Part shown: in pieces, positions 1-64,000 of the stretch | Layout of the letters: every line of letters begins with the position of its first letter | Numbering within the stretch: the stretch's first letter is position 1 | Source of the DNA: Pseudomonadota bacterium | GTDB taxonomy: Bacteria; Pseudomonadota; Gammaproteobacteria; Nevskiales; Nevskiaceae | Direction of reading: 5' to 3' | NCBI GenBank assembly: GCA_040385605.1 | Contig: JAZKHC010000026.1 | Location: 5,680 to 69,679 of the forward strand | Length of the DNA stretch: 64,000 bases | Program-made: the position numbers and the translations under genes | Notes under the pieces: generated by a model | Told to the model about the DNA's origin: nothing | The model's input: the letters and a program-made list of their open reading frames with translations, nothing else | Databases searched by the model: none

Positions 1-1952
1 CGGGCGGAAAGCTCCACGCCCTGGGTGCGAGCGCGGGCGGCGTTGCCGACGAAGAACTCGGTGCCATCGAGTGCCGCCACTTGCAGGTTCTTGAAGCGGG
101 TGCGGAACACGGTGAGCGCGCCGCTGATGCCGAAATCGCTCTTCAGTCGCAGGCCCGCCTCGGTGGTGAACGACTGCTCGCCCTTGAACTCGGCACGCTC
201 CGGCACCGCCGCCAGATTGTTGAAGCCACCGGACTTGAAGCCCTGAGCGACCGTGAGGTAGCTGCTGATATTGCGCGTGGCCTGAAACAAGGCAGAGGCA
301 CGCGGCGAGAAATCGGTTTCGATCCGCTTGGCCAGCAGCCTGTATTCCTCCTCGCCCAGTGCCTCGCCAATCAGCCGCCCGGTACTGCCGTTGAAGACGA
401 TGCTCTGGTCGCCTTGCTTGGTCTCGCGGGTGAGGCGGCCATCCAGTTGCAGACGCAGACGTTCCACCACATCCCAACGCACCACGCCGAAGCCCGCAGT
501 GCTTTGCTGTTGCTGGATCAGATGGTGGCGGCTCTGGCCGGAGCCCAGCGGTGCCGCACCCGCCACGCCGAGCAGGGTGCTCAAGGTCTGGCTCGCCAGG
601 CTGCCGAGCGGCAGGCCGGTCGTGTTGTCGATCAGGGGAGCCGCGAAGCCATCCGAGCCATTGGCGAACAGGTTGATATCGACCTGTAGATCGAGATCGG
701 ACTGGAAGTAATACGCACCGAGCGTGAACTGCCCCCAGCTCACCGGGCGCTCGTAGCGCAGCTCGACACTGCGCTGCTCGTAGCCCTCGACAGACGGGAA
801 GGACAGCAGTGGCACCGGGCTGACGTCCAGATCGAAATCGGCAACCGTGTCCTGCTGCGAGGCGCTGGCGGTGAACAGCACGCTGCCGGTTTCCAGCGCC
901 AGCTTGCTGGAGAGGATCAGGTCATCGCCCTCGATCAGTGCCCCGGATGCCTGGTGGTCGGTGTGGGTCTTGCGGTCGTCGATGTCGGTGTCGGTTTCGG
1001 GGTCGTAGCGCCGGTACAGCGCAAGCGTTTCGTCACTGGCCTGGCTCAGCTCGAAGCTGTCGCCGGTCTGGCGCAGGCGCGCCGTCTGCACCGACAGGCC
1101 GATGTCGAGCGCATCGCTGGCGGCCCATTGCAGCTTCGCGCGGCCCGCACGGCCGGGGCGTGCCAGGTCGAGCCGCTGCTGGGTGGTGTTGAATAACGTG
1201 CCGTCCTCGTCGGTCTGGCTGTAGGCCACGCGGGCGGCGACTGACTCGCTGAGCGCGCTCGAAAAGGCACCGCGCACACGCCGCTGGCCATCCGAGCCAC
1301 CCAGCAGTTCCAGATAGCCCTCGGGCTTGCGGGTGACGGCGGCGGTCTTGATGTTCAGGGCACCGGCCACCGTGTTCTTGCCCAGCAGCGCGCCCTGCGG
1401 GCCGCGCAGCAGCTCGACTTGCTCGACGTCAAGAAAATCGAACAGAGCCGCCTGCGGCCGGCCCAGAAACACGTTGTCGACAAAGATGCCGACCGATTGC
1501 TCGGCGCTGCGCACGCCACCGGTGCCCAGCCCGCGCACGAACAGGAAGGTGTTGGTGGGCGTCACCGCCAGCTGAGCGTTGGGCAGCCTTGCCGCGAGCG
1601 CCTCGATGTTCTTGATGTTGGTTTCGCGCAGCTGCTGCTCGCGGGTGACGCTGACCGAGATCGGCGTCCGGGCAAGCGGTTCCTTGGTGCGGGTGGCGCT
1701 GACCACCACCGCGTCGAGCGGCTCGGGTGTGGGCTGTGGTGTGGTTTCTGCGGCGGCGGGCTTGAGTGGGATCACTGCAATCTCGCTCAGCTCGCCAGAG
1801 GCAGACGCTTTCGACCCAGCCTCGCCCGAGGTCTGCTGGGCCAGCGAATCGCCACAGCAGCTGCCGAGCAGCAGCCAGAGCACCAGGCGCGTACGCGTCG
1901 TTTTGGATGCCCCATGCGGGCTGCGGGCATGGCTGGGTTTTGCTGTGTTCAT
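1..1952 (-). CDS. TonB-dependent receptor (3' part runs off the left edge)
   Basis: Translated by hand, as it is absent from the ORF track: ATG at 1952, MNTAKP...LVLWLLLGSCCGDSLA signal-like region, TonB-box-like LDAVVVSATR, plug motifs FVRGLG and VELLRGPQGALLGKNTVAGALNI. Confidence 0.9.
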   Translation of the reverse strand, partial: MNTAKPSHARSPHGASKTTRTRLVLWLLLGSCCGDSLAQQTSGEAGSKASASGELSEIAVIPLKPAAAETTPQPTPEPLDAVVVSATRTKEPLARTPISVSVTREQQLRETNIKNIEALAARLPNAQLAVTPTNTFLFVRGLGTGGVRSAEQSVGIFVDNVFLGRPQAALFDFLDVEQVELLRGPQGALLGKNTVAGALNIKTAAVTRKPEGYLELLGGSDGQRRVRGAFSSALSESVAARVAYSQTDEDGTLFNTTQQRLDLARPGRAGRAKLQWAASDALDIGLSVQTARLRQTGDSFELSQASDETLALYRRYDPETDTDIDDRKTHTDHQASGALIEGDDLILSSKLALETGSVLFTASASQQDTVADFDLDVSPVPLLSFPSVEGYEQRSVELRYERPVSWGQFTLGAYYFQSDLDLQVDINLFANGSDGFAAPLIDNTTGLPLGSLASQTLSTLLGVAGAAPLGSGQSRHHLIQQQQSTAGFGVVRWDVVERLRLQLDGRLTRETKQGDQSIVFNGSTGRLIGEALGEEEYRLLAKRIETDFSPRASALFQATRNISSYLTVAQGFKSGGFNNLAAVPERAEFKGEQSFTTEAGLRLKSDFGISGALTVFRTRFKNLQVAALDGTEFFVGNAARARTQGVELSA

Positions 1953-2097
1953 GGGGGCGGAAAGTATCAGGGCGCGCATTGTCATCGACAGGGTGTTGCG
2001 CGCGGTGCGCCCGGAATAGTATGAAGACCAGCGCATGCCGCGATGCACGGCAGCCGCCTCGATGGCGAGACCATAAAGATTGATTGAAGGAGAGTCC

Positions 2098-3156
2098 ATG
2101 TCCCTGTTGCAGCCCATCCGCCACTTCGATGGCAGCCGCAGTTCCGCACGCCCCATGGCGCGTGTCGGTGCCGTCCGCGAGGCGGCTGGGGACTTCCGCC
2201 GCGACATGCTTAGGCGCCCGAAGGTGCGCTTTTACAAATCCTTCGAGCTGGTGCGCGTGCCTTATCCCAGCAAGTTCGGCTATCTCAATGCCTTTGCCGG
2301 TGCCACGCCCTTCATGCATCTGTGCAATCGCTTGTTCGTGATCCAGTTCGATTCGGCGGAGGGCGTCAAGACCCTGCTCGCCAGCCCCTCGGACTGGGAG
2401 CACCAGCGCAGCACGCCATTCTTCGCCCAGCTCGATGCCAAGGCGGGCGCGCTCGGCCCGGTGATGGATGGCCTGGTGTTCAAGAAGCTGCGCACGGTGC
2501 TGGATTGCCTCGCCAGCATCGGCCTCAAGCCTGCCGATGTGGACTACCTCACCTACGACCATCTGCACACGCAGAACCTGACGCGCTGGCTGGGCGGCGA
2601 GGGCCATGAGGCGATTTTTCCGAACGCCAAGCTGCTGGTGATGCGGGAGGAGTGGGAAAGCGCGCAGGCCTTGATCCCCTGGCAGAACCAGTGGTACTGC
2701 CCTGATGGCATCGCCGGTGTGCCGGCCTCGCGCGTGCAGCTGCTCGACGACAGCGTGTTCCTCGGCGATGGCGCGGTGGCGCTGGTGCGCACCAAGGGCC
2801 ACACCGAGGGCAACCACAGCATCGTCGCGCACACCGACCAAGGCCTGCTGGTCACCAGCGAAAACGGCGTGAGCCTCGATGCCTACGAGCCGAAGCACTC
2901 GAAGATTTCCGGTGTCGCGGCCTATGCGAAACAGACCGGTGCCGAGGTGATCATCAACGGCAACACGCAGGAATACGTGGTCGATCAGTACATCTCGATG
3001 GTGCAGGAGAAAGCCATCGCCGGGCCCAACCCGAAGGACGAGCGATTCCCCAACATGGCACCGTCTTCGGAATCGCGCGCGTACTGGCTGTTCCCGGGCA
3101 CGGCACCGACGGCAATGGTGGGCGATCTGGCCTTCGGGCAGTTCGTGCCCGCTTGA
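2098..3156 (+). CDS. Metallo-beta-lactamase-fold hydrolase with non-canonical metal motif
   Basis: GAAGGAGA RBS before ATG 2098; DYLTYDHLHTQN (HxH but no DH), IFPNAKLLV, TKGHTEGNHS typical of the MBL fold. Confidence 0.7.
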   Translation: MSLLQPIRHFDGSRSSARPMARVGAVREAAGDFRRDMLRRPKVRFYKSFELVRVPYPSKFGYLNAFAGATPFMHLCNRLFVIQFDSAEGVKTLLASPSDWEHQRSTPFFAQLDAKAGALGPVMDGLVFKKLRTVLDCLASIGLKPADVDYLTYDHLHTQNLTRWLGGEGHEAIFPNAKLLVMREEWESAQALIPWQNQWYCPDGIAGVPASRVQLLDDSVFLGDGAVALVRTKGHTEGNHSIVAHTDQGLLVTSENGVSLDAYEPKHSKISGVAAYAKQTGAEVIINGNTQEYVVDQYISMVQEKAIAGPNPKDERFPNMAPSSESRAYWLFPGTAPTAMVGDLAFGQFVPA

Positions 3157-3191
3157 GCACAAGCGCATCTTGATCCACGGAGACTGATCCC

Positions 3192-4352
3192 ATGAAAGCC
3201 GTCGTCTGCCAGAACACCCAGTTGCGCGTGGTCGAGCGCCCTGCATTGACGCCTGGCAAGGGCCAGGTGTTATTGAACGTGCTGCGCTGTGGCATCTGCG
3301 GCTCCGACCTGCACCTGCGCCACCACTGCGACCACATGGGCGCGCTGGTGAAGCGCGCGGGCTATCAGCACTTCCCCAATGCCAGCGACGAGGTGGTGTT
3401 CGGCCACGAGTTCTGTGGCGAGGTGGTGGACTACGGTCCCCGAACCTCCCGCAAGCTCAAGACCGGCAGCGTCGTATGTGCGATCCCGCTGATCCGAAAC
3501 GGCCGTGACATTGACCTGCTCGGCCTCTCCGCCCGCTCGGCCGGTGCCTATGCCGAACAGGTGCTGGTCGATGAGGCTTTGATGGTGCCGGTGCCCAATG
3601 GCCTGCCCGCCGACCAGGCCGCACTCACCGAGCCGATGGCCGTGGCGCTGCATGCGGTACGCCGCAGCGAGATTCGCAAGGGCGAGGTCGGCATCGTCAT
3701 CGGCTGCGGGCCGGTGGGGCTGGCGGTGATCGGCATGCTCAGGGCGCGGGGCGTGAAGGCCATCGTCGCCAGCGACTACTCGCCCGGCCGGCGCGAACTC
3801 GCGCGCCGCTGTGGTGCCGATGTGGTCATCAATCCCGCCGAGCATTCGCCCTACGCCAACGGCCGCAAGCACGGCTTCATCGAGAGCCTTGCCGATATGG
3901 TGGAGCTGGGTGTGAGCACGCGCGAAAAGCTCGGCAAGCTACCGCTGCCCTGGTGGCAGACCTGGCGCGTGGCCGAGCAGCTGGGCCTGCAACCCAAGCG
4001 CCCGGTGATCTTCGAGTGCGTCGGTGTGCCCGGCATCCTGCAATCCATCCTCGATGGCGCGCCGCTGCTCTCGCGCGTGGTCGTGGTGGGTGTGTGCATG
4101 CAGGCCGACACCATCGAGCCCTCACTCGCCATCAACAAGGAGATCGAGCTGCGCTTCGTGCTCGGCTACTCGCCACTGGAATACCGCGATGCCCTGCACC
4201 TGCTCGCCGAGGGCAAGGTGGATGCCAGCCCGCTGATCACCGGCACGGTCGGGCTTGAGGGCGTGGACGCAGCCTTCACCGCGCTCGGCGACCCCGAGCG
4301 GCACGCCAAGATTTTGATCGACCCCAGGCTGCGAGGCAAAAAAATCAGCTGA
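3192..4352 (+). CDS. Zinc-binding (MDR-family) alcohol dehydrogenase
   Basis: CGICGSDLH, GHEFCG, Rossmann GCGPVG, LTEPMAVALHAV. Confidence 0.9.
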   Translation: MKAVVCQNTQLRVVERPALTPGKGQVLLNVLRCGICGSDLHLRHHCDHMGALVKRAGYQHFPNASDEVVFGHEFCGEVVDYGPRTSRKLKTGSVVCAIPLIRNGRDIDLLGLSARSAGAYAEQVLVDEALMVPVPNGLPADQAALTEPMAVALHAVRRSEIRKGEVGIVIGCGPVGLAVIGMLRARGVKAIVASDYSPGRRELARRCGADVVINPAEHSPYANGRKHGFIESLADMVELGVSTREKLGKLPLPWWQTWRVAEQLGLQPKRPVIFECVGVPGILQSILDGAPLLSRVVVVGVCMQADTIEPSLAINKEIELRFVLGYSPLEYRDALHLLAEGKVDASPLITGTVGLEGVDAAFTALGDPERHAKILIDPRLRGKKIS

Positions 4353-4364
4353 CCCTGGTGGCCC

Positions 4365-4745
4365 TCACTCCGCCGTGACGATCCACAGGTTCTTGCTGGC
4401 TGTGCGTTTCATGCGGAACTGGGCCGTGTGCTCGGTGATGCCGCCAAACGGGGTCTTGGCCTTGAAGCGAACCTGCACCTCGAAGCGCGAAGGGTCATCG
4501 ATCTCCGGCTTGACCGCAGTGACCGCGAAGTCCTGCAAGCTGTCTGGCAGCCGCAGCCGGGCCTTGACCAGCGGCCGCGTGTAGAACGTCACCTCGGCAG
4601 TCGTCGGTGCCAGGGCAGGAGCAGGCAGCCTGGTCGGCCCTGCTTCAGTGGCTGCATGCGCAAGCGGTCCCAGCAGCACAGAGCACAGCAAGATCATCAA
4701 GACGCTGCGGTCTTTTCTGTTTGCTGCACCGCGAGCAGTGCTCAC
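4365..4745 (-). CDS. Small hypothetical, probably secreted protein (start uncertain)
   Basis: Signal-like MILLCSVLLGPLAHA; fills the gap between the convergent ADH and lysE. Confidence 0.55.
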   Translation of the reverse strand: MSTARGAANRKDRSVLMILLCSVLLGPLAHAATEAGPTRLPAPALAPTTAEVTFYTRPLVKARLRLPDSLQDFAVTAVKPEIDDPSRFEVQVRFKAKTPFGGITEHTAQFRMKRTASKNLWIVTAE

Positions 4746-5386
4746 AGCATTTGCAGGCCGCGTGAAAGCAGAACCCCGGCGAGCAGCAGCATGGTCAGCC
4801 CTACCAGCAGATCGAGCACCTTCCAGGCCACAGGCCTTGCGAACAGCGGTGCCAGCCAGCGCGCGCCGTAGCCCAAGCCAATGAACCAGGTGTACGAGGC
4901 CGCCGCTGCACCCACTACGAACAGTGTTCTGTTGGGCGGTGGCAGGCTGGCACCGACTGCGCCCATCAGCAGCACGGTGTCGAGATAGACGTGTGGGTTG
5001 AGAAAGGTGAAGGCCGCCGTACTGGCCAGCGCGCGCGTGAGTGTCATCGAGGGTTGCAGCGTCGCGGCCATCGTCTCGGTGTGCGCCGCGCGGCGCAGCG
5101 CGCTGAGGCCATACCAGGCCAGAAACGCAGCGCCGCCGAAAGTCAGCACCTGCGTCAGCCCTGGTACGACCGTGAGCAGTGCGCCCAAGCCCGCCACACC
5201 GGCCGCGATCAGCAGCGCATCGGCCGTGCCGCAGAACAGCACGATCGCACCAACGTGCTCGCGCCTGAGACCCTGCCGCAGCACGAACATGTTCTGCGCG
5301 CCGATGGCCATGATGAGCGCGGCCGAGAGCGCGAAGCCCTTGGCGACCGCTGCAAAGGCCCAGAGCTGGGTGAGATCAGGCGACAT
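4742..5386 (-). CDS. LysE/ArgO family amino-acid exporter
   Basis: [27 protein letters not shown]; likely start MSPDLTQ overlapping the ltaE stop. Confidence 0.9.
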
Positions 5387-6410
5387 CGAGTGCGGTGTGA
5401 GGGTGCAGCGCGACGCGCAGCACGTCCAGAACGCGGTCGATGTCCTCGCGGCAGACATCCAGATGCGTGACCAGACGGGTGCGCGGGCCGATGCTGGCGA
5501 GCACATCGTCGGCCTTGAGCGCTGCCGCCACCGCATCGACCTGCGACATCGGAATGTGGAAGAACACGATATTGGTCTGCACCGGCTCCACCACCAGGCC
5601 CAGCGTGCTGAGACCCTCGGCAAGGTGCCGGGCCAGCGCGTGATCGTCTGCGAGGCGGGCGACGTGATGCTCTAGCGCGTAGAGCCCGGCAGCGGCCAGC
5701 ACGCCGGCCTGGCGCATGCCGCCGCCGAGGGCCTTGCGCCAGCGCTGTGCCTGCGCGATGAAGGGCTTGCTGCCCATCAACAGGCTGCCTGCCGGTGCGC
5801 CCAGACCCTTGCTGAGGCAGAGCGAGACGGAGTCGAACCCCGCAACGATCTCGCGCTCGCTGCAGCCACGCGCAACCATGGCGTTGCAGACGCGCGCACC
5901 ATCGAGATGGGTCGCGAGGCCATGCAATTTGGCGAGCGTGGTGGCCTCTGCGACGTACTGTGCTTGCAGCACCTTGCCGCCGATGGTGTTCTCCAGCGCT
6001 AGCAGTCGGGTACGGACAAAGTGCACATCGTCGGGCTTGATCGCAGCGGCGATGTCGGCGAGTGAGAGCGTGCCGTCGGGCTGGTTGGTAATGGGCTGCG
6101 GCTGGATACTGCCGAGCACCGCTGCGCCGCCCTGCTCCCAGCGATAGGTGTGCGCCTCGGCCCCGACGATCATCTCGTCACCGCGCCCGCAGTGCGCCAT
6201 TAGTGCTGCGAGGTTGCTCTGGGTGCCGGTGGGGAAGAATAGTGCCGCTTCGAAACCGAAGCGTTCTGCAGCGACTGCCTGCAGGCGATTGACGGTGGGG
6301 TCGTCGCCATAGACGTCGTCGCCCAGCTCGGCCGCGTGCATGGCCGCGCGCATGGCGGCGGTGGGGCGGGTGACGGTGTCGCTGCGCAGGTCGATCAGCT
6401 GTTGGCTCAT
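5376..6410 (-). CDS. ltaE: Low-specificity L-threonine aldolase
   Basis: [35 protein letters not shown] (PLP lysine), GGGMRQAG. Confidence 0.93.
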
Positions 6411-6426
6411 GCGGGGTGGTGCAATC

Positions 6427-7929
6427 TCAGATCCAGTATTTGATGAGCGAAGCACCGGTTTCCTTGATGCGCTCCAGCCAGGGCCGTGCGCGCCAGTCCT
6501 TGAGCGTGATGAGGGTGGACTGCTGCATATCCTGCTTGAACAGGGTCTGCATCGAGCTGCCAAAGTGCTTGCCGATGATCACCGCGTTGGCCTCGTCGTT
6601 GTGGATGAAGCTGCGGTAGTCGAGATTGGCACTACCCACGGTCGCCCACACGCCGTCCACCACCGCCGTCTTGGCGTGCAGCATCACCGGCTCGTATTCG
6701 TAGATCTTCACGCCCGCTTTCAAGAGCCGGTCGTAGTAGTGGCGGGTGATGAGTGGCAGAAAGCCGACATCGGACTTCGCTGGCAGCAGCAGGCGCACGT
6801 CCACACCGCGCTTGGCGGTGTCGCAGAGCAGTTCAGTGAAATCCTCGTTGGGGGCGAAGTAGCTCTGTGTGATCCACACGCTTTTTTCGGCCAACCGGAT
6901 GGCATTGAAATAGGTGCCGTAGATGACGTTCTTCTTCTCGCGCTTGTTGAGCAGCGCCTTGGCAGCGGACTCCGGCACGGCGAGAAACACGCTGAGCAGA
7001 TCGGTGCCCTCGCTGGTGAGCACGCGCACGATGTCGTCGCCCTGCGATTTGAGTGGCGGAAAGTATTCGCCGCTCAAGTCGATCTCGCCCTTGCCGGCCT
7101 CCCAGGCATCGAGAAAGGCGCGCTGAAACGAGGCGACTGCCGGGCCGGTGACCTGAATGTGCGTGTCGCGCCAGCCTGCACCTGCCGGCAGCTGCGAAGG
7201 CCGCATGCCACGGCCGCCGCTGCTGAAGCTGCCACTGCTGCTGGCACCACCACTGCTGGCCGCGCCACCGCTGGCGCGCGCCTCGCCGTTGGGCGAAGAC
7301 TGCACATACTCGTCCATGATGTTGATGCCGCCGGTGAAGGCGATCTGCCCATCCACCACCAGGAGCTTGCGGTGGCTGCGGCGGTTGATGCGCCACACGC
7401 GCAGGTCCTTGGTCTTGTTGAACTCCAGCAGTTGTACGCCTGCGGCCTTCAACTCATCCTTGAACCTTGCGCCCGCGCCGCTGCCGCCGATGGCGTCGAA
7501 CATCAGCCGTACGATCACGCCCTTCTGTGCTCGTTCGATCAAGGCTTCTGCGTACTGCTGGCCGATCTTCTCGTCGGTGATGATGTAGACGTCGAGATGG
7601 ATGTGGTGCTTGGCTTTCTTGATCGCGGCGAGCTGGGCGGCGTGGGCGGCGGGGCCATCGACCAAGAGCTCCACCTGGTTGCCGGCGATGGCTGGGCGGC
7701 GGGTCAGTGCGGTCTCCGCAGCGCCGACCTTGCGCGCGTATTCGTAGGCAGCGGCATCGTGCGCCACCGCATCGCGCAGCACCGCATCCGGCGACTTCGC
7801 CACCTCACGGTTGCAGTTGCAGCTGTCGGCGACGCGAATCCAGTTGCTGCCCGCTTTGACCTCAACCGGCGGCACGCTGGCGCAAGCGCCGAGCAGCAGC
7901 GACGTAGCCAGCGCGGCAGCACGTTTCAC
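6427..7929 (-). CDS. Phospholipase D / cardiolipin synthase family lipoprotein
   Basis: Two HKD motifs ([18 protein letters not shown]), GSANLDYRS; GTG start overlapping the astD stop; lipobox-like LLLGAC. Confidence 0.85.
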
Positions 7930-9431
7930 ATCGTCAAACCGGGTGAGAGTGATGAGGGTTTCTCCAGCTTGGGCGCTTCGCTCGATGCAACCGGGTAGCT
8001 GCAATAGTCGGCTGCATAGTAGGCGCTGGGGCGGTGGTTGCCTGAATGACCGGGGCCGCCGAAGGGGAATGCCCCAGATGCGCCCGTGGTCTGCCGGTTG
8101 CGGTTGACGATGCCGGCGCGGATGCGTTTGAAGAAGTGCGCCCACTCGGCGTCGTCGTCGGTCAGCAGGCCTGCTGAGAGGCCGAACTGCGTGTTGTTGG
8201 CCTGCGCGATGCTCTCGTCCAGCGAGGTGGTGCGGATGACTTTCAGCAGCGGGCCGAAGTCTTCCTCGTCCGGCACGTCCGCCGCGCACTTGGTGATGTC
8301 GATGATTCCTGGCGAGACGAAGGCCTCGCCCTGTGCGAGGCGCTGCATCTTCAGCAGCGGTGTTGCACCCAGTGCGATGAGGCGAGCCTGCGAATCCAAA
8401 AGCCCTTGCGCTGCGCGGGCGGAGACGACCGGGCCCATGAAGGGCGCGGGCTCGTCCTCGCTGCCACCGATGCGCAGGGCCTGGGTCACTTCGACCAGGC
8501 GGGCGAGCAGGGCATCGCCCTTATCGCCCCCAGGCACCATCAGGCGGCGCGCGCAGGTGCAACGCTGGCCCGAGGTGATCCAGCTCGACTGCACGATCTC
8601 GTGCACGGCGGCATCGACATCACTGACGCTGCCCACCACCAGTGGATTGTTTCCGCCAAGTTCCAGCGCCAGGATCACATGCGGTCTGGTCGCAAATCGC
8701 TGCGACAGGATGCCGCCGGTGCGGGCGCTGCCAGTGAAGTAGAGGCCATCAAGTTGCTTGTGAGCGGCAACCGCTTCACCCGTCGCGCGCTCGCCCTGCA
8801 CGAGGTTGATCACCCCGGCAGGCAGGCCGGCGGCTTCCCAGCACTTCACGGTTTCCTCCGCCACCAGCGGCGTCAGCTCGCTGGGCTTGAACACCACCGT
8901 GTTGCCCGCGAGCAGGGCGGGCACGATATGGCCGTTGGGCAGATGGCCGGGGAAGTTGTACGGCCCGAACACCGCAACCACGCCATGCGGCTTGTGGCGC
9001 AGCACGAAGCGGCCAAAGGGCTGCACCTGCTCGCGGGTGCCGGTGCGCTCGTGGTAGGCGGCAATCGAGAGTTCGATCTTGCCTGCCATGGCGGCCACCT
9101 CGGTGCGTGCCTCCCACAGCGGCTTGCCGACTTCGCGGGCGATGGTGAGTGCCAAGCGCTCGCTGCGCTCCTTGAGCACGGCGGCAAAGCGGCGGGCGCA
9201 GGCCGCGCGCTCGTCAAAACTCAGATCGGCCCAAGGCTCGAAAGCGGCGCGTGCGGCAGTGAAGGCGGCATCAACATCCGCCGCGTCGGCGCTATTCGCC
9301 TGCCACAACGCGCCGCCAGTGGACGGGTTGTGGCTCTCGAAGGCTGCGCCGTGGCCCGGCTGCCACTGGCCGTTGATGAAAAGCATGGGGTTGTCCGCAA
9401 TGGAGAGGCGCTCATTATCTGCCTGCACCAT
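7926..9431 (-). CDS. astD: Succinylglutamate-semialdehyde dehydrogenase (start may be 9386)
   Basis: FGPYNFPGHLPNGH, LELGGNNP, GQRCTC, SGNHRPSAYYAADYC. Confidence 0.92.
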   Translation of the reverse strand: MVQADNERLSIADNPMLFINGQWQPGHGAAFESHNPSTGGALWQANSADAADVDAAFTAARAAFEPWADLSFDERAACARRFAAVLKERSERLALTIAREVGKPLWEARTEVAAMAGKIELSIAAYHERTGTREQVQPFGRFVLRHKPHGVVAVFGPYNFPGHLPNGHIVPALLAGNTVVFKPSELTPLVAEETVKCWEAAGLPAGVINLVQGERATGEAVAAHKQLDGLYFTGSARTGGILSQRFATRPHVILALELGGNNPLVVGSVSDVDAAVHEIVQSSWITSGQRCTCARRLMVPGGDKGDALLARLVEVTQALRIGGSEDEPAPFMGPVVSARAAQGLLDSQARLIALGATPLLKMQRLAQGEAFVSPGIIDITKCAADVPDEEDFGPLLKVIRTTSLDESIAQANNTQFGLSAGLLTDDDAEWAHFFKRIRAGIVNRNRQTTGASGAFPFGGPGHSGNHRPSAYYAADYCSYPVASSEAPKLEKPSSLSPGLTM

Positions 9432-9444
9432 GCCCTGCGGCCAA

Positions 9445-10440
9445 CTACGCCATCAGGCCCTTCAGGGCGCTGCTCCAGTGCTGTTGCAGCCCGCCAGGGA
9501 TGCGCTGCACGAAGCGGGCGGCGATGCCGTGTTGATCCGCCCAGGCAAGGCCGGCTGGCAGGCCCAGCACCATCAGCGCGGTGGCGAGGGCATCGGCCTG
9601 CATGGCCTGTGCGTGCAGCACGGTGACGGCGGCGAGATCGTGCTGCACCGGGTGCCCGCTGCGGGGGTCGAGCGTGTGCGAGTAGAGCTGGCCTTGGTGG
9701 GTGAAGCCCTGGCGATAGTCACCGCTGGTGGCGATGGCGAGGCCGTGCAGAGCCACCACCATTTCAGGCAGCGGCAGGCCGGGTGCGGATGGTACTTCCA
9801 GCTGCACCCACCAGGGCTGCCCGTCGGGCTTGAGGCCCATTCCACGCAGCTCGCCGCCGATCTCGACCAGATGGTGTTCGAGCCCCAATGCAGTGAGTGC
9901 GGTGCTCACGGCATCTACCGCGAAGCCCTTGGCGATGGAAGAGAGGTCGAGCAGCACGCCACCAGGCTGCAAGGCGCGCTGTGTGGCGGGCTCTAGCTGT
10001 ATGCGTTGCCACCCGACTTGCGCACGTGCGGTAGCTAATGCGGCAGGCGAGGGTGGTGTAGCGATTGGCCCTTGCGGGCCGAAGCCCCAGAGATTGACCA
10101 GCGGGCCTGCGGTGGGGTCGTAGGCACCCTCTGTCTCGGCAGCGAGTGCGAGTGCGGCCGAGAGCACGGTGAAGAAGTCCGTTGGAAGCGCGCACCAGCT
10201 ACCTGCCACTGCCACGTTGTAGTGGCAAAGGCTGGAGCGCGCGTCCCAAGTACTCATTTCGCCCACCAGCGCATCGAGCCTGGTCTGCACCTCCGCTTGC
10301 AGAGTGCCGCGCGAGAGCGCCGTGGGCGAGACGTAGCGCAACGACCAACCCGTGCCCATCGTCGCACCCTGCAGCGTGATCACCTCGCCGATGCTGGGGC
10401 TGACCGCTTCGGGCGTCGGCGGCAGCAGAACATGCCGCAT
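9445..10440 (-). CDS. apbE: FAD:protein FMN transferase (ApbE family)
   Basis: TMGT, YDPTAGPLVNLWGFG, DLSSIAKGFAVD, ATSGDYR, HTLDPRSG, ADALATA. Confidence 0.92.
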   Translation of the reverse strand: MRHVLLPPTPEAVSPSIGEVITLQGATMGTGWSLRYVSPTALSRGTLQAEVQTRLDALVGEMSTWDARSSLCHYNVAVAGSWCALPTDFFTVLSAALALAAETEGAYDPTAGPLVNLWGFGPQGPIATPPSPAALATARAQVGWQRIQLEPATQRALQPGGVLLDLSSIAKGFAVDAVSTALTALGLEHHLVEIGGELRGMGLKPDGQPWWVQLEVPSAPGLPLPEMVVALHGLAIATSGDYRQGFTHQGQLYSHTLDPRSGHPVQHDLAAVTVLHAQAMQADALATALMVLGLPAGLAWADQHGIAARFVQRIPGGLQQHWSSALKGLMA

Positions 10441-10448
10441 GGTGTGAA

Positions 10449-11249
10449 TTACTGCGGCAGCACCTCGAAGCTCGCGGTGTAGGTGAGACGGCGCTGGGTG
10501 GCGGGCTTCGCACTGACCTTGTCGTCGCTGGCACTGGCGCTCAGCAGCCAGGGGCCGGTTTCTGGCCAGGTGATGCTGAAGGCGCCGCTCGCATCGGTGG
10601 TCGCTTCGATCTCGTTCTGCTGGTTTCGATAGCGCATGCCGCCGCGCACCACGCTCAGCTTCTGCTGGGCCGCCGGTGCGCCATCGAGCAGCAGCCTGAA
10701 GGTGGCGGTTTCGCCGACGAACAGATCGGTGGGATGCGTTACCGGCACCAGCTCCAGACCCTTGCCGACCGGCTTCAGGGCCTCCACATTCTTTGGGCCA
10801 TCGGTGACGAAGGTTTCGACACGCCCCAGCGTTTCGCCCACCTCCAGTTTGGCGGCATCGGCGGGAATTTCCTTGGCCAGGTTCTCCGCCTTGCCGCGCC
10901 AGCGTTTGCGCTCGCCGTTCACCTCGTAGCTGGCATTGAGGCCGCTGTTGATGACCGTCATGCGATAGGTGCCCGGCAGCGCCAGATTGACGTCGAAGGT
11001 GCTGCGGAACTTGCCGGTGAGGGCATTTTCAGGCTGGGCCAGGCTGCCATCGGGGGCGGTGATGACGAGGCCATCGAGCCGCAGCGGATTGTGGTTGGCG
11101 ATGAAGGCATCGCTGGAGATGCCGGCATCCACCGTCACCCAGGCTTTCGCAGGCAGCACGGTGGCGGAGGGCAGCAGCCAGGCGGTGTGGGCCTGTGCGG
11201 CGAGGGGCAGGGCGAGGGCAGGGACAGCGAAGAAGAAGTTGCGGATCAT
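10449..11249 (-). CDS. DUF4198 domain periplasmic protein
   Basis: Signal peptide ending AQA-HTAWLLP, GLELVPVTHP; context next to DUF2271 and ApbE. Confidence 0.75.
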   Translation of the reverse strand: MIRNFFFAVPALALPLAAQAHTAWLLPSATVLPAKAWVTVDAGISSDAFIANHNPLRLDGLVITAPDGSLAQPENALTGKFRSTFDVNLALPGTYRMTVINSGLNASYEVNGERKRWRGKAENLAKEIPADAAKLEVGETLGRVETFVTDGPKNVEALKPVGKGLELVPVTHPTDLFVGETATFRLLLDGAPAAQQKLSVVRGGMRYRNQQNEIEATTDASGAFSITWPETGPWLLSASASDDKVSAKPATQRRLTYTASFEVLPQ

Positions 11250-11278
11250 GGACGTGCTCCGATGGCGAGTGCAGTGGT

Positions 11279-11797
11279 TCAAGGCTTGAGTAAGAGCGTC
11301 AGCGCGCCCAGCTCGGTCGCGCCCTTCGCACTCAGGGTTTCGTTGACCTTGGGCGGCCAGACAAAGGGGATGTTGAGCACCTCGCGGCCGCCATCCTCGC
11401 GCGCGGCTTCGACCACCAGCTTGTATTGACCGGCGGGCAGCTTCGACGCAACCGGCTCCACCTTATAGCGGCCGGGCACGCGGGTGGCACCGCTCACCCC
11501 ATCGAGCGGCAGCGTGGTCTGCTGGCCGACGCGGCGCCACCACTGGCGCAGGTCGGGCAGCCATTTCTCGCCGCCTTCGCCGGGCTTGACCATCTGGCCC
11601 GGCTTGGCCTTGTCCTGGTACCAGAGCGCCAGCTGCGCAGCAACGCTCTTGTCCTCGCGCTCGACCCAGGCGGCGACGTACGGACGGTGGTATTCGGCGA
11701 TGTCGATCTTCGGGATTTCGATGTTGAGTTCGAGGCCGGCGGCCATCGCAGGGCTGGCGATGAGGCCGCAAAGAATCAAGGGTGTTTTGTTGCGCAT
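11279..11797 (-). CDS. DUF2271 domain protein (predicted flavinylation substrate)
   Basis: EYHRPYVAAW, WLPDLRQWWR, DGVSGATR, VEAAREDGGRE. Confidence 0.85.
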   Translation of the reverse strand: MRNKTPLILCGLIASPAMAAGLELNIEIPKIDIAEYHRPYVAAWVEREDKSVAAQLALWYQDKAKPGQMVKPGEGGEKWLPDLRQWWRRVGQQTTLPLDGVSGATRVPGRYKVEPVASKLPAGQYKLVVEAAREDGGREVLNIPFVWPPKVNETLSAKGATELGALTLLLKP

Positions 11798-11804
11798 GGA
11801 GTTC

Positions 11805-12461
11805 TCAGTGCATGAAGAAAAGTGCGATCAGCAGCGGTATGAAGAAGCCGACGACGACGATGGGCCAGGTGCTGGGTCGGCGTTTGGAATGCAGTTGCAG
11901 CAGCAGCAGGCCGGTGATGCAGAACAGCAGGGTGGCGACTGCGAAAATGTCGATGAACCAGCTCCACACCACACCGGTATTGCGGCCCTTGTGCAGGTCG
12001 TTGAGGGTGGCGATCCAGCCGCGATCGGTGTGTTGGTACTCGGCCTCGGAGTCTTCGAGGTTTATGTTGATCCAGGCGTCGCCACCGGGGCGCGGCAGGC
12101 TGAGATAAATCTCACCGTCGTTCCACTCGGCCTGCTGCGCACTGCCCATGCGCAGGTCGAACTCGCGGCGCAACCAGTCGCGCAATGGCAAGGGCAGGGA
12201 GGATTTCGCCGCTGCCGGGGTGCCAAGCAGCTGCTGGAGCAACTCTGGCGGCAGTGGCTTTTTCACGCTCACCGTCTCCGGCTTCGCGCTGATGTCCGCC
12301 GCGTGGTTGAGCGTGATGCCGGTCGCCGAGAACAGGATCATCGCCACCAGACAGATGGCAGAGCTGATCCAGTGCCACTGGTGCAGCTGCTTGGCCCAGA
12401 AGGCCTTGGCCGATCGGTTCGTCGGCTTGCCCGCAGCGGCGGCGCTCACAGCTCCGTCCAC
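11805..12461 (-). CDS. PepSY-associated TM-helix membrane protein
   Basis: LHQWHWISSA, FSATGITLNH, LNDLHKGRNTG, hydrophobic C-terminal helices. Confidence 0.85.
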   Translation of the reverse strand: MDGAVSAAAAGKPTNRSAKAFWAKQLHQWHWISSAICLVAMILFSATGITLNHAADISAKPETVSVKKPLPPELLQQLLGTPAAAKSSLPLPLRDWLRREFDLRMGSAQQAEWNDGEIYLSLPRPGGDAWININLEDSEAEYQHTDRGWIATLNDLHKGRNTGVVWSWFIDIFAVATLLFCITGLLLLQLHSKRRPSTWPIVVVGFFIPLLIALFFMH

Positions 12462-13132
12462 ATCCGCAGCAGGTTGTGGTAGCAGCCGGTGAGCTGCACG
12501 CGCGTGGCCATGTCGGCATTGGTGGCGGTGAGTTTCTGGATGCTGCGGTCCATATCGAACAACAGCGCGCGCTGGGCATCGCTGCGCACCATGCTCTGCA
12601 CCCAGAAGAAGCAGGCCAGCCGCACGCCGCGCGTCACCGGCGTGACGCGGTGCAGGCTGCTCGAGGGATACAGAATCAGATCACCCGCTGCTAACTTGAT
12701 GCGCTGCGTGCCGGAGGGTGCCTCGACCACCAGCTCCCCGCCGTCGTAATCCTGCGGGTTGCTCAAGAACAGAGTGGCCGAGAGATCGGTGCGGATCTTC
12801 GTCGCGCTACCCGGCAGCACGCGCACGGCGTTGTCGATGTGATCGCCGAAGGTCATGCCGCCCTCGTAGCGGTTGAACATCGGCGGGTAGACGCGGTGCG
12901 GCAGGCTGGCGCTAATGAAGAGCGCATTGCGCTCCAGCACCGCCAACACCGCATTACCGAGCTGGATAGCGAGGGGCGCGTGCTCTGCCAACTGCTGGTT
13001 CTTCTTGACGGCCGCACCCTGCGAGCCCGCGGTGACACGCCCATCCACCCAGGCCTCGCCGGCCTGCGCGAGCTGGAGGTCGAATTCAGCCAACTGTTGG
13101 GCGTCGAGCACGCCGGGGATGTGGAGGAGCAT
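12446..13132 (-). CDS. piuC: PKHD-type Fe(II)/2-oxoglutarate hydroxylase (PiuC/YbiX)
   Basis: WVDGRVTAG, PPMFNRY, HIDNA, RTDLSATLFLS, YDGGEL, LHRVTPVTRG. Confidence 0.9.
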   Translation of the reverse strand: MLLHIPGVLDAQQLAEFDLQLAQAGEAWVDGRVTAGSQGAAVKKNQQLAEHAPLAIQLGNAVLAVLERNALFISASLPHRVYPPMFNRYEGGMTFGDHIDNAVRVLPGSATKIRTDLSATLFLSNPQDYDGGELVVEAPSGTQRIKLAAGDLILYPSSSLHRVTPVTRGVRLACFFWVQSMVRSDAQRALLFDMDRSIQKLTATNADMATRVQLTGCYHNLLRMWTEL

Positions 13133-13146
13133 GGCTTGCAGGGCGG

Positions 13147-15396
13147 TCAGGTCTTGCCCCAGCGTAGCAAGCCACTGAGGATCACCGTGCGGCCCCGGCC
13201 CGGCACGGCACGGCCGTTTTCGGAGGCGACGATGGAATCGAAAAACTCTTCGTCGAACAGGTTCTGCACGTTGAGCTGCACGTCGTAGCGCGGCTGGTGA
13301 TAGGCGGCGAGCACGTCGGCGCGCACGTAGCTGTCGACCTTGGTGAGGTTGCTGGTGGTGACGAAACGCTCGTCGATGTAGTTGAAGCCGCCGCCCACCT
13401 CGTAGTCGCGCAGCATGCGATAGGTGGTGAAGAGAGACGCCGCATTCGCCGGCGTATTGGGCAGCTCGTTGCCCTGGAAGCTCACGCGGGCAGCACCGGT
13501 GCCGGTGCCGTCATTGGTTTTCTTCAGCTCGCTTTCGAGGCGTGAATAACCGGCGATGACCTGCCAGTTGCGGGTGATGCGGCCGACCGCACCCAGCTCG
13601 AAACCTTCGACCTGGGTGCGGCCATCCACCGTCACCACGCCGAGCTGGTCGGTGGTGCGGGCGTTGGTTTTCTCGATGTGAAACACCGCGCTGGTGAGAG
13701 ACAGCTTACTGTTGAATACATCCCACTTCGCACCGACCTCATAGGACTTGGTTTTCTCTGGCGCGACGGTGGATTGCGACGCACTAATGGTCACTGCCTC
13801 GGCCGAGGGATTGAACGAAGTGCCGTATGAGGCGTAGGTGCTCAAGCGGGTCGTCGGCTGCCAGATCACGCCGCCGCGCACGCTGGTGCCGTAGTCGGTG
13901 CGCGCGAAGGCATTGGGCTGGCCGTTGGCCTGGGTCGCAATCGCGCCATTGCTGTTGTTGACGGTCTTCACGTCGGCATCGAAGCGGTCCCGGCGGATGC
14001 CGCCGACCACCTTCCACTCCGGCGTGAGGCCGACGGTGTCGTTGAGATAGACACTCATGGTGCGCGCCGAGCCTTCGGTGAAGGTCGCCGCGCGGGTGCG
14101 GCCGATGTCCGCCGGTGTGGCGTTTGGCTCGAAGTTGCCTAGGTTGTCGAGCTGGCGGCGCGAGGCGGTGTAGGCCTGGTTGTGGGTGGAGTCACGGCCG
14201 ATCTCCACGCCGCCGACAACGATGTGGCTGATCGAGCCGGTGTTGAGCTTGGCGATGGCATCGAACTGCGTGAAGGCCGAGGTGTCCTTCAGCTCGCGGG
14301 CGCGGCGGTCGGATTGCACCGTGACCTGATCGTATGGTGCGCCGGGTGCGGCCACCGGGCAGCTGCCTGCCGGGTTGTTGAAGGTGGTGGTGCAGACGCG
14401 GTAGGGCGTCGGGTTGGCGCCGGTGCTGTTCTCGCCGAGCTGGGTCTGGTTTTGCAGCGTCAGCCAGCTGTTGAGACGGTGTTCGACCTTGATCTTGCCG
14501 ACGGCGGTGTTCTGGTCGAATTGGTCGTCGGTGTTGCCGTAGAAGCGGTCGTGCGGCACCTCGGCCGGCGCGCCATCGACGAAGGGGATGCCGTAGTCCG
14601 GTACGTCACGGTTCTGCTGATACAGACCAGTGAGGGTCAGGTCGGTGTCCTTGTTCAGCGCCACGCGCAGCGAGGGCGCGATGCCCCAATCCTGCTGCTG
14701 CACCACGTCGCGGGTGGACTTCACATCCTGCGCGAACAGGGCCACGCGCACGGCGGCGGTATTCGACAGCACGCGGTTGAAGTCCGCCGTGGTGCGGGTG
14801 TAGTCGTCGGTACCGTACGAGAAGCCGACCTGATTGAGGTCGGTCTTCAGTGGCGTCTTGCTCACCTGGTTGATGACGCCGCCGGTGGAGCCGCGACCAA
14901 AGAAGAGTGAGGACGGGCCTTTCAGCACTTCGACGCTGTCGAGCGAGAAGGTGTCGCGCTTGTATTGGCCTCGGTCGCGCGAGCCATCGAGGTAAATGTC
15001 GGTGCGCGCGGTGAAGCCGCGCAGGTTGACGTTGTCGCCAATCGCACCGCCTTCGCCGGCTTGCAGGGTGATGCCCGGCACGTTGCGCAGCGCCTCGGTC
15101 AGGCTGGTGGCGTTCTGCGCATCGAGCACGGCGCGGGTGACGACCGTGACCACCTGCGGGATGTCGCGCACCGCGACCGGCAGCTTGCCGACGGTGGCGG
15201 TGACGGGGGCGTAGTCCTCGCCGGGTGCGTGATCTACCACCTTAACCTGCGGCAGAACCACATCGGCTGTTGAAGGCGGGGCGGCATCCGGGCTGGGGGT
15301 TGCAGCGACTTCTGTAGAGGCAGCGAGCTGGGCGAAGCTGGGCAGCGTGGTAAGGGCAAGTGCAGCAGCAGCCAGCGGGTGAAGGCGGAAACGCAT
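13147..15396 (-). CDS. TonB-dependent siderophore receptor (Fiu/PiuA-like)
   Basis: LRNVPGIT...GEGG, LRGF, VEVLKGPSSLFFGRGSTGGVINQVSK; directly upstream of piuC. Confidence 0.92.
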   Translation of the reverse strand: MRFRLHPLAAAALALTTLPSFAQLAASTEVAATPSPDAAPPSTADVVLPQVKVVDHAPGEDYAPVTATVGKLPVAVRDIPQVVTVVTRAVLDAQNATSLTEALRNVPGITLQAGEGGAIGDNVNLRGFTARTDIYLDGSRDRGQYKRDTFSLDSVEVLKGPSSLFFGRGSTGGVINQVSKTPLKTDLNQVGFSYGTDDYTRTTADFNRVLSNTAAVRVALFAQDVKSTRDVVQQQDWGIAPSLRVALNKDTDLTLTGLYQQNRDVPDYGIPFVDGAPAEVPHDRFYGNTDDQFDQNTAVGKIKVEHRLNSWLTLQNQTQLGENSTGANPTPYRVCTTTFNNPAGSCPVAAPGAPYDQVTVQSDRRARELKDTSAFTQFDAIAKLNTGSISHIVVGGVEIGRDSTHNQAYTASRRQLDNLGNFEPNATPADIGRTRAATFTEGSARTMSVYLNDTVGLTPEWKVVGGIRRDRFDADVKTVNNSNGAIATQANGQPNAFARTDYGTSVRGGVIWQPTTRLSTYASYGTSFNPSAEAVTISASQSTVAPEKTKSYEVGAKWDVFNSKLSLTSAVFHIEKTNARTTDQLGVVTVDGRTQVEGFELGAVGRITRNWQVIAGYSRLESELKKTNDGTGTGAARVSFQGNELPNTPANAASLFTTYRMLRDYEVGGGFNYIDERFVTTSNLTKVDSYVRADVLAAYHQPRYDVQLNVQNLFDEEFFDSIVASENGRAVPGRGRTVILSGLLRWGKT

Positions 15397-15520
15397 GGTG
15401 TGGAGTACCGGTCGGGCGATGGAGCGAAGCAGCCTTCGTGGCTGGCTTCGGGTGTGTCACTCCCGGTAGTTCACAAGCGTCCTTGCCTGTTTTTGCCTCT
15501 GTGACGATCTGGATTGTAAG

Positions 15521-15562
15521 TGCGAATGCTTCGCAATAACAGATCAAATGAGAATAATTCTT
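15521..15562. promoter_or_regulatory. Fur-box-like operator block upstream of the 13147-15396 receptor
   Basis: AAATGAGAATAATTCTT resembles the Fur consensus; 36/42 identical to 17925-17966. Confidence 0.7.
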
Positions 15563-15584
15563 GCCACAGTCAGGGCAGCGCTGC

Positions 15585-15625
15585 AAAAAAATGCCCCCGC
15601 CGGCAGGCGCCGACGGAGGCCATTT
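15585..15625 (-). terminator. Probable intrinsic terminator of the 15639-17789 receptor
   Basis: Imperfect GC stem with an A7 run on the + strand (U-tract on -) just past the stop codon. Confidence 0.55.
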
Positions 15626-15638
15626 GCAAGGGTTGATG

Positions 15639-17789
15639 TCAGAAGTTGGCAGTGACCCCGATACGGAAGTTGAGCGGCGCGCCGGGCAGGATGTTGTTGT
15701 CGTTGTGGGCGTTGACGCTGTAGTCCTCGCCGCTGAGGTTTTCCACATTCAGCTGCGCGCGCAGGGTGGGGCTGTGCTGATAGAACACCGCGCCGTCGAG
15801 GCGGGTGTAGCCATCCATCTTCACCGCGTTGCTGGTGCTGCTGAACATCGCGCCGCGGTTGAACACGCCCAGGCCGGCTCCCCACTGCGGGCTGAAGTCG
15901 TAGCGGTTCCACAGCGAGATGGTGTGGCGCGGCAGGTTGGCCAGCGTCGCACCGTCCAGTGCAGCGGCGCCGCTGCTGGCGGTGAGCTGGGCGTCTTGAT
16001 AGGCATAGCCACCGCTCACGCTCCATGCCTTGGTGATGTTGCCGGAGACACCCAGCTCGATGCCCTTGGTGCGTGCGCCATCGCCGAGGATGCTGGTGCC
16101 CGCGGTCGCGCCCGGCAGAATCACATTGCTGCGGTCGAGTTGATAGACCGCAATGGTGAGCGAGAGATCAGGCCGCAGGTCCCACTTGGCACCCACTTCA
16201 TAGTTGGTGAACTCTTCCGGGTCGAAGGCGGCATTGGTCGGCGTGAGCGAGCCGAGCTGCTCGCCGGAGCGGGGCAGGTAGCTGAGCGAATAGCTGGCGT
16301 AGAGCGAGGCCTGTTCCAGCGGCTTGTAGATCAGCCCCACGCGCGGCGAAACCAGGCCGTCTTCGGTTTCGATCTCGCGGTCGGCAGCCGCCACGCCCGT
16401 GCGGCGGTTAGTGAAGTCGGTGCTGTACTGGTCGTAGCGCAGGCCCAGCACCACGTCGAACTGCTGCCCGAAGCTGATCTGATCCTGCACGTAGACGGCA
16501 GCGATCTTGGTCTCGCTTTCGTTGTTGCCATCGGCCGTGCCACCCTGCACGAAGCCCACCAGAGGCTCGCTGAAGTTGGGGTTGGTGACGGGGCGAATGA
16601 GTGTGGTGTCGGGGTTGGTGTCGGCATCGGCACCGTCGGCAAACTGGCCGCTCAGGCGCAGGTTGTCGGTGAGCTGACGACCGACCTCCACGCCGCCGAG
16701 CAGGGTGTGCTCGACGACGCCAGTCTTCAACTTGTAGACGAGGTCGGTCTGGTTGAACAGGTTCTTGCGGTCGGTCTGCGCGAAGTAGGCCTGAAACGGC
16801 ACGTTGCCATTCGCCGCCACCGGGCCGCTGGCGAAGACATTTTGATAGAACTTGTCGTAAGCGCCGTAGAGCGTGCGATTGCTGAGCGTGAGTCCGCCGC
16901 CGAAGTCGTGCTCGACCGTGATGCTGCTGGTGTTGAGTTCGGTATCGGTGGGGCTGTTGCCGGGGTCGCCGAAAAAGGTGCTCTCGTCCGTCTTGAACGG
17001 CTTGCCGTTCTGCGAAGGGCCGCCGCGGTCGGCGATGCGCTCGTCGCGGAAGTATTCGTAACCCAGCGTCACGCTGGTGTCGCTGCCGGCGCTGAAGCGC
17101 AGGGTGGGGTTGATTCCGCGGCGCTCCAGCGTCACGTCGTCGCGGTAGCTCTCGCTGTCTTCCAGCAAGGCGGTGACGCGGCCGGCGACATTGCTGTTGA
17201 AGCTCTGGCCCAGGTCAAAGGTCGCGCGCTTGTTGTCGAAGCTGCCGCCCTGCAGTGACACCTCGCGCAAAGTGCGGCCATCCGCCACGCGGGTGACGCG
17301 GTTGATCACGCCGCCCACGCCGCCGCGCCCGAAGATCATCGCGTTCGGGCCCTTCAGCACCTCGACGCGCTCGATGTTGTAGAGGTCGCGGTAATACTGC
17401 ACGTCATCGCGCAGGCCGTTGACGAAGAAGTCGCTGGTCGAGGCATTGCCACGAAATACCGGCGTCTCGCGGTTGCCCTCACCCTGCGCCATGCCGACGC
17501 CCGGCACGTAGCGGATGACATCGCCAATGTTCTGTGCGGATTGGTCCTGCACCTGGGCACGCGTCACCACGGTGATCGACTGCGGCACATCCACCAAAGG
17601 CGTGTCGGTGCGGGTGCCCGCGCTGCTGCTGCGGGTGTGGTAGCTGTCGGGGCGAGGTGGGTAGGCGGTCACTTCGACGGTGTCGAGCTGTACCGACTCG
17701 GCCGCCGCCAGCTCCACCGTTTGGGCCAGGGCGGGCAGGCTGGCAAACGCCAGGGCGGCGGTAAGCAAAGGACTATAGCGAAAACGCAT
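15639..17789 (-). CDS. TonB-dependent siderophore receptor
   Basis: Start MRFRYSPLL; RYVPGV, QGEGNR, VEVLKGPNAMIFGRGGVGGVINRVT; C-terminal Phe. Confidence 0.92.
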   Translation of the reverse strand: MRFRYSPLLTAALAFASLPALAQTVELAAAESVQLDTVEVTAYPPRPDSYHTRSSSAGTRTDTPLVDVPQSITVVTRAQVQDQSAQNIGDVIRYVPGVGMAQGEGNRETPVFRGNASTSDFFVNGLRDDVQYYRDLYNIERVEVLKGPNAMIFGRGGVGGVINRVTRVADGRTLREVSLQGGSFDNKRATFDLGQSFNSNVAGRVTALLEDSESYRDDVTLERRGINPTLRFSAGSDTSVTLGYEYFRDERIADRGGPSQNGKPFKTDESTFFGDPGNSPTDTELNTSSITVEHDFGGGLTLSNRTLYGAYDKFYQNVFASGPVAANGNVPFQAYFAQTDRKNLFNQTDLVYKLKTGVVEHTLLGGVEVGRQLTDNLRLSGQFADGADADTNPDTTLIRPVTNPNFSEPLVGFVQGGTADGNNESETKIAAVYVQDQISFGQQFDVVLGLRYDQYSTDFTNRRTGVAAADREIETEDGLVSPRVGLIYKPLEQASLYASYSLSYLPRSGEQLGSLTPTNAAFDPEEFTNYEVGAKWDLRPDLSLTIAVYQLDRSNVILPGATAGTSILGDGARTKGIELGVSGNITKAWSVSGGYAYQDAQLTASSGAAALDGATLANLPRHTISLWNRYDFSPQWGAGLGVFNRGAMFSSTSNAVKMDGYTRLDGAVFYQHSPTLRAQLNVENLSGEDYSVNAHNDNNILPGAPLNFRIGVTANF

Positions 17790-17924
17790 GGTGCGAGCAT
17801 CCCGGTGTGTCTTGTTTTCAGGACAGGGATGCCGGTGCAGCCAGCACCGCCCTGTGCTTATCACCGGGCAGGTTTCGCAAGCGCCGTTGCCTGCGCGTGC
17901 CGCGTTGATGGCGCGAATCTTAAT

Positions 17925-17966
17925 TGCGAATGCATCGCAATACCAGCTCGAATGCGAATTATTCTT
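17925..17966. promoter_or_regulatory. Fur-box-like operator block upstream of the 15639-17789 receptor
   Basis: GAATGCGAATTATTCTT Fur-like site; duplicate of 15521-15562. Confidence 0.7.
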
Positions 17967-17996
17967 CTTTGCGAGCGGACATTCGAGCGGCTCGGC

Positions 17997-19007
17997 TCAC
18001 AGCAGCGACACTCTCAAGGGGCCATCCGCTGGCACCTGCAGCTGCTGCGCCAGTTCGGCAGTGAGCGTCACGCTGCCGTCGTCCGGTTCGAGTTCCGTGA
18101 GGGCGCAGCGAAAATCCTGCAGGGAGGTGTTGGCGACCAGACAGGGTGCACCGCCCTCGGGCTGCCCAAGGCGCGCGGTGACCGTCTGCGCGCGACGGAT
18201 GCTGCGGATGTCGTTGAGCGCGATCTCCACCGCCGGGCCGCCGTCGAAGATGTCGATGTAGCCCTGATAGCGAAAGCCCTCCTGCTCCAGCAGATGCAGG
18301 GCAGGGGCCGTCTGCGGATGCACGCGGCCCATCACCTCTTGCGCGGCCTTGGGCAGCAGCACGGCGTAGATCGGGTGCGGCGGCATCAGCTCGGCGATGA
18401 AGGCCTTGTTGCCCATGCCGACGATGTGCTCGGCCTGGGTGTACTCGACGCTGAAGAAGTGGCGGCCGAGGCCCTCCCAAAACGGCGAGTAGCCGACGTC
18501 ATCACTCACCCCGCGCATCTCCGCGATCACCTTGCGCGCGAAGCGTTCGGGGAAGTTGGCCATGAACATGAAACGGCATTTGCTCAGCAACTTGCCCGCG
18601 CCCGCGCCACGAAAACTCGGCTTCATGTAGAGCGAGCACAGCACGCTGGTGCCGGTGAGATCGTTGCTCAAATACAGCGTCGGCACCTTGTTGTAGATGC
18701 CCATATCGCGCGAGGCATGCACGGTGAAGCTGACGTGGTAGCTGTAGAAGGCTTCATCCAGCCCGCAGGCGGCCTCGATGGCGCAGCAGGCCCCGACTTC
18801 GCCGGTGTCTGTCTCCTCCATCACGAACATGTACCGCTCGTGGCCTGGCTCGGTGACGTCGGCGGCGAACGAGCGCACCGAAAGCTCGATCTTGCTGCGC
18901 AGATAGGCTTCGTCCGGCGGCAGGGAGGTAAAGCCGGCACCGGCGGTTTGCGCCATGTGCAGCAGTTCAGGCAGGTCGGTTTCGCGGATGGGTCGGATGA
19001 TTTTCAT
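17997..19007 (-). CDS. astA: Arginine N-succinyltransferase
   Basis: IIRPIRETDL, GFTSLP, GKLLSKCRF, IAEMRG, SPFWEGLGRHFF, YIDIFDGGP. Confidence 0.93.
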   Translation of the reverse strand: MKIIRPIRETDLPELLHMAQTAGAGFTSLPPDEAYLRSKIELSVRSFAADVTEPGHERYMFVMEETDTGEVGACCAIEAACGLDEAFYSYHVSFTVHASRDMGIYNKVPTLYLSNDLTGTSVLCSLYMKPSFRGAGAGKLLSKCRFMFMANFPERFARKVIAEMRGVSDDVGYSPFWEGLGRHFFSVEYTQAEHIVGMGNKAFIAELMPPHPIYAVLLPKAAQEVMGRVHPQTAPALHLLEQEGFRYQGYIDIFDGGPAVEIALNDIRSIRRAQTVTARLGQPEGGAPCLVANTSLQDFRCALTELEPDDGSVTLTAELAQQLQVPADGPLRVSLL

Positions 19008-19016
19008 AAGTTGTTT

Positions 19017-19367
19017 CTAATAGACGCGAGCGCCATTGGGGACTGCGCGTTCGACGCCAAGCACGACCAAGCCGCCCTCGCCATCGACGGCGAGCGTGAG
19101 GCATTCGCTGAGCACATCCGCCACCTTGCGGGGTGCGAAGTTGACTACAGCCAGCACCTGTCGGCCGATGAGTTGATCGGGTGCGTAGAGCTGGGTGACC
19201 TGCGCGCTGCTGGTCTTGCTACCGAGCGGGCCGAAGTCCAGCGTGAGCACGTACGAGGGCTTGCGCGCCTTGGCGTTGGGCACGCAGGCGGTGACGGTGC
19301 CGACGCGCAGGTCACAGCCGAAGAACTGCTCGACCGGGATGGTGGCTTGCGGCGTGAGATCAAGCAT
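19017..19367 (-). CDS. csaA: CsaA-like tRNA-binding / protein chaperone (OB fold)
   Basis: DLRVGTV, LDFGPLG, SSAQVT, VVNFAPRKVA, SECLTL. Confidence 0.85.
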   Translation of the reverse strand: MLDLTPQATIPVEQFFGCDLRVGTVTACVPNAKARKPSYVLTLDFGPLGSKTSSAQVTQLYAPDQLIGRQVLAVVNFAPRKVADVLSECLTLAVDGEGGLVVLGVERAVPNGARVY

Positions 19368-19785
19368 GGGCCGGGCCTTCGGCGAGTTGGCAGCGCAGGC
19401 GCTCTGGTAGCGGGGCCTTCTTCCACAGCGTCGGGTCCACATGCACATAGATGGTTTCACTGCGCGCCCTGAGGGCGACATCGCCATGCTTGCGGAACTC
19501 GGTGCGCACGGTGAACGAGCTGTTGCCGAGTGCCACGGAGGCGACCGTCAGTTCCAGCATCTCATCGTTGCGGCTGGGCGCGAACCATTCGGTGGTCTGC
19601 TTCACCAGCTGGATTTCCGGCAACGGGTCGGCGCAGTCGGTGCCGTAACCCAGCGCCCGCACGTACTCGGTGAAGGCTACGTCCACGTACTCACCGTAGC
19701 GCGCGTTGAACACCACCTGTTGCCCATCGCACTCGCCGTAACGCACGCGCAACAGGTGCCGATAAGGGCGCGGGCTCAATTCCAT
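19360..19785 (-). CDS. Hot-dog-fold acyl-CoA thioesterase (YbgC/FadM-like)
   Basis: VRYGECDGQQVVFNARYGEYVD, LGNSSF. Confidence 0.85.
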   Translation of the reverse strand: MELSPRPYRHLLRVRYGECDGQQVVFNARYGEYVDVAFTEYVRALGYGTDCADPLPEIQLVKQTTEWFAPSRNDEMLELTVASVALGNSSFTVRTEFRKHGDVALRARSETIYVHVDPTLWKKAPLPERLRCQLAEGPAHA

Positions 19786-20990
19786 TTCAATTCACCGCTG
19801 GCGAGGCGCAGCAGCAAGAGTGCTGAGAGCTTGGCGCGCTCGCTGATTGACGACACGCGCATCCACTCCTGATCGCTGTGAATGCGATCACCCACCACGC
19901 CCATGTTGTCGAGATTGGCGACGCCGTGGGCCGCCAGATTGTTGCCATCGCAGCAGCCGCCGGTGGGTTTGAAGTGCAGGCCGAGGCCCAGCTGCTGGCC
20001 GCAATCGCCGACGTAGTCCATCAGGCGTTGTATCTCGGCATTCACCACTTTCGGCGGCCGGGTGAAGCCGCCGGAGAGTTCGCAGTGCAGACCCTCCCGC
20101 GCATTGAGGCGGTTCATCAAGAGGTCGAGCTCGTCGTGCATCCAGCACTCGTCGCTGGCCTGCGAGGTGCGTACGTTGAACTTGAATACGGCCAAGTCGG
20201 GTACGACGTTGAGCGCGCCGCCGCCTTTGACGTAGCCAGGGTTGATGGTCACACCCTCACGGCTTCCGTTGAGCGCGTTCAGACCGCTGATGAACTCTGC
20301 GCAGGCGGCAATCGCATTGCGGCCCTTGTCGAAATCACGCCCTGCGTGCGCTGCGCGGCCATGCACCACCACGTTGAAATTGCCGCTGCCCTTGCGCGAC
20401 GAAGCCAGCGAGCCATCGGGCAGGGCGGGTTCGTAGATCAGGCCCAGGTGATGCGACTTGGCCGCTTCTGCGAGCAAGGGTGCCGACGAGACCGAGCCGA
20501 TCTCCTCGTCCGGGTTCATCAGCACCGTCCAGCCGATCTGGTCCTTCCAGGGCGAGCGTTCCAGCGCCATCAGCGCCTGGAACAGCACCAGCAAGCCGCC
20601 TTTCAAATCGGCCACGCCGGGGCCGTTCAAGGTGTCGGCGTCGATCTGCTTGACCGCTTGAAAGGGGTGATCGGCCGCAAACACGGTATCGAGATGGCCG
20701 CAGAAGAACACTTGCAGCGGCGCTTGCGGGCGCAGACGAAGCCGCAGCGCCTTGCCGATGGGCCGCTCGATGGTCTGCCCCGCATCGTTGACGCTGCGAA
20801 AGGGCGCGAGCGCCAGCAGCTCCGCACTGGCGTGCAAGGGCGAGAACACCTCACGCATGGCCTCGGCCATCGCCGTTACCCCTGCCGCATTGAAGCTGCC
20901 GGAATTGATGCTGCTCAGGCGCACCAGCGTCTCGCCCATGGAGGGCAGGGCAGCGTCGATGGGGGCGAGATAGGGCGTGTAGTCCGTCAT
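19776..20990 (-). CDS. M20-family metallo-hydrolase (deacylase/desuccinylase-like)
   Basis: GHLDTV, GPGVADLKGG, DEEIGS, GRAAHAGR, GGCCDGN. Confidence 0.88.
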   Translation of the reverse strand: MTDYTPYLAPIDAALPSMGETLVRLSSINSGSFNAAGVTAMAEAMREVFSPLHASAELLALAPFRSVNDAGQTIERPIGKALRLRLRPQAPLQVFFCGHLDTVFAADHPFQAVKQIDADTLNGPGVADLKGGLLVLFQALMALERSPWKDQIGWTVLMNPDEEIGSVSSAPLLAEAAKSHHLGLIYEPALPDGSLASSRKGSGNFNVVVHGRAAHAGRDFDKGRNAIAACAEFISGLNALNGSREGVTINPGYVKGGGALNVVPDLAVFKFNVRTSQASDECWMHDELDLLMNRLNAREGLHCELSGGFTRPPKVVNAEIQRLMDYVGDCGQQLGLGLHFKPTGGCCDGNNLAAHGVANLDNMGVVGDRIHSDQEWMRVSSISERAKLSALLLLRLASGELKWN

Positions 20991-21053
20991 GGCGCGATTT
21001 TAGTGGAATGCTTGTTGCGAGCCTTGTGCATTAGCCATCGCTACACTCAAGCC

Positions 21054-21956
21054 ATGAACCAAAGTGCATCTCTCCTAACTCGTCATTCCCGCGAAAGCGG
21101 GAATCCAATACTCGCCCGCACAGCACTCCGTCTCAGGCACTGGATTCCCGCTTTCGCGGGAATGACAGCCTTGCTGCTGGCCTTGCTCGCAAGGCCAGCA
21201 CTGGCAGCCGACCAGGCCCTGTGGGAGAAATCCACCCTCAACCAAATAATGAAACGCGGCGAGCTGCGCGTGGGGCTGGAAGCCGGCTACATGCCCTTCG
21301 AGATGCGCGACAAGAACGGCAACATCATCGGCTTCGATGTCGATCTCGCCAAGAAGATGGCGAGCGTGCTGAAGGTTAAAGTCACCTTCGTCAATACCCA
21401 GTGGGACGGCATCATCCCGGCCCTGCTAACCGACAAGTTCGACATCCTCATGTCCGGCATGACCATCACGCCGGAGCGCAACGCGCAGGTCAATTTCAGC
21501 GCGCCTTACATCACCGTCGGGCAAACAGCACTCTTGGCAGGCAAGCACAAGGGCAAGGTCACCGACGCGATGCAGCTCAACGACCCGCAGTACACCGTGG
21601 CGACCAAGCTCGGCACCTCTGGCGACATCGTCACCCAGCGCCTGCTGCCGCGAGCCAAGATCAAGAAGTTCGAGACCGAAGCCGATGCCGCACTCGAAGT
21701 AAAAAACGGCCGCGCCGATGCCTTCATCTACGACCTGCCCTACATCGCGGTCTACGCCAACCAGTATCCCGAGGGCGTGCTGTATCTGCCCAAGCCCTTC
21801 ACCAAGGAGCACCTCGGCTGGGCGATCAAGAAGGGCGACCCGGACTTCTTGAACTGGCTCGACAACTTCATCGTCGCCATCCAGAACGACGGCACCTATG
21901 ACGTGCTCTACAACCGCTGGTTCAACGGCACCGTCTGGTTGAAGAACGTGCAATGA
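21054..21956 (+). CDS. Polar amino-acid ABC transporter substrate-binding protein (alternative start 21162)
   Basis: GELRVGLEAGYMPFE, GFDVDLA, WDGIIPALL, DAFIYD; the first 392 aa of the track ORF are an antisense shadow. Confidence 0.9.
   Translation: MNQSASLLTRHSRESGNPILARTALRLRHWIPAFAGMTALLLALLARPALAADQALWEKSTLNQIMKRGELRVGLEAGYMPFEMRDKNGNIIGFDVDLAKKMASVLKVKVTFVNTQWDGIIPALLTDKFDILMSGMTITPERNAQVNFSAPYITVGQTALLAGKHKGKVTDAMQLNDPQYTVATKLGTSGDIVTQRLLPRAKIKKFETEADAALEVKNGRADAFIYDLPYIAVYANQYPEGVLYLPKPFTKEHLGWAIKKGDPDFLNWLDNFIVAIQNDGTYDVLYNRWFNGTVWLKNVQ
21082..21166. repeat. CGTC-headed REP doublet (perfect 26-bp inverted repeat)
   Basis: GTCATTCCCGCGAAAGCGGGAATCCA (21082-21107) and its exact reverse complement (21141-21166). 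Confidence 0.92.
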
Positions 21957-22888
21957 GGCCTGCGAATCCGTGGTGGCGACTGCTCACGGTCGCATTGGTG
22001 CTGCTGATCGGCGGGGGTCTCTACTGGGCCACCATCAAGGTCAACTACCAGTGGCGCTGGGACCGGGTGCCCGAATACCTGCTGCTGAGCGGCGGCGAAG
22101 AAGTGCTGGCCCCCATCGACGGGACCGTCGAGGTCAAGGGCAAGCAGGTCACGCTCACGCCCTTGCTGGGTGGCGAGGCGCAGACCTTCCCGCAGATCGA
22201 CGTCGTGCAGGTGTCGGACGGCGAGATCGTGTTTGCCAACAACACCATCGGCAAGAAGGCCGGCATCACGCCCGGCCCGCTGCTGGTGGGCCTGTGGGTG
22301 ACGCTGCAAATCTCGGCGTGGTCGCTGGTGTTTGCACTGGTGCTCGGCCTCATTGCCGGTCTCGGGCGCGTCTCGGCAAACCCGGCGGCGCGCGATATGG
22401 CCGCAATCTACGTCGAGCTGATCCGCGGCACGCCGCTCTTGGTGCAGATGTTCATCGTCTATTTCTTCCTGGGCACCGTGCTTAATCTCTCCGGCTTCGT
22501 CGCCGGTGTCGCTGCACTCTCGGTGTTCACCGGTGCCTATGTCGCCGAGATCGTCCGCAGCGGCATCGAGGGCGTGAGTAAAGGCCAGATGGAAGCCGCC
22601 CGTTCGCTTGGCATGAGCCACTGGCAGGCCATGCGCCACGTGGTACTGCCGCAGGCACTCAAGCGTTCGCTGCCCGCACTTGCAGGCCAGAGCATCAATC
22701 TGGTCAAGGACAGCTCGCTGGTGTCGATCATGGCGCTCACCGACCTCACCAAGGCGGGGCGCGAGATCGTCGCCTCGACTTTCAGCCCCTTCGAGGTTTG
22801 GTTCACCGTCGCCCTCATGTACCTGGTGCTGACCGGCGCGCTCTCGATGTACGTGCGCAAGCTCGAAAAGAAGATGGCCCATGACTAG
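21953..22888 (+). CDS. Amino-acid ABC transporter permease (HisM/GlnP family)
   Basis: [34 protein letters not shown] (EAA motif), VKDSSL. Confidence 0.92.
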
Positions 22889-23636
22889 CCCCACCACCGA
22901 AGTGCTGATCGACGCCCGCGACGTCAGCAAGGTCTACCCCAACGGTACCCAGGCACTCACCAAGGTCTCGCTGCAAGTACGGCGTGGCGAGGTGGTGTGC
23001 ATCGTCGGGCCCAGCGGCTCCGGCAAGTCCACCCTGCTGCGCACGCTTAATGCGATGGAGAGCATCACGAGCGGCGAAGTCACCATGGATGGCCTCAAGG
23101 TCCACGCGCCCAAGACCAACCTCAACGAAGTGCGCAAACACGCGGGCATGGTGTTCCAGCAGTTCAACCTCTTCCCGCACAAAACCGCGCTCGAAAACGT
23201 GATGCTGGCACCCATGCAGGTGCTCAAGCACTCAGCGGAAGTCGCGCGTGCCAGCGCCGAAAAGCTGCTGGCGAAAGTGGGCCTGAGTGATAAGGCCGAG
23301 AGCCGCCCCAGCCAGCTCAGCGGCGGCCAGCAGCAGCGCGTCGCCATCGCCCGCGCGCTGGCCATGCAGCCGCGCGTGATGCTGTTCGACGAACCCACCA
23401 GCGCCCTCGACCCGGAGAAAGTCGGCGAGGTGCTGGAGGTGATGAAGCAGTTGGCACTCGAAGGCATGACCATGGTTGTCGTCACCCACGAGATGGGCTT
23501 TGCCCGTGCGGTGGCCAACCGCGTGGTGTTCATGGATGGCGGCGAGCTGGTGTATCAAGACGCGCCCGAAGCCTTCTTCGGCAATGCGCAGCATGAGCGG
23601 TTGCGGAGCTTTTTGGGGCAGGTGTTGCCGCATTGA
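22881..23636 (+). CDS. Amino-acid ABC transporter ATP-binding protein (GlnQ family)
   Basis: [30 protein letters not shown]. Confidence 0.93.
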
Positions 23637-23714
23637 ATCGAACAGGCGCTAGCCTTTAAGACATGAACTACACGGAACTCGTACTCATCCCGCTGCTCGG
23701 CGCATTGGTAGGTC

Positions 23715-23795
23715 CGTAGGATGGGTTGAACGCCAGTGAAGCCCATCGCCCGCGTTCGCTCCTGATGGGCTTCGCTTTGCTCAGCCCATCCTACG
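23715..23795. repeat. GTAG-headed REP doublet
   Basis: CGTAGGATGGGTTGAACGCCAGTGAAGCCCATC inverted against GATGGGCTTCGCTTTGCTCAGCCCATCCTACG. Confidence 0.85.
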
Positions 23796-23800
23796 AATCT

Positions 23801-23897
23801 GCCATTGCCGCAAGGGCGGAAATCCAGCTCTCTCAGTGGGCGCGAAAGCTGCACGGCGCTGCACGCCGCTCCGGATTCCCGCCTTCGGGGGAATGAC
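23801..23897. repeat. Degenerate CGTC-type REP doublet
   Basis: GCCATTGCCGCAAGGGCGGAAATCCA ... CGGATTCCCGCCTTCGGGGGAATGAC, related to 21082-21166. Confidence 0.75.
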
Positions 23898-23900
23898 GAA

Positions 23901-25787
23901 TCAGGCCAGCGCCTCGCTCGCTTCCATCCACTGCTCTTCAGCGACTGAAAGCTCGCTGCGCGCCGCCGCCTGCCGCTGTTGCAGGCGCGTTGCGTCCTTG
24001 TGGCGGCTGGCTTCGTAGAGCGCCGGGTCGGCCAGCTCGGTTTCGAGGGACTTGAGTTCCTTGCTGAGTTTCTCGATCTGCTTGTCGAGCTTCTTCACCG
24101 TTTCGCGCAGGGCCTTGGCGGCTTCGGCATCGAGCGCGACTTTGGCGGCGGCAGCGGCCACCTTGGGGGCGGCGGCATCGCTGCGCTGGGCGGCACGGCG
24201 GGTTTCGCGCAGCCACTTGGCGTAGTCGTCGAGATCACCGTCGTAGGGTTCGCACACACCATCGTGCACGCGCCACAGCGTGTCGCAGCAGCTCTCTACC
24301 ATGTGGCGGTCATGGCTGATGAGTACCACGGCGCCGGGGTAGTCCTGCAGCGCGTTTTCAACGGCCTGGCGCATCTCCAGATCGAGATGGTTGGTGGGCT
24401 CGTCGAGCAGCAAGAGATTGGGGCGCTGGTAGGCGACGATGGCGAGTGCCAAGCGTGCTTTCTCGCCACCGGAGAAGGGTGCAATCGGCTCGTTCTGCCG
24501 GTCGCCCTTGAACACGAAGCTGCCGAGGTAATCGCGCACCGATTGATCCGGCGCCTTCATGTCCAGCCGCTTGATGTGCATGAAGGCGCTGGCCGCCGGG
24601 TCCAGCGTTTCGAGCTGGTGCTGGGCGTAGTAGCCGACCTTGAGATAGGGGTCGCGGGTGACTTCGCCGCCCATCCATTCCAGCTCGCCTGCGAGGGTCT
24701 TGATGAGGGTGGACTTGCCCGCGCCATTGGCACCGAGCACGGCAACGCGATCGCCGGGGGCGAGGATGATGCGCACGTTCTTGAGCAGCGGCTTGCCGGG
24801 GTAGCCGGCGTTGCCGCCCATCACCCGCAGCAGCGGCGAGTTGGCGCGTTCGGGCTTGCGGAAGACGAAATCGAACTCGCTCTCGGCCAGCACCGGGGCG
24901 ACCAGCTCCATGCGTTCCAGCGCCTTCATGCGGCTCTGCGCCTGGCGCGCCTTGCTGGCGTGGGTCTTGAAGCGACTGACAAAGCTCTGCAAGTGCGCGA
25001 TGCGCATCTGCTGCTTGCCATGCGCCTGCGCCTGAAGGTTGAGGCGCTCGGCGCGTTGCAGCTCGAAGGCCGAGTAGTTGCCAGCGTAGAGCGTGGCGGC
25101 GCTGCGTTCTAAGTGCAGAGTGTGGGTGGTCACCGCATCGAGAAAGTCGCGGTCGTGAGAGATGAGCAGCAGCGTGCCTTTGAAGGTGCTGAGTTCTTCC
25201 TGCAACCACAGCGCGGCGTCGAGATCGAGGTGGTTGGTGGGTTCGTCCAGCAGCAGCAAGTCGCTGCGCTTGAGCAGGGCGCGTGCGAGATTGAGCCTCA
25301 TGCGCCAGCCGCCGGAGAAGGCGGCGACAGGCTTTTCCTGCTCGCTGGGGGCAAAGCCCAGACCATGCAGCAGTTGCGCGGCACGCGACTTAGCGGCATA
25401 GCCGTCGATCATCGCCATGCGGTCGTGCAGCTTGGTCAGCTGGTCGATGTCGGCATCGGTGGGGTGCATCTCCAGCCGCTCTTCGACGGCCTTCAGCTTG
25501 GCTTCGAGGCTGCGCAGCTCTTCGTCGCCATCCAGTGCGTACTCGATGGCGGCCTGGGGCAGGGCGGGGGTGTCCTGGCTGACGTTGGCGACCACCAGGC
25601 TCTTGGGCAGGTCGATGCTGCCGCCATCGGTGGGTAGCTCACGACGGATAGCCGCAAACAGGGTGGACTTGCCGACGCCGTTCTTGCCGATCACCCCCAC
25701 GCGCTGGTTGGCGTGGATGACGACGGAAACGTTTTCGAGCAGCGTCTTGACGTTGCGACGCAGCGTGAGGTTTTGCAGAGCGAGCAT
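23901..25787 (-). CDS. ABC-F family ATPase (YheS-like)
   Basis: Two ATPase domains (GKNGVGKST, GANGAGKST; FSGGWRMR, FSGGEKAR), no TM segments, C-terminal coiled coil. Confidence 0.92.
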   Translation of the reverse strand: MLALQNLTLRRNVKTLLENVSVVIHANQRVGVIGKNGVGKSTLFAAIRRELPTDGGSIDLPKSLVVANVSQDTPALPQAAIEYALDGDEELRSLEAKLKAVEERLEMHPTDADIDQLTKLHDRMAMIDGYAAKSRAAQLLHGLGFAPSEQEKPVAAFSGGWRMRLNLARALLKRSDLLLLDEPTNHLDLDAALWLQEELSTFKGTLLLISHDRDFLDAVTTHTLHLERSAATLYAGNYSAFELQRAERLNLQAQAHGKQQMRIAHLQSFVSRFKTHASKARQAQSRMKALERMELVAPVLAESEFDFVFRKPERANSPLLRVMGGNAGYPGKPLLKNVRIILAPGDRVAVLGANGAGKSTLIKTLAGELEWMGGEVTRDPYLKVGYYAQHQLETLDPAASAFMHIKRLDMKAPDQSVRDYLGSFVFKGDRQNEPIAPFSGGEKARLALAIVAYQRPNLLLLDEPTNHLDLEMRQAVENALQDYPGAVVLISHDRHMVESCCDTLWRVHDGVCEPYDGDLDDYAKWLRETRRAAQRSDAAAPKVAAAAAKVALDAEAAKALRETVKKLDKQIEKLSKELKSLETELADPALYEASRHKDATRLQQRQAAARSELSVAEEQWMEASEALA

Positions 25788-25830
25788 AAATGTGCAACCA
25801 GCGGTGGGCCGCGATTCTACGCGCCTCAGC

Positions 25831-27084
25831 TCATTCTTTGATCGCTTTCTTGCCCAGCCGCTGCGCAATCTCCTTGTAGATGGCCGGGTGATTGAGCAAC
25901 TGCATGTGGTGCGCGCTGTAGAGCGTGGCGGTGTCGGCATCCGCCAGCTCGCGTGCGGTGCTGCTGGGCAGCTTCACCAGTCCATCGCCAATCGCCTTGC
26001 CGAGCCAGTGGTGCTCATCGAGGCCGATACTGCTGCCGATGAAGTGATATTTCACGCTCGCAATGCGCGGAATCTCGGTGCGGGCATCGGCCGTGCGCTC
26101 CTCAGTCGTGCGCTTTTTCCAGTGTTCGTCTGCCACAAAGCCGTGGCGCAGGTCGCGGATGCCTTCGCTGCGCACTGCCAGCACCTTGGCGAGCGGACGC
26201 GAGAGCGGAAAGGCTTCGAGCACGGGCGTGGCGGCGTGCACGAACTGCTCCAGCGGCGCGCCGGTGTGCGGCGTGCCGAGACAAAGGATGTGTGAAACCT
26301 TGGCTGGCCAAGTCATGTTCGACTTCGCCGCCTTGTAGGCCGCCGAGCGCGCCACCAATCCGCCCATGCTGTGGCCGATCAGCACCACCTCGGTGACGGG
26401 CACCGGCCAGAGCGAGACGAGCTTGTCGATCTGCCGTGCCAGCGTGCGGCCGTTGAGCGAGATGTGCAGGCCTGAGTTGTAGCGGACATAGAGCGGCGTG
26501 TAGCCCTTGGCGGCAAGCTGGTCGCCATAGGGCGTGTGCTGCTCGGCATACAGCCGCCAGCTGTGCTCGTTGCAGCAGAGGCCGTGGATGAAGACGACGA
26601 GCTTGCCTGTGGCCTCCGGGTAGGTCGCGGCCAGCACCGGCGCACTCAGGCTGGTGCGATGACCCTCGCGGTAGAAGCCGAGCTTCACCCTGAGCGGGTT
26701 TCGCTCCTGCGACATGGCATCGCCAATCAGCCCGCTGATGGCGCTGACCAGGTTGTCGCGGGCGATGGCGGGTGGTGTGATGGCAGCAGCGGTCTGGGTC
26801 GCAGGTTGAAAATTGCGCTCTGCGAGCTTCAGGGCGACGTCCGCCTGCTTGAACAGCGCGCCGCCGATCCCCTTGATGACGCCATAAACGCCATCAGTGA
26901 TCCCATCGTGGATCGCCCGCGTGCCTTCGCTGCCGTCCTTTACGCCTGGGACGGCCGGCATCGCATTGAAAGGCATGTCCGAAATAGCGCGGTGAAACTC
27001 GTGGATGCGCGAGGTCAAATGCTCGAAGGTCTTGCCTGCGAGCTTCACCGAGCCCCTGATCTCACCGATGCGGTTGTTAGCCAT
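25831..27084 (-). CDS. Alpha/beta-hydrolase (PGAP1-like esterase/lipase)
   Basis: FIHGLCC, IGHSMGGLVAR nucleophile elbow, LGTPHTGAP, GDGLV. Confidence 0.8.
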   Translation of the reverse strand: MANNRIGEIRGSVKLAGKTFEHLTSRIHEFHRAISDMPFNAMPAVPGVKDGSEGTRAIHDGITDGVYGVIKGIGGALFKQADVALKLAERNFQPATQTAAAITPPAIARDNLVSAISGLIGDAMSQERNPLRVKLGFYREGHRTSLSAPVLAATYPEATGKLVVFIHGLCCNEHSWRLYAEQHTPYGDQLAAKGYTPLYVRYNSGLHISLNGRTLARQIDKLVSLWPVPVTEVVLIGHSMGGLVARSAAYKAAKSNMTWPAKVSHILCLGTPHTGAPLEQFVHAATPVLEAFPLSRPLAKVLAVRSEGIRDLRHGFVADEHWKKRTTEERTADARTEIPRIASVKYHFIGSSIGLDEHHWLGKAIGDGLVKLPSSTARELADADTATLYSAHHMQLLNHPAIYKEIAQRLGKKAIKE

Positions 27085-27205
27085 GCGCTCCTCCGAGTGC
27101 TTGCTGATTTAGTCTGCAATGACTGTAACCCGGCACCAGTTCAACGTGCGGCTGGCGCGCGGCTTGCAAGACACCTCGTGCAGGCCCCTTTCATGGAGAA
27201 CCTTC

Positions 27206-27892
27206 ATGCACGCGCCAGACTTCGCCCAGCTCAGCCATCCCACACTGCCGCCCAGAGACATCAACTTCCTGCTGTCGAACTTTCCCGGTCAGGTCGATGT
27301 GCCGCGCGCTGTCACCGAGATGGGCCAGTTCTTCAATACGCTCGACTCGATGCTGGACGCCGACTACATCTACAAGGCCCTGCGCGATGCCGACACCATC
27401 GACCTGCCGGTGTCGCCGCAGCTCTGGTTCGAGGTGATGCTGCGCCACGCCATGCCCGCCCGCCGCAACCGTCAGGAGCAGCGCGCGCTGCACTACATCG
27501 CGCATCTACTCGCGCTGTTCGGCCGCACGGAGCGCCTGCGTCAGGTGCAGGAGGGCGAGGACACCGCCTATGACTATCTGGTCGATCTCGTCGCCGAAGA
27601 GCAGGTTGCGCAAGCGCAACGGCAGTTCATCGTGCAGGCCCACATCGCCAACTACGCACTGTTTCTCGGCGGTGTCTGCGCCGAGTGGATCGAGCACCGC
27701 CACCGCTATGCCCATCGCCCGGTCACCATCGACTACTACCGCGACATGGGTGCCTCCCGCTTCCATGCCGCGTCCAAGCATCCGCTGGCGCAGGAGTTCG
27801 GCTTAAGCAACACCTACCGCGAACTGGCGCAGCGATTCGACTACTACCGCGAGGGTTTGGAGAAGATGGCGGCGGCGCACCTCTACCATTGA
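27206..27892 (+). CDS. Hypothetical helical protein
   Basis: GGAGA RBS before ATG 27206, host-like codon usage, no motif recognised with confidence. Confidence 0.7.
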   Translation: MHAPDFAQLSHPTLPPRDINFLLSNFPGQVDVPRAVTEMGQFFNTLDSMLDADYIYKALRDADTIDLPVSPQLWFEVMLRHAMPARRNRQEQRALHYIAHLLALFGRTERLRQVQEGEDTAYDYLVDLVAEEQVAQAQRQFIVQAHIANYALFLGGVCAEWIEHRHRYAHRPVTIDYYRDMGASRFHAASKHPLAQEFGLSNTYRELAQRFDYYREGLEKMAAAHLYH

Positions 27893-27927
27893 GCATTGCA
27901 TGAGTTGACAGACAGGACGTTTGGCGC

Positions 27928-27945
27928 AACGATCATGCTATCGTT
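27928..27945. promoter_or_regulatory. Candidate autoregulatory operator of the vapBC module
   Basis: AACGAT-N6-ATCGTT inverted repeat about 20 bp upstream of the antitoxin ATG; TTGACA at 27905. Confidence 0.4.
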
Positions 27946-27964
27946 TAACGAGAAGCTGATCGAT

Positions 27965-28174
27965 ATGAATACCGTCACCCTGTCTCCCAAGTTCCAGGTC
28001 GTCATCCCGCAGGCCATCCGCGAGTCGATGGGGTTGGCGGCGGGCGAAAAGCTGCAAGTAATGCACTACGAAGGCCGCGTCGAGTTCATCCCGGTGAAGT
28101 CGATGAAAGCCATGCGTGGCTTCCTGCAGGGTATGGATACCAACATCGACCGCGAGCCTGACCGCGCGCTGTAG
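27965..28174 (+). CDS. AbrB/MazE/SpoVT-family antitoxin
   Basis: MNTVTLSPKFQVVIPQAIRESMGL, swapped-hairpin motif. Confidence 0.88.
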   Translation: MNTVTLSPKFQVVIPQAIRESMGLAAGEKLQVMHYEGRVEFIPVKSMKAMRGFLQGMDTNIDREPDRAL

Positions 28175-28183
28175 TCCTCATCA

Positions 28184-28543
28184 ATGAATGTCGTCGATTC
28201 CTCCGGCTGGCTCGAATACTTTGCGGGCACGCCGCGCGCTGGCCTGTTCGCCAAGGCCATCGAGAACACCGAGCAGCTGGTGGTACCTGTCATCACCATC
28301 TACGAAGTGTTCAAAAAGGTGCTGCGGGAGCGTGGCGAGAATCTGGCCTTGCGAGCCGCCAGCCAGATGCAGCTGGGGCAGGTGGTCGAAATCGACGTGT
28401 CGCTGGCGCTGAGTGCGGGTCGCCACGACCTGCCACTGGCAGATAGCCTGATCTACGCCACCGCCCAGCTGCACAAGGCCACGCTGTGGACGCAGGATGC
28501 GCACTTCGAAGGCCTGCCTGGCGTGCGCTACCTCGGCAAGTAG
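28184..28543 (+). CDS. vapC: PIN-domain VapC toxin
   Basis: VVDSSGWLEY, IYEV, LADSLIYATA, LWTQDAHF. Confidence 0.9.
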   Translation: MNVVDSSGWLEYFAGTPRAGLFAKAIENTEQLVVPVITIYEVFKKVLRERGENLALRAASQMQLGQVVEIDVSLALSAGRHDLPLADSLIYATAQLHKATLWTQDAHFEGLPGVRYLGK

Positions 28544-28559
28544 TCAGGCAAGTCCAGTA

Positions 28560-28574
28560 ACGAACATTGTTCGT
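28560..28574. promoter_or_regulatory. Perfect palindrome upstream of the atu-like operon (candidate TetR-type operator)
   Basis: ACGAACA-T-TGTTCGT; a second palindrome ATGACGTCAT lies at 28600-28609. Confidence 0.45.
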
Positions 28575-28637
28575 GAATATGAACGCCATAACTGATTAAA
28601 TGACGTCATCAGAGCGGCAAAACACGAGAGCACGGAA

Positions 28638-30263
28638 ATGCCTGTTATCGAATCCAAGATCGACCTCAATAGCGACAGTTTCAAGGCCAACCGCGAGGGC
28701 ATGCTCAAGTTCGTCGCCGACTGGCGCGCGATCGAGCAGAAAGGCCGCGACGAGGAAGAAGCCAAGCGCGCGCGCTTCCACAAGCGCAACCAGCTGCTGC
28801 CGCGCGAACGGGTGCACCTGATGCTCGACCGCGGCTCGCCATGGCTGGAGTTCAGCACCCTCTGCGGCTACAAGCTGCACGACGACAAGGATGGCTCGCT
28901 GGCGGGCGGCAACATGATTGCCGGCATTGGCTATGTCAGCGGCATGCGCTGCTTCGTGGTGGCGTCGAACAGCGCCATCAAGGGCGGCACCATGACGCCC
29001 TGGGGTGTGCAGAAGACGCTGCGCCTGCAAGAGATCGCGCTTCAGCAGAAGCTGCCGGTGGTCTCGATGATCGAGTCCGGTGGTGCCAACCTGCTGTATC
29101 AAGCCGAGCTGTTCATCCCCGGCGGCAAGACCTTTGCCAACCAGTGCCGCCTTTCCGCCGCAGGCATCCCGCAAGTGACGGTGGTGCATGGCTCGTCCAC
29201 CGCAGGCGGCGCCTACATGCCGGGTCTCTCCGACTACGTCGTAATGGTGCGCAAGAACGCGAAGGTGTTCCTGGCCGGGCCGCCGCTGCTCAAGGCGGCA
29301 ACCGGCGAGATCGCACTCGACGAAGACCTGGGCGGTGCCGACATGCACTGCTCGGTGGCTGGCACGGCTGAGTTTCTGGCACAGAACGATGGCGACGCCA
29401 TCCGCATCGCCCGCGAGATCGTCAAGAACATCAACTGGAACCAGCAGAAGCCGCGCCTCGAACTCTTGCCCGTGCGCGCGCCGCTCTACGGCGTGGAGGA
29501 AATTTGCGGCGTGATGCCGCCGGACTACAAGAAGCCTGTCGACTGCCGCGAAATCATCGCGCGCCTCGTCGATGGCAGCGAGTTCCTTGACTACAAATCC
29601 GAATACGACCAGCAGACCATCTGCGGCCGCGCGGTGATTCAGGGCCACCAGATCGGCATCATCAGCAACAATGGCCCGATCACCGTCAAGGGCGCGACCA
29701 AGGCCGGCCAGTTCATTCAGCAGTGCTGCCAATCCAACACGCCGATTGTCTATCTGATGAACACCACCGGCTACATGGTGGGCACCGAAAGCGAGCAGGC
29801 GGGCATCGTCAAGCACGGCAGCAAGATGATCCAGGCCGTGGCCAACGCCACCGTGCCGCAGATCACCATCGTCATGGGCGGCTCGTTCGGTGCCGGCAAC
29901 TACGGCATGTGCGGCCGCGGTTTTGGCCCGCACTTCATCTTTGCCTGGCCCAACTCGCGCACCAGTGTGATGGGCGGTGAGCAGGCGGCCAAGGTGATGA
30001 CCGTCATCACCCGCGCCAAGCTCGAAGGCGAGGGCAAGCCGACGAGTGAGGAAGACGAAAAGCGACTTGCGATTGTTGAGAGCAATATCGTCAAGCAGTT
30101 CGACCGCGAGTCGCACGCCTTTGCCGCCACCGCACGCCTGTTCGACGATGGCCTCATCGACCCGCGCGATACTCGCAAGGTGCTCGGCCTTTGTCTCTCT
30201 GTCAGCCGCGAAGCGAAAGCTCGTCAAACCTATCCCAACAGTTTTGGCGTGGCGCGTCTGTAA
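28638..30263 (+). CDS. atuC: Acyl-CoA carboxylase beta subunit (geranyl-CoA carboxylase AtuC-like)
   Basis: LLPRERV, ESGGANL, STAGGAYMPGLSD, FLAGPPL, GSFGAGNYGMCGR; atuD/E/F-like neighbours. Confidence 0.82.
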   Translation: MPVIESKIDLNSDSFKANREGMLKFVADWRAIEQKGRDEEEAKRARFHKRNQLLPRERVHLMLDRGSPWLEFSTLCGYKLHDDKDGSLAGGNMIAGIGYVSGMRCFVVASNSAIKGGTMTPWGVQKTLRLQEIALQQKLPVVSMIESGGANLLYQAELFIPGGKTFANQCRLSAAGIPQVTVVHGSSTAGGAYMPGLSDYVVMVRKNAKVFLAGPPLLKAATGEIALDEDLGGADMHCSVAGTAEFLAQNDGDAIRIAREIVKNINWNQQKPRLELLPVRAPLYGVEEICGVMPPDYKKPVDCREIIARLVDGSEFLDYKSEYDQQTICGRAVIQGHQIGIISNNGPITVKGATKAGQFIQQCCQSNTPIVYLMNTTGYMVGTESEQAGIVKHGSKMIQAVANATVPQITIVMGGSFGAGNYGMCGRGFGPHFIFAWPNSRTSVMGGEQAAKVMTVITRAKLEGEGKPTSEEDEKRLAIVESNIVKQFDRESHAFAATARLFDDGLIDPRDTRKVLGLCLSVSREAKARQTYPNSFGVARL

Positions 30264-30285
30264 GCGCACCGTCGAGGAAATCACC

Positions 30286-31449
30286 ATGCAATACACCGCA
30301 GAACACCAGAGCCTTTTCGACACTACCAGGCGCTATGTCGAAGAGCAGATCAACCCGCACACCGCCGCTTGGGAGAAGGACGGCATGTGGCCCGCCCATC
30401 AAGTGCTGAAAGGCATGGGCGACTTGGGATTACTCGGTATTGCCAAGCCGGAAGCAGTTGGTGGACTGGGCCTCGACTACAGCTATCAGATCGCCTTCGC
30501 CGAAGCACTCGGCCACTGCAATGTCGGCGGCATCCCGATGGCGATTGGCGTGCAGACCGATATGTGCACGCCCGCACTCGCGCGCTACGGCAACGACCAT
30601 CTGAAAGAGAATTTCCTCAAGCCCTCCATCACCGGTGAACTGGTCGGTGCGATTGGTGTGAGCGAGCCGGGGGCGGGCAGCGATGTCGCGGGCATCAAGA
30701 CCACGGCCGTGCGGGATGGCGGCGACTACGTCATCAACGGCAGCAAGATGTGGATCACCAACGGCACTCAGGCCGATTGGGTGTGCCTGCTCTGCAATAC
30801 AGGAGAAGTGGAAGGTGGTGGCAGGCACGGCAACAAGAGCCTGATCGTCGTGCCGCTCGATGCCAAGGGCGTGGATCGCAAGACCAAGCTCGACAAGCTG
30901 GGCCAGCGCAGCAGCGATACCGCGATCATGTTCTTCGACAACGTGCGGGTGCCTGCTAAAAACCTTGTGGGCGCCGAGGGTCGCGGCTTCATCTACCAGA
31001 TGGAGCAGTTCCAGGAAGAGCGCCTGTTTCTAGCTGCCAGCATCATCGTCGCCATGGAAAAGTGTGTGAGCGAAACGGCCACCTACACGCGCCAGCGCAA
31101 GGCTTTTGGCGGCTCGATCCTCGACAACCAGGTGGTGCAGTTCAAGCTCGCGCAGATGCAGACCGAACTTGAAGGCCTGCGCGCGCTCACCTATCGCGCC
31201 GTCGAGCTGATGCTCAAGGGCGAGGATGTGACGCTGCTGGCCTCGATGGCGAAACTGAAGGCAGGCCAGCTTGGCCGCGAGGTGCCGGATGCCTGCCTCC
31301 AATACTGGGGCGGGCAGGGCTTCATGTGGGAGAACTACGTCAGCCAGATGTACCGCGACCTGCGCCTGCACGCCATCGGCGGCGGTGCCGACGAGGTAAT
31401 GCTTGGCATCATCAGCAAGCGGCTGGGCTACGGAAAAAAGAAGGCTTGA
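30286..31449 (+). CDS. atuD: Acyl-CoA dehydrogenase (citronellyl-CoA dehydrogenase AtuD-like)
   Basis: IGVQTDMCTPAL, SEPGAGSDVA, KMWITNGTQAD, IGGGADEVML. Confidence 0.82.
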   Translation: MQYTAEHQSLFDTTRRYVEEQINPHTAAWEKDGMWPAHQVLKGMGDLGLLGIAKPEAVGGLGLDYSYQIAFAEALGHCNVGGIPMAIGVQTDMCTPALARYGNDHLKENFLKPSITGELVGAIGVSEPGAGSDVAGIKTTAVRDGGDYVINGSKMWITNGTQADWVCLLCNTGEVEGGGRHGNKSLIVVPLDAKGVDRKTKLDKLGQRSSDTAIMFFDNVRVPAKNLVGAEGRGFIYQMEQFQEERLFLAASIIVAMEKCVSETATYTRQRKAFGGSILDNQVVQFKLAQMQTELEGLRALTYRAVELMLKGEDVTLLASMAKLKAGQLGREVPDACLQYWGGQGFMWENYVSQMYRDLRLHAIGGGADEVMLGIISKRLGYGKKKA

Positions 31450-31454
31450 GTCGC

Positions 31455-32270
31455 ATGACCTTGCTGGAAACCAAAACCCTGCTGACCTGCTTCGAGGCTG
31501 GCGTGCTGCACGTCACCTTCAATCGCCCCGAGTCGCGCAACTCGATGTCACCGGAGATGCTGGCGGATATCGAGGCCGTGTTCGCGGCAGTGCGCAGTGA
31601 CCGCGCGGTGCGCGCCGTGGTGCTGCGCGGCGCGGGCGGGCACTTTTGTTCGGGGGCTGATCTCAAGTCAATGCTCGCAGGTGGCATGAAGCCGCCGGCA
31701 CCTGGCGAGCCGGACGCCATTGCCAACATGAATCGCGGCTTCGGCACCATGCTGCGCAGCGTGCAGAACGCGCCGCAGGTGGTGATCGCCGTCTGCGAAG
31801 GCGCGGTGCTGGGGGGCGGTTTTGGGCTGGCCTGCGTCAGCGACATTGGATTTGCCCACGCGGATGCGAAGTTCGGCCTGCCCGAAACCACGCGCGGCCT
31901 GCCGCCCGCGCAGATCGCGCCCTTCGTGGTCGAGCGCATCGGCCTGACTCAGGCCCGCAGACTCGCGCTCACGGGTGCGCAGTTTCGCGGGGCGGAAGCA
32001 CTGCGCCTCGGCCTGGTGCACGAGAGCTTTGCGAGTGAAGAAGAACTGCAGGCCAAGCTCGCCGAGGCGATCCAGAAAATATTGAACTGCGCACCCGAAG
32101 CCAACGCCGTGACCAAAACCATCCTGCTGCAAGCAGGCAAGTTGGACATGGACTTGGTGCTCGACGATGCCGCTGCCAAATTCGCGGCCTGCGCGCGCGG
32201 GCCTGAAGCGCCGGAAGGCATCACCGCCTTCGTTCAGAAACGCGCACCAAAATGGGCGAACCCCACATGA
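31455..32270 (+). CDS. atuE: Enoyl-CoA hydratase (isohexenylglutaconyl-CoA hydratase AtuE-like)
   Basis: GGHFCSGADL, LGGGFGLACVSD, FGLPETTRGLPPAQIAPFV. Confidence 0.8.
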   Translation: MTLLETKTLLTCFEAGVLHVTFNRPESRNSMSPEMLADIEAVFAAVRSDRAVRAVVLRGAGGHFCSGADLKSMLAGGMKPPAPGEPDAIANMNRGFGTMLRSVQNAPQVVIAVCEGAVLGGGFGLACVSDIGFAHADAKFGLPETTRGLPPAQIAPFVVERIGLTQARRLALTGAQFRGAEALRLGLVHESFASEEELQAKLAEAIQKILNCAPEANAVTKTILLQAGKLDMDLVLDDAAAKFAACARGPEAPEGITAFVQKRAPKWANPT

Positions 32271-32287
32271 ATCATCAGGAGTTCACC

Positions 32288-32641
32288 ATGCTTCAACATT
32301 GCCCCCTAGTCGCTTTGTCAGTTGTGCTTGCTGCCGCGCTCACCGCCTGCGTCAGCGCACCTGCCATCAGCACGGCGCCAAAGTCCGAAACCGTGAGCTA
32401 CCGCTGTGCAGGCGATGTCGATATCACCGTCATTTATTCAGGCCGTGCGACGGGGCTGGAAGGCAGCGCGGAGCTGGTGTGGGAAGGTCACAGCTTCCCG
32501 CTCAAACAGGAAGTCAGCGGCAGCGGTGCGCGCTACACCGATGGCACTTTGACGCTCTCGGAAAAAGGTGATGAGGTCTTCGTCGAAAAGACAGGCGAGA
32601 TGGTGCTGAAAGACTGCAACGCCAAACGCATCACATCCTAA
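32288..32641 (+). CDS. mliC: MliC/PliC-family c-type lysozyme inhibitor lipoprotein
   Basis: Lipobox ALTAC, YRC ... SGSGARY ... KGDE, two cysteines. Confidence 0.82.
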   Translation: MLQHCPLVALSVVLAAALTACVSAPAISTAPKSETVSYRCAGDVDITVIYSGRATGLEGSAELVWEGHSFPLKQEVSGSGARYTDGTLTLSEKGDEVFVEKTGEMVLKDCNAKRITS

Positions 32642-32666
32642 AAATAAGTTGAGGAGCAACACCCGC

Positions 32667-34664
32667 ATGGCCCAGAGATTCAATAAGGTATTGGTGGCGA
32701 ATCGCGGCGAGATCGCGCTGCGCGTGATTCGCGGGGCCAAGAAGCTCGGCTACAAGACCGTCGCCGTCTATGCCGATGCCGATGCCAACACGCTGCCGGT
32801 GCGCGAGGCCGATGAGGCGGTGCATATCGGTGCCTCGCCAGCGAAAGAAAGCTACCTCGTCATCGACAAGATCATTGCGGCGGCCAAGACCAGTGGCGCT
32901 GCGGCGATCCACCCCGGCTACGGGTTTTTGAGCGAGCGCGCCGAGTTCGCGCAGGCTGTTGCTGACGCGGGCTTGATCTTCATCGGTCCCGATGCGCATT
33001 CCATCGACAAGATGGGCAACAAGTCGGCGTCGAAGATTCGGATGATTGCCGCTGGTGTGCCCTGCATGCCGGGTTATCAGGGTGACGACCAGACCGACGA
33101 GACGCTGGTGGCCGAGGCGATCAAGGCCGGGTTGCCGGTGATGGTGAAGGCGGCCGCTGGCGGCGGTGGCCGCGGCATGAGGCTGGTGTTTGAAGAGAAG
33201 GATTTGCTCGCTGCCGTGCAGTCCGCGCGCAGCGAGGCGAGCAATGCTTTCGGCAGCGGCCAGCTGCTGATCGAGAAGGCGGTGATGAACGCACGCCATG
33301 TCGAGATTCAGGTGTTTGGCGATCGTCACGGCAACGTCGTCCACTTTGGTGAGCGCGATTGCTCGGTGCAACGCCGTAACCAGAAAGTGGTGGAAGAAGC
33401 GCCATCGCCAGCGGTGGACGATGCACTGCGGCTGAAGATGGGTGCTGCCGCCGTTGCTGCCGCCAAGGCCGTGCAATACGTCGGCGCGGGCACTGTCGAG
33501 TTCATGCTGGCGAAGGATGGTGCGTTCTATTTCCTCGAAATGAACACGCGTTTGCAGGTCGAGCATCCGGTGACAGAGCTGGTCTACGGCGTCGATCTGG
33601 TCGAGTGGCAGCTGCGCGTGGCGCAGGGTGAAAAGCTGCCGCTATCGCAGGACGAAATCCTCGACAAGCGCTTCGGTCACGCGATCGAAGTACGCCTGTG
33701 CGCCGAAGACCCGCTCGACAACTACCTGCCGCATACCGGCCCGGTGCTGCGCTGGGCGGCACCGACGGGTGAGGGTGTGCGGGTTGATACCTACATGGAG
33801 ACGGGCGCCAGCGTCAGCCCGTTCTACGACTCGATGCAGGCCAAGGTCATCGCCTGGGGCGAAGACCGCGAGACCGCGCGCCAGCGTCTGCTGAAAGCAC
33901 TCGACGAGACTCGCTTTTTAGGCCTGGTCAGCAACAAGGACTACCTGCACGCCATCCTCTCGCACGACGCTTTCTCAGGCGGTGATTTCAGCACTGGCTT
34001 CATCGGCGAATACTTTCCGCAGGAGACCATCAACGCGGCCAAACCGAGCGCAAAGCAGATCGTGCTCGCGGCGGTTGCACTCTATCTAGACGATGCAAGC
34101 CAATTGCGCGAGGCACATCAGATCGACCCCGAAATGATCGGCTGGCACAGCTCGCACGAGACCGGCATCGACTTCAAGCTCAAGTGCCGCACCACCGAGA
34201 CCGACCTTGAATTGCTCGCCCACGACGGCCATCTGTTCACGGCCTCGATCGGCGAGACCAGGGTAGTCATTGACGTGAAGCGCCACGACGCGCAGGGTTT
34301 TGCCTATCTCGCCGACGGCGTGCAGGGCAAGGCACAGCTTGCTCGCAACGGCGACGCGCTGTGGCTCGAAGCCGAAGGCCAGACCTGGTGCTTCATCGAC
34401 CGTACGCTGGCACCCGTCGAAGGCCCCGCAGCGGGCAGCGATGGCCGGCTGCTGGCGCACAGCGACGGCAAGGTGGTGGCCGTGCATGTGAAGCCGGGCG
34501 ATGTGGTCGAAAAGGGCCAGACGCTCGCCGTGCTGGAGGCGATGAAGATGGAGTTCCAGCTCTCGCTGCCGGTGGGCGGCGTGGTGGAGTCCGTCGGTGT
34601 GGCAGCTGGCACGCAGGTGCGCAACAAGACGCTGCTGGTGCAGGTGAAGCCTGCACCTCAATGA
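32667..34664 (+). CDS. atuF: Biotin carboxylase/BCCP alpha subunit (geranyl-CoA carboxylase AtuF-like)
   Basis: VANRGEIA, HPGYGFLSE, GGGGRGMR, EMNTRLQVEHPVTE, biotin motif EAMKME. Confidence 0.85.
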   Translation: MAQRFNKVLVANRGEIALRVIRGAKKLGYKTVAVYADADANTLPVREADEAVHIGASPAKESYLVIDKIIAAAKTSGAAAIHPGYGFLSERAEFAQAVADAGLIFIGPDAHSIDKMGNKSASKIRMIAAGVPCMPGYQGDDQTDETLVAEAIKAGLPVMVKAAAGGGGRGMRLVFEEKDLLAAVQSARSEASNAFGSGQLLIEKAVMNARHVEIQVFGDRHGNVVHFGERDCSVQRRNQKVVEEAPSPAVDDALRLKMGAAAVAAAKAVQYVGAGTVEFMLAKDGAFYFLEMNTRLQVEHPVTELVYGVDLVEWQLRVAQGEKLPLSQDEILDKRFGHAIEVRLCAEDPLDNYLPHTGPVLRWAAPTGEGVRVDTYMETGASVSPFYDSMQAKVIAWGEDRETARQRLLKALDETRFLGLVSNKDYLHAILSHDAFSGGDFSTGFIGEYFPQETINAAKPSAKQIVLAAVALYLDDASQLREAHQIDPEMIGWHSSHETGIDFKLKCRTTETDLELLAHDGHLFTASIGETRVVIDVKRHDAQGFAYLADGVQGKAQLARNGDALWLEAEGQTWCFIDRTLAPVEGPAAGSDGRLLAHSDGKVVAVHVKPGDVVEKGQTLAVLEAMKMEFQLSLPVGGVVESVGVAAGTQVRNKTLLVQVKPAPQ

Positions 34665-34697
34665 TCCTCAGCAGGTGAAGCCAGTCGCCAAAACGGG

Positions 34698-35615
34698 CTA
34701 GCGCAGGTCTTCGATCACCACCGCGGACAGCGCGCCCAAATCAGGCTGCCGCGCCCAGTCGCGGTGGTTGAACACTTGCCCATCGGCACGCACGGCGGCG
34801 AGCTTCGCGGGGTCGATGTCGGCGATGAGGCACTGCGGCTGGTTCCATTCGCCGACTGCCAGCACGCCATCGTCCGGCAGGCCACGATCGGGCGGCGTGT
34901 AGATACCGGCTCTGCCGACGTTCACATCGACACATGCGCTCCACGGGGCTTCACCCACCAGCGGCGCCTGCACCACCACGCATTGATTCTCCAAGGCGCG
35001 CGCCTGCGCGCCCACGCGCACGCGCCAGTAGCCGGCGGTGGTGTCGGTGCAGCTTGGCGCGAGGATGATCTGTGCGCCGGCCTCCACTTGCGCGCGGGCC
35101 AGCAGGGGGAACTCCACGTCGTAGCAGATGTTGATGGCGATGCGACCCAGCGCGGTGTCGAACACCTTGAGTGTGTCGCCCGCGCTGATACCCCACAGCT
35201 CGGTCTCGAAGCGTGTCATTGTCCACTTGTCCTGCCATCCGCTCCTGCCATTGGGCGCAAACAGCTGCGCGCGATTACGGTAGATCGGTGCGGCATTCGC
35301 ATCGCTGATCTGCACCGGAAAGCTGCCTGCGAGGATGTGCAGCCGGTAGTCGCGGGCGAGACGCGCGTGCAGCGCCAGCCACTCGCCGTGCAGGCTCTGG
35401 ATGGCGCGCAGCTCCGTCCGCAAATGACCCTTGATGTTGTTGGGGAATACCCCTGCCAGTGACATCGCTGCGTATTCGGGAAACACGAGCAGCTGGGAGT
35501 CTTGATCGGCGGCGTGCGAGACGAACTGCTTGAGCGTGCGCTCCACCTCGGCCCAGTCCTGCGGCTCAAATACCGGAAACTGCGCAGCAGCAATACGGAG
35601 CAGGGGTGCGCTCAC
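34698..35615 (-). CDS. Carbon-nitrogen hydrolase (nitrilase superfamily)
   Basis: Catalytic triad VFPEY / QDK / ICYDVEFP. Confidence 0.9.
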   Translation of the reverse strand: MSAPLLRIAAAQFPVFEPQDWAEVERTLKQFVSHAADQDSQLLVFPEYAAMSLAGVFPNNIKGHLRTELRAIQSLHGEWLALHARLARDYRLHILAGSFPVQISDANAAPIYRNRAQLFAPNGRSGWQDKWTMTRFETELWGISAGDTLKVFDTALGRIAINICYDVEFPLLARAQVEAGAQIILAPSCTDTTAGYWRVRVGAQARALENQCVVVQAPLVGEAPWSACVDVNVGRAGIYTPPDRGLPDDGVLAVGEWNQPQCLIADIDPAKLAAVRADGQVFNHRDWARQPDLGALSAVVIEDLR

Positions 35616-36202
35616 AGGTCGCGCAGCCAGTAGGTAAGGGTGTGTGGCGTGGGTGCAGGCTCGCCACGATCCAGCCAGTCAAACGTGCATTGCAAGGCCG
35701 GTTGGCGGGCGTAGCCGCGCCGAGTCCAGAAGGCGTCGTTGGGTGTGTAGTCGGCCGGCTTGAGCGGGTGTGATGCGGGGCGATCCACAGCGCAGAAGGC
35801 GCAGCGCCTTAGGCCCAAGGCAAGAGCGTGCGCCTCGCGCAGCTCGAAAAAAGCCACGCCAATCCCGCGCCCGCGATGGCTGGCGAGCACCACCGATTCG
35901 CCGAAGTAAAGCGTGTTGCTGGTTTCGAGTGCGGCCTCCTCGAAGGGCGTGCGCATGGAGGCCTCGGCGTTGCGCATGGGCAAGGCCGTGGTGGCGCCCA
36001 CACACTGCGCGTCATCCCAGGCCAGCACCGCGATGCTGTCGCTACAGCTTGCATAGGTTTCGAGATACCGCTGTTCGTAGTCTAGAGTGCCGTCGTAGAG
36101 GTAGGGCCAGTCGCGGAACACCGTCAGACGCAGCGTAGCTAGCACTTCAAGCTGCTCTCGAATAGCTGCGCCTTTGAGGGGTTGGTAGCGAATGTCTCTC
36201 AC
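35612..36202 (-). CDS. GNAT-family N-acetyltransferase
   Basis: VFRDWPYLYDG, YFGESVVLASHRGRGIG, FWTRRGY. Confidence 0.85.
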   Translation of the reverse strand: MRDIRYQPLKGAAIREQLEVLATLRLTVFRDWPYLYDGTLDYEQRYLETYASCSDSIAVLAWDDAQCVGATTALPMRNAEASMRTPFEEAALETSNTLYFGESVVLASHRGRGIGVAFFELREAHALALGLRRCAFCAVDRPASHPLKPADYTPNDAFWTRRGYARQPALQCTFDWLDRGEPAPTPHTLTYWLRDL

Positions 36203-36212
36203 CGGTCTCGCC

Positions 36213-36620
36213 TCAAGCGCTTACCTGTTTCAACCAATCCTGCAAGTTGTAGTAGTTGCTGATGCGCGCGACCTTGCCATCCCGAACATCGAAGAAGGCA
36301 CCGGCCGGCAGCGTGTACTTCTGCCCCGTTGCAGGCGGCAAACCCTCATCAGTTTTGAGGTATTCGCCCAGTACCGTGAACTCCGCAGCGGCACGGCTGC
36401 CGTCCTCGCTCGCAAACACAGTGATGTCCACGATCTGTTCGCGGTAGCTGCTGTTCATGCGCTGCATGAACGCGGCGAAGGTGTCTCGCCCGAGCTCGCG
36501 CCCACTCTGGTTGATGTCGTGTGCCACGTCGTCGGTCAGCAGCGATAAAAACCCGGCCATGTCGCCGGTATTGAAGGCGGCGTAATAGCGGCGGATGAGG
36601 GCAGCGGTGGCGGCTTGCAT
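36213..36620 (-). CDS. SnoaL/NTF2-like (ketosteroid-isomerase-related) protein
   Basis: YYAAFNTGD, DVAHDINQ, AAEFTVLGEY, ISNYYN. Confidence 0.85.
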   Translation of the reverse strand: MQAATAALIRRYYAAFNTGDMAGFLSLLTDDVAHDINQSGRELGRDTFAAFMQRMNSSYREQIVDITVFASEDGSRAAAEFTVLGEYLKTDEGLPPATGQKYTLPAGAFFDVRDGKVARISNYYNLQDWLKQVSA

Positions 36621-36673
36621 GAGTGGCTCGGTTTTGAGTGGTCGAGTGAGGAAACTGAGAATGAAAGCGCAAC

Positions 36674-36707
36674 AAAAAACCCGGCAGATGTTGCCATCTG
36701 CCGGGTT
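36674..36707 (-). terminator. Intrinsic terminator of the OmpA-family gene
   Basis: 13-bp perfect stem AACCCGGCAGATG/CATCTGCCGGGTT with an adjacent A-run. Confidence 0.85.
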
Positions 36708-36737
36708 CGATTCGCCATCAGCGAGTGGTGTGCAAGG

Positions 36738-38249
36738 TCAGTTGGTGACCTTGAACTCCACGCGACGATTGTTGTCACGGCCTGCTTCGGTCGCGTTGGT
36801 GTCGATCGGCACACTCTCGCCGAAGCCAACCGGCTTCAGGTTGGGCGCCACCGCACCACGATCCGCCAGGAACTTCTTCACGACGTTGGCACGGCGTTCG
36901 GAGAGACCCTGGTTGTAGGCGTCGGAACCTACGTCATCCGTGTGACCTTCGACATCGACCTTCACCGTCGGGTAGCTCTTCAGCGTCTCGGCCACGTCGG
37001 CGAGAATCTTCTCGGACGGCTTGGTAAGACGGTCAGAGTCGAACTCGAACTTCACGCCGCGCAGGATGAAGCGTTTGTCCAAAGCGCAGCCGTTCTTGTC
37101 CACCGCCTCGCCCGGACGCGGCTTGCGGCAGTCGCCGACCAGCGCGCAACCGTTGGGCAGAACCTTCAGGCCCGGCGGGGTGTTGGGGCATTCGTCGAGA
37201 TAGTCGGGGATGCCGTCGCCGTCACTGTCGAGCGGGCAGCCATCGGGGCCGACCGCAATGCCCTTGGGTGAATCCGGGCACTTGTCGAGGTAATCGGGGA
37301 TGCCGTCGCCGTCTGCGTCGGTGAAGGGGCAGCCGCGCTCGTCAACCTTAGTACCAGCCGGGGTGTTGGGGCACTTGTCGAGGTAGTCGGGGATGCCATC
37401 GCCGTCGCTGTCGACCGGGCAACCCGAGGCATCGACGGCCACACCACGCGGCGTGCCAGGGCATTTGTCGTTGACATCGAGAATGCCATCGCCATCGGAG
37501 TCAGCCGGGCAGCCATCCTTGTTGACGACTGTTCCCTTCGGCGTGTTGGGGCACTTGTCAAGGTAGTCCGGAACACCATCGCCATCGAGGTCGGTCGGGC
37601 AGCCATCGGAGTAGACCGTCACGCCCTTGGGCGTTCCCGGGCACTTGTCGCGGCTGTTCGGCACGCCATCGCCGTCTTCGTCGTCCGGGTCGGCGCCGAA
37701 CTTATAGCGCACGCCAGCGGTGATGGTGCCGGTGGTGAAGGTGGACTTCTGAACCGCGCCGGTCTCGGAAACGAAGTCAAGGTGGTAGCGGCCTTCAAGG
37801 CGCAGGTCGAGTGCCTGCGTGATCGGCACCATCGCGCCCGCGCCGAATGCGACGCCAGCGCCGCTCAGGCTTTCGCCGAGGAAGTCGATGGCGTGAATGT
37901 TCAGGTTCACGAGGCCGTAGGGGCGCACTGCCTTGCTGTCGGGCAGGAAGTAACCCAGCGCGCTCAAGCCGCCGGTGATGCGGCGATAGCTGTTGCCGCT
38001 GGGAAGATCCGACAACTCCTGATCCGCGAAGCCGACATCGAACTCGACGCCGAGGTTGGGTAGCAAGGTGCGCCCGATGGCGAAGCCGCCAGCGGGGCCG
38101 GCACCCGTCCCCGAGAAGATGCCACCGACGCTACCGGAGGCGTACCAGCGATCGTCAAACTGTTTTTCTTGGGCTTGCACACCCACGCCCAGGCCAGAGC
38201 CCAGGACGAGAAGTAAGGCGGTTGCAAGCAGCCGGGTCATTCGTTTCAT
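36738..38249 (-). CDS. OmpA-family outer-membrane protein with TSP type-3 (Ca-binding) repeats
   Basis: Signal peptide, beta-barrel-like N-domain, six DxDGDGxxDxxDxCP repeats, C-terminal FEFDS...VEGHTD...LSERRA...NRRVE. Confidence 0.92.
   Translation of the reverse strand: MKRMTRLLATALLLVLGSGLGVGVQAQEKQFDDRWYASGSVGGIFSGTGAGPAGGFAIGRTLLPNLGVEFDVGFADQELSDLPSGNSYRRITGGLSALGYFLPDSKAVRPYGLVNLNIHAIDFLGESLSGAGVAFGAGAMVPITQALDLRLEGRYHLDFVSETGAVQKSTFTTGTITAGVRYKFGADPDDEDGDGVPNSRDKCPGTPKGVTVYSDGCPTDLDGDGVPDYLDKCPNTPKGTVVNKDGCPADSDGDGILDVNDKCPGTPRGVAVDASGCPVDSDGDGIPDYLDKCPNTPAGTKVDERGCPFTDADGDGIPDYLDKCPDSPKGIAVGPDGCPLDSDGDGIPDYLDECPNTPPGLKVLPNGCALVGDCRKPRPGEAVDKNGCALDKRFILRGVKFEFDSDRLTKPSEKILADVAETLKSYPTVKVDVEGHTDDVGSDAYNQGLSERRANVVKKFLADRGAVAPNLKPVGFGESVPIDTNATEAGRDNNRRVEFKVTN
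37150..37685 (-). repeat. Coding tandem repeat, six units of about 90 bp (TSP3-like)
   Basis: Repeated GCCATCGCCGTC...GGGCAGCC / GGGGCACTTGTCGAGGTAGTC blocks. Confidence 0.85.
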
Positions 38250-38508
38250 TTGCTTCTTCCCTGATTGGATTCAGATAGGCAACAGCCAGAATTCTTTTAA
38301 CGTCATCACCGCGCTTCGACGATGCGCAAGCATTACAGCAAGTTTGCGCTACAAATTGTTGAGTGCGGGACTTTTCTCCAACTCCCGGTGCATTATTATT
38401 CGACTTGGTGCTGCCAGTAAACATTTTTGCTGGCGGCCCGCATTTGGCTTGTGCTAGCGTCCTTCTCAACAACACGCGTGGTTCGGAACAAGACTTTTCT
38501 GGGGATTA

Positions 38509-40545
38509 GTGATGAAACGGATTTTTGGCTCTTTTGTGGCCTCCTGCCTTTTGCTCGCCGGCTGCGGCGGCGGACTTCAAAGCCCTGACTTCGAGCCTGT
38601 GCTCAAGAATGTCGCCATCACCTTCACGCCTGCGGCGGGCACCAGCGCGGCCACCACGGCCCCGGGCAGCACGTTCCAGTTCATTGCGGTCGGTCTCTAC
38701 AGCACGCCTCCGGGCACCGGCTCAGGCACCGGTTTGGTATCTTGCATGGTACCGACAGAGCCCACCGCCGTTTGCAGCACCGGCGCGGTGAGCGGCGTGA
38801 CTTGGAGCGTTGACCCCACCACGGCAACGGCCCCCATCGCCAGCATCGACAACACCGGCCTTGCCACCGGCCTGCGCCGCGGCAGCGCCACTGTGCGGGC
38901 CAAGGTGCAGTCGTTTGAAGACACCCAATCCCTGCTGGTCAGCGGTGCCGTGCTGAGTTCGTTCACCATCTCGGCCACTCCGGATGAAGTGGTGCCGACC
39001 GGTCGCAGCATCACCCTCACCGCTACCGCTGCGTGCACCGACAACTCGGGCCCGGCCACCTGCATCAAGGATTACACCGCCTACAGCTGGTCGCTGCCGT
39101 CCAACTTCCCGGCCAACACGGTCACTTTCAGCCCGAGCCCGGCCACCGGCAAGATCATCGTCGCCAAGACCAACCGCTTCGGCGCGTTCTCGATCGACGC
39201 CGTGATCACCAACGAAGAGGGTGACCGCATCACTAGCTCGGTTGCGCTCAATGCCACGCTGCGCGTGCTTGACGACATCGTTGTCTCCGCAGACCCCGCA
39301 GTCGCCGCACCAGTGCCGCTCATCAAGGGCACGCGCACGCGCTTCATCGCCCGTGGCGTATTCAGCGATGGCACGACGGGAGAAATCCTCTCCACCGATC
39401 TGGGCGGCAACAACAAGCTGACCTGGAGCCGCGATGCCTCCAGCATCGGTCAATACACCATCGATGACTCCGCCGCCGCACCCACGACCGCGGTGATCGC
39501 CACCGTGGCTGCGGATGCACTGGTTGGTGCCAACGGCCTGACGGCCCGTGGCACCAACACCGAAACCCCCGCGCTCGCCCTTGAAGACCGCATTGCGTTG
39601 GATATCCGCGAAGTTGGCCTGATCGCCGTCACCAAGATCTGCCTCAATGCCGATCTGGGCTCCACCTGCTCGTCGAATGTGCAGATTCCCTTGAACGAGA
39701 CCTATCTGTTCAAGGCGCGTGGCACTTTCCAGGGCGACGCCGCAGGCGTCGAGCGTGATATCGACCCGGCACTGCTGCCCCTGACCTGGGGCAAGACGCC
39801 TGCCTCGACCAACATCACCGTGGCCACCACCACCGGCAGCGACCCTGGCAAGGGCTCCGTGACCGGCAATGCCCAAGGCGTCTCGACCATCAACGTGGCC
39901 CTCAATGCGGGCATCGCAGTCACCGTGGCTGACCGTGACGAAAGCGCCAGCGTGACCGTGGTTGACCAGGATTGCCGCGACCAGCTGCTGCTCAGCAACG
40001 GGGCTGCAGCGACCAGCGATGACGACACACCGAACGACGGCGGCAACGTGCAAAATGCCGGCAACGTGATCGATCCTGATCCAGCCACGTTCGGCCGCTT
40101 CAACGTGGTTGTCGGCGGCGGTGCGGAAGAAACCCTGTCGATGATTTTCCGCCGCGACGCGAACGTCATCACCCCGTCTGCCAGCGGTGGACGCAACGTC
40201 GGGCTATTGTTGGCCTATGATTCCGATGTGATCCTTTCCGACATCTTCACCTTGCGCACGGTCAATGCCACTGGCGCCACGGTGCAGAGCTTCTCCGGCC
40301 TGCAGCCGACGACAGTCACTCGTGGCAGCCAGACCCTCTACTACTACACGGCCAATGCAACGATGCCTTTCAGCGGCCTGCGCATCGAGGCCACGCTGCC
40401 CCCCTTCTCACCTGCTGACATCCTCACCAACCCCACCGGTCTGTTGGATGCCATTCAAGCCTTGCTAGGCGGTGGTGGCTCCGCAGAGGTCGATGTGTTT
40501 ACCGCCTGCGCAGATGTGAACGCTGCAGCACCTGCAGCACCCTGA
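38509..40545 (+). CDS. Large lipoprotein with bacterial Ig-like domains
   Basis: Lipobox LLLAGC, Thr/Ala-rich beta modules, VTWSV...IASIDNTGLATGLRRGSATVRA (Big_2-like). Confidence 0.75.
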   Translation: MMKRIFGSFVASCLLLAGCGGGLQSPDFEPVLKNVAITFTPAAGTSAATTAPGSTFQFIAVGLYSTPPGTGSGTGLVSCMVPTEPTAVCSTGAVSGVTWSVDPTTATAPIASIDNTGLATGLRRGSATVRAKVQSFEDTQSLLVSGAVLSSFTISATPDEVVPTGRSITLTATAACTDNSGPATCIKDYTAYSWSLPSNFPANTVTFSPSPATGKIIVAKTNRFGAFSIDAVITNEEGDRITSSVALNATLRVLDDIVVSADPAVAAPVPLIKGTRTRFIARGVFSDGTTGEILSTDLGGNNKLTWSRDASSIGQYTIDDSAAAPTTAVIATVAADALVGANGLTARGTNTETPALALEDRIALDIREVGLIAVTKICLNADLGSTCSSNVQIPLNETYLFKARGTFQGDAAGVERDIDPALLPLTWGKTPASTNITVATTTGSDPGKGSVTGNAQGVSTINVALNAGIAVTVADRDESASVTVVDQDCRDQLLLSNGAAATSDDDTPNDGGNVQNAGNVIDPDPATFGRFNVVVGGGAEETLSMIFRRDANVITPSASGGRNVGLLLAYDSDVILSDIFTLRTVNATGATVQSFSGLQPTTVTRGSQTLYYYTANATMPFSGLRIEATLPPFSPADILTNPTGLLDAIQALLGGGGSAEVDVFTACADVNAAAPAAP

Positions 40546-40562
40546 AGCAAATCCTCCGAATT

Positions 40563-40590
40563 GAAAAAGGCACCTCAGGGTGCCTTTTTC
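40563..40590. terminator. Bidirectional intrinsic terminator
   Basis: GAAAAAGGCACC-TCA-GGGTGCCTTTTTC between convergent genes. Confidence 0.88.
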
Positions 40591-40675
40591 TTTGTCCACG
40601 CTCGGCTATCCCGAGCTGGAGGACCACCCATCGCAGAGCGATCTTCGAACGCGCTGCAAGCTGCCGCCGAGCGCT

Positions 40676-41833
40676 TCAGTAACCCATCTGCTTCGAGGCA
40701 AGGTCTTTCATGATCTCCAGCGAGCCGCCACCAATGGTCAGCACCTTGGTCTCGCGGTAGATTCGTTCGACCTTGCTGCCACGCAGGTAGCCCGCACCAC
40801 CGAAGATTTGCATCGCCTCGTTGGCCACCCATTCCAGCATGGTGCAGGCGTGGTTCTTCAACAGGCAGACCTCGGCCACCGGCATCTGCTTGTTTGAGAC
40901 GCGCCAGGCCAGCACATCGAGATGCGCCTTCACCGCATCAATGCGCATCTTCATGTCGGCGAGCTTGTGGCGGATCACCTGGTTGCGGATCAGCGGCTTG
41001 CCAAAGGTGACGCGCTCGCGCGCATAGGCGAGGCTCTCGTCGTAGCAGACCTGTGCGAAGGCCCAGGCCTGTGCGGCGAGCATGATCCGCTCCTGATTGA
41101 AATTCATCATGATCGCCATGAAGCCCATATTTTCGGCACCGATGCGGTTGGCCACCGGCACTCGGCAATCGTGAAAATAGAGCGTGGCGGTGTCTGATGC
41201 CCACCAACCCATCTTCTGCAGCGGGCTGCGCGTGAAGCCGGCCATGCCGTCTTCGATCACCAGCAGCGAGATGCCGCCCATGCCCTCACCACCGGTGCGC
41301 ACCGCGCAGGTGATGAAGTCGGCCCGCATGCCGCTGGTGATGAAGGTCTTGCTGCCGTTAACGAGGTAGTCGTCGCCATCACGCACGGCCTTCGTTTTTA
41401 GGTTGGCCACATCGGAGCCGCCGCCGGGCTCGGTGATGGCGAGCGCGGCGATCTTGTCACCCGCCAGCACGGGCGCTGCGAAGCGTGCCTTTTGTGCAGG
41501 CGTGCCCGCATGTGCGATGGGCGGCGTGGCGATGCCGTGACTCATCAGCGAGGCGATCAGCCCGCCGCTGCCTGCTCGTGCGAGTTCTTCGGTGAGCACG
41601 ATCATGTAGAAGAGATCAGGCACCTCCACCCCACCGCAGGCTTCGGGAAAGCCGATCTGCAAAAGGCCTGCATCAGCGGCTTTTTTATGCAGCTCACGCG
41701 GCAGCGATTCGGCGGTTTCCCAGGCGTCGATGTGCGGAACAATCTCTCTTTCCACAAAGCGTCGAACCTGAGTGCGAAAGTCTTCATGCTCTTGGTTGTA
41801 GAAAGGACTCTTGGCAGCTATCGCCATTTCCAT
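40676..41833 (-). CDS. Acyl-CoA dehydrogenase
   Basis: AITEPGGGSDVA, GSKTFITSG, IGGGSLEIM. Confidence 0.92.
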   Translation of the reverse strand: MEMAIAAKSPFYNQEHEDFRTQVRRFVEREIVPHIDAWETAESLPRELHKKAADAGLLQIGFPEACGGVEVPDLFYMIVLTEELARAGSGGLIASLMSHGIATPPIAHAGTPAQKARFAAPVLAGDKIAALAITEPGGGSDVANLKTKAVRDGDDYLVNGSKTFITSGMRADFITCAVRTGGEGMGGISLLVIEDGMAGFTRSPLQKMGWWASDTATLYFHDCRVPVANRIGAENMGFMAIMMNFNQERIMLAAQAWAFAQVCYDESLAYARERVTFGKPLIRNQVIRHKLADMKMRIDAVKAHLDVLAWRVSNKQMPVAEVCLLKNHACTMLEWVANEAMQIFGGAGYLRGSKVERIYRETKVLTIGGGSLEIMKDLASKQMGY

Positions 41834-41933
41834 CTCCAGATATTTTTGGTGTGCGACAGGTTACGGGAGGCGTGAGCGATGCGCTAGCATCAGTCCACAT
41901 CAGCACATCAATCCGAACACCGGAGGAGAACCC

Positions 41934-43625
41934 ATGCCCAAGCATCCTTGCGCGCCCGAGCAGCTGCCGCTTGCCCGCATCTTTCATTGGGAGCGCACAC
42001 GCACCCATTCGCCCTATCTCACGCAGCCGATGGGCAATGGCGTGGTGCGGGACTACACCTGGGGCCATGCAGTAGGAGAGGCGCGGCGCATGGCGGCGTA
42101 CCTCAAGGCGCAGGGCTGGCCCGCCGGCTCGACGGTCGCCATTCTTGGCAAGAACTCCGCGCACTGGATCATGGCCGACTACGCGATCTGGATCGCAGGC
42201 CATGTGTCGGTACCGATCTATCCCACGCTGACTGCTGAAAGCGTGCGGCAGATCCTTGAACACAGCGAGGCCAGGGCCTGTTTCATCGGCAAGCTCGACG
42301 GCTTCGAGCAGATGCGCCCGGGCATCCCCGCCGACTTGCTGTGCATTGCCACCCCGTTGGCCCCGAAGAACGAATATATGCAGTGGGAAAAGATCATCGC
42401 AGACACCCCGCCGCTGGAGGGCGAGGTGGTGCGTGATGCCGACGAGCTGGCCACCATCGTCTACACCTCGGGCACTACCGGAATGCCCAAAGGCGTGATG
42501 CACAGCTTCGCCAACATCGGCTGGTCGGGCACGCCGCCCGAGAAGCGCGGTGCTCTCACGCCGGAAGACCGCATGCTCTCGTACCTGCCGCTCGCGCATG
42601 TTGCCGAACGCTGGCTGGTGGAGGCCAACTCGATCCGCTGCGGCTTCCGCATCTACTTCGTCGAATCGCTCGATACCTTCGCGGCCGACCTGCGCCGCGC
42701 ACGGCCCACCTATTTCATCTCGGTGCCACGCCTCTGGACCAAGTTCCAGCAGGGCGTGTTCTCGATGATGCCCAAGGCCAAGCTCGACCGGCTCATGAAG
42801 ATTCCCATCGTCAGCGGCCTGGTGAAGAAGAAAATCCTCAAGGCTTTGGGCCTCGATGCCGTGCGCATTGCCGGCGGCGGTGCCGCACCGATGCCGCCCT
42901 CGCTGATCAACTGGTATCGAAGCCTGGGCCTCGAACTGCTCGAAGGCTATGGCATGACCGAGAACTTCGGCGTTTCGCACGGTTCGCGCGTCGGCGAGGC
43001 GCGCATCGGCTATGTGGGCCATTGCTGGGACGGCACAGAGCACCGCATCTCACCCGAAGGCGAGGTGCAGACGCGCGGCCCCAGCCTGATGCAGGGCTAT
43101 TTCAAGGAGCCGGAAAAAACCCGCGAAACCATGACCGACGACGGCTGGTTGCGCACGGGTGATCTGGGCGAGATCGACGAGGCGGGGCGCTTGAAGATCG
43201 TCGGCCGGCTCAAGGAGCAGTTCAAGACCAGCAAGGGCAAGTACGTGGCACCCGCACCAATCGAAAACAGGCTCAGCACCCACAGCGCCATCGAAGCCTG
43301 TTGCGTGGTCGGCTCGACCTATCCGCAACCCTTTGCCCTGCTGATGCTCAACGCCGATATCGCCAAAGCCTGCGCAGCCAATGCGGCACAAAGTGCCGAA
43401 CTGTCAGCCTCACTCACCGCGCACCTCGATGCCGTCAACGCCCAGCTCAACGAGCACGAAAAACTGGACTTCTTCGTGGTGGTACCTGAGCAGTGGACCG
43501 TCGAGAATCACTTCATCACCCCGACCATGAAGGTGAAGCGGCCGATGATCGAGTCCAGCTATGCGAAGCACTTTGACCACTGGGCAGCAGCCAGAAAGCC
43601 CGTGATCTGGCACGGCATGGAGTGA
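41934..43625 (+). CDS. Long-chain fatty-acid-CoA ligase (AMP-binding)
   Basis: YTSGTTGMPKG, EGYGMTE, GWLRTGDLG, FKTSKGKYVAP; GGAGGAG RBS. Confidence 0.9.
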   Translation: MPKHPCAPEQLPLARIFHWERTRTHSPYLTQPMGNGVVRDYTWGHAVGEARRMAAYLKAQGWPAGSTVAILGKNSAHWIMADYAIWIAGHVSVPIYPTLTAESVRQILEHSEARACFIGKLDGFEQMRPGIPADLLCIATPLAPKNEYMQWEKIIADTPPLEGEVVRDADELATIVYTSGTTGMPKGVMHSFANIGWSGTPPEKRGALTPEDRMLSYLPLAHVAERWLVEANSIRCGFRIYFVESLDTFAADLRRARPTYFISVPRLWTKFQQGVFSMMPKAKLDRLMKIPIVSGLVKKKILKALGLDAVRIAGGGAAPMPPSLINWYRSLGLELLEGYGMTENFGVSHGSRVGEARIGYVGHCWDGTEHRISPEGEVQTRGPSLMQGYFKEPEKTRETMTDDGWLRTGDLGEIDEAGRLKIVGRLKEQFKTSKGKYVAPAPIENRLSTHSAIEACCVVGSTYPQPFALLMLNADIAKACAANAAQSAELSASLTAHLDAVNAQLNEHEKLDFFVVVPEQWTVENHFITPTMKVKRPMIESSYAKHFDHWAAARKPVIWHGME

Positions 43626-43693
43626 ATTGGCATAAGCCTAAACCGATTGGTTCTTTGCTGATGCCCGCAAGCCCCTGCTAGCGTGGTCAGCTA

Positions 43694-44497
43694 ATGCAAA
43701 CTTATGGCTTAGGTTATTCACTTGCGGGACTCGTCGTCGGCATTGCCGTCGGTGCCACTGGCGTGGGCGGCGGCTCTTTGATGACGCCGATCCTGATCCT
43801 GTTCTATGGCATCAGCCCCAAGTTCGCGGTGGGCACCGACCTGCTCTATGCCTCGATCAGCAAGAGCTGGGGCGTGGTGCTACATCAGCGCAATGGCAGC
43901 ATGGCCTGGTCCATCGTCGGCTGGCTCGTGCTCGGCAGTGTGCCGGGGGCCATCGCCATGCTGCTGTTCATCCAAAGTCATGGCAGTAGCGCCGATCTCG
44001 ACCGCCTCATCAAGCTCACGCTCGCCATTGCGGTGATGACCACAGCCACTTTCACGCTGCTGCAGGAGCCGATTCTCAGGCTGGTCAAGCGCAGCGAGAA
44101 CGCCAGCGGCGTGGGAGTGCTCGAGCGCAACCAAAAGCTTGGCACCGTGCTCTCTGGCCTCTTGATCGGTGCGGTGGTCACGATCAGCTCGGTCGGCGCG
44201 GGCGTGATCGGCATGATGCTGCTGATGATGCTCTACCCCAAGGAGCAGCCGCTGAGGCTGGTGGGCGCTGATCTCGCGCATGCGGTGCTCATCACCGGTC
44301 TTGCAGGCCTTGGACACGCCAAGCTCGGCACGGTGGACTACGCACTGCTCGGCTGGCTGCTGCTGGGCGCGATTCCGGGCATCTGGATCGGCAGCCGCCT
44401 CGGCTTTCGGATGGATGCCAAGGCGCTCAAGCGCGCGATTTCGGTGATGCTGATCATCGCGGGCTCGATGACGCTCTACAAGGCAATCAGCGGTTAA
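43694..44497 (+). CDS. TauE/SafE-family membrane exporter
   Basis: GATGVGGGSLMTP, AVGTDL, hydrophobic helices. Confidence 0.88.
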   Translation: MQTYGLGYSLAGLVVGIAVGATGVGGGSLMTPILILFYGISPKFAVGTDLLYASISKSWGVVLHQRNGSMAWSIVGWLVLGSVPGAIAMLLFIQSHGSSADLDRLIKLTLAIAVMTTATFTLLQEPILRLVKRSENASGVGVLERNQKLGTVLSGLLIGAVVTISSVGAGVIGMMLLMMLYPKEQPLRLVGADLAHAVLITGLAGLGHAKLGTVDYALLGWLLLGAIPGIWIGSRLGFRMDAKALKRAISVMLIIAGSMTLYKAISG

Positions 44498-44509
44498 GAG
44501 AATCCGCCG

Positions 44510-46414
44510 CTAACTTTCGCGCCGCTGCGGGCCCACGACCGTCGCTGAATCATCAAGATCTTTCGCACGCAGCCGCTTCTGCACGCTGCGCAGCACGCCA
44601 GGAGTGTCGAGGCCGATCTGTGCCATCAACTCCTCGCGCGTACCGTGCTCGATGAAGTGATCAGGCAGGCCGAGCGTGAGCAGCGGCACCTGCACCTGGT
44701 GCGCGGCGAGTGCCTCGCAGATGCCAGAGCCCGCACCACCGGTCTTGGCGTTGTCTTCGAGCGTGACCAAGAGATCGTTTTCCTGCGCCAGCTCCAGCAG
44801 CAGTTCCAGATCAAGCGGCTTGACGAAGCGCATGTCGGCGACCACGGCATCGAGAATGTCGGCCGCTTCGAGTGCGACCGGCACCATGCAGCCAAAGGCG
44901 AGAAAAGCCACGCGCGGACGGCGGCGACCACGCGCCTCGCGCACGATGCGGCCCTTGCCGATGGCGAGCGGCTTCGGCAGTTCGTCCACCGCCACGCCCA
45001 GCACATTGCCGCGCGGGTAGCGAACCGCACTCGGGCCTGTGTGAGCCACACCGGTCGCCAGCATGCGGCGCAGCTCGTTCTCGTCGCTCGGGGCCATCAC
45101 CACCAGGTTGGGGATGCAACGCAGGTAGCTCAGGTCAAACGCACCGTGATGCGTTGCACCATCGGCACCCACCAAACCACCGCGATCAATCGCAAAGGTG
45201 ACGGGCAGGTTCTGGATGGCGACATCGTGGATGAGCTGGTCGTAACCGCGCTGCAGAAACGTGGAGTAGATCGCACACACCGGCTTCAAGCCCTCGCAGG
45301 CCATGCCGGCGGCGAGTGTGACCGCATGCTGCTCGGCGATGCCGACATCGAAGTAGCGGGCAGGGAACTGTTGCGAGAACTCGACCAGGCCGGAGCCTTC
45401 ACGCATCGCGGGCGTGATGCCGACGATCTTTGGGTCGCGCGCGGCAGCCGCGCATAGCCAGTCGCCGAACACCGTGGTGTAGGTGGCTTTCGCAGCCGCT
45501 TTCTTGGCGGGGAAGGCACCCGTCACCGGGTCGAACTGGGTGACGCCGTGGTATTTGATCGGCTCGCCCTCGGCCGGCTCGAAGCCCTTGCCCTTGACGG
45601 TGATCACATGCAAAAACTGCGGGCCCTTCGCGGCTTTCAGCTGGTCGAAGGCGGTGGTGAGGGCATCCAGATCATGACCGTCGATGGGGCCGTGATAGTT
45701 GAAGCCCAGCGTCTCGAAGAGGGCACCCGGGCGATCCGCCAAATGCATGTTGTTTTCGCAGCTCTCATCGTCGATGAGGCGCGGCAATGCAAAGCCGAGC
45801 TTGGCGGCGACGCGCGCGGAGTGGTCGCGCAGCGCGCCGACGTTCTCGGAGATCGACATGTCGTTGTCGTTGTAGACCACGAGCATGTCGAGGCCCAGGT
45901 GGCCCGCATGGTTGAGCGCCTCGAAGGCCATGCCGCCGGTCATGCCGCCGTCGCCGATGATGGCGACCGCGCAGCGCGACTCACCCTTCACCCGCGCTGC
46001 GGCGGCCATGCCTGCGGCGGCGGAGATGCTGGTGCTGGAATGGCCGACGCCGAAGGTGTCGTACTCGCTCTCGCCGCGATGGCAGAAGGGCATCAGCCCG
46101 CCGAGCTTGCGGATCGACTCCAGCCGCGCGCGGCGGCCGGTGAGCATCTTGTGCGGATAGGCCTGATGACCCACATCCCACACCAGCCGGTCGTGCGGTG
46201 TGTTGAAGCAGCGATGCAGGGCCACACTCAATTCGACCGTGCCGAGATTGGCGGCAAAGTGCCCGCCGATACGGCCCAGAGTCTCGATCAGATAGCGGCG
46301 CATTTCCACCGCCAGATGCGGCAGGTCGGCGGCGGGCAGCTTGCGCAGCTCGGCGGGGGAGTCGATGCGGCCGAGCAGGGTGTAACCGGGAACGTCGTTG
46401 GCGTTGTGGCTCAT
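44510..46414 (-). CDS. dxs: 1-deoxy-D-xylulose-5-phosphate synthase
   Basis: [50 protein letters not shown]. Confidence 0.95.
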
Positions 46415-46608
46415 GACGGATGGGTTAATTAGGACGCGACATTATGGTGCAGCGCGCGTTATGTTGCACTGCGGCAAACATCGAGGCCAGGTGCATCAGC
46501 TGGGTGGCCGATACCGGCAGCAACGGCACACCAACACCAGCCTCAAGCCCGATGGCGTGACGGGTTTCTTCACGACGCGAAGCTGCAAGCTTTGAGGGTC
46601 CAATGCAG

Positions 46609-47496
46609 TTAGTGCTGACGCTGCCGCAACACCGTCAGCAGGTCGCGCAGCGGGTCGGCTGCGGCATCGAAGCCTTGCAGCAGGCAGGCGGCCTCGCCCA
46701 TCAGGCGCGCGGCTTGCTCGCGTGCGGGCATGAGGCCGAGCAGGCGCACGTAGGTCGATTTCTCGGCGGCGGCGTCCTTGCCGGCGGTCTTGCCCAGGGT
46801 GGCGCTGCTGGCGGTGGCATCGAGCACGTCGTCCTGAATCTGGTAGGCGAGGCCGAGCGCACTACCGAAGGCATCGAGCCGCGCGCGCGTAGGCGCATCG
46901 GCATCGGCGGCAGCGGCGGCCAGACGCAGGCAGGCGAGGATCAGCGCACCGGTCTTGTGCGCATGCAGGCGTTCGAGATCAGCGAGCGAGAGGGTTGCCC
47001 CTTCGGCTTCCAGATCAGCCTGCTGGCCGCCGGTCATGCCCCGCGAGCCGCTGGCGCTGGCAAGGCTGCGCAGCATCTCCAGCACGGCGCTTGCAGGCAG
47101 CCCCGGCGCGCTGCTGAGCACCTCGAAGGCGAGCGTCTGCAAGCCGTCTCCCACGAGGATCGCAGTGCCCTCGTCATAGGCCTTGTGGACCGTGGCGCGG
47201 CCCCGGCGCAGGTCGTCGTCATCCATGGCCGGCAGGTCGTCATGCACCAGCGAGAAGGCGTGGATCAGCTCGACGGCGACGGCAGGCGCATCCAGCGCCT
47301 CGGGGCTCAGGCCCAGCGCCTCGCCGCTGGCGTAGACCAGCAGGCCGCGCAGGCGCTTGCCGCCCTCGCAGGCGTAGCGCATCGCGCCGTGCAGGCGGGC
47401 CGGGTAGGTGTCGGCAGGTGGCAGTGCGGCGTCGAGTGCGGTGTGCAGGCGCGCGCGGCGGCTTGCCTCCCAGGCCTTGAAATCGAGGCGGTTCAC
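46609..47496 (-). CDS. ispA: Farnesyl/geranylgeranyl diphosphate synthase
   Basis: GGKRLR, HDDLPAMDDDDLRRG, QIQDDVLD; GTG start overlapping the xseB stop. Confidence 0.93.
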   Translation of the reverse strand: MNRLDFKAWEASRRARLHTALDAALPPADTYPARLHGAMRYACEGGKRLRGLLVYASGEALGLSPEALDAPAVAVELIHAFSLVHDDLPAMDDDDLRRGRATVHKAYDEGTAILVGDGLQTLAFEVLSSAPGLPASAVLEMLRSLASASGSRGMTGGQQADLEAEGATLSLADLERLHAHKTGALILACLRLAAAAADADAPTRARLDAFGSALGLAYQIQDDVLDATASSATLGKTAGKDAAAEKSTYVRLLGLMPAREQAARLMGEAACLLQGFDAAADPLRDLLTVLRQRQH

Positions 47497-47735
47497 GCCT
47501 CGGGCTCGTCCTTGAACTGGCCGTCGATCAGCGTTTTCACTTTCAGCTCGGCGGTGTCGAGGGCTGCGCGACACTCCTGCGTCAGCGCCATGCCGCGCTC
47601 GAAGATGGCGAGCGATTCCTCCAGCTTCAACTCACCGCGTTCGAGCTTCTGCACAATGGCTTCCAGCTCCTGCATCGAGGACTCGAAGCGGGTGACGGGG
47701 TCGGCGGCGGGTACGAGGGGCGTTTTGGAGGGCAT
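47493..47735 (-). CDS. xseB: Exodeoxyribonuclease VII small subunit
   Basis: FESSMQELEAIVQKLERGELKLEESL; xseB-ispA-dxs synteny. Confidence 0.93.
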   Translation of the reverse strand: MPSKTPLVPAADPVTRFESSMQELEAIVQKLERGELKLEESLAIFERGMALTQECRAALDTAELKVKTLIDGQFKDEPEA

Positions 47736-47817
47736 GGCTGCATTTTAAGGGTTTGCCCCGTTGGCAGGCGTCCGCTACCGTGCCGCCCCACTCTTTTATT
47801 CAGCCCTGATCCCGTCA

Positions 47818-49752
47818 ATGGCTACCCAGCAGCAATACGACGTCAACGCCATCGAAGTGCTCGACGGCCTCGACCCGGTGCGCGTGCGCCCCGGCATGTA
47901 CACCGACACCACGCGCCCCAACCACCTGGCGCAGGAGGTCATCGACAACGCCGTGGATGAAGCGATGGCAGGCCATGCCCGGCACATCCGCACGGTGATT
48001 TTTGCCGATGGCAGCTGCGAAGTGTCAGATGACGGGCGCGGCATCCCCACCGATATCCATCCTGTGCACAAGATCAGCGGTGTCGAGCTGGTGCTGACCA
48101 AGCTGCATGCGGGCGGCAAGTTCAGCAACAAGAACTACCAGTTCTCCGGCGGCCTGCATGGCGTCGGCGTGAGCGTGGTCAATGCGCTCTCGACCCGGCT
48201 CGACGTGTTCGTGAAGCGCGGCGGTATCGAACACACCATGCACTTCGAGAGCGGCCACACGAAGTCATCCCTGCGCGAGATCGGAACAGCGGGCAAGAAG
48301 GAAACCGGCACCCGCGTGCGCTTCTGGCCCGATGCCAAGTATTTCGACTCGGCCAAATTTTCGCTGCCACGCCTCAAGCAAATCCTGCGGGCCAAGGCGG
48401 TGCTCTGCCCCGGCCTGAAGATGTCGCTCAAGGACGAGGCCAGCGGCGAAGTCACCGAGTGGCATTACGAAAACGGCCTGATGGATTACCTGCTCGATGC
48501 CGTCAAGGGCCACGAGCTGATCCCCGCCGAGCCTTTCACCGGCAAGTTCAAGGCCGACCGCGAAGAGGCGGAGTGGGCGCTGGCCTGGGTCAATGCCGAT
48601 GGCACGCCAGAGCTGTTGCAAGAGAGCTACGTCAATCTCATCCCCACCGCCCAGGGCGGCACGCACGTCAACGGGCTGCGCACCGGTTTGACCGAGGCGA
48701 TCCGCGAGTTCTGCGAGTTCCGTAACCTCTTGCCGCGCGGCTTGAAGCTGGCGCCGGAAGATGTCTGGCAGGGCCTCGCCTACGTCATCAGCATCAAGAT
48801 GCAGGACGCGCAGTTCGCCGGCCAGACCAAGGAGCGCCTGTCTTCACGCGAGACGGCGGCTTTCGTCAGCGGCGTGGTGCATGACAGCTTCGGCCTTTGG
48901 CTCAACCAGCACCCGGACGAGGGCGAAAAGGTCGCACAGCTGGTGATTGCGAATGCCTCGGCCCGCATGAAGGCCAGCAAGCAGGTCGTGCGCAAGAAGA
49001 TCACCACCGGCCCCGCACTGCCCGGCAAGCTCGCCGATTGCGTGCTCACCGATCTCAACCGCACCGAGCTGTTTCTGGTGGAAGGCGACTCCGCCGGCGG
49101 CAGCGCCAAACAAGCCCGCGACCGCGACACCCAGGCCATCATGCCCTTGCGCGGCAAGATTCTGAACACTTGGGAGGCGAGCGCGGGCGAGGCGAGCGCC
49201 AGCGAAGAAATCCACAACATCAGCGTCGCCATCGGGGTGGACCCCGGCAGCGCCGACATCAGCGGCCTGCGCTACGGCAAGGTCTGCGTGCTGGCCGATG
49301 CCGACAGCGACGGCCTGCACATCGCAACGCTTCTTTGCGCGCTGTTCCTCAAGCATTTCCGCCCGCTGGTCGCCGCCGGAAATATCTACATCGCCATGCC
49401 GCCGCTGTTCCGTATCGACGCCGGCAAGCAGGTGTTTTATGCCTTGGACGAAGCCGAAAAACAGGGCGTGCTTGATCGTCTGCAAGCCGAGGGCAACAAG
49501 AGCAAGGTCGGCGTCACCCGCTTCAAAGGCTTGGGCGAGATGAACCCGCTGCAATTGCGCGAGACCACCATGAGCGCGGATACCCGCCGCCTGGTGCAGC
49601 TCACGCTCGACGAGTTGCCGGAGGCCGAAGAAGGTGCGCCAGCCGTCAAGACCACCGATGGCCTCATGGACATGCTGCTCAACAAGAAGCGCGCGGGTGA
49701 TCGCAAGACCTGGCTTGAAACCAATGGCGACAAGGCCGAGATCGAGGTCTGA
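47818..49752 (+). CDS. parE: DNA topoisomerase IV subunit B
   Basis: RPGMYTDTTRPNHL, EVIDNAVDE, EGDSAGGSAKQAR, PLRGKILN, RFKGLGEMNP. Confidence 0.95.
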   Translation: MATQQQYDVNAIEVLDGLDPVRVRPGMYTDTTRPNHLAQEVIDNAVDEAMAGHARHIRTVIFADGSCEVSDDGRGIPTDIHPVHKISGVELVLTKLHAGGKFSNKNYQFSGGLHGVGVSVVNALSTRLDVFVKRGGIEHTMHFESGHTKSSLREIGTAGKKETGTRVRFWPDAKYFDSAKFSLPRLKQILRAKAVLCPGLKMSLKDEASGEVTEWHYENGLMDYLLDAVKGHELIPAEPFTGKFKADREEAEWALAWVNADGTPELLQESYVNLIPTAQGGTHVNGLRTGLTEAIREFCEFRNLLPRGLKLAPEDVWQGLAYVISIKMQDAQFAGQTKERLSSRETAAFVSGVVHDSFGLWLNQHPDEGEKVAQLVIANASARMKASKQVVRKKITTGPALPGKLADCVLTDLNRTELFLVEGDSAGGSAKQARDRDTQAIMPLRGKILNTWEASAGEASASEEIHNISVAIGVDPGSADISGLRYGKVCVLADADSDGLHIATLLCALFLKHFRPLVAAGNIYIAMPPLFRIDAGKQVFYALDEAEKQGVLDRLQAEGNKSKVGVTRFKGLGEMNPLQLRETTMSADTRRLVQLTLDELPEAEEGAPAVKTTDGLMDMLLNKKRAGDRKTWLETNGDKAEIEV

Positions 49753-49890
49753 CAAGGCGATAAGCCCGAGTCTCGAAAGCGGGCACCGCGTTAAAAGCAT
49801 GCCTTAAAAGTAAAGATCACTTTTAAAGCTAGTAATGGATTACTTAAAAAGATAGGCTTTACTTTGCAAGGTCCACGGGGGAGGCGGGAT

Positions 49891-51051
49891 ATGCAAGCCA
49901 GTGACTTCCACACGGCCCTCGCCGGGCGCGTTATCAGCACCCCGCAGGGCTATATGGCCTTCGTGCCTGCGCCCTTGCCGCCGAAAATCACCTACACCCC
50001 GGCACTGGCGCGAGCGATTTCCGATGCCGATGCGGCCCTGAGCGAGCTGTCCGGACTAGGCCATCGGCTGCCCAATCCCCATGTGCTGATCGCTCCCTAT
50101 GTCAGACGCGAAGCGGTGCTGTCGTCTCGTATCGAAGGCACGCAGGCCAGTATCAACGATGTGCTGGAAGACGAAGCGGGCCTGAGCCCGCAGACCGCAC
50201 CGGATGATGTGCGCGAGGTGCGCAACTACATCACCGCGCTCGATCACGGCATCGCAGCGATGGAAAAGCTGCCGCTTTCACTGCGGTTGGTGCGCGAGGT
50301 GCACGACAAACTCATGCAGGGCGTGCGCGGTAACACCGCCACACCCGGCGAATTTCGCCGCAGTCAGAACTGCATCGGCCCACCTGGCAGCACGCCGCTC
50401 ACCGCGCCCTACGTGCCACCGCCCGTGCACGAGATGCACACCGCACTCGGTGATTGGGAGAAGTTTCTGCACTGGCGAGGCGAGATGCCTGATCTTGTGC
50501 AGTGCGCGCTGATCCACGAGCACTTCGAGGCCATCCACCCCTTTCTCGACGGCAATGGCCGTGTTGGCCGCTTGCTCATCACCTTGTTCCTGCTCGATCG
50601 GGGGCGGCTGCATCAACCCTTGCTTTACCTCTCGGAGTTCATCGAGCGTCACCGCCGCGAGTATTACGAGGGCCTGCACCGAATCCGCACCGAGGGCGAT
50701 TGGCACGCCTGGCTCATGTATTTCATGGGTGGCGTGCGCTGGAGCGCCGCACGCGCCAGCCGCCACGCGCGGCAGTTGTTGGACTTGCGTGAAGAGCTGC
50801 GCCGCACGCTCGATGCCACCCCCAAGGCCCTGCCGTTGGTGGATGAGCTTTTCGTCAACCCCTACGTCAATCCGCCGCGCCTGCAAAAGCTGCTCGGTGT
50901 GAGCGACCCCACCGCGCGCGTGATGATCGTCAAGCTGGAGAAGCTCGGCGTGCTGCGCGAAGTCACTGGCCGTAGCTGGGGCAAGCTCTGGCTGGCCGAG
51001 GCCGTGATGAAAGCCATCGAAGACCCTGGCGAAGAGCCGCTAGAGGGCTAG
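49891..51051 (+). CDS. Fic-family adenylyltransferase with N-terminal inhibitory motif and C-terminal HTH
   Basis: HPFLDGNGRVGR core motif; SSRIEGT fits the (S/T)xxxE(G/N) inhibitory motif. Confidence 0.92.
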   Translation: MQASDFHTALAGRVISTPQGYMAFVPAPLPPKITYTPALARAISDADAALSELSGLGHRLPNPHVLIAPYVRREAVLSSRIEGTQASINDVLEDEAGLSPQTAPDDVREVRNYITALDHGIAAMEKLPLSLRLVREVHDKLMQGVRGNTATPGEFRRSQNCIGPPGSTPLTAPYVPPPVHEMHTALGDWEKFLHWRGEMPDLVQCALIHEHFEAIHPFLDGNGRVGRLLITLFLLDRGRLHQPLLYLSEFIERHRREYYEGLHRIRTEGDWHAWLMYFMGGVRWSAARASRHARQLLDLREELRRTLDATPKALPLVDELFVNPYVNPPRLQKLLGVSDPTARVMIVKLEKLGVLREVTGRSWGKLWLAEAVMKAIEDPGEEPLEG

Positions 51052-51056
51052 AAGCG

Positions 51057-54000
51057 ATGAGCACCCTCCTCGTCGCAGACTATCAACGCCGCATCGCCGA
51101 GCTGTTGCAATACGGCGGCAGCGCCAACGAAGACAGTATCCGCAAGGCTTTTGCGCGCCTGCTGGATGACGTGGCCCGCCCGCACGACCTGCGCCTGATC
51201 GAAGAGCTGGAAGTAGTGACCAGCAAGGGAACGAAGGTCTACCCAGACGGCACGCTCAAGGACGCCCTGCGCCTCACCCACGGCTATTGGGAGGCCAAGG
51301 ATGAGCACGATGATCTGGATGAAGAGATCGCCAAGAAGCGCGCCAAGGGCTACCCCAGCGACAACATTTTGTATGAGGACAGCCGCGAGGCGGTGCTGAT
51401 CCAGAACGGTCAGCAGGTGCAGCGCGTCAGCCTCGGCGGCGAGCCCAAACTGATCGCGGACCTGCTCAAGACCTTCGTCGAGTTCGAGCGTGCGGAGCTG
51501 GGCGATTTCCGCCGCGCCATCGAGCAGTTCAAGGTGGACATGCCCAAGGTGCTCGAAGCCCTGCGCGCCTTGATCGAAGCACAGCAGGCCGACAACAAGC
51601 CCTTCGCCAAGGCGCTCAAGACCTTCCTCAAGCTCTGCCAGAGCAGCATCAACGAGTCGGTGACGGCCGACGACGTGCGCGAGATGCTGATACAGCACGT
51701 CCTGACGGAGGACATCTTTCTGCGCGTGTTCGGCGACAGCCAGTTTCACCGCGAGAACAACATCGCCCGCGAGCTGACCAAGGTGGCCGAGACCTTCTTT
51801 ACCGGCGGCGTGAAGAAGAACACCTTGCGGGGATTGGAGAGCTACTACGGCGCGATCCGCGAGGCCGCGGCGGGCATTGCCGACCACCACGAAAAGCAGC
51901 AGTTCCTCAAGGCCATCTACGAAAACTTCTACAAGGTCTACAACCCCAAGCTGGCCGATCGCCTCGGCGTGGTCTACACGCCGGGCGAGCTGGTGCGCTT
52001 CATGCTCGATGGTGTCGATGCCCTGCTGCACCGGCACTTCGGCAAGACGCTTGCCAGCAAAAACGTCGAGATTCTCGACCCCGCCGTCGGCACCGGCACC
52101 TTCATCACCGACCTCATCGAGCACTTGAAGGCGCACCCGCAGGCGCTGAAGCACAAGTACAAGAACGAGATTCACTGCAACGAGGTGGCGATCCTTCCGT
52201 ATTACATCGCCAACCTCAACATCGAGTTCACCTACGCCCAGCTCACCAAGAGCTACGAGGAGTTTCCGCACATCTGCTTTGTGGACACGCTCGACAACCT
52301 CGCCTTCGAGCAGACCCACACCGGCCAGCAGCTGGGCCTGCTCGGCAGCATGAGCAGCGAGAACACCGACCGCATCGCGAAGCAGAACAAGAAGAAGATC
52401 AGCGTCGTCATCGGCAACCCGCCCTACAACGCCAATCAGACCAACGAGAACGACAACAACAAGAATCGGCTCTACGAGGGCATCGACGAGCGCATCAAGA
52501 AAACCTGGATTGCGGCCAGCAAAGCGCAGAAGACCAAGATGTACGACATGTATGCGCGCTTCTTCCGCTGGGCGGCCGACCGCGTCAACAGCGACGGCAT
52601 CATTGCCTTCGTCACCAACCGCAGCTTCATCGACAGCCGCACCTTCGATGGCTTCCGGCTCGAAATGGCGAAGGAGTTCGACGAGGCCTGGGTGGTCGAT
52701 TTGGGGGGAGATGTGCGCGCCAACCCCAAGCTCAGCGGCACCACCCACAACGTCTTCGGTATTCAGACCGGGGTCGCCATCAGCTTCTGGGTCAAGCGCC
52801 ATCGAGCCTCCCTCCCCCAGCGGGGGAGGGCCGGGGTGGGGGCCTCTCAGGGTCTTGCACCCTTGGCTGGCCGCGCTCCCCCCTCTGTCCCTCCGGGACA
52901 TCTCCCCCCGCTGGGGGGAGAAGACAAGGCGCGCATCTTTTATGTGCGTCGGCCAGAGCTGGAAACCGCCGCTGACAAGCTCGGCTGGCTCTCGTCCACG
53001 GGCTTCAACGAGGTGGCCTTCGAGCCGGTCACACCCGATGCCAAGGGCAACTGGATCAATCAGGCCGACAACGATTTCGACACGCTGCTGCCGCTAGCAA
53101 GCAAGGAGACCAAGCAGACGGATTCGCCTGCGAAGGAGCGGGCGCTGTTCAAGCTCTATTCGCTGGGGGTTTCGACCAATCGTGACGAGTGGGTGTACGA
53201 CGACAGCGCCGAGGCGCTGGCGAGCAAGATGCAGTGGTTTGTGAGCCGCTACAGGCAGCAAAAAAAGAGCCGCGACTTTGACGGTGCGATCAAATGGTCA
53301 GAAGCACTCAAGATGCGATTCGAGCAAGGTCGTGAGGAGGCGTTTGACTCAGTGCGCGTCCGCAGCAGCCTATATCGTCCTTTCGCGCGGCGTTGGTATT
53401 ACGACTCATCACTTTTCATTGATCGAGTCGGTTCCAAAGAGGAAATATTTCCGTCTCGTGGTCTGGCGCAAAATAACCATGCTTTGATGATCTGCGCCCA
53501 CCCACAGCTGCCTTTCACTGTCCATTCGGTAAACGCTCTGCCAGATGCGGGCTATTCCTCTCGCGCAACTCTGATGTTCCCTCGCTACGTCTACGGCGCA
53601 GAAGGCAACCGCCAAGACAACCTCACCGACTGGGGCGTCAAGCAATTCGAGAAGCACTACGGCAACTCCCTCCCCCAGCGGGGGAGGGCTGGGGAGGGGG
53701 TGCTGTTCGCACCGCCGCCAGTCGATCCAGTCACCCTGGCGCGTGCCCGAGCCCTGCGCGGCAACCTGACCGAGGCCGAGAACAAGCTCTGGCAGGTGCT
53801 GCGCGCTGCGCAGCTCGGGGCCAAGTTCCGTCGGCAGCATCCGCTCAAGCCTTTCATCCTGGACTTCTATTGCCTGGAACACCGGCTCGCCATCGAGCTC
53901 GATGGCGGCCAGCACAACGATGACGCGGTGGCCGAACTCGATGCAGCGCGCACGGCATGGCTTGAGGCACAGGGCATCCGGGTGCTGCGGTTCTGGAACG

Positions 54001-54746
54001 ACGAGGTGCTGCGCAATGTCGAGGGGGTGGCGCAGCGGGTTGTCGAGGTCATCGCGGAGCTGGTGGCGGCTCCCCCACCCCGGCCCTCCCCCGCTGGGGG
54101 AGGGAGCACGGCGCGGTTCGTTGCTGGGGGAGGGGGCACAGCGGAGCGGCTGATTACGCGCGAGCGCATCTTTGCCTACGTCTACGCCGTACTGCACCAC
54201 CCGGCCTATCGCGCCAAGTACGCGCTCAACCTCAAACGCGAGCTGCCGCGCATCCCGCTCTACGGCGAGGCGGCCGACTTCAAAAAATGGGCAGCGTGGG
54301 GCGAGCAACTGCTGACGCTGCACACCGGCTTCGAGCAGGCTGCACCGTTTGCGCTGATGCGCAGTGAGGCACCCTCTCCCCCAGCCCCTCTCCCGCAGGC
54401 GGGCGAGGGGAGCCAAAGCGCGCCCAAGTGCAAGCTCAAGGCCGACAAGGCCGCAGGCTGCATCGAAGTCGATGCCGCCACCACGCTCAGCGGCATCCCC
54501 GCCACCGCATGGGATTACAAGCTCGGCAACCGCAGCGCGCTGGAGTGGGTACTGGATCAATACAAGGAAGGCACGCCCCGCGACCCGACCATCGCCGCGC
54601 ACTTCAACACCTACCGCTTCGCCGACTACAAGGAGCACGTCATCGATCTCTTGCAGCGGGTGACGACGGTGAGTGTGGAGACGATGCGCATCGTTGGGCA
54701 GATGCCCTCGGCCGACGCGACGGAAACTCTCGCCGCCGCCCGATGA
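51057..54746 (+). CDS. Single-chain restriction-modification enzyme (PD-ExK nuclease + N6-adenine MTase + Type ISP-like C-terminal specificity domain) with in-frame repeat and DUF559 insertions
   Basis: YPDGTL...WEAK, YTPGELV, ILDPAVGTGTF, IGNPPYN, GVSTNRDEWVY, YVYAVLHHPAYRAKYALNLKRELPRIP, LGNRSALEWVLDQY. Confidence 0.88.
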   Translation: MSTLLVADYQRRIAELLQYGGSANEDSIRKAFARLLDDVARPHDLRLIEELEVVTSKGTKVYPDGTLKDALRLTHGYWEAKDEHDDLDEEIAKKRAKGYPSDNILYEDSREAVLIQNGQQVQRVSLGGEPKLIADLLKTFVEFERAELGDFRRAIEQFKVDMPKVLEALRALIEAQQADNKPFAKALKTFLKLCQSSINESVTADDVREMLIQHVLTEDIFLRVFGDSQFHRENNIARELTKVAETFFTGGVKKNTLRGLESYYGAIREAAAGIADHHEKQQFLKAIYENFYKVYNPKLADRLGVVYTPGELVRFMLDGVDALLHRHFGKTLASKNVEILDPAVGTGTFITDLIEHLKAHPQALKHKYKNEIHCNEVAILPYYIANLNIEFTYAQLTKSYEEFPHICFVDTLDNLAFEQTHTGQQLGLLGSMSSENTDRIAKQNKKKISVVIGNPPYNANQTNENDNNKNRLYEGIDERIKKTWIAASKAQKTKMYDMYARFFRWAADRVNSDGIIAFVTNRSFIDSRTFDGFRLEMAKEFDEAWVVDLGGDVRANPKLSGTTHNVFGIQTGVAISFWVKRHRASLPQRGRAGVGASQGLAPLAGRAPPSVPPGHLPPLGGEDKARIFYVRRPELETAADKLGWLSSTGFNEVAFEPVTPDAKGNWINQADNDFDTLLPLASKETKQTDSPAKERALFKLYSLGVSTNRDEWVYDDSAEALASKMQWFVSRYRQQKKSRDFDGAIKWSEALKMRFEQGREEAFDSVRVRSSLYRPFARRWYYDSSLFIDRVGSKEEIFPSRGLAQNNHALMICAHPQLPFTVHSVNALPDAGYSSRATLMFPRYVYGAEGNRQDNLTDWGVKQFEKHYGNSLPQRGRAGEGVLFAPPPVDPVTLARARALRGNLTEAENKLWQVLRAAQLGAKFRRQHPLKPFILDFYCLEHRLAIELDGGQHNDDAVAELDAARTAWLEAQGIRVLRFWNDEVLRNVEGVAQRVVEVIAELVAAPPPRPSPAGGGSTARFVAGGGGTAERLITRERIFAYVYAVLHHPAYRAKYALNLKRELPRIPLYGEAADFKKWAAWGEQLLTLHTGFEQAAPFALMRSEAPSPPAPLPQAGEGSQSAPKCKLKADKAAGCIEVDAATTLSGIPATAWDYKLGNRSALEWVLDQYKEGTPRDPTIAAHFNTYRFADYKEHVIDLLQRVTTVSVETMRIVGQMPSADATETLAAAR
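52808..52923. repeat. Non-autonomous palindromic repeat doublet inserted in frame in the RM gene
   Basis: Left arm CTCCCTCCCCCAGCGGGGGAGGGCCGGGGTGGGGG; right end TCTCCCCCC-GCT-GGGGGGAGA hairpin. Confidence 0.8.
53666..54106 (+). mobile_element. Putative 441-bp element: DUF559/Vsr-like nuclease domain between 35-bp inverted repeats, in frame in the RM gene
   Basis: Inverted arms 53666-53700 and 54072-54106 match 33/35; enclosed ARALRGNLTEAENKLWQ...FRRQHP...LDFYC...IELDGGQH...VLRFWNDEV. Confidence 0.78.
54372..54412. repeat. Related solo palindromic repeat, in frame in the RM gene
   Basis: CCCTCTCCCCCAGCCCCTCTCCCGCAGGCGGGCGAGGGGAG, same architecture as the 54072-54106 arm; encodes PSPPAPLPQAGEG. 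Confidence 0.72.
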
Positions 54747-54777
54747 TCTGAAGCAGCCCCACCAAGCCACCCACGCC

Positions 54778-56409
54778 ATGCACCACACCCCGCTCATCGC
54801 CACCCTCGTCGCTGGCCTCGTGCTGGCGTTCGTGTCCGGGGCGCTGGCGCATCGGCTCAAGGTGTCGCCGCTGATCGGGTATCTCTTGGCGGGTGTGATG
54901 GTGGGGCCGTTCACGCCGGGCTTCGTGGCCGATCAGGCGCTCGCCAACGAGCTGGCCGAGATCGGCGTGATTCTGCTGATGTTCGGCGTCGGCCTGCATT
55001 TTTCGATGAAGGATTTGCTCTCGGTGAAGGCCATCGCCGTGCCGGGCGCGGTGGTGCAGATTGCGGTGGCCACGCTGATGGGTATGGGCCTCGCGCACTG
55101 GCTCGGTTGGTCGCTGATGGCCGGGTTCGTGTTCGGCCTTGCCCTCTCGGTCGCCAGCACCGTGGTGCTGCTGCGGGCGCTGCAAGAGCGGCGTTTGGTC
55201 GATACGCAGCGCGGCCGCATCGCAGTGGGCTGGCTGATTGTCGAAGACCTGATGATGGTGCTGGCACTGGTGCTGATCCCTGCCATTGCTTCGGTCGATG
55301 ATGCCGGCGCACATGCGCGGGACGGCACGCTCGGCATCGTCGCCATCGCGGTCGGCAAGGCGGCTGCCTTCGTGGTGTTCATGCTGCTGGTCGGGCGGCG
55401 AGTCATCCCCAAGCTGCTGCACTGGGTGGCGCAGACCGGCTCGCGGGAATTGTTCAGCCTCTCGGTGCTGGCGATTGCACTCGGCGTGGCCTTTGGCGCG
55501 GCGATGCTGTTCGGGGTGTCGTTCGCACTCGGTGCCTTCTTCGCCGGCATGATTCTCAACGAGTCGCCGCTCTCGGCCCGCGCGGCGGAAGAATCGCTGC
55601 CGATGCGCGATGCCTTTGCGGTGTTGTTCTTCGTCTCGGTGGGCATGCTGTTCAACCCCGCGATCATCGTCGACGCACCAGTGGCGCTCGCCGCGACGCT
55701 CGCCATCATCCTGTTCGGCAAATCGCTGGCGGCGTATGTGATCGTGCGCGCCTTCGGCCACCCCAACCAGACCGCGCTCACCATCTCGGCGAGCCTCGCG
55801 CAGATTGGCGAGTTCTCCTTCATCCTCGTCGGCCTCGGTGTGTCATTGCAGTTGCTGCCGCAGCAGGGGCAAGACCTGGTGCTGGCCGGGGCGATCTTCT
55901 CGATTCTGCTCAACCCGCTGCTGTTCAAGCTATTCGTGCGCAACCAGCCGGAGAAGCTCGCCGAACCCGTTGCCGACCTCAAGCCCACGACGCTGCACGG
56001 CCACACGATTCTGGTCGGCTACGGCCGCGTCGGCAGCCTGATTGGCGCGGGCTTGAAGCGCGCAGGCGAGCCTTTCGTGGTGATTGAAGACCGCAAGATT
56101 CCCGCCGCCGCTGCCTTGGCCGATGGTGCTGAAATCCTCAGCGGCAACGCCGCCGACCCCAAGGTGCTGAAGGCTGCCAATCTCGCCGGTGCGCGCCGCC
56201 TGTTCGTCGCCATCCCGCAGGTCTTCGAGGCAGGCCAGGTGGTGAGCCAGGCCGTGCTTGCCAACCCTGATCTGAAGATTCTGGCGCGCGCCCACTCCGA
56301 TGCCGAAGTGACACACCTGCAAGCTCAAGGTGCCACCGCCACCATCATGGGCGAGGCTGAAATCGCACGCGGCATGCTGGATGCCGCCTTCGAGCGTCGC
56401 CATACCTAA
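54778..56409 (+). CDS. ybaL: CPA2-family cation:proton antiporter with TrkA-N/RCK domain (YbaL/RosB-like)
   Basis: LAEIGVILLMFGVGLHFS, ALSVASTVV, LIVEDL, LAQIGEFSFIL, VGYGRVG. Confidence 0.9.
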   Translation: MHHTPLIATLVAGLVLAFVSGALAHRLKVSPLIGYLLAGVMVGPFTPGFVADQALANELAEIGVILLMFGVGLHFSMKDLLSVKAIAVPGAVVQIAVATLMGMGLAHWLGWSLMAGFVFGLALSVASTVVLLRALQERRLVDTQRGRIAVGWLIVEDLMMVLALVLIPAIASVDDAGAHARDGTLGIVAIAVGKAAAFVVFMLLVGRRVIPKLLHWVAQTGSRELFSLSVLAIALGVAFGAAMLFGVSFALGAFFAGMILNESPLSARAAEESLPMRDAFAVLFFVSVGMLFNPAIIVDAPVALAATLAIILFGKSLAAYVIVRAFGHPNQTALTISASLAQIGEFSFILVGLGVSLQLLPQQGQDLVLAGAIFSILLNPLLFKLFVRNQPEKLAEPVADLKPTTLHGHTILVGYGRVGSLIGAGLKRAGEPFVVIEDRKIPAAAALADGAEILSGNAADPKVLKAANLAGARRLFVAIPQVFEAGQVVSQAVLANPDLKILARAHSDAEVTHLQAQGATATIMGEAEIARGMLDAAFERRHT

Positions 56410-56475
56410 GTGCGGCTTGCCACAAGGTGTATAGCTGGCTTAGCATCAGCGCATCAATCCAGCAGGATCAATCAC

Positions 56476-56745
56476 ATGCGTAGCACAGCCACCTTCGAGC
56501 CGGATGTGTCTAGCCGCTTTCAGCGGTTGTTGACCCAACGTAAGCAAACTCGCAAAACCCTGTTGAACGAGGTCATGCGTCGTGGCCTTGATGCGGTGGA
56601 AACCGCAGAGGTCGAGCTCAAGCCTTTCGTGCTGGTGCCTTTTGAGAGCGGGCCGATTCTCGACACCCGTCCGCCCAGCGTTATCAACGCCGAACTGGAG
56701 CTGGAAGAAATGATGGAAAGCCTGCGGCGCTCGTCTGCCGCATGA
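56476..56745 (+). CDS. Ribbon-helix-helix antitoxin (VapB-like)
   Basis: MRSTATFEPDV...LLNEVMRRGL; ATGA overlap with the PIN gene. Confidence 0.75.
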   Translation: MRSTATFEPDVSSRFQRLLTQRKQTRKTLLNEVMRRGLDAVETAEVELKPFVLVPFESGPILDTRPPSVINAELELEEMMESLRRSSAA

Positions 56746-57194
56746 GCATCAGCCAGCTGACCGACATCAACCTGCTGATCTATGCGCACTTCCCCAGCTA
56801 CCCCGAACACGAGGCTGCCAAGGCTTGGCTACAAGGCCAGTTGAGTGCTGAGGGACTGGCGATGCCTTGGGCTGTGGCTCTGGGATTCGTCAGGGTTTGC
56901 ACCCAGCAGAAGACGCCGTCCGTCGTGCAAACGCTGGGTGCAGCCTGGCAACGGCTGGACGCGATGCTCGACACGCGCAAGGTCTGGCTGCTTGAACCCG
57001 GTGCGCGGCATCGGCAGATCCTGAGCATGCTGATCCCGCTGGCTGGCCGGGATCAGACTGACGTGAGTGGCGACATCACCGATCTGCACCTCGTTGCACT
57101 GGCGATCGAACATCAATTGACCTTGTGCGCCCGCGATCGCGGCTATGCCCGCTTTGCATCCGTCGGCCTCCGCTGGCAAAACCCCCTCATCTAG
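56742..57194 (+). CDS. vapC: PIN-domain VapC toxin
   Basis: TDINLLIYA, HEAAKAWL, GFVRVCT, ITDLHLVALAIEH, CARDRGYARF. Confidence 0.88.
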   Translation: MSISQLTDINLLIYAHFPSYPEHEAAKAWLQGQLSAEGLAMPWAVALGFVRVCTQQKTPSVVQTLGAAWQRLDAMLDTRKVWLLEPGARHRQILSMLIPLAGRDQTDVSGDITDLHLVALAIEHQLTLCARDRGYARFASVGLRWQNPLI

Positions 57195-57197
57195 AAC

Positions 57198-59420
57198 ATG
57201 CAAATCATCGACCCCGAAAAAATCCCGCTGCGCGTCTTCGCCGAAAAGGCCTATCTCGACTACTCGATGTACGTCGTGCTCGACCGCGCGCTGCCGCATG
57301 TCGAAGACGGCCTCAAGCCCGTGCAACGCCGCATCATCTACGCCATGAGCGAGCTGGGTTTGCAGAGCACCGCCAAGCACAAGAAGAGCGCGCGCACCGT
57401 CGGTGACGTGCTCGGCAAATACCATCCGCACGGTGACTCGGCTTGCTATGAAGCCATGGTGACGATGGCGCAGCCCTTCAACTACCGCACGCCGCTGGTG
57501 GACGGGCAGGGCAACTGGGGCTCGGCGGACGATCCCAAATCCTTCGCCGCCATGCGCTACACCGAGTCGCGGCTCACGCCGTATGCGCAGGCCTTGCTCG
57601 CGGAGTTGGAGCAAGGCACGGTGCAGTGGGCACCTAATTTCGACGGCACGCTGGAAGAGCCCAAGCTTTTGCCCGCTCGCCTGCCGAACATCCTCGTCAA
57701 CGGCACCACGGGCATCGCGGTGGGCATGGCGACGGACATTCCGCCGCACAACATCGGCGAGCTGGTGAAGGCTTGCATCCATCTGCTCAAGCACCCGAAC
57801 GCCTCCATCGACAAACTCATGGAGTTCGTGCCGGGGCCAGATTTCCCCACCGGTTGCGAGATCATCAGCGAGAGCGCGGAGCTGTTGAAGCTCTACCAGA
57901 CCGGCAACGGCGTGGTGCGCACCCGGGCGCGCTGGGAGCGCGAGGACGACGGCAATATCGTCATCACGCATCTGCCACACCAGGTCAGCGGCAACAAGAT
58001 TCAGGAGCAGATCGCCGAGCAGATGCGGGCGAAGAAGTTGCCTCTCGTGGAGGACTTGAGAGACGAGTCCGATCACGAAAACCCCTGTCGTCTCGTCATC
58101 ATCCCGCGCAGCAACCGTGTCGATGCCGAGCAGCTGATGGCGCATCTCTTCGCCACCACCGACCTCGAAAAATCGGTGCGCGTGAACCTGAACATGATCG
58201 GGCTGGATGGTCGCCCGCGCGTGAAGAACCTGCGCGAGATCCTCAGCGAATGGCTGGAGTTCCGCTTCGCCACGGTGACGCGTCGGCTCAATCACCGCCT
58301 GCAGAAGGTGAATGATCGTCTGCACTTGTTGGAAGGCTTGCTGATTGCCTTCCTCAACCTCGACGAGGTGATCCGCATCATCCGTTTCGAGGACGAGCCG
58401 CGCGCGACGCTGATGCGCACGCTTGCCTTGAGCGAGATTCAGACCGACTACATCCTGGATACCCGCCTGCGGCAGTTGCAGCGGCTGGAAGAGATGCGCA
58501 TCAAGGGCGAGCAGGACGAACTGGCAGCCGAGAAGGCCAAGCTCGAAGAGCTGCTGGGTTCGGACGATGCACTGCGCAAGCTCATCAGCGACGAGCTGCG
58601 CGAAGACGGCAAGAAATATGGCGATGTGCGCCGCAGCCCAATAGTTGCTAGGGCTCCTGCCGTCGCCATGAGCGCAGAAGAAATCCTGCCCGCCGAGTCG
58701 ATCACGGTGGTGCTGAGCAAGGCCGGATGGATCAGGGCCGGCAAGGGTCACGAGCTGGACCCGGCCACGCTCAACTACAAGTCCGGCGACGAGTACTTTG
58801 CGCACACGCTGGGCAAGACCAATCAGCTGTTGATCCTGCTCGACGACAAGGGCCGCGCCTACACGCTCAGCCCGCGCGACCTGCCGAGTGCGCGAAGCCA
58901 GGGTGAGCCGGTGACGACCAAGATCGACATTCAGGACGGCGGCAAGATCGTCGCCATGCTGATGGGCGCTGCGGATGAAAAGCTGCTGCTGGCGGGCAGT
59001 GACGGCTATGGCTTCATCACCAAGCTGGGCGATATGGAAGGCCGCAACAAGGCCGGCAAGGCGGTGCTGAATCTCGAAGGCACGCCCTTGTTACCGATGC
59101 GCGTGCTCGATGCCGTCACCGAGCGCATTGCCATCGCCACTGCCGAGGGTCGCCTGCTGGTGTTCCCGGCGGCCGAGCTGCCGGAGCTGGTGAAGGGCAA
59201 GGGCAACAAGCTGGTGACGCTGAAAGGTGAGGACAAGATTCTCGCGCTTACCGTGCTGCCGCCAGGCCGCGCGCTGGAACTGGTCTGCGGCAAGCGCAGC
59301 CTCACCCTCAAGCTCACCGACATCGCCGCCTACACCGCCAGCCGTGGCAGCCGGGGCGGGGCGCTGCCTCGCGGGTTCCAGCGGGTGGACAGCATGAATG
59401 CGGAGCCTGCCAAAGCCTGA
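57198..59420 (+). CDS. parC: DNA topoisomerase IV subunit A
   Basis: [38 protein letters not shown]-terminal pinwheel repeats. Confidence 0.95.
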
Positions 59421-59511
59421 ACTTGTGATGTGCTGCGTGGGTCTTGAGACTGCGCAGCGACGCCACATATTTATCGACGTCACATTCCATCAGCCAACCT
59501 GACCGTCAGCC

Positions 59512-60390
59512 ATGAAACGCATTGCCCTGTTCCTGCTTACCAACTTCGCCGTGATGATGGTGCTTTACGTCGTCACCTCGGTATTGGGCGTGGATAAGTT
59601 CCTCACCCAGAACGGCCTCAACCTCACGCAGCTGCTTGCCTTCTCGGCCATCATGGGTTTTGGTGGCAGCTTCATCTCGCTGTTGATGAGCAAGTGGATG
59701 GCCAAGCGCAGCACCGGTGCCGTGGTCATCACCCAGCCCAAGAACTCGGCCGAGATGTGGCTCTTGCAAACCGTCGAACGCCAGGCGCGCGCAGCGGGCA
59801 TCAAGACGCCGGAAGTCGCCATCTACGATGCCGCCGAGCCCAACGCTTTTGCCACCGGTGCCAACAAGAACGCCGCACTGGTCGCGGTTTCGACCGGCCT
59901 GATGAAGGCCATGACACAGGACGAAGTCGAGGCGGTGCTCGCCCACGAGATCGGCCACGTCGCCAATGGCGACATGGTGACGCTGACGCTGATCCAGGGC
60001 GTGGTCAACACCTTCGTGATCTTCCTCTCGCGCGTCATCGCCTATGCGGTGGATAGCTTCCTGCGCCGTGGCAGCGACAACAACTCAGGCCCCAGCTTTG
60101 CCTACTACGGCGTCTCGATGGTGATGCAGATCGTGCTCGGCATCGGTGCCTCGATGATCGTCGCTGCCTTCTCGCGCTGGCGCGAATACCGCGCCGACCA
60201 GGCCGGTGCGCAATTTGCCGGCAAGCGCAAGATGATCTCGGCACTGCAACGCTTGCAATCCTTCCACGATGCTCCTTCGCAGCTGCCCAAGGGCATGACG
60301 GCCTTCGGCATCCGTGAGGGCATCAGCGGCCTGTTCTCCTCGCACCCGCCGCTGCCGCAGCGTATCGCCGCACTCGAAGCCGCCCAGTAA
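59512..60390 (+). CDS. htpX: Zinc metalloprotease HtpX
   Basis: [47 protein letters not shown]. Confidence 0.95.
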
Positions 60391-60409
60391 GTCTCTGGCT
60401 CCGCAACGC

Positions 60410-60438
60410 AAAAGGGCGACCCACCGGGTCGCCCTTTT
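60410..60438. terminator. Bidirectional intrinsic terminator
   Basis: AAAAGGGCGACCC-ACC-GGGTCGCCCTTTT between convergent genes. Confidence 0.9.
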
Positions 60439-60453
60439 TGCTTTTTGTGGCGC

Positions 60454-62688
60454 TCAGCGCGGCGCGTGGATCGAGCGCGCCTTGGTAATGAACTCGCTGG
60501 CAAGCAGCACCACCTCGGGCTCCTGCACGTGGTAGCCCTGGATGTAGTTCACGCCCATCTGCCACAGGCGCGCCATGACGTTGGCGTCTTCCACGTGGCT
60601 GACGATGGTCTTGATCTTCTTCTGCTTGGCGATCTCCATCAGCTGGCCCATGCGCCGCTGCAAGTCCTTGTCGTTGAACTTCTGCGTGTAGGTGGGGTGA
60701 AACTTGAGGTAGCTGATCTTCGGCAGGTGCTCGATCAGCTGGATGCTGTTGGCACTGGTGCCGAAATGGTCGATGGCGATGCCCGCGCCCAGGTCGCTCA
60801 GCGCCTGGGTGATGCCCTTGGCCTTGCGCACGTGGTTCTGCAGGATCAGCTCCTGGATCTCGAACACGAACTCCTCGTTCTTGAGCGGGTAGGTCTTGAG
60901 CAGCTCCGTGACCCAGCGGATGTAACCCTCGGCGTCCTTCAGGCTGTCTTCCGAAACCTTGATGAACAGTGAAGGGGCCTCCTTGCCACCGCCGCGCTTG
61001 GCAATGATGGCGAGGCAGCGCGCCAGCACCCAGCGGTCGATGTTCTTCATCAGGCCGTACTTCTCGGCCGCCGGCAGGAACTCGCCGGCGTGCAGCTCCT
61101 TGCCGCTTTCGTCCATCATGCGCACCAGCACATCGAAGTGCTGGCGCGCCTCGCCTTCGAGACTGGCGATGGATTGATACGCCAGCTTGAGGCGATTTTC
61201 CTCGATGGCCTTCTTCACCATCGCCGCCTTGCGGGCCTCTTCGCGGTCGTTCTGGCTCGACTTGGCGGCGGCACCGATCACGGCCGCCAGATTGCCGCCT
61301 TTCAAGGACATGCGCCTGGCCTCGCGCACCACCTCGGTCACCACCTGGTCCGGTTTTTCGGTGCCGGCCAGGGGGTAGACGGCGATCGAGAACGTCAGCT
61401 GAGCCTCGTGGTCCCTGGTGGCAAAGATCATGGCCGAGAGCTCGCGCCGCAGCTCCTCGCCCACGGCTTCGATGTCGGCAATGCGCGGCCGCTTGACCAC
61501 CGCCCCGATCTCGCTCGGCGAGAACCCGAACAGCACATCGGCCGGGCCGAGTTTTTCCTTGAGCGCCGCGGTGAGCTGCTCCACCACCTCTTCGGTGGAG
61601 GTGAGCCCGATGCGTTCCTCCAGCGCGGGGAAGTGATCGACGAGGATCATCAGCGCGCCGTGCGGGCCCTCCACATCCTTGGTCGGCGAGGCGATTGCCT
61701 TGAGGAAGCCGACACGGCCACTGAGCGGCGAACGGCTGGCGCGCGCCACCACACCCTCGGTTGGGATGGTGTGGGTGCCGAAGGTGGTTTCCATCGCCGC
61801 CGTGGCGGGCTCGCGCACCGGCTCGGGTGCAAGTACCACGGGTGCTGGTGCCGGTGCCACCGAGCGCACCAGCATCTCGATCACCTTCTCGCCGTTGTCG
61901 GTGCCCAGGATCAGCTGGGTGCTGACCGGTATGTGGGCGTCTTCCTTGCCGGTGAAATCGAACTCCAGGGGATTGCTGTTGTGCTTGCCCTTGAGCACCG
62001 AGCGCAGGCGCTCCTTCACCCGCACGCGCTGCTCGCTGGCCACGAAATCAATCACCGGCGAGCCGATGAACGCGCTGGCGTCCTCGCAACCCAGCAGGCG
62101 CAGAAAGGCGGGGTTGACCTCGGAAATGATGCCCTCGTGGATGCGCACGATGGCGTCGGCGGCACCCTCCAGCAGCATGCTGTGGCGCTGCTCGAAATCC
62201 TGCATGCGCTCGCGCAGCAGGCGCAGGGTGCGCAGGTGGTAGTGGCCGACAAACTCGCGCAGCACCACCAGCTCCAGGTGACGCAGATGGCGCAGGTCTT
62301 CGCAGCAGACCAGGTCCTTGGCACCAAGCGTGAGAGCGCCAACCACCTCATCGGGCGACACCGACTTGCCGATGACTAGCACCGGCAGGTCGGGCCTGAT
62401 CTCGTTGGCGCTGCTGATCAGGTCCTCGGCGGCGCAGATGGGGTGGGTGTCGTCACACAGCAGCACATCGGGCGGGGCACGGCGCAGCACGTCCTGCATC
62501 TCGCTGGCGTCGTCCGTCCAGCCGCAACGCAGCGGGTGGCCGCTGTTGCGCAGGAAGCTCTCGATGCGCTTGGAGGTTTCCTCCGAGCTACCCACCACCA
62601 GCAGCACACCACCGGCATCGCCCGCCAGAGTCTGGCTGACGGGGCTCGTCCATGCCCTTGGTGCATTGCTTTGCGGTGCGTTCACCAA
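60454..62688 (-). CDS. FimX-like REC-PAS-degenerate GGDEF-degenerate EAL protein
   Basis: Receiver-like N-terminus, PAS region, FSPSE in place of GGDEF, LAYQSI...FDVLVRM, IDHFGTS, YIQGY. Confidence 0.82.
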   Translation of the reverse strand: MVNAPQSNAPRAWTSPVSQTLAGDAGGVLLVVGSSEETSKRIESFLRNSGHPLRCGWTDDASEMQDVLRRAPPDVLLCDDTHPICAAEDLISSANEIRPDLPVLVIGKSVSPDEVVGALTLGAKDLVCCEDLRHLRHLELVVLREFVGHYHLRTLRLLRERMQDFEQRHSMLLEGAADAIVRIHEGIISEVNPAFLRLLGCEDASAFIGSPVIDFVASEQRVRVKERLRSVLKGKHNSNPLEFDFTGKEDAHIPVSTQLILGTDNGEKVIEMLVRSVAPAPAPVVLAPEPVREPATAAMETTFGTHTIPTEGVVARASRSPLSGRVGFLKAIASPTKDVEGPHGALMILVDHFPALEERIGLTSTEEVVEQLTAALKEKLGPADVLFGFSPSEIGAVVKRPRIADIEAVGEELRRELSAMIFATRDHEAQLTFSIAVYPLAGTEKPDQVVTEVVREARRMSLKGGNLAAVIGAAAKSSQNDREEARKAAMVKKAIEENRLKLAYQSIASLEGEARQHFDVLVRMMDESGKELHAGEFLPAAEKYGLMKNIDRWVLARCLAIIAKRGGGKEAPSLFIKVSEDSLKDAEGYIRWVTELLKTYPLKNEEFVFEIQELILQNHVRKAKGITQALSDLGAGIAIDHFGTSANSIQLIEHLPKISYLKFHPTYTQKFNDKDLQRRMGQLMEIAKQKKIKTIVSHVEDANVMARLWQMGVNYIQGYHVQEPEVVLLASEFITKARSIHAPR

Positions 62689-63692
62689 TGGATCCAGGTT
62701 TTCGAGGGTCGCCCGGCAACTTCGCGGACCAGACGAGGGACAAGATAACCCGGCAGATGTCCGGTGAGCTGCCGGAGCAGTGCCTTCCCCTCTGCATCGT
62801 CCACTTCGTAATGGGCCGCGCCCTGCACGCGGTCAAGTTGATGCAGATAGTAGGGGAGAACGCCGAACTCGAACAGGCGTTCCGAAAGTGCCTTCTGCGC
62901 ATCCAGCGTGTCGTTGATGCCTTTCAAAAGCACCGACTGGTTCAACAGTGGCACGCCCGCCAGCTTCAGCCTTGCCATGGCGCTCCCCACATCGGCATCG
63001 AGTTCCTTGGCGTGGTTGACGTGCAGCACCATCACCGTTTGCAGGCGGGTGCTGGTCAGCCATTCGAGCAGTTCGTCGTCCACCCGCTCCGGCAGCACAA
63101 TGGGCTGGCGGGTGTGCAGGCGCAGGCGCTTGAGGTGGGGGATGTCATCCAGCCCCTCGGCCAGCTCGGCGAGCTTGTCGTCCGCCAGCGAGAGCGGATC
63201 GCCGCCAGAGAGGATCACCTCTTCGATGGTCGGGTCGGCGCGTAGCTCTTCGAGCAGCGATTTCCAGCGATGGCGCGAGGCGCGGGTCTCGCCATAGGGA
63301 AAGTGCCGGCGGAAGCAGTAGCGGCAGTTGATGGCGCAGGCGCCGGTGGTGATGACCAGCGCACGACCGTGGTACTTGTGAATCAGCCCGCCCGCCTTCA
63401 GCTTCTGGAGATCGCCTACCGCGTCAACCGCATATTCGGGCGACTCCACCGCTTCATCCGGTGAGGGCCATATCTGCTTGAACAGAGGGTCTTCGGGATT
63501 GCCTTTTTCCATGCGCGCCGCAAACCCGCGCGGCACCCGCAGAGGGAAATCACGAATCTGGGCCAGCTTGAGGCTGGGCAGATCGGGCGGCAGTTGCAGA
63601 TAGGCCAGCAGCTCCGCCGGACGGCTGAAAGAGGTGGTCAGCAGGGCCTGCCACTCGGGGACTCGACGTTGTGGTTGCAGCACTGCATTCAT
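62682..63692 (-). CDS. epmB: EF-P beta-lysylation protein (lysine 2,3-aminomutase-like radical SAM)
   Basis: GLIHKYHGRAL, CAINCRYCFRRHFPY, ILSGGDPL, LNQSVLLKGIND, PYYLHQLDRVQGAAH. Confidence 0.92.
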   Translation of the reverse strand: MNAVLQPQRRVPEWQALLTTSFSRPAELLAYLQLPPDLPSLKLAQIRDFPLRVPRGFAARMEKGNPEDPLFKQIWPSPDEAVESPEYAVDAVGDLQKLKAGGLIHKYHGRALVITTGACAINCRYCFRRHFPYGETRASRHRWKSLLEELRADPTIEEVILSGGDPLSLADDKLAELAEGLDDIPHLKRLRLHTRQPIVLPERVDDELLEWLTSTRLQTVMVLHVNHAKELDADVGSAMARLKLAGVPLLNQSVLLKGINDTLDAQKALSERLFEFGVLPYYLHQLDRVQGAAHYEVDDAEGKALLRQLTGHLPGYLVPRLVREVAGRPSKTWIHW

Positions 63693-63772
63693 CGTCAGAT
63701 TGTGCGCGTGCCAAGCCTCAGGAGCAACGTGAAGAATGCGGTGTATGAAGCGGAGAGGTAAGGAAAACTGCC

Positions 63773-64000
63773 CTAACGTAGGGCCGGTGTCGGCACCGTT
63801 TTCTGGCGGTATTCGCAGAGATCGAAAATTCTGCACTGCGGGCACTCGGGAGTGCGCGCCTTGCAGACATAGCGGCCGTGCAGGATCAGCCAGTGATGCG
63901 CGTCGCGCGCGAACTCGGCCTCGGTGAACTTCACCAGCTTGTCTTCGACCACTCGTACGTCTTTGCCGGGCGCCAGGCCGGTGCGGTTGGCGACGCGGAA
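63773..64000 (-). CDS. nth: Endonuclease III, C-terminal part (gene starts beyond the right edge)
   Basis: Translated by hand: FRVANRTG...AHHWLILHGRYVCKARTPECPQCRIFDLC ([4Fe-4S] C-x6-C-x2-C-x5-C), TAG at 63773. Confidence 0.92.
   Translation of the reverse strand, partial: FRVANRTGLAPGKDVRVVEDKLVKFTEAEFARDAHHWLILHGRYVCKARTPECPQCRIFDLCEYRQKTVPTPALR

What the first reader, a model, noticed from the sequence alone, without database searches (positions are those of the whole stretch)
53666..54106. DUF559 nuclease bracketed by 35-bp inverted repeats, inserted in frame inside a restriction-modification gene: candidate new selfish element
Seen: CTCCCTCCCCCAGCGGGGGAGGGCTGGGGAGGGGG (53666-53700) and CCCCCACCCCGGCCCTCCCCCGCTGGGGGAGGGAG (54072-54106) are inverted copies (33/35). 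Each holds an internal hairpin, CCCTCCCCC-N3-GGGGGAGGG. The span is exactly 441 bp (147 codons) and stop-free in the host frame. It encodes a complete DUF559-type domain (RARALR..LTEAE.KLWQ.LR..FRRQHP..LDFYC..IELDGGQH..VLRFWNDEV). It sits between KQFEKHYG and ITRERIFAYVYAVLH, which read as adjacent parts of the Type ISP-like C-terminal domain. Established: DUF559 is a PD-(D/E)xK, Vsr-like nuclease fold; REP/REPIN repeats are normally served by HUH (RAYT) transposases. Inference: this is an autonomous enzyme-between-two-REPs unit using a Vsr-like nuclease instead of an HUH enzyme. It persists in coding DNA by keeping the frame open in a tolerant loop, so it is translated as part of the host protein without splicing.
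Basis: partly seen in the sequence, partly recalled or inferred. Interest (0 to 1): 0.9.

Follow-up and report, generated by a model that had tools for sequence, protein, structure and literature searches.

The report
Nuclease cassette with BoxC-repeat ends
A small nuclease gene (DUF559/YcjD family) bracketed by inverted copies of the long-known but unexplained "BoxC" triplex-hairpin repeat has been inserted, in frame, into a restriction-modification gene, and the same cassette sits inside many unrelated genes across bacteria, which suggests this nuclease is the missing partner enzyme of BoxC repeats.

Summary
A complete DUF559 domain lies between 33/35 inverted 35-mers, stop-free, inside a 1229-aa Type IIG restriction-methylase gene. 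A syntenic orthologue (88% nt identity) and a second metagenome carry the empty allele. The filled-specific DNA is 53666-54155: 490 nt replace 13 nt.

In the host family, 13 of 118 members carry DUF559. All 13 have it at this loop, and they are scattered over the tree.

Among 80 genomes from many phyla, 66 DUF559 genes of this subfamily have an arm of the same design within 200 nt. The design is hairpin CCCTCNCCC-N3-6-GGGNGAGGG plus a mirror G-tail. Arm density is 55-fold higher near the gene. At least 15 cassettes sit in frame in unrelated genes (MetH, ThiC, PriA, ValS, BioA, HrpA, HsdM).

The arms are the known BoxC/PIT/TMECO "intrastrand triplex" repeats. E. coli ycjD carries one. I found no paper linking them to DUF559.

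The closest characterised relative of the nuclease is the homing endonuclease I-Bth0305I.

There is no target duplication, copy number is about one per replicon, and no recent copies were found. Past insertion is well supported. The mechanism, and whether the nuclease acts on the arms, is inferred.

The parts
51057..54746 (+). Host gene: single-chain Type IIG restriction enzyme-methyltransferase. Order of parts: N-terminal D..ExK motif, ISP coupler, N6-MTase, Type_ISP_C specificity domain. 1229 aa with three in-frame insertions.
   Evidence: ORF. Pfam. PADLOC REase_MTase_IIG, E 1e-287, matched in 3 stretches to a 1024-position profile. D64, E79 and K81 are invariant in the family alignment. 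dN/dS against the empty orthologue is 0.15.
53666..54155 (+). Whole segment present in the filled allele only (490 nt). It replaces 13 nt (GCGGGCGGGCTGC, coding K-R-A-G-C) of the empty allele.
   Evidence: Alignment to orthologue L001. A contig of run X2 joins 53665 to 54155 with GCGGGCGGGCTG between them.
53666..53700 (+). Left arm, a BoxC/TMECO-type repeat: C-stem CCCTCCCCC, loop AGC, G-stem GGGGGAGGG, loop CTG, mirror G-tail GGGAGGGGG. Translated as SLPQRGRAGEG.
   Evidence: It matches the published TMECO pattern with one mismatch. The encoded peptide is a very-low-confidence linker in the AlphaFold model.
53739..54053 (+). DUF559 / YcjD-family Vsr-like nuclease domain (host aa 895-999). 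All 21 family-invariant residues are present.
   Evidence: Pfam E 4e-35. Invariant columns of A2 are defined on this sequence. AF2 model pLDDT 83; Foldseek hits 3HRL, I-Bth0305I and Vsr. PDB profile hits 3HRL at 3e-38 and 3R3P at 1.7e-4.
54072..54106 (-). Right arm, the inverted copy of the left arm (33/35). Its reverse complement is identical (35/35) to the arm at 52806-52840.
54107..54155 (+). Junction segment after the right arm. It includes a 21-nt partial duplicate of the arm's G-stem (54123-54143, 90% to 54093-54113). Translated as ...STARFVAGGGGTAERLI.
   Evidence: Direct repeat D1. The segment is absent from the empty allele. A similar post-arm peptide is seen in homologue P0013.
52806..52925 (+). 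Second insertion in the same gene: one intact arm (52806-52842), a spacer, and a degenerate inverted arm (about 52883-52925). No enzyme is encoded. Net gain of 93 nt compared with the orthologue.
   Evidence: The right half aligns to the cassette's right arm only if a 12-nt gap is allowed.
54357..54418 (-). Third insertion in the same gene: a single arm of the T-type (CCCTCTCCCCCAGCCCCTCTCCCGCAGGCGGGCGAGGG), translated as ...APSPPAPLPQAGEGS. Absent from the orthologue and from contigs of run X2.
   Evidence: (joints 54356>54419 and 54362>54420).

Best explanation
Window 53666-54155 is one copy of a compact selfish cassette of about 0.4-0.5 kb. It consists of a YcjD/DUF559-family, Vsr-like nuclease gene bounded by inverted BoxC/PIT/TMECO repeats. 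Each repeat is a hairpin followed by a mirror-repeat G-tail that can form an intrastrand triplex.

The cassette entered a surface loop of the specificity domain of a Type IIG restriction-methylase after that lineage split from the lineage carrying the empty allele.

It is tolerated because it has no stop codon, points the same way as the host gene, and its C/G-rich arms translate into Pro/Gly-rich disordered linkers. On these linkers the nuclease folds as a separate domain.

Proposed mechanism (inferred, not shown). The nuclease recognises the structured arms and nicks or cuts there. The cassette, and arms on their own, are then copied into broken or replicating DNA by host recombination and repair. 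That is a homing-like, break-and-copy route, not a DDE-type cut-and-paste. It would explain the lack of a target duplication, the low copy number, and the clustering of extra arms next to the nuclease gene.

Shown: the insertion itself, the architecture, its wide distribution, in-frame residence in many genes, and an intact nuclease.
Inferred: that the nuclease acts on the arms, and the route of movement.
For: Insertion at this site
- An empty allele is found at a syntenic locus (parE-fic-RM-parC) with 88% nt identity, and again in a second metagenome.

Distribution in the host family
- 13 of 118 members carry DUF559. All are at one loop, and they are scattered over the host tree next to empty sisters.
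- Empty alleles have short, clade-specific loops.

Association of DUF559 with the arms
- 66 of 79 DUF559 loci from many phyla have flanking inverted repeats scoring above every shuffle.
- A TMECO-like arm lies within 200 nt in 66 of 80 loci: 4.74 arms per kb near the gene against 0.086 per kb further away. 38 loci share the window's arrangement.
- Control: GC-rich viral DUF559 loci of another subfamily have arms in only 4 of 56.
- The two arms of one cassette differ at 1.9 stem positions on average, against 4.8 between cassettes. Protein distance and arm distance correlate (Mantel r 0.19, p 0.001).
- Mirror covariation between G-stem and tail: Fisher p 5e-25.
- All four arms in the 64-kb window lie in this one gene, and all four are absent from the orthologue.

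In-frame residence
- Cassettes sit in frame in MetH, ThiC, a radical-SAM protein, PriA, HsdM, a poly(A) polymerase-family (CCA-adding/PcnB-type) gene, a DUF1156 methylase, HrpA, ValS, a class I tRNA synthetase, an MmeI-like enzyme, BioA, and another loop of an ISP-type enzyme.
- The AF2 model shows a confident DUF559 domain between two linkers of pLDDT 32-44 that are encoded by the arms.

The nuclease
- All family-invariant residues are kept.
- The nearest characterised relative is the homing endonuclease I-Bth0305I.

E. coli
- ycjD ends in a BoxC arm.
- ycjD-positive genomes show 9-24 BoxC-like places; ycjD-negative genomes of the group that includes Nissle 1917 show 2-4. Published TMECO counts range from 1-2 to 19-29 between strains (Holder et al. 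Table S7).
Against: - No near-identical cassettes were found at different sites. The best pair among 80 species is 73% nt identical. The nearest protein relatives of this copy are 50-66% identical. Recent movement is therefore not documented.
- Only one copy per replicon was seen in plasmids and chromids.
- Most arms are far from any DUF559 gene: 5 of 72 assessable exact-match arms lie near one. The link therefore runs from enzyme to arm, not from arm to enzyme.
- A lone PD-(D/E)xK/Vsr-like nuclease cannot join DNA strands.
- Insert identity roughly tracks host identity within the restriction-enzyme family. That pattern also fits old residence with repeated loss.
- The E. coli correlation rests on a few phylogroups. 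O157-type genomes lack ycjD yet keep 11-13 places.
- The exact right boundary of the cassette is uncertain.
Confidence: 0.6

Rival explanations
1. Classical homing endonuclease gene. DUF559 recognises a specific sequence in the empty host allele, cuts it, and is copied in by gene conversion. The arms are passive: insulating structures, linkers or recombination scars. They are not the nuclease's substrate.
For: - The closest characterised relative is the homing endonuclease I-Bth0305I (profile E 1.7e-4; Foldseek probability 1.0). Vsr-like homing endonucleases are documented (PMC2677866).
- All 13 filled members of the restriction-enzyme family use the same loop, although other loops accept arms.
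- The two Pfam-confirmed PriA cassettes sit at the same position, and a third locus (L039, not scanned) shows the same junction context.
- No target duplication and low copy number.
- Two near-identical host genes are 100% identical up to the cassette's left end and 80-85% identical from there on.
Against: - The domain is about 105 aa with no separate DNA-binding module.
- Insertion sites across genomes are many and unrelated.
- Arm design is conserved across phyla and is more conserved than the protein. The arms are 33/35 identical between the window and L002, while the nucleases are 62% identical.
- The two arms of a cassette stay matched to each other. This is hard to explain if the arms are passive.
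- The breakpoint could be an assembly chimera formed at a repeat.
Confidence: 0.2
2. The arms and DUF559 are linked only indirectly. BoxC/TMECO repeats are spread by some other means (another enzyme, or replication and repair errors at triplex-forming DNA). They pile up around DUF559 genes because those genes lie in unstable or horizontally moving DNA, or because the nuclease makes local breaks that attract them.
For: - Most arms are solitary.
- TMECO sites are published hotspots of rearrangement with no known enzyme (PMC4666352).
- E. coli of the O157 type keep 11-13 BoxC-like places without ycjD.
- 14 of 80 DUF559 loci show no arm.
Against: - Arms are 55-fold enriched within 200 nt of the gene, usually one on each side in inverted orientation at a fixed distance.
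- The two arms of a cassette match each other better than arms of other cassettes do.
- The cassette, not the bare gene, is what appears inside host genes.
- All four DUF559 genes in 924 kb of arm-selected metagenome DNA lie within 300 nt of an arm.
Confidence: 0.12
3. DUF559 is an ordinary, vertically inherited functional domain of this restriction enzyme family, for example an extra nuclease. It was lost many times, and the flanking repeats are simply linker-coding sequence.
For: - Catalytic residues are kept in all 13 filled members.
- Insert identity roughly follows host identity.
- DNA methylases and restriction genes are over-represented among hosts: HsdM twice, an MmeI-like enzyme, ISP-type enzymes, and a DUF1156 methylase.
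Against: - The closest homologues (84%, 81% and 76% identical) and 105 of 118 members lack it.
- The syntenic orthologue is empty.
- The host has its own conserved D..ExK motif, and the empty form matches a full-length 1024-position Type IIG profile.
- The same cassette with the same DNA-level inverted repeats is found in MetH, ThiC, ValS, PriA and BioA, and between genes.
Confidence: 0.06

Closest known systems
BoxC / PIT elements / TMECO intrastrand-triplex repeats (Bergler 1992 and Bachellier 1999, as cited in PMC4666352; Hoyne/Maher 2000; Holder et al., NAR 2015, PMC4666352)
   Same: The arms fit the published pattern CCCTCNCCC-N3-6-GGGNGAGGG-N3-GGGNGAGGG. They show the mirror covariation expected of a purine-motif triplex. 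They are widespread in bacteria and linked to local rearrangement.
   Different: The published work treats them as orphan, mostly intergenic repeats with no associated protein. The 2015 paper never mentions an endonuclease or ycjD. Here they occur as inverted pairs around a nuclease gene and inside coding sequence.
REP/REPIN repeats with their RAYT (HUH Y1) transposase
   Same: A low-copy enzyme gene is flanked by inverted copies of a short structured repeat that is more numerous elsewhere in the genome. Enzyme and repeat variants co-vary.
   Different: The enzyme is a Vsr-like PD-(D/E)xK-type nuclease, not an HUH enzyme. The repeat is a hairpin plus triplex tail. The cassette sits in frame inside genes. 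Arm numbers are modest: 4 in this 64-kb window and about 20-29 in E. coli.
Vsr-like (EDxHD) homing endonucleases: I-Bth0305I and the 'fractured gene' endonucleases (PMC3239194, PMC2677866)
   Same: They share the fold and detectable profile similarity. They are selfish nuclease genes that reside inside conserved genes and leave no target duplication.
   Different: Those enzymes sit in group I introns, or between split-intein halves, or as free-standing genes that break the host gene. They also carry extra DNA-binding regions. This cassette is translated through, has no intron (no Rfam match) and no intein domain, and has conserved inverted repeats.
Rickettsia palindromic elements and other in-frame miniature repeats (from memory: Ogata et al., Science 2000)
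   Same: Short palindromic repeats are inserted in frame in protein-coding genes and translated as surface loops. The single and double arms at 52806-52925 and 54357-54418 behave this way.
   Different: Those elements encode no enzyme. Here the arms also bracket a nuclease gene.
Inteins
   Same: An in-frame parasite in conserved genes, often carrying a nuclease, recurring at the same site in homologues.
   Different: No Hint/splicing domain is present. The insert must remain in the mature protein or be removed some other way.
E. coli YcjD and N. gonorrhoeae NGO0050 (PDB 3HRL), stand-alone DUF559 proteins of unknown function
   Same: Same family: PDB profile E 3e-38, 42% identity over the Foldseek structural alignment of the model to 3HRL. 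E. coli ycjD ends inside a BoxC arm and has two more downstream.
   Different: These are free-standing genes between other genes. The left arm is not evident at E. coli ycjD.

Membership tests
DUF559 (Pfam PF04480; YcjD family) | Match to the family profile above the curated cut-off, over the whole domain | tested here: met
   120-125 bits against a cut-off of 20.6; profile positions 5-108 of 109.
DUF559 (Pfam PF04480; YcjD family) | Conserved core residues (R..R, E, W, FRRQH, D, E-x-D-G, H, RFW) and a Vsr-like fold | tested here: met
   All 21 invariant columns of a 43-sequence alignment are present. The AF2 model matches 3HRL with TM 0.88.
BoxC / PIT / TMECO repeat | Pattern CCCTCNCCC-N3-6-GGGNGAGGG-N3-GGGNGAGGG, one mismatch allowed | tested here: met
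   The pattern is quoted from PMC4666352. There are four matches in the window, all in this gene.
BoxC / PIT / TMECO repeat | The third block is a mirror of the G-stem (triplex-compatible), not a direct copy | tested here: met
   G-stem position 4 against tail position 6: A/A 81, G/G 71, mixed 22; Fisher p 5e-25 over 181 arms. The arms are not all independent.
BoxC / PIT / TMECO repeat | Actual formation of an intrastrand triplex | not testable with these tools
   Nearest-neighbour folding shows only competing hairpins. In vitro triplex formation is reported for the E. coli motif in PMC4666352.
REP/REPIN-RAYT system | The associated enzyme is an HUH Y1 transposase | tested here: not met
   The only domain between the arms is DUF559 / REase_MTES_1575.
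REP/REPIN-RAYT system | Enzyme gene flanked by inverted copies of the repeat it is paired with | tested here: met
   Seen in the window and in 44 of 80 genome loci that have arms on both sides in inverted orientation.
Vsr-like (EDxHD) homing endonucleases | Sequence and fold relationship to I-Bth0305I | tested here: met
   Profile E 1.7e-4 to 3R3P. Foldseek probability 1.0, TM 0.80-0.82.
Vsr-like (EDxHD) homing endonucleases | Residence in an intron, an intein, or a split gene | tested here: not met
   The ORF is continuous. No Rfam intron match. No Hint domain.
Vsr-like (EDxHD) homing endonucleases | Cleavage of the empty allele next to the insertion site | not testable with these tools
   Needs an enzyme assay on the empty-site sequence recovered.
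IS / DDE-type transposon or MITE | Target-site duplication at the ends, and a transposase | tested here: not met
   No duplication next to the arms in 31 of the 33 cassettes with the strongest repeats. Two show a 2-nt match, as expected by chance. No transposase domain.
Intein | Hint splicing domain with conserved junction residues | tested here: not met
   No Hint-family hit in the 1229-aa protein. The junction residues are ...YGN/SLPQ and ...RLI/TRE.
Type IIG restriction enzyme-methyltransferase (host gene) | Single chain carrying a nuclease motif, an N6-MTase and a specificity domain | tested here: met
   PADLOC REase_MTase_IIG, E 1e-287. Pfam ISP_coupler, N6_Mtase and Type_ISP_C. Invariant D64/E79/K81. 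No helicase domain, so this is not a true Type ISP enzyme.

The most novel reading that the evidence does not exclude
DUF559/YcjD-family nucleases are the long-missing enzymes of the BoxC/PIT/TMECO triplex repeats. Together with those repeats they form a previously unrecognised class of bacterial mobile element. Its ends are triplex-hairpin structures and its only protein is a Vsr-like nuclease. It survives inside essential genes by being translated as an extra domain on arm-encoded flexible linkers. In effect it would be a non-splicing counterpart of an intein, and a natural source of domain insertions.
Probability: 0.4. Interest if true: 0.9.

Novelty: new variant of a known kind. Interest (0 to 1): 0.8.

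Why it matters
BoxC/PIT/TMECO repeats have been known since the 1990s. They form triplexes in vitro and mark unstable sites, but they have had no enzyme and no origin (PMC4666352). A specific, testable partner is now available: YcjD in E. coli K-12. That would turn an old puzzle into a bench experiment, much as RAYT did for REP.

The finding also shows a route by which a selfish gene can live inside essential genes (MetH, PriA, ValS, ThiC, BioA) without splicing. This matters for two reasons. First, it bears on how proteins gain inserted domains. Second, it affects annotation: a "DUF559 domain" in such proteins is a passenger, not part of the enzyme's design.

A small nuclease that reads hairpin or triplex DNA could also be of practical interest.

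Tried and rejected
- Recent copies. All-against-all comparison of 80 cassettes plus the window found none above 73% nt identity. An exact-arm scan of metagenomes found DUF559 genes only 52-60% identical to this one. Recent transposition or transfer could not be shown.
- Target-site duplication. None found.
- Is the arm doublet at 52806-52925 an internally deleted cassette? Sub-terminal similarity is not significant (p 0.25 and 0.93), so I dropped the idea.
- Excision in reads. Only assembled contigs were available. The joint found is a related empty allele, not an excision product.
- E. coli ycjD-negative strains as clean empty sites. The interval holds the eefRABCD operon instead, so it gives no boundary information.
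- Hairpin stability by nearest-neighbour folding. z-scores are unremarkable because the C-stem can pair with either G block, and triplexes are not modelled.
- Intron or known RNA family. No Rfam match.
- GC-richness as the cause of the arms. Rejected: viral DUF559 loci with 70% GC lack them, and arm distance does not follow GC difference.
- Literature. 25 papers mention DUF559 and 17 mention ycjD. None links either to BoxC or to mobility. The library lacks most subscription journals.
The protein search with the 167-aa insert did not return the window's own protein or P0013, so that list is incomplete.

Full report
**1. The observation**

The sequence is as described. The arms 53666-53700 and 54072-54106 are inverted copies with 2 mismatches in 35. 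At 81% identity the repeat runs on to 53 nt. The core hairpin CCCTCCCCC-N3-GGGGGAGGG occurs three times in 64 kb against none expected, and all three are in this gene.

The ORF 51057-54746 (1229 aa) reads through the element. Pfam finds ISP_coupler, N6_Mtase, a Type_ISP_C domain split in two, and a complete DUF559 domain at aa 895-999 (E 4e-35). PADLOC calls the host a Type IIG restriction enzyme-methyltransferase (E 1e-287). The match to a 1024-position profile comes in three stretches. The upstream gene is a SoFic-type defence gene.

**2. It is an insertion**

The closest homologue (P0002; 84% identical over the best BLASTP local alignment, 90% in the full-length alignment; 1051 aa) lacks DUF559. 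Its gene lies in the same parE-fic-RM-parC neighbourhood. The two genes are 88% identical in DNA.

At the site, 490 nt of the window (53666-54155) stand against 13 nt (GCGGGCGGGCTGC) of the orthologue. The net gain is 159 codons. A contig from another metagenome shows the same empty junction.

Two further arm-only insertions in the window gene (52806-52925 and 54357-54418) are also missing from the orthologue. So four arms were gained in one 3.7-kb gene, and none in the other 60 kb.

The host gene still looks constrained: dN/dS against the orthologue is 0.15.

**3. The host family**

Of 118 full-length homologues, 13 carry DUF559. It always lies between ...DNITDWG..QF..HY and ITKExIFHYVYAVLH. 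Nearly always, PSPxGEG-type peptides (translated arms) sit on both sides.

The 13 are spread over the tree, each beside empty relatives. Empty alleles have short, clade-specific loops of 3-12 residues. The same loop also holds other, unrelated in-frame miniature repeats in several members.

Insert identity roughly follows host identity. The data therefore fit either repeated entry at this site or long cycles of gain and loss. I cannot count the events.

One pair of host genes is 100% identical in DNA up to the cassette's left end and 80-85% identical from there on. This is either a recombination breakpoint or an assembly chimera at a repeat.

**4. The cassette is general**

A scan of one genome per species gave 590 relatives, of which 80 loci were kept.
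- In 66 of 79 assessable loci the DUF559 core is flanked by an inverted repeat scoring above every shuffled control.
- With a strict motif, arms are 55 times denser within 200 nt of the gene than further out (4.74 against 0.086 per kb).
- Arms lie on both sides in inverted orientation in 44 of the 80 loci, and in the window's arrangement in 38.
- The loci come from Alpha-, Beta-, Gamma- and Deltaproteobacteria, Chloroflexi, Nitrospirae, Planctomycetota and others.
- As a control, DUF559 genes of another subfamily on 70%-GC viral contigs almost never have arms (4 of 56).
- Many stand-alone relatives carry the translated arms at both protein ends.
- The two arms of one cassette resemble each other more than arms of other cassettes do. 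Arm type also follows nuclease relatedness.
- In homologue L002 the arms are 33/35 identical to the window's, while the nuclease is 62% identical.

**5. The arms are a known repeat**

They fit the pattern published for E. coli BoxC, later called PIT elements and then TMECO: CCCTCNCCC-N3-6-GGGNGAGGG-N3-GGGNGAGGG. That motif is reported to fold into an intrastrand triplex in vitro, to be widespread, and to mark unstable sites. No enzyme or function has been assigned (PMC4666352).

Across 181 arms, the tail co-varies with the G-stem as a mirror image, not as a direct copy. This is what a triplex requires.

**6. Life inside genes**

Pfam confirms in-frame cassettes in the following hosts:
- MetH;
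- ThiC;
- a YgiQ-type radical-SAM protein;
- PriA, in two genomes; a third locus, L039, shows the same junction context but was not scanned against Pfam;
- HsdM (twice);
- a poly(A) polymerase-family (CCA-adding/PcnB-type) gene;
- a DUF1156 methylase;
- HrpA;
- ValS;
- another class I tRNA synthetase;
- an MmeI-like enzyme;
- BioA;
- a different loop of an ISP-type enzyme.

Cassette length is not a multiple of three in general. The in-gene copies are therefore the survivors of selection.

The AF2 model of the C-terminal 590 residues shows a confident DUF559 domain between host helices. It is joined to them by two linkers of pLDDT 32-44, and these linkers are exactly the arm-encoded peptides.

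Solitary arms lie mostly between genes, but a minority sit in long ORFs.

**7. The nuclease**

This copy keeps all 21 invariant residues of the family. By profile and by fold it matches 3HRL (a DUF559 protein of unknown function), then the catalytic domain of the homing endonuclease I-Bth0305I, then Vsr. Vsr-like homing endonucleases are documented, but in introns and split genes, not in this form.

**8. E. coli**

ycjD, between sapF and fabI, ends in a BoxC arm, and two more follow. In an even sample of 60 genomes:
- ycjD-positive genomes have 9-24 BoxC-like places;
- ycjD-negative genomes of the group that includes Nissle 1917 have 2-4;
- ycjD-negative O157-type genomes have 11-13.

Published TMECO counts per strain range from 1-2 to 19-29 (Holder et al. 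Table S7). From memory, the low-count strains belong to phylogroup B2 and the high-count strains to phylogroups A and B1. ycjD occupies the place of eefRABCD in phylogroups A, B1 and C.

This fits an enzyme-repeat pairing, but it rests on only a few lineages.

**9. Mechanism**

Shown: the insertion, the architecture, its breadth, in-frame tolerance, and an intact nuclease.

Not shown: activity on the arms, or movement.

The absence of a target duplication, the single copy per replicon, the homing-endonuclease kinship, and the clustering of arms around the gene all point to a nuclease-made break followed by copying through host repair.

The rival readings are:
- sequence-specific homing with passive arms;
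- an indirect association between arms and gene;
- an ordinary inherited domain.

The last is the weakest. The orthologue is empty, and the same cassette sits in unrelated housekeeping genes.

**10. Novelty and limits**

In the searchable library, no paper links DUF559 or ycjD to BoxC or to mobility. Subscription journals are mostly missing from that library.

All comparative material is one genome per species or metagenome contigs, so recent events could not be seen.

Noticed in passing
window 52806-52925 and 54357-54418: There are two further in-frame insertions of the same repeat family in the same gene: an arm doublet and a single arm. Both are absent from the orthologue. With the cassette's two arms, all four arms in the 64-kb window lie in this one gene.
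   Followed up: yes
L001 5334-8489 (orthologous gene), opposite window ~53470: The empty orthologue carries its own, different in-frame palindromic repeat (GTCATTCCCGCGAAGGCGGGAATCC...GGATTCCCGCTTGCGCGGGAATGAC, translated VIPAKAGIQ...DSRLRGNDEG). The same peptide motif sits in the DUF559 loop of homologues P0113 and P0022. This gene family's loops collect several kinds of translated repeats.
   Followed up: partly
window 53424-53660 (host aa 790-868): The stretch just upstream of the cassette is far more diverged from the orthologue than the rest of the gene: dN/dS 0.34, dS 1.26, with indels. It may be a specificity-determining variable region.
   Followed up: partly
window 54673-57194: A KefB-like antiporter gene and a vapBC-like pair lie between the restriction gene and parC. 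In the orthologous locus L001, parC follows the restriction gene directly. The antiporter ORF's listed start overlaps the end of the restriction gene.
   Followed up: no
window 49864-51051: The upstream neighbour matches the SoFic defence family (E 6e-114). The interval between parE and parC is therefore a small defence island.
   Followed up: partly
L083 1213-4788 and L084 1501-5211: Two host genes from different samples are 100% identical for 2520 nt, then 80-85% identical from the cassette's left end to the stop codon. Their arms carry an extra small hairpin (GGCCGAAGGCC) in the second loop.
   Followed up: partly
L085 1824-2066 / L086 1484-2200 (E. coli sapF-ycjD-fabI): E. coli ycjD stops inside the loop of a BoxC arm, and two more arms follow. 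No left arm is evident. ycjD is full-length in about 3350 of 5426 complete genomes. BoxC-like places per genome differ with its presence.
   Followed up: partly
L020 1571-5377: One class I tRNA synthetase ORF holds both a DUF559 cassette and a GNAT acetyltransferase domain inside the catalytic domain.
   Followed up: no
L061 2325-2987 (Legionella anisa): DUF559 is flanked here by unusually long inverted repeats of 147 nt (score 123). These contain the arm motif plus AT-rich sequence.
   Followed up: no
L058, L039, L062, L013, L015, L034, L054: A minority of cassettes have the arms the other way round, with the G/C tail pointing away from the gene. Six loci were counted this way by the strict motif. 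L039 and L062 were seen only in the repeat alignments.
   Followed up: no
window 53666 / empty allele of L001: The 13 nt lost from the empty site (GCGGGCGGGCTGC) resemble the arm's G-stem plus loop (GCGGGGGAGGGCTG). This could be microhomology at the target, a footprint, or chance in G-rich DNA.
   Followed up: no

Follow-up and report, generated by a model that had tools for sequence, protein, structure and literature searches.

Why does one gene for a restriction-modification enzyme hold three stretches of repeat DNA within its reading frame, and to what kind of element do they belong? The gene lies in a stretch of 64,000 nt, hereafter the window, from a Pseudomonadota bacterium (Nevskiaceae; GCA_040385605.1, contig JAZKHC010000026.1, positions 5,680-69,679 of the forward strand). 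Its ORF matches the Pfam families ISP_coupler, N6_Mtase, Eco57I and Type_ISP_C, the last of which is broken in two by a DUF559 domain. With domain limits taken from the DrdV study (bioRxiv 10.1101/2021.01.06.425610), the protein comprises an N-terminal PD-(D/E)xK nuclease, a helical coupler, an N6-adenine methyltransferase with the NPPY motif and a target-recognition domain, in the same order as DrdV. The D64..E79-x-K81 and NPPY motifs are invariant between the host protein and its homologues, and a homologue of 81% identity (P0003) can be aligned with DrdV over its full length (PDB 7LO5/7LVV, E=0). The Pfam matches, the motifs and this alignment identify a single-chain Type IIL architecture. 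Unlike the window protein, DrdV has no DUF559 in its recognition domain, and a loop that counts 48 residues in the window protein has 17 in DrdV. None of the three insertions shifts the frame, and the ORF is intact; no RNA-seq run carrying the locus was found. The features are as follows.

51057-54746, + strand: host ORF, DrdV-like Type IIL restriction-modification enzyme
52806-52922, + strand: doublet of left arm, spacer and right arm (LR), ORF-less, about 115 nt, in frame as residues 584-622
52808-52842, + strand: left arm of the doublet, hairpin CCCTCCCCC-AGC-GGGGGAGGG (52810-52830) followed by CCGGGGTGGGGG
52843-52876, + strand: spacer of the doublet, private to the window copy, with a small internal stem AGGGT..ACCCT
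52877-52921, + strand: right arm variant of the doublet, C-tract CTCCCCCCTC followed by two hairpins
53666-54139, + strand: DUF559 unit, wholly in frame (Pfam DUF559 4e-35; PDB 3HRL 1e-24)
53666-53700, + strand: left arm of the DUF559 unit, 33/35 against the unit's own right arm
about 53712-54068, + strand: DUF559 Vsr-fold nuclease domain
54072-54106, + strand: right arm of the DUF559 unit
54123-54136, + strand: extra half-arm of the DUF559 unit
54371-54412, + strand: third in-frame insertion, net +36 nt, peptide PSPPAPLPQAGEGSQS, of a different hairpin-repeat family

The arm is a 35-nt sequence in which a C/G hairpin of 9 bp, closed by an AGC or GCT loop, is joined to a G5/C5 tract, the G-tract reading GGGGGAGGGCYGGGGTGGGGG. 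A preliminary description of the locus had seen in the doublet two inverted arms shared with the DUF559 unit, and this architecture was borne out. The left arm is the exact reverse complement of the right arm of the unit (54072-54106, 35/35) and a direct copy of its left arm at 33/35 positions (53666-53700). The right arm is a 6-C variant that is also found in other genomes (loci L023, L039 and L049). Its two reported hairpins, the extra TGTCCC-TCC-GGGACA (52886-52900) and TCTCCCCCC-GCT-GGGGGGAGA (52901-52921), are both present in the DNA and RNA minimum-energy folds, and the fold z-score of the entire doublet is modest, about -2. The 24-nt core CTCCCTCCCCCAGCGGGGGAGGGC occurs three times in the window and TCTCCCCCCGCTGGGGGGAGA (52901-52921) once, against none expected for either (100 shuffles for the core). 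A pattern scan for perfect GC-rich pyrimidine/purine hairpins returned four in 64 kb, every one inside the host gene. Since an Rfam scan of 52600-54600 gave no match at E<=1, we rejected a known RNA family, an intron or a riboswitch as the identity of the element.

The translated context reads ...ISFWVKRHR-ASLPQRGRAGVGASQGLAPLAGRAPPSVPPGHLPPLGGE-DKARIFY, with the insert starting at residue 584 and the predicted peptide across the doublet beginning ASLPQRGRAGVGASQ. The doublet is stop-free in five of the six frames and its net length is a multiple of three, so that it would simply be translated. It falls in a surface loop that joins the strands of the final beta-hairpin of the methyltransferase domain, where the roughly 31 added residues are modelled as a Pro/Gly-rich, low-confidence coil. 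The AF2 model places this coil (pLDDT<50, residues 587-615) between strands 573-580 and 626-631, in line with the disordered surface loop that had been anticipated.

Comparison with alleles devoid of the doublet showed that the segment is an in-frame insertion. A short linker occupies the site in the closest homologues (P0002-P0004) and in metagenomic alleles of runs X2-X4, and the doublet is missing from the alleles L001 and L002, as it is from the closest alleles (88% nucleotide identity). The gap in homologues predicted earlier is thus real, although the net gain is 93 nt, or 31 residues, and not about 38. About 7-10 residues of the ancestral linker (DPKSKVPKPAA) were replaced or overwritten by the doublet. 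The sequence …CACTATGGCAAGCGGGCGGGCTGCACG… represents the empty sites. In run X4 the empty-site joint of the doublet runs 52797>52940 with 49 nt between. No target-site duplication is visible against the empty alleles of L001, L002 and X2-X4, which are only 75-88% identical and in which the old linker is partly replaced, and no defined insertion footprint was found in this comparison.

The DUF559 unit starts about 740 bp downstream of the doublet and measures 441 nt from arm to arm (53666-54106), exactly as first described. Its empty-site joints in runs X2 and X3 are 53665>54155/6, with GCGGGCGGGCTG(C) between. MAFFT paired the host GCGGGCGGGCTG with the arm sequence GCGGGGGAGGGCTG; we treat this pairing as an alignment artefact because the host 13-mer more likely survives as GCGGAGCGGCTGA, to the right of the unit. 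In the AF2 model the DUF559 domain, at residues of about 886-1004, is well folded (pLDDT about 90), and the arms coincide with low-confidence linkers at residues 872-885 and 1008-1029, that is, they are modelled as two flexible linkers of an inserted domain. DUF559 occurs at the same site in 13 of 120 host homologues and is missing from the closest relatives. This patchy distribution at a single site of the host family is accompanied by partial co-divergence (r=0.56), with some discordant pairs.

Beyond this gene, the 22-mer core of the arm was found at no fewer than 120 loci in GTDB genomes, and the arms occur in at least eight phyla as solo copies, doublets and arrays and around DUF559 genes; some of these genomes hold dozens of copies each. 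Apart from the repeats, no sequence is common to the window and these loci. The window doublet aligns with 16 LR doublets of other genomes, so at least 16 further doublets exist, with spacers that vary in sequence and length, and arm pairs no more than 80 nt apart are inverted in 30 cases versus direct in 5. In-frame copies were found in genes for an AMP-binding ligase, a UvrA-like protein, LpdA, HrpA, PurL, GshB and HEPN-DUF499, those in purL, gshB, hrpA, lpdA and the uvrA-like gene being doublets, and translated arms use all three frames and both orientations. In Chloroflexota the 22-mer lies within larger composite repeats and arrays. The earlier expectation of further doublets with the same arms therefore holds for other genomes. 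It does not hold for the source sample, where the lack of further doublets that had been counted against the idea is effectively what we found: all contigs of the source metagenome X1 that match the arm belong to the host gene, although contigs show presence better than absence, and the window has no arm copy outside that gene. Exact searches of JGI metagenome contigs gave no match for a 26-mer of the spacer and none for the pattern L-N(375-405)-R. The 22-mer likewise had no match among IMG/VR viral contigs, and a phage vector is therefore unsupported.

Two observations argue that the arms are constrained. Between the window (64% GC) and locus L126 (42.5% GC), the arms are identical at 33 of 35 positions (94%), whereas the enclosed DUF559 sequences are only 59% identical, the L126 copy having drifted to 44% GC. 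In addition, four of nine stem pairs carry double compensatory changes, with 99% of cells paired, a result reached by none of 500 shuffles.

The arms are also linked to DUF559. Among the 120 loci three DUF559 genes were found, each no more than 100 nt from arms and in the layout L-DUF559-R, which recurs in the P0013 gene; arm-flanked DUF559 genes are known from the window, L022, L109, L117 and L126. Of 115 free-standing DUF559 ORFs, at least 38 continue into peptides encoded by arm sequence. Seen from the arms, the association is sparse, as only 3 of 145 sampled copies adjoin DUF559. The constant orientation of DUF559 between L and R was not counted as evidence, since an element whose ends are inverted has no defined orientation. 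In the host family, the loop of the doublet (site 1) repeatedly received arms and never DUF559: P0013 has a solo arm of the same family there in another reading frame, and P0117 has same-family arms in RL order. At the DUF559 site (site 2), every insertion longer than about 150 residues contains DUF559; without DUF559, the site holds a solo arm in P0047 and a doublet of another repeat family in P0086.

How could these observations be combined? Our preferred explanation is that the arms are cis-acting sites of a selfish system with the DUF559 nuclease as its enzyme, and that the doublet is a translated, ORF-less copy of the family; as a whole we rate it slightly above an even chance. The nuclease would cut or nick at or between the arms. 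Repair from a filled copy, relying on arm homology, would then propagate ORF-less doublets as well as the nuclease cassette, and copies would be kept only where the protein tolerates an extra loop. This would explain the recurrence of repeats at the same three loops of this enzyme family, for which selection alone could also account. The three insertions of the window probably arose by allele replacement of, or conversion into, an empty allele and not by genome-wide proliferation. More tentatively, and with confidence clearly short of even, we suggest that this Vsr-fold nuclease drives a class of selfish elements not described before, with the arms as its cis sites and the doublet as either a non-autonomous form or an empty target. 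Almost every frame of the arms is free of stops, and their translation is a Pro/Gly linker; cassette and doublets can therefore live in frame in essential and defence genes without splicing. Besides introns and inteins, this would be a third route by which a homing-type element spares its host gene. The DUF559/Vsr clade includes a proven homing endonuclease, I-Bth0305I (PMC3424549). The label "autonomous" once given to the 441-bp unit, whose DUF559 is a Vsr-fold nuclease, is unsupported; in the searched papers that mention DUF559 we found no report of nuclease or mobility activity of arm-flanked members. The proposal that the doublet is a nuclease-less derivative of the unit is supported as far as the arms, which are clearly shared. 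Beyond the 35-nt arms, the two show just a weak 31-nt resemblance at the right end only, and the reversed direction is equally possible.

Among known systems, the closest analogues are the Rickettsia palindromic elements (RPEs) and the REPIN/RAYT system, and the element belongs to neither. RPEs are AT-rich and are not known to have an associated nuclease gene. Like the doublet, they are short palindromic DNA inserted in frame in unrelated genes, translated at fold-compatible positions with the ORF preserved, and the doublet is indeed such an insertion at a structurally permissive site. By description, RPEs are about 150 bp long and reported only in Rickettsia (Ogata et al., 2000, summarised in PMC10969869). 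The arms differ from them in their near-pure G+C composition, their spread over at least eight phyla, their occurrence also as solo copies and arrays and their bracketing of DUF559; the composition makes homology to any of the ten RPE families unlikely.

REPs and REPINs are reportedly imperfect palindromes that occur singly, as inverted doublets and in clusters, with an enzyme gene between inverted repeats and compensatory changes in the stems. The arms resemble them in each of these respects, and the doublet (52808-52842 and 52877-52921) has the two inverted palindromes with a short spacer of a REPIN. This much of the original "REPIN-like" label is retained; the RAYT, the copy number and the extragenic location are not matched. 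REPs are extragenic and species-specific and flank a Y1/HUH transposase, whereas the present arms are intragenic, in frame and found across phyla and flank a Vsr-fold PD-(D/E)xK DUF559. Instead of many copies, 64 kb hold three arms and one variant arm in one gene, and the X1 matches likewise fall in the host gene alone. None of 38 window ORFs scanned matches RAYT/Y1_Tnp, and REPIN membership fails on this defining feature. The comparison with MITEs (bacterial ones are reviewed in PMC10969869) is similarly divided. The doublet shares with them small size, the lack of a transposase ORF and terminal inverted repeats that also bound a protein-coding unit. It differs in that no target-site duplication was seen (against alleles of 75-88% identity), the interior is not conserved between copies and the putative partner has no known transposase. 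The DUF559 unit, for its part, resembles homing endonuclease genes and inteins, including I-Bth0305I, as a Vsr/DUF559-clade nuclease present patchily, at a single exact position, in a conserved host gene, a pattern that the doublet does not show. In contrast to intron and intein elements, it has no Rfam, Hint or intein match, is translated within the host protein with the arms as linkers and has ORF-less doublets beside it. A self-splicing context was rejected, as the host ORF has no Hint or intein Pfam domain and the Rfam scan of 52600-54600 (E<=1) was null.

The direction of descent may also be the reverse, with LR doublets as independent REP-like repeats or natural homing sites whose spacer is invaded by the DUF559 cassette, so that 52806-52922 is an un-invaded site. 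This explanation is unlikely, though a serious contender. DUF559 units always have the LR layout with the hairpins outermost, solo arms and doublets vastly outnumber them, and the unrelated spacers are not what deletions within one cassette would be expected to leave; the solo arm of P0047 and the other-family doublet of P0086 at site 2 fit as well. However, a separate mechanism would be needed to spread the doublets, and the contrast between site 1, where arms recur and DUF559 never appears, and site 2, where insertions above about 150 residues always contain it, speaks against the reversal. A purely local origin would make the doublet a one-off scar: ectopic gene conversion or repair would have taken the left arm at site 1 from the DUF559 unit, at a distance of 1.2 kb. 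Such an origin would suit the identity of that arm with the right arm of the unit (35/35, closer than the two arms of the unit to each other at 33/35), the confinement of all four hairpins of the window to the host gene and the lack of other copies found in the source sample. It is nevertheless improbable, since the right arm of the doublet belongs to another variant, the 6-C one, and carries an additional hairpin, the same architecture recurs in unrelated genes of other genomes, and P0013 and P0117 carry same-family arms at this very loop.

We consider it just as doubtful that the arms are moved in trans by an enzyme unrelated to DUF559, for instance a RAYT-like Y1 transposase or a recombinase of another kind, with DUF559 as a passenger that is often captured or uses the arms as linkers or terminators. 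REP/REPIN systems operate in this way, DUF559 is absent from the neighbourhood of most arm copies and the Chloroflexota 22-mer sits in composite repeats and arrays. Against this, no Y1 or other transposase was seen among the 38 window ORFs scanned, and the gene between inverted arms, the position of RAYT in REP systems, was DUF559 in every case seen. A GTAG head is typical of REPs, and the arms have none on direct reading. That the Pro/Gly loop was selected for altering the restriction enzyme, for example in oligomerisation or specificity, is very improbable. The intact ORF and the frame kept by all three insertions would agree with such a role, as would the position of the loop, which lies a short way beyond the segment that aligns with F562/K567 of DrdV; these residues make contact with the flipped adenine or occupy the space it leaves (bioRxiv 10.1101/2021.01.06.425610). 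Yet the peptide is merely what the repeat DNA encodes in that frame, other frames and orientations are used elsewhere, and the closest relatives lack the doublet.

Textbooks present in-frame selfish DNA within proteins as a curiosity of Rickettsia; here it is encountered in free-living GC-rich bacteria, in hosts that span housekeeping (purL, gshB, hrpA, lpdA, uvrA-like) and defence genes. The arm sequence hardly varies between phyla, or between genomes that differ by 20 points in GC content, and an uncharacterised nuclease is regularly found between its copies. Should DUF559 prove to act on the arms, this would assign a role to a family of small nucleases that ranks among the commonest unexplained ones in bacteria, and homing-type elements would have a splicing-free way of occupying coding DNA. 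The arms also matter for annotation and structure prediction, as they break short-read assemblies and give rise, in protein databases, to low-complexity "linkers" and domain fusions that are spurious.

The third insertion of the host gene is missing from L001 and L002, and its empty-site joints in runs X2-X4 have breakpoints at 54356-54364 > 54419-54420. Many contigs of X1, X3 and X4 match just 54372-54410 and diverge beyond, which indicates that this element is multi-copy in these samples.

The doublet at 52806-52922 was shown to be a tolerated in-frame insertion of a constrained repeat that also flanks the DUF559 nuclease domain of the same gene. Its left arm (52808-52842, CTCCCTCCCCCAGCGGGGGAGGGCCGGGGTGGGGG), a copy of a 35-nt hairpin repeat, is the 35/35 reverse complement of the right arm of the DUF559 unit (54072-54106), as the preliminary description had claimed, and a direct copy of the left arm of that unit (53666-53700; 33/35 identical). 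A 24-nt core occurs in three copies in the window and in 0 of 100 shuffles. The two hairpins reported downstream were likewise present in the sequence:

52886-52900, hairpin TGTCCC-TCC-GGGACA
52901-52921, hairpin TCTCCCCCC-GCT-GGGGGGAGA

Minimum-energy folds contained both of them together with the left-arm hairpin. A pattern scan found four perfect GC-rich pyrimidine/purine hairpins in 64 kb, all held by one gene. The doublet is free of stop codons in five of six reading frames.

The product of the host gene (51057-54746), a DrdV-like Type IIL restriction-modification (RM) enzyme of 1229 aa, matched the Pfam families ISP_coupler, N6_Mtase, Eco57I and Type_ISP_C, the last divided in two by DUF559. 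The Fic and RM genes form a two-gene insert between parE and parC (window 47761-59420):

47761-49752, parE, upstream of the Fic-RM pair
49864-51051, Fic gene, directly before the RM gene
54673-56409, Kef-type antiporter ORF, before parC
also before parC, a 111-aa ORF
56742-57194, PIN-domain gene, before parC
57198-59420, parC

Two separate PIN-domain (VapC-like) genes were seen in the window (28184-28543 and 56742-57194), each probably part of a toxin-antitoxin pair.

The gap expected among homologues was found, as the linker at the doublet site (site 1) has only 10-18 residues in P0002 (90%), P0003, P0004 and many others; P0002, the closest homologue, is without any of the three window inserts. 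The L001 allele is 88% identical to that of the window and shares the gene order parE-Fic-RM-parC, whereas the Fic-RM pair of L002 lies in a different neighbourhood. Compared with the window, both loci are shorter by 93 nt net at site 1, by 477 nt at the DUF559 site (site 2) and by 36 nt at a third, every net length being divisible by three. The same empty sites were seen as joints in contigs of three other metagenomes:

52797 joined to 52940, site 1, 49 nt in between
53665 joined to 54155/6, DUF559 site, GCGGGCGGGCTG(C) in between
54356-54364 joined to 54419-54420 (breakpoints), third site, 55-62 nt skipped

The third in-frame insertion (54371-54412, net +36 nt, PSPPAPLPQAGEGSQS) belongs to a different hairpin-repeat family. 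Many contigs of the metagenome runs X1, X3 and X4 match 54372-54410 only and diverge beyond, which shows the repeat to be multi-copy there.

In the protein, the doublet is indeed read in frame, as residues 584-622 between ISFWVKRHR and DKARIFY. In DrdV, with its methyltransferase at residues 295-635 and recognition domain at 636-1029 (bioRxiv 10.1101/2021.01.06.425610), sequence comparison placed the insert in a loop at about 575-590, just past the base-contacting F562/K567. The disordered loop foreseen at the outset was recovered in an AlphaFold2 model of residues 270-880, where residues 587-615 are coil with pLDDT below 50. Because this coil falls between strands 573-580 and 626-631, the doublet-encoded segment is predicted to be an enlarged beta-hairpin turn. 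The Rickettsia palindromic element is likewise inserted in frame at a permissive loop (PMC10969869).

The arms themselves are under constraint. In L126, a 42.5% GC contig carrying the P0013 gene, host coding DNA is 44-64% identical and DUF559 59% identical (44% GC) to those of the window, whereas both arms are 33/35 identical. Two-sided changes (C-G to T-A) affect four of the nine stem pairs in a set of 13 right arms, and one-sided changes affect none. Pairing was found in 99% of cells, equalled by 0 of 500 shuffles, with slid controls at 65-81%; the pyrimidine…purine pattern by which the arms were gathered biases the inner stem positions towards pairing.

Scanning species-representative genomes for the 22-mer hairpin core returned at least 120 genome stretches, with 145 exact copies among the matches listed. 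The hosts listed include Chloroflexota (dozens of copies per single MAG), Burkholderiales (Sphaerotilus, Variovorax, Polaromonas, Ottowia, Rhodoferax, Methylibium, Pelomicrobium), Desulfobacterota, Alpha- and Gammaproteobacteria, Planctomycetia, Pedosphaera, Longimicrobium and one Oscillospiraceae MAG. Besides solo arms there are arrays and inverted pairs; among the loci listed, adjacent arms up to 80 nt apart comprised 16 left-right (LR), 14 right-left (RL) and only five direct pairs. Further doublets thus exist, and 16 LR doublets from other genomes align with that of the window, having the left arm and a right arm of C-tract plus GCT-loop hairpin in common and entirely different spacers; the window right arm is a 6-C variant with an additional 13-nt hairpin. 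The many in-frame copies within genes (AMP-binding ligase, UvrA-like protein, LpdA, HrpA, PurL, GshB, HEPN-DUF499 ATPase) use every reading frame and both orientations. In Chloroflexota the 22-mer lies within longer composite repeats or direct arrays spaced about 117 to 465 nt (L035 3991-4249; L051 3375-3710; L059 3814-4219; L074 3713-4936; many CAKZKA01 loci), an organisation unlike the Burkholderiales doublets.

The arm-bracketed DUF559 domain of the window matched PDB 3HRL (1e-24) and folds confidently in AlphaFold2, with the arm-encoded residues 872-885 and 1008-1029 as low-confidence linkers. Its best database matches are free-standing DUF559 proteins (54-66% identity), and at least 38 of 115 such proteins read into arm-derived peptides (e.g. 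PPPRPSPAGGG). DUF559 stands at exactly the window site in 13 of 120 host-family homologues but is missing from those most closely related to the window protein; host and DUF559 identities correlate at r=0.56, with some pairs discordant. Among the at least 120 loci listed, three DUF559 genes were found, each within 100 nt of arms in L-DUF559-R layout and within a DUF1156-type DNA methylase:

L022 4700-5400, Desulfobacteraceae MAG
L109 5550-6250, Rhodospirillaceae MAG
L117 4900-5650, Pelomicrobium sp. G1

All three are in frame at the identical methylase position, after TPRQLVALTTFSDLV, and the L022 and L117 methylases carry several solo arms in other loops too. The C-tract beside the right arm is often tandemly duplicated, about fourfold in L109 (about 6040-6150), threefold in L117 (reverse strand) and twofold in L022, and an extra half-arm GCTGGGGGA follows 16-30 nt past the right arm in the window (54107-54139) and L126; these features may point to a place where nicking and repair, or slippage, recur.

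We somewhat favour a mechanism in which the DUF559 nuclease would act on the arms and break repair would then copy cassettes or doublets. The DUF559/Vsr clade includes the homing endonuclease I-Bth0305I (PMC3424549); no paper tying DUF559 to flanking repeats was found in the literature searched. The main rival, a roughly one-in-four prospect, runs the other way: DUF559 would be the invader and the doublets its targets.

Local ectopic conversion from the DUF559 unit 1.2 kb away is improbable, and mobilisation of the arms by another enzyme equally so; an adaptive linker is very improbable. The doublet and the DUF559 unit resemble in layout a REPIN beside its RAYT, but the REPIN-like label given initially does not extend to membership among REPINs, since enzyme, location and within-genome copy number all fail. 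The doublet is at most a candidate MITE: no target-site duplication is visible against L001, L002 or the metagenome joints, and there is no known transposase.

In L124, direct repeats at 3275-3380 and 3815-3960 bracket a free-standing DUF559 gene (P0136) that has recB/recD/recC-like genes downstream. Each repeat runs from an R arm through a 37-nt leader, which carries the RBS and the ATG of P0136, to an L arm. This R-leader-L-DUF559-R-leader-L order hints at a tandem or circle-junction form, in which case an RL pair may represent a junction on its own (a solo junction).

Across 120 homologues, all three window sites gather hairpin-repeat peptides of several different families (such as PSPAGRGxG, HLLPQGEKG, RPEPVEG…SSARTG and AGIQ…SRLRGNDG). 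At site 1, a same-family arm stands alone in P0013, read in a different frame, and P0117 carries two same-family arms arranged RL; these are independent events. Survival only in permissive loops suffices for the hot-spot pattern, targeting being the alternative. P0002 (L001) carries a repeat-like insert of its own (…AKAGIQAVG…DLDSRLRGNDEG…), also in frame, in a different recognition-domain loop (columns ~898-935 of the homologue alignment A1), and its AGIQ…SRLRGNDG motif recurs at site 2 of P0022 and P0113.

In X1, the source metagenome (95% of words), no arm copies were found outside the host gene at the 85% match cut-off; arms in other contexts are present in sister samples and X2. Because every arm-matching X1 contig belongs to the host gene, the elements are no proliferating population in the source organism. 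Taken with the existence of an empty allele that is 88% identical and has the same chromosomal setting, this confinement suggests arrival by allele replacement or conversion. A 61-nt X1 contig shows six differences across the left arm and spacer (52814-52872; depth 3.6, against a main-allele depth of 13.9); it represents either a diverged copy of this doublet in a second strain or another locus. The X1 Logan contigs end exactly at the arms (52837/52843 and 54077/54101); 35-nt arms fragment short-read assemblies already at three copies.
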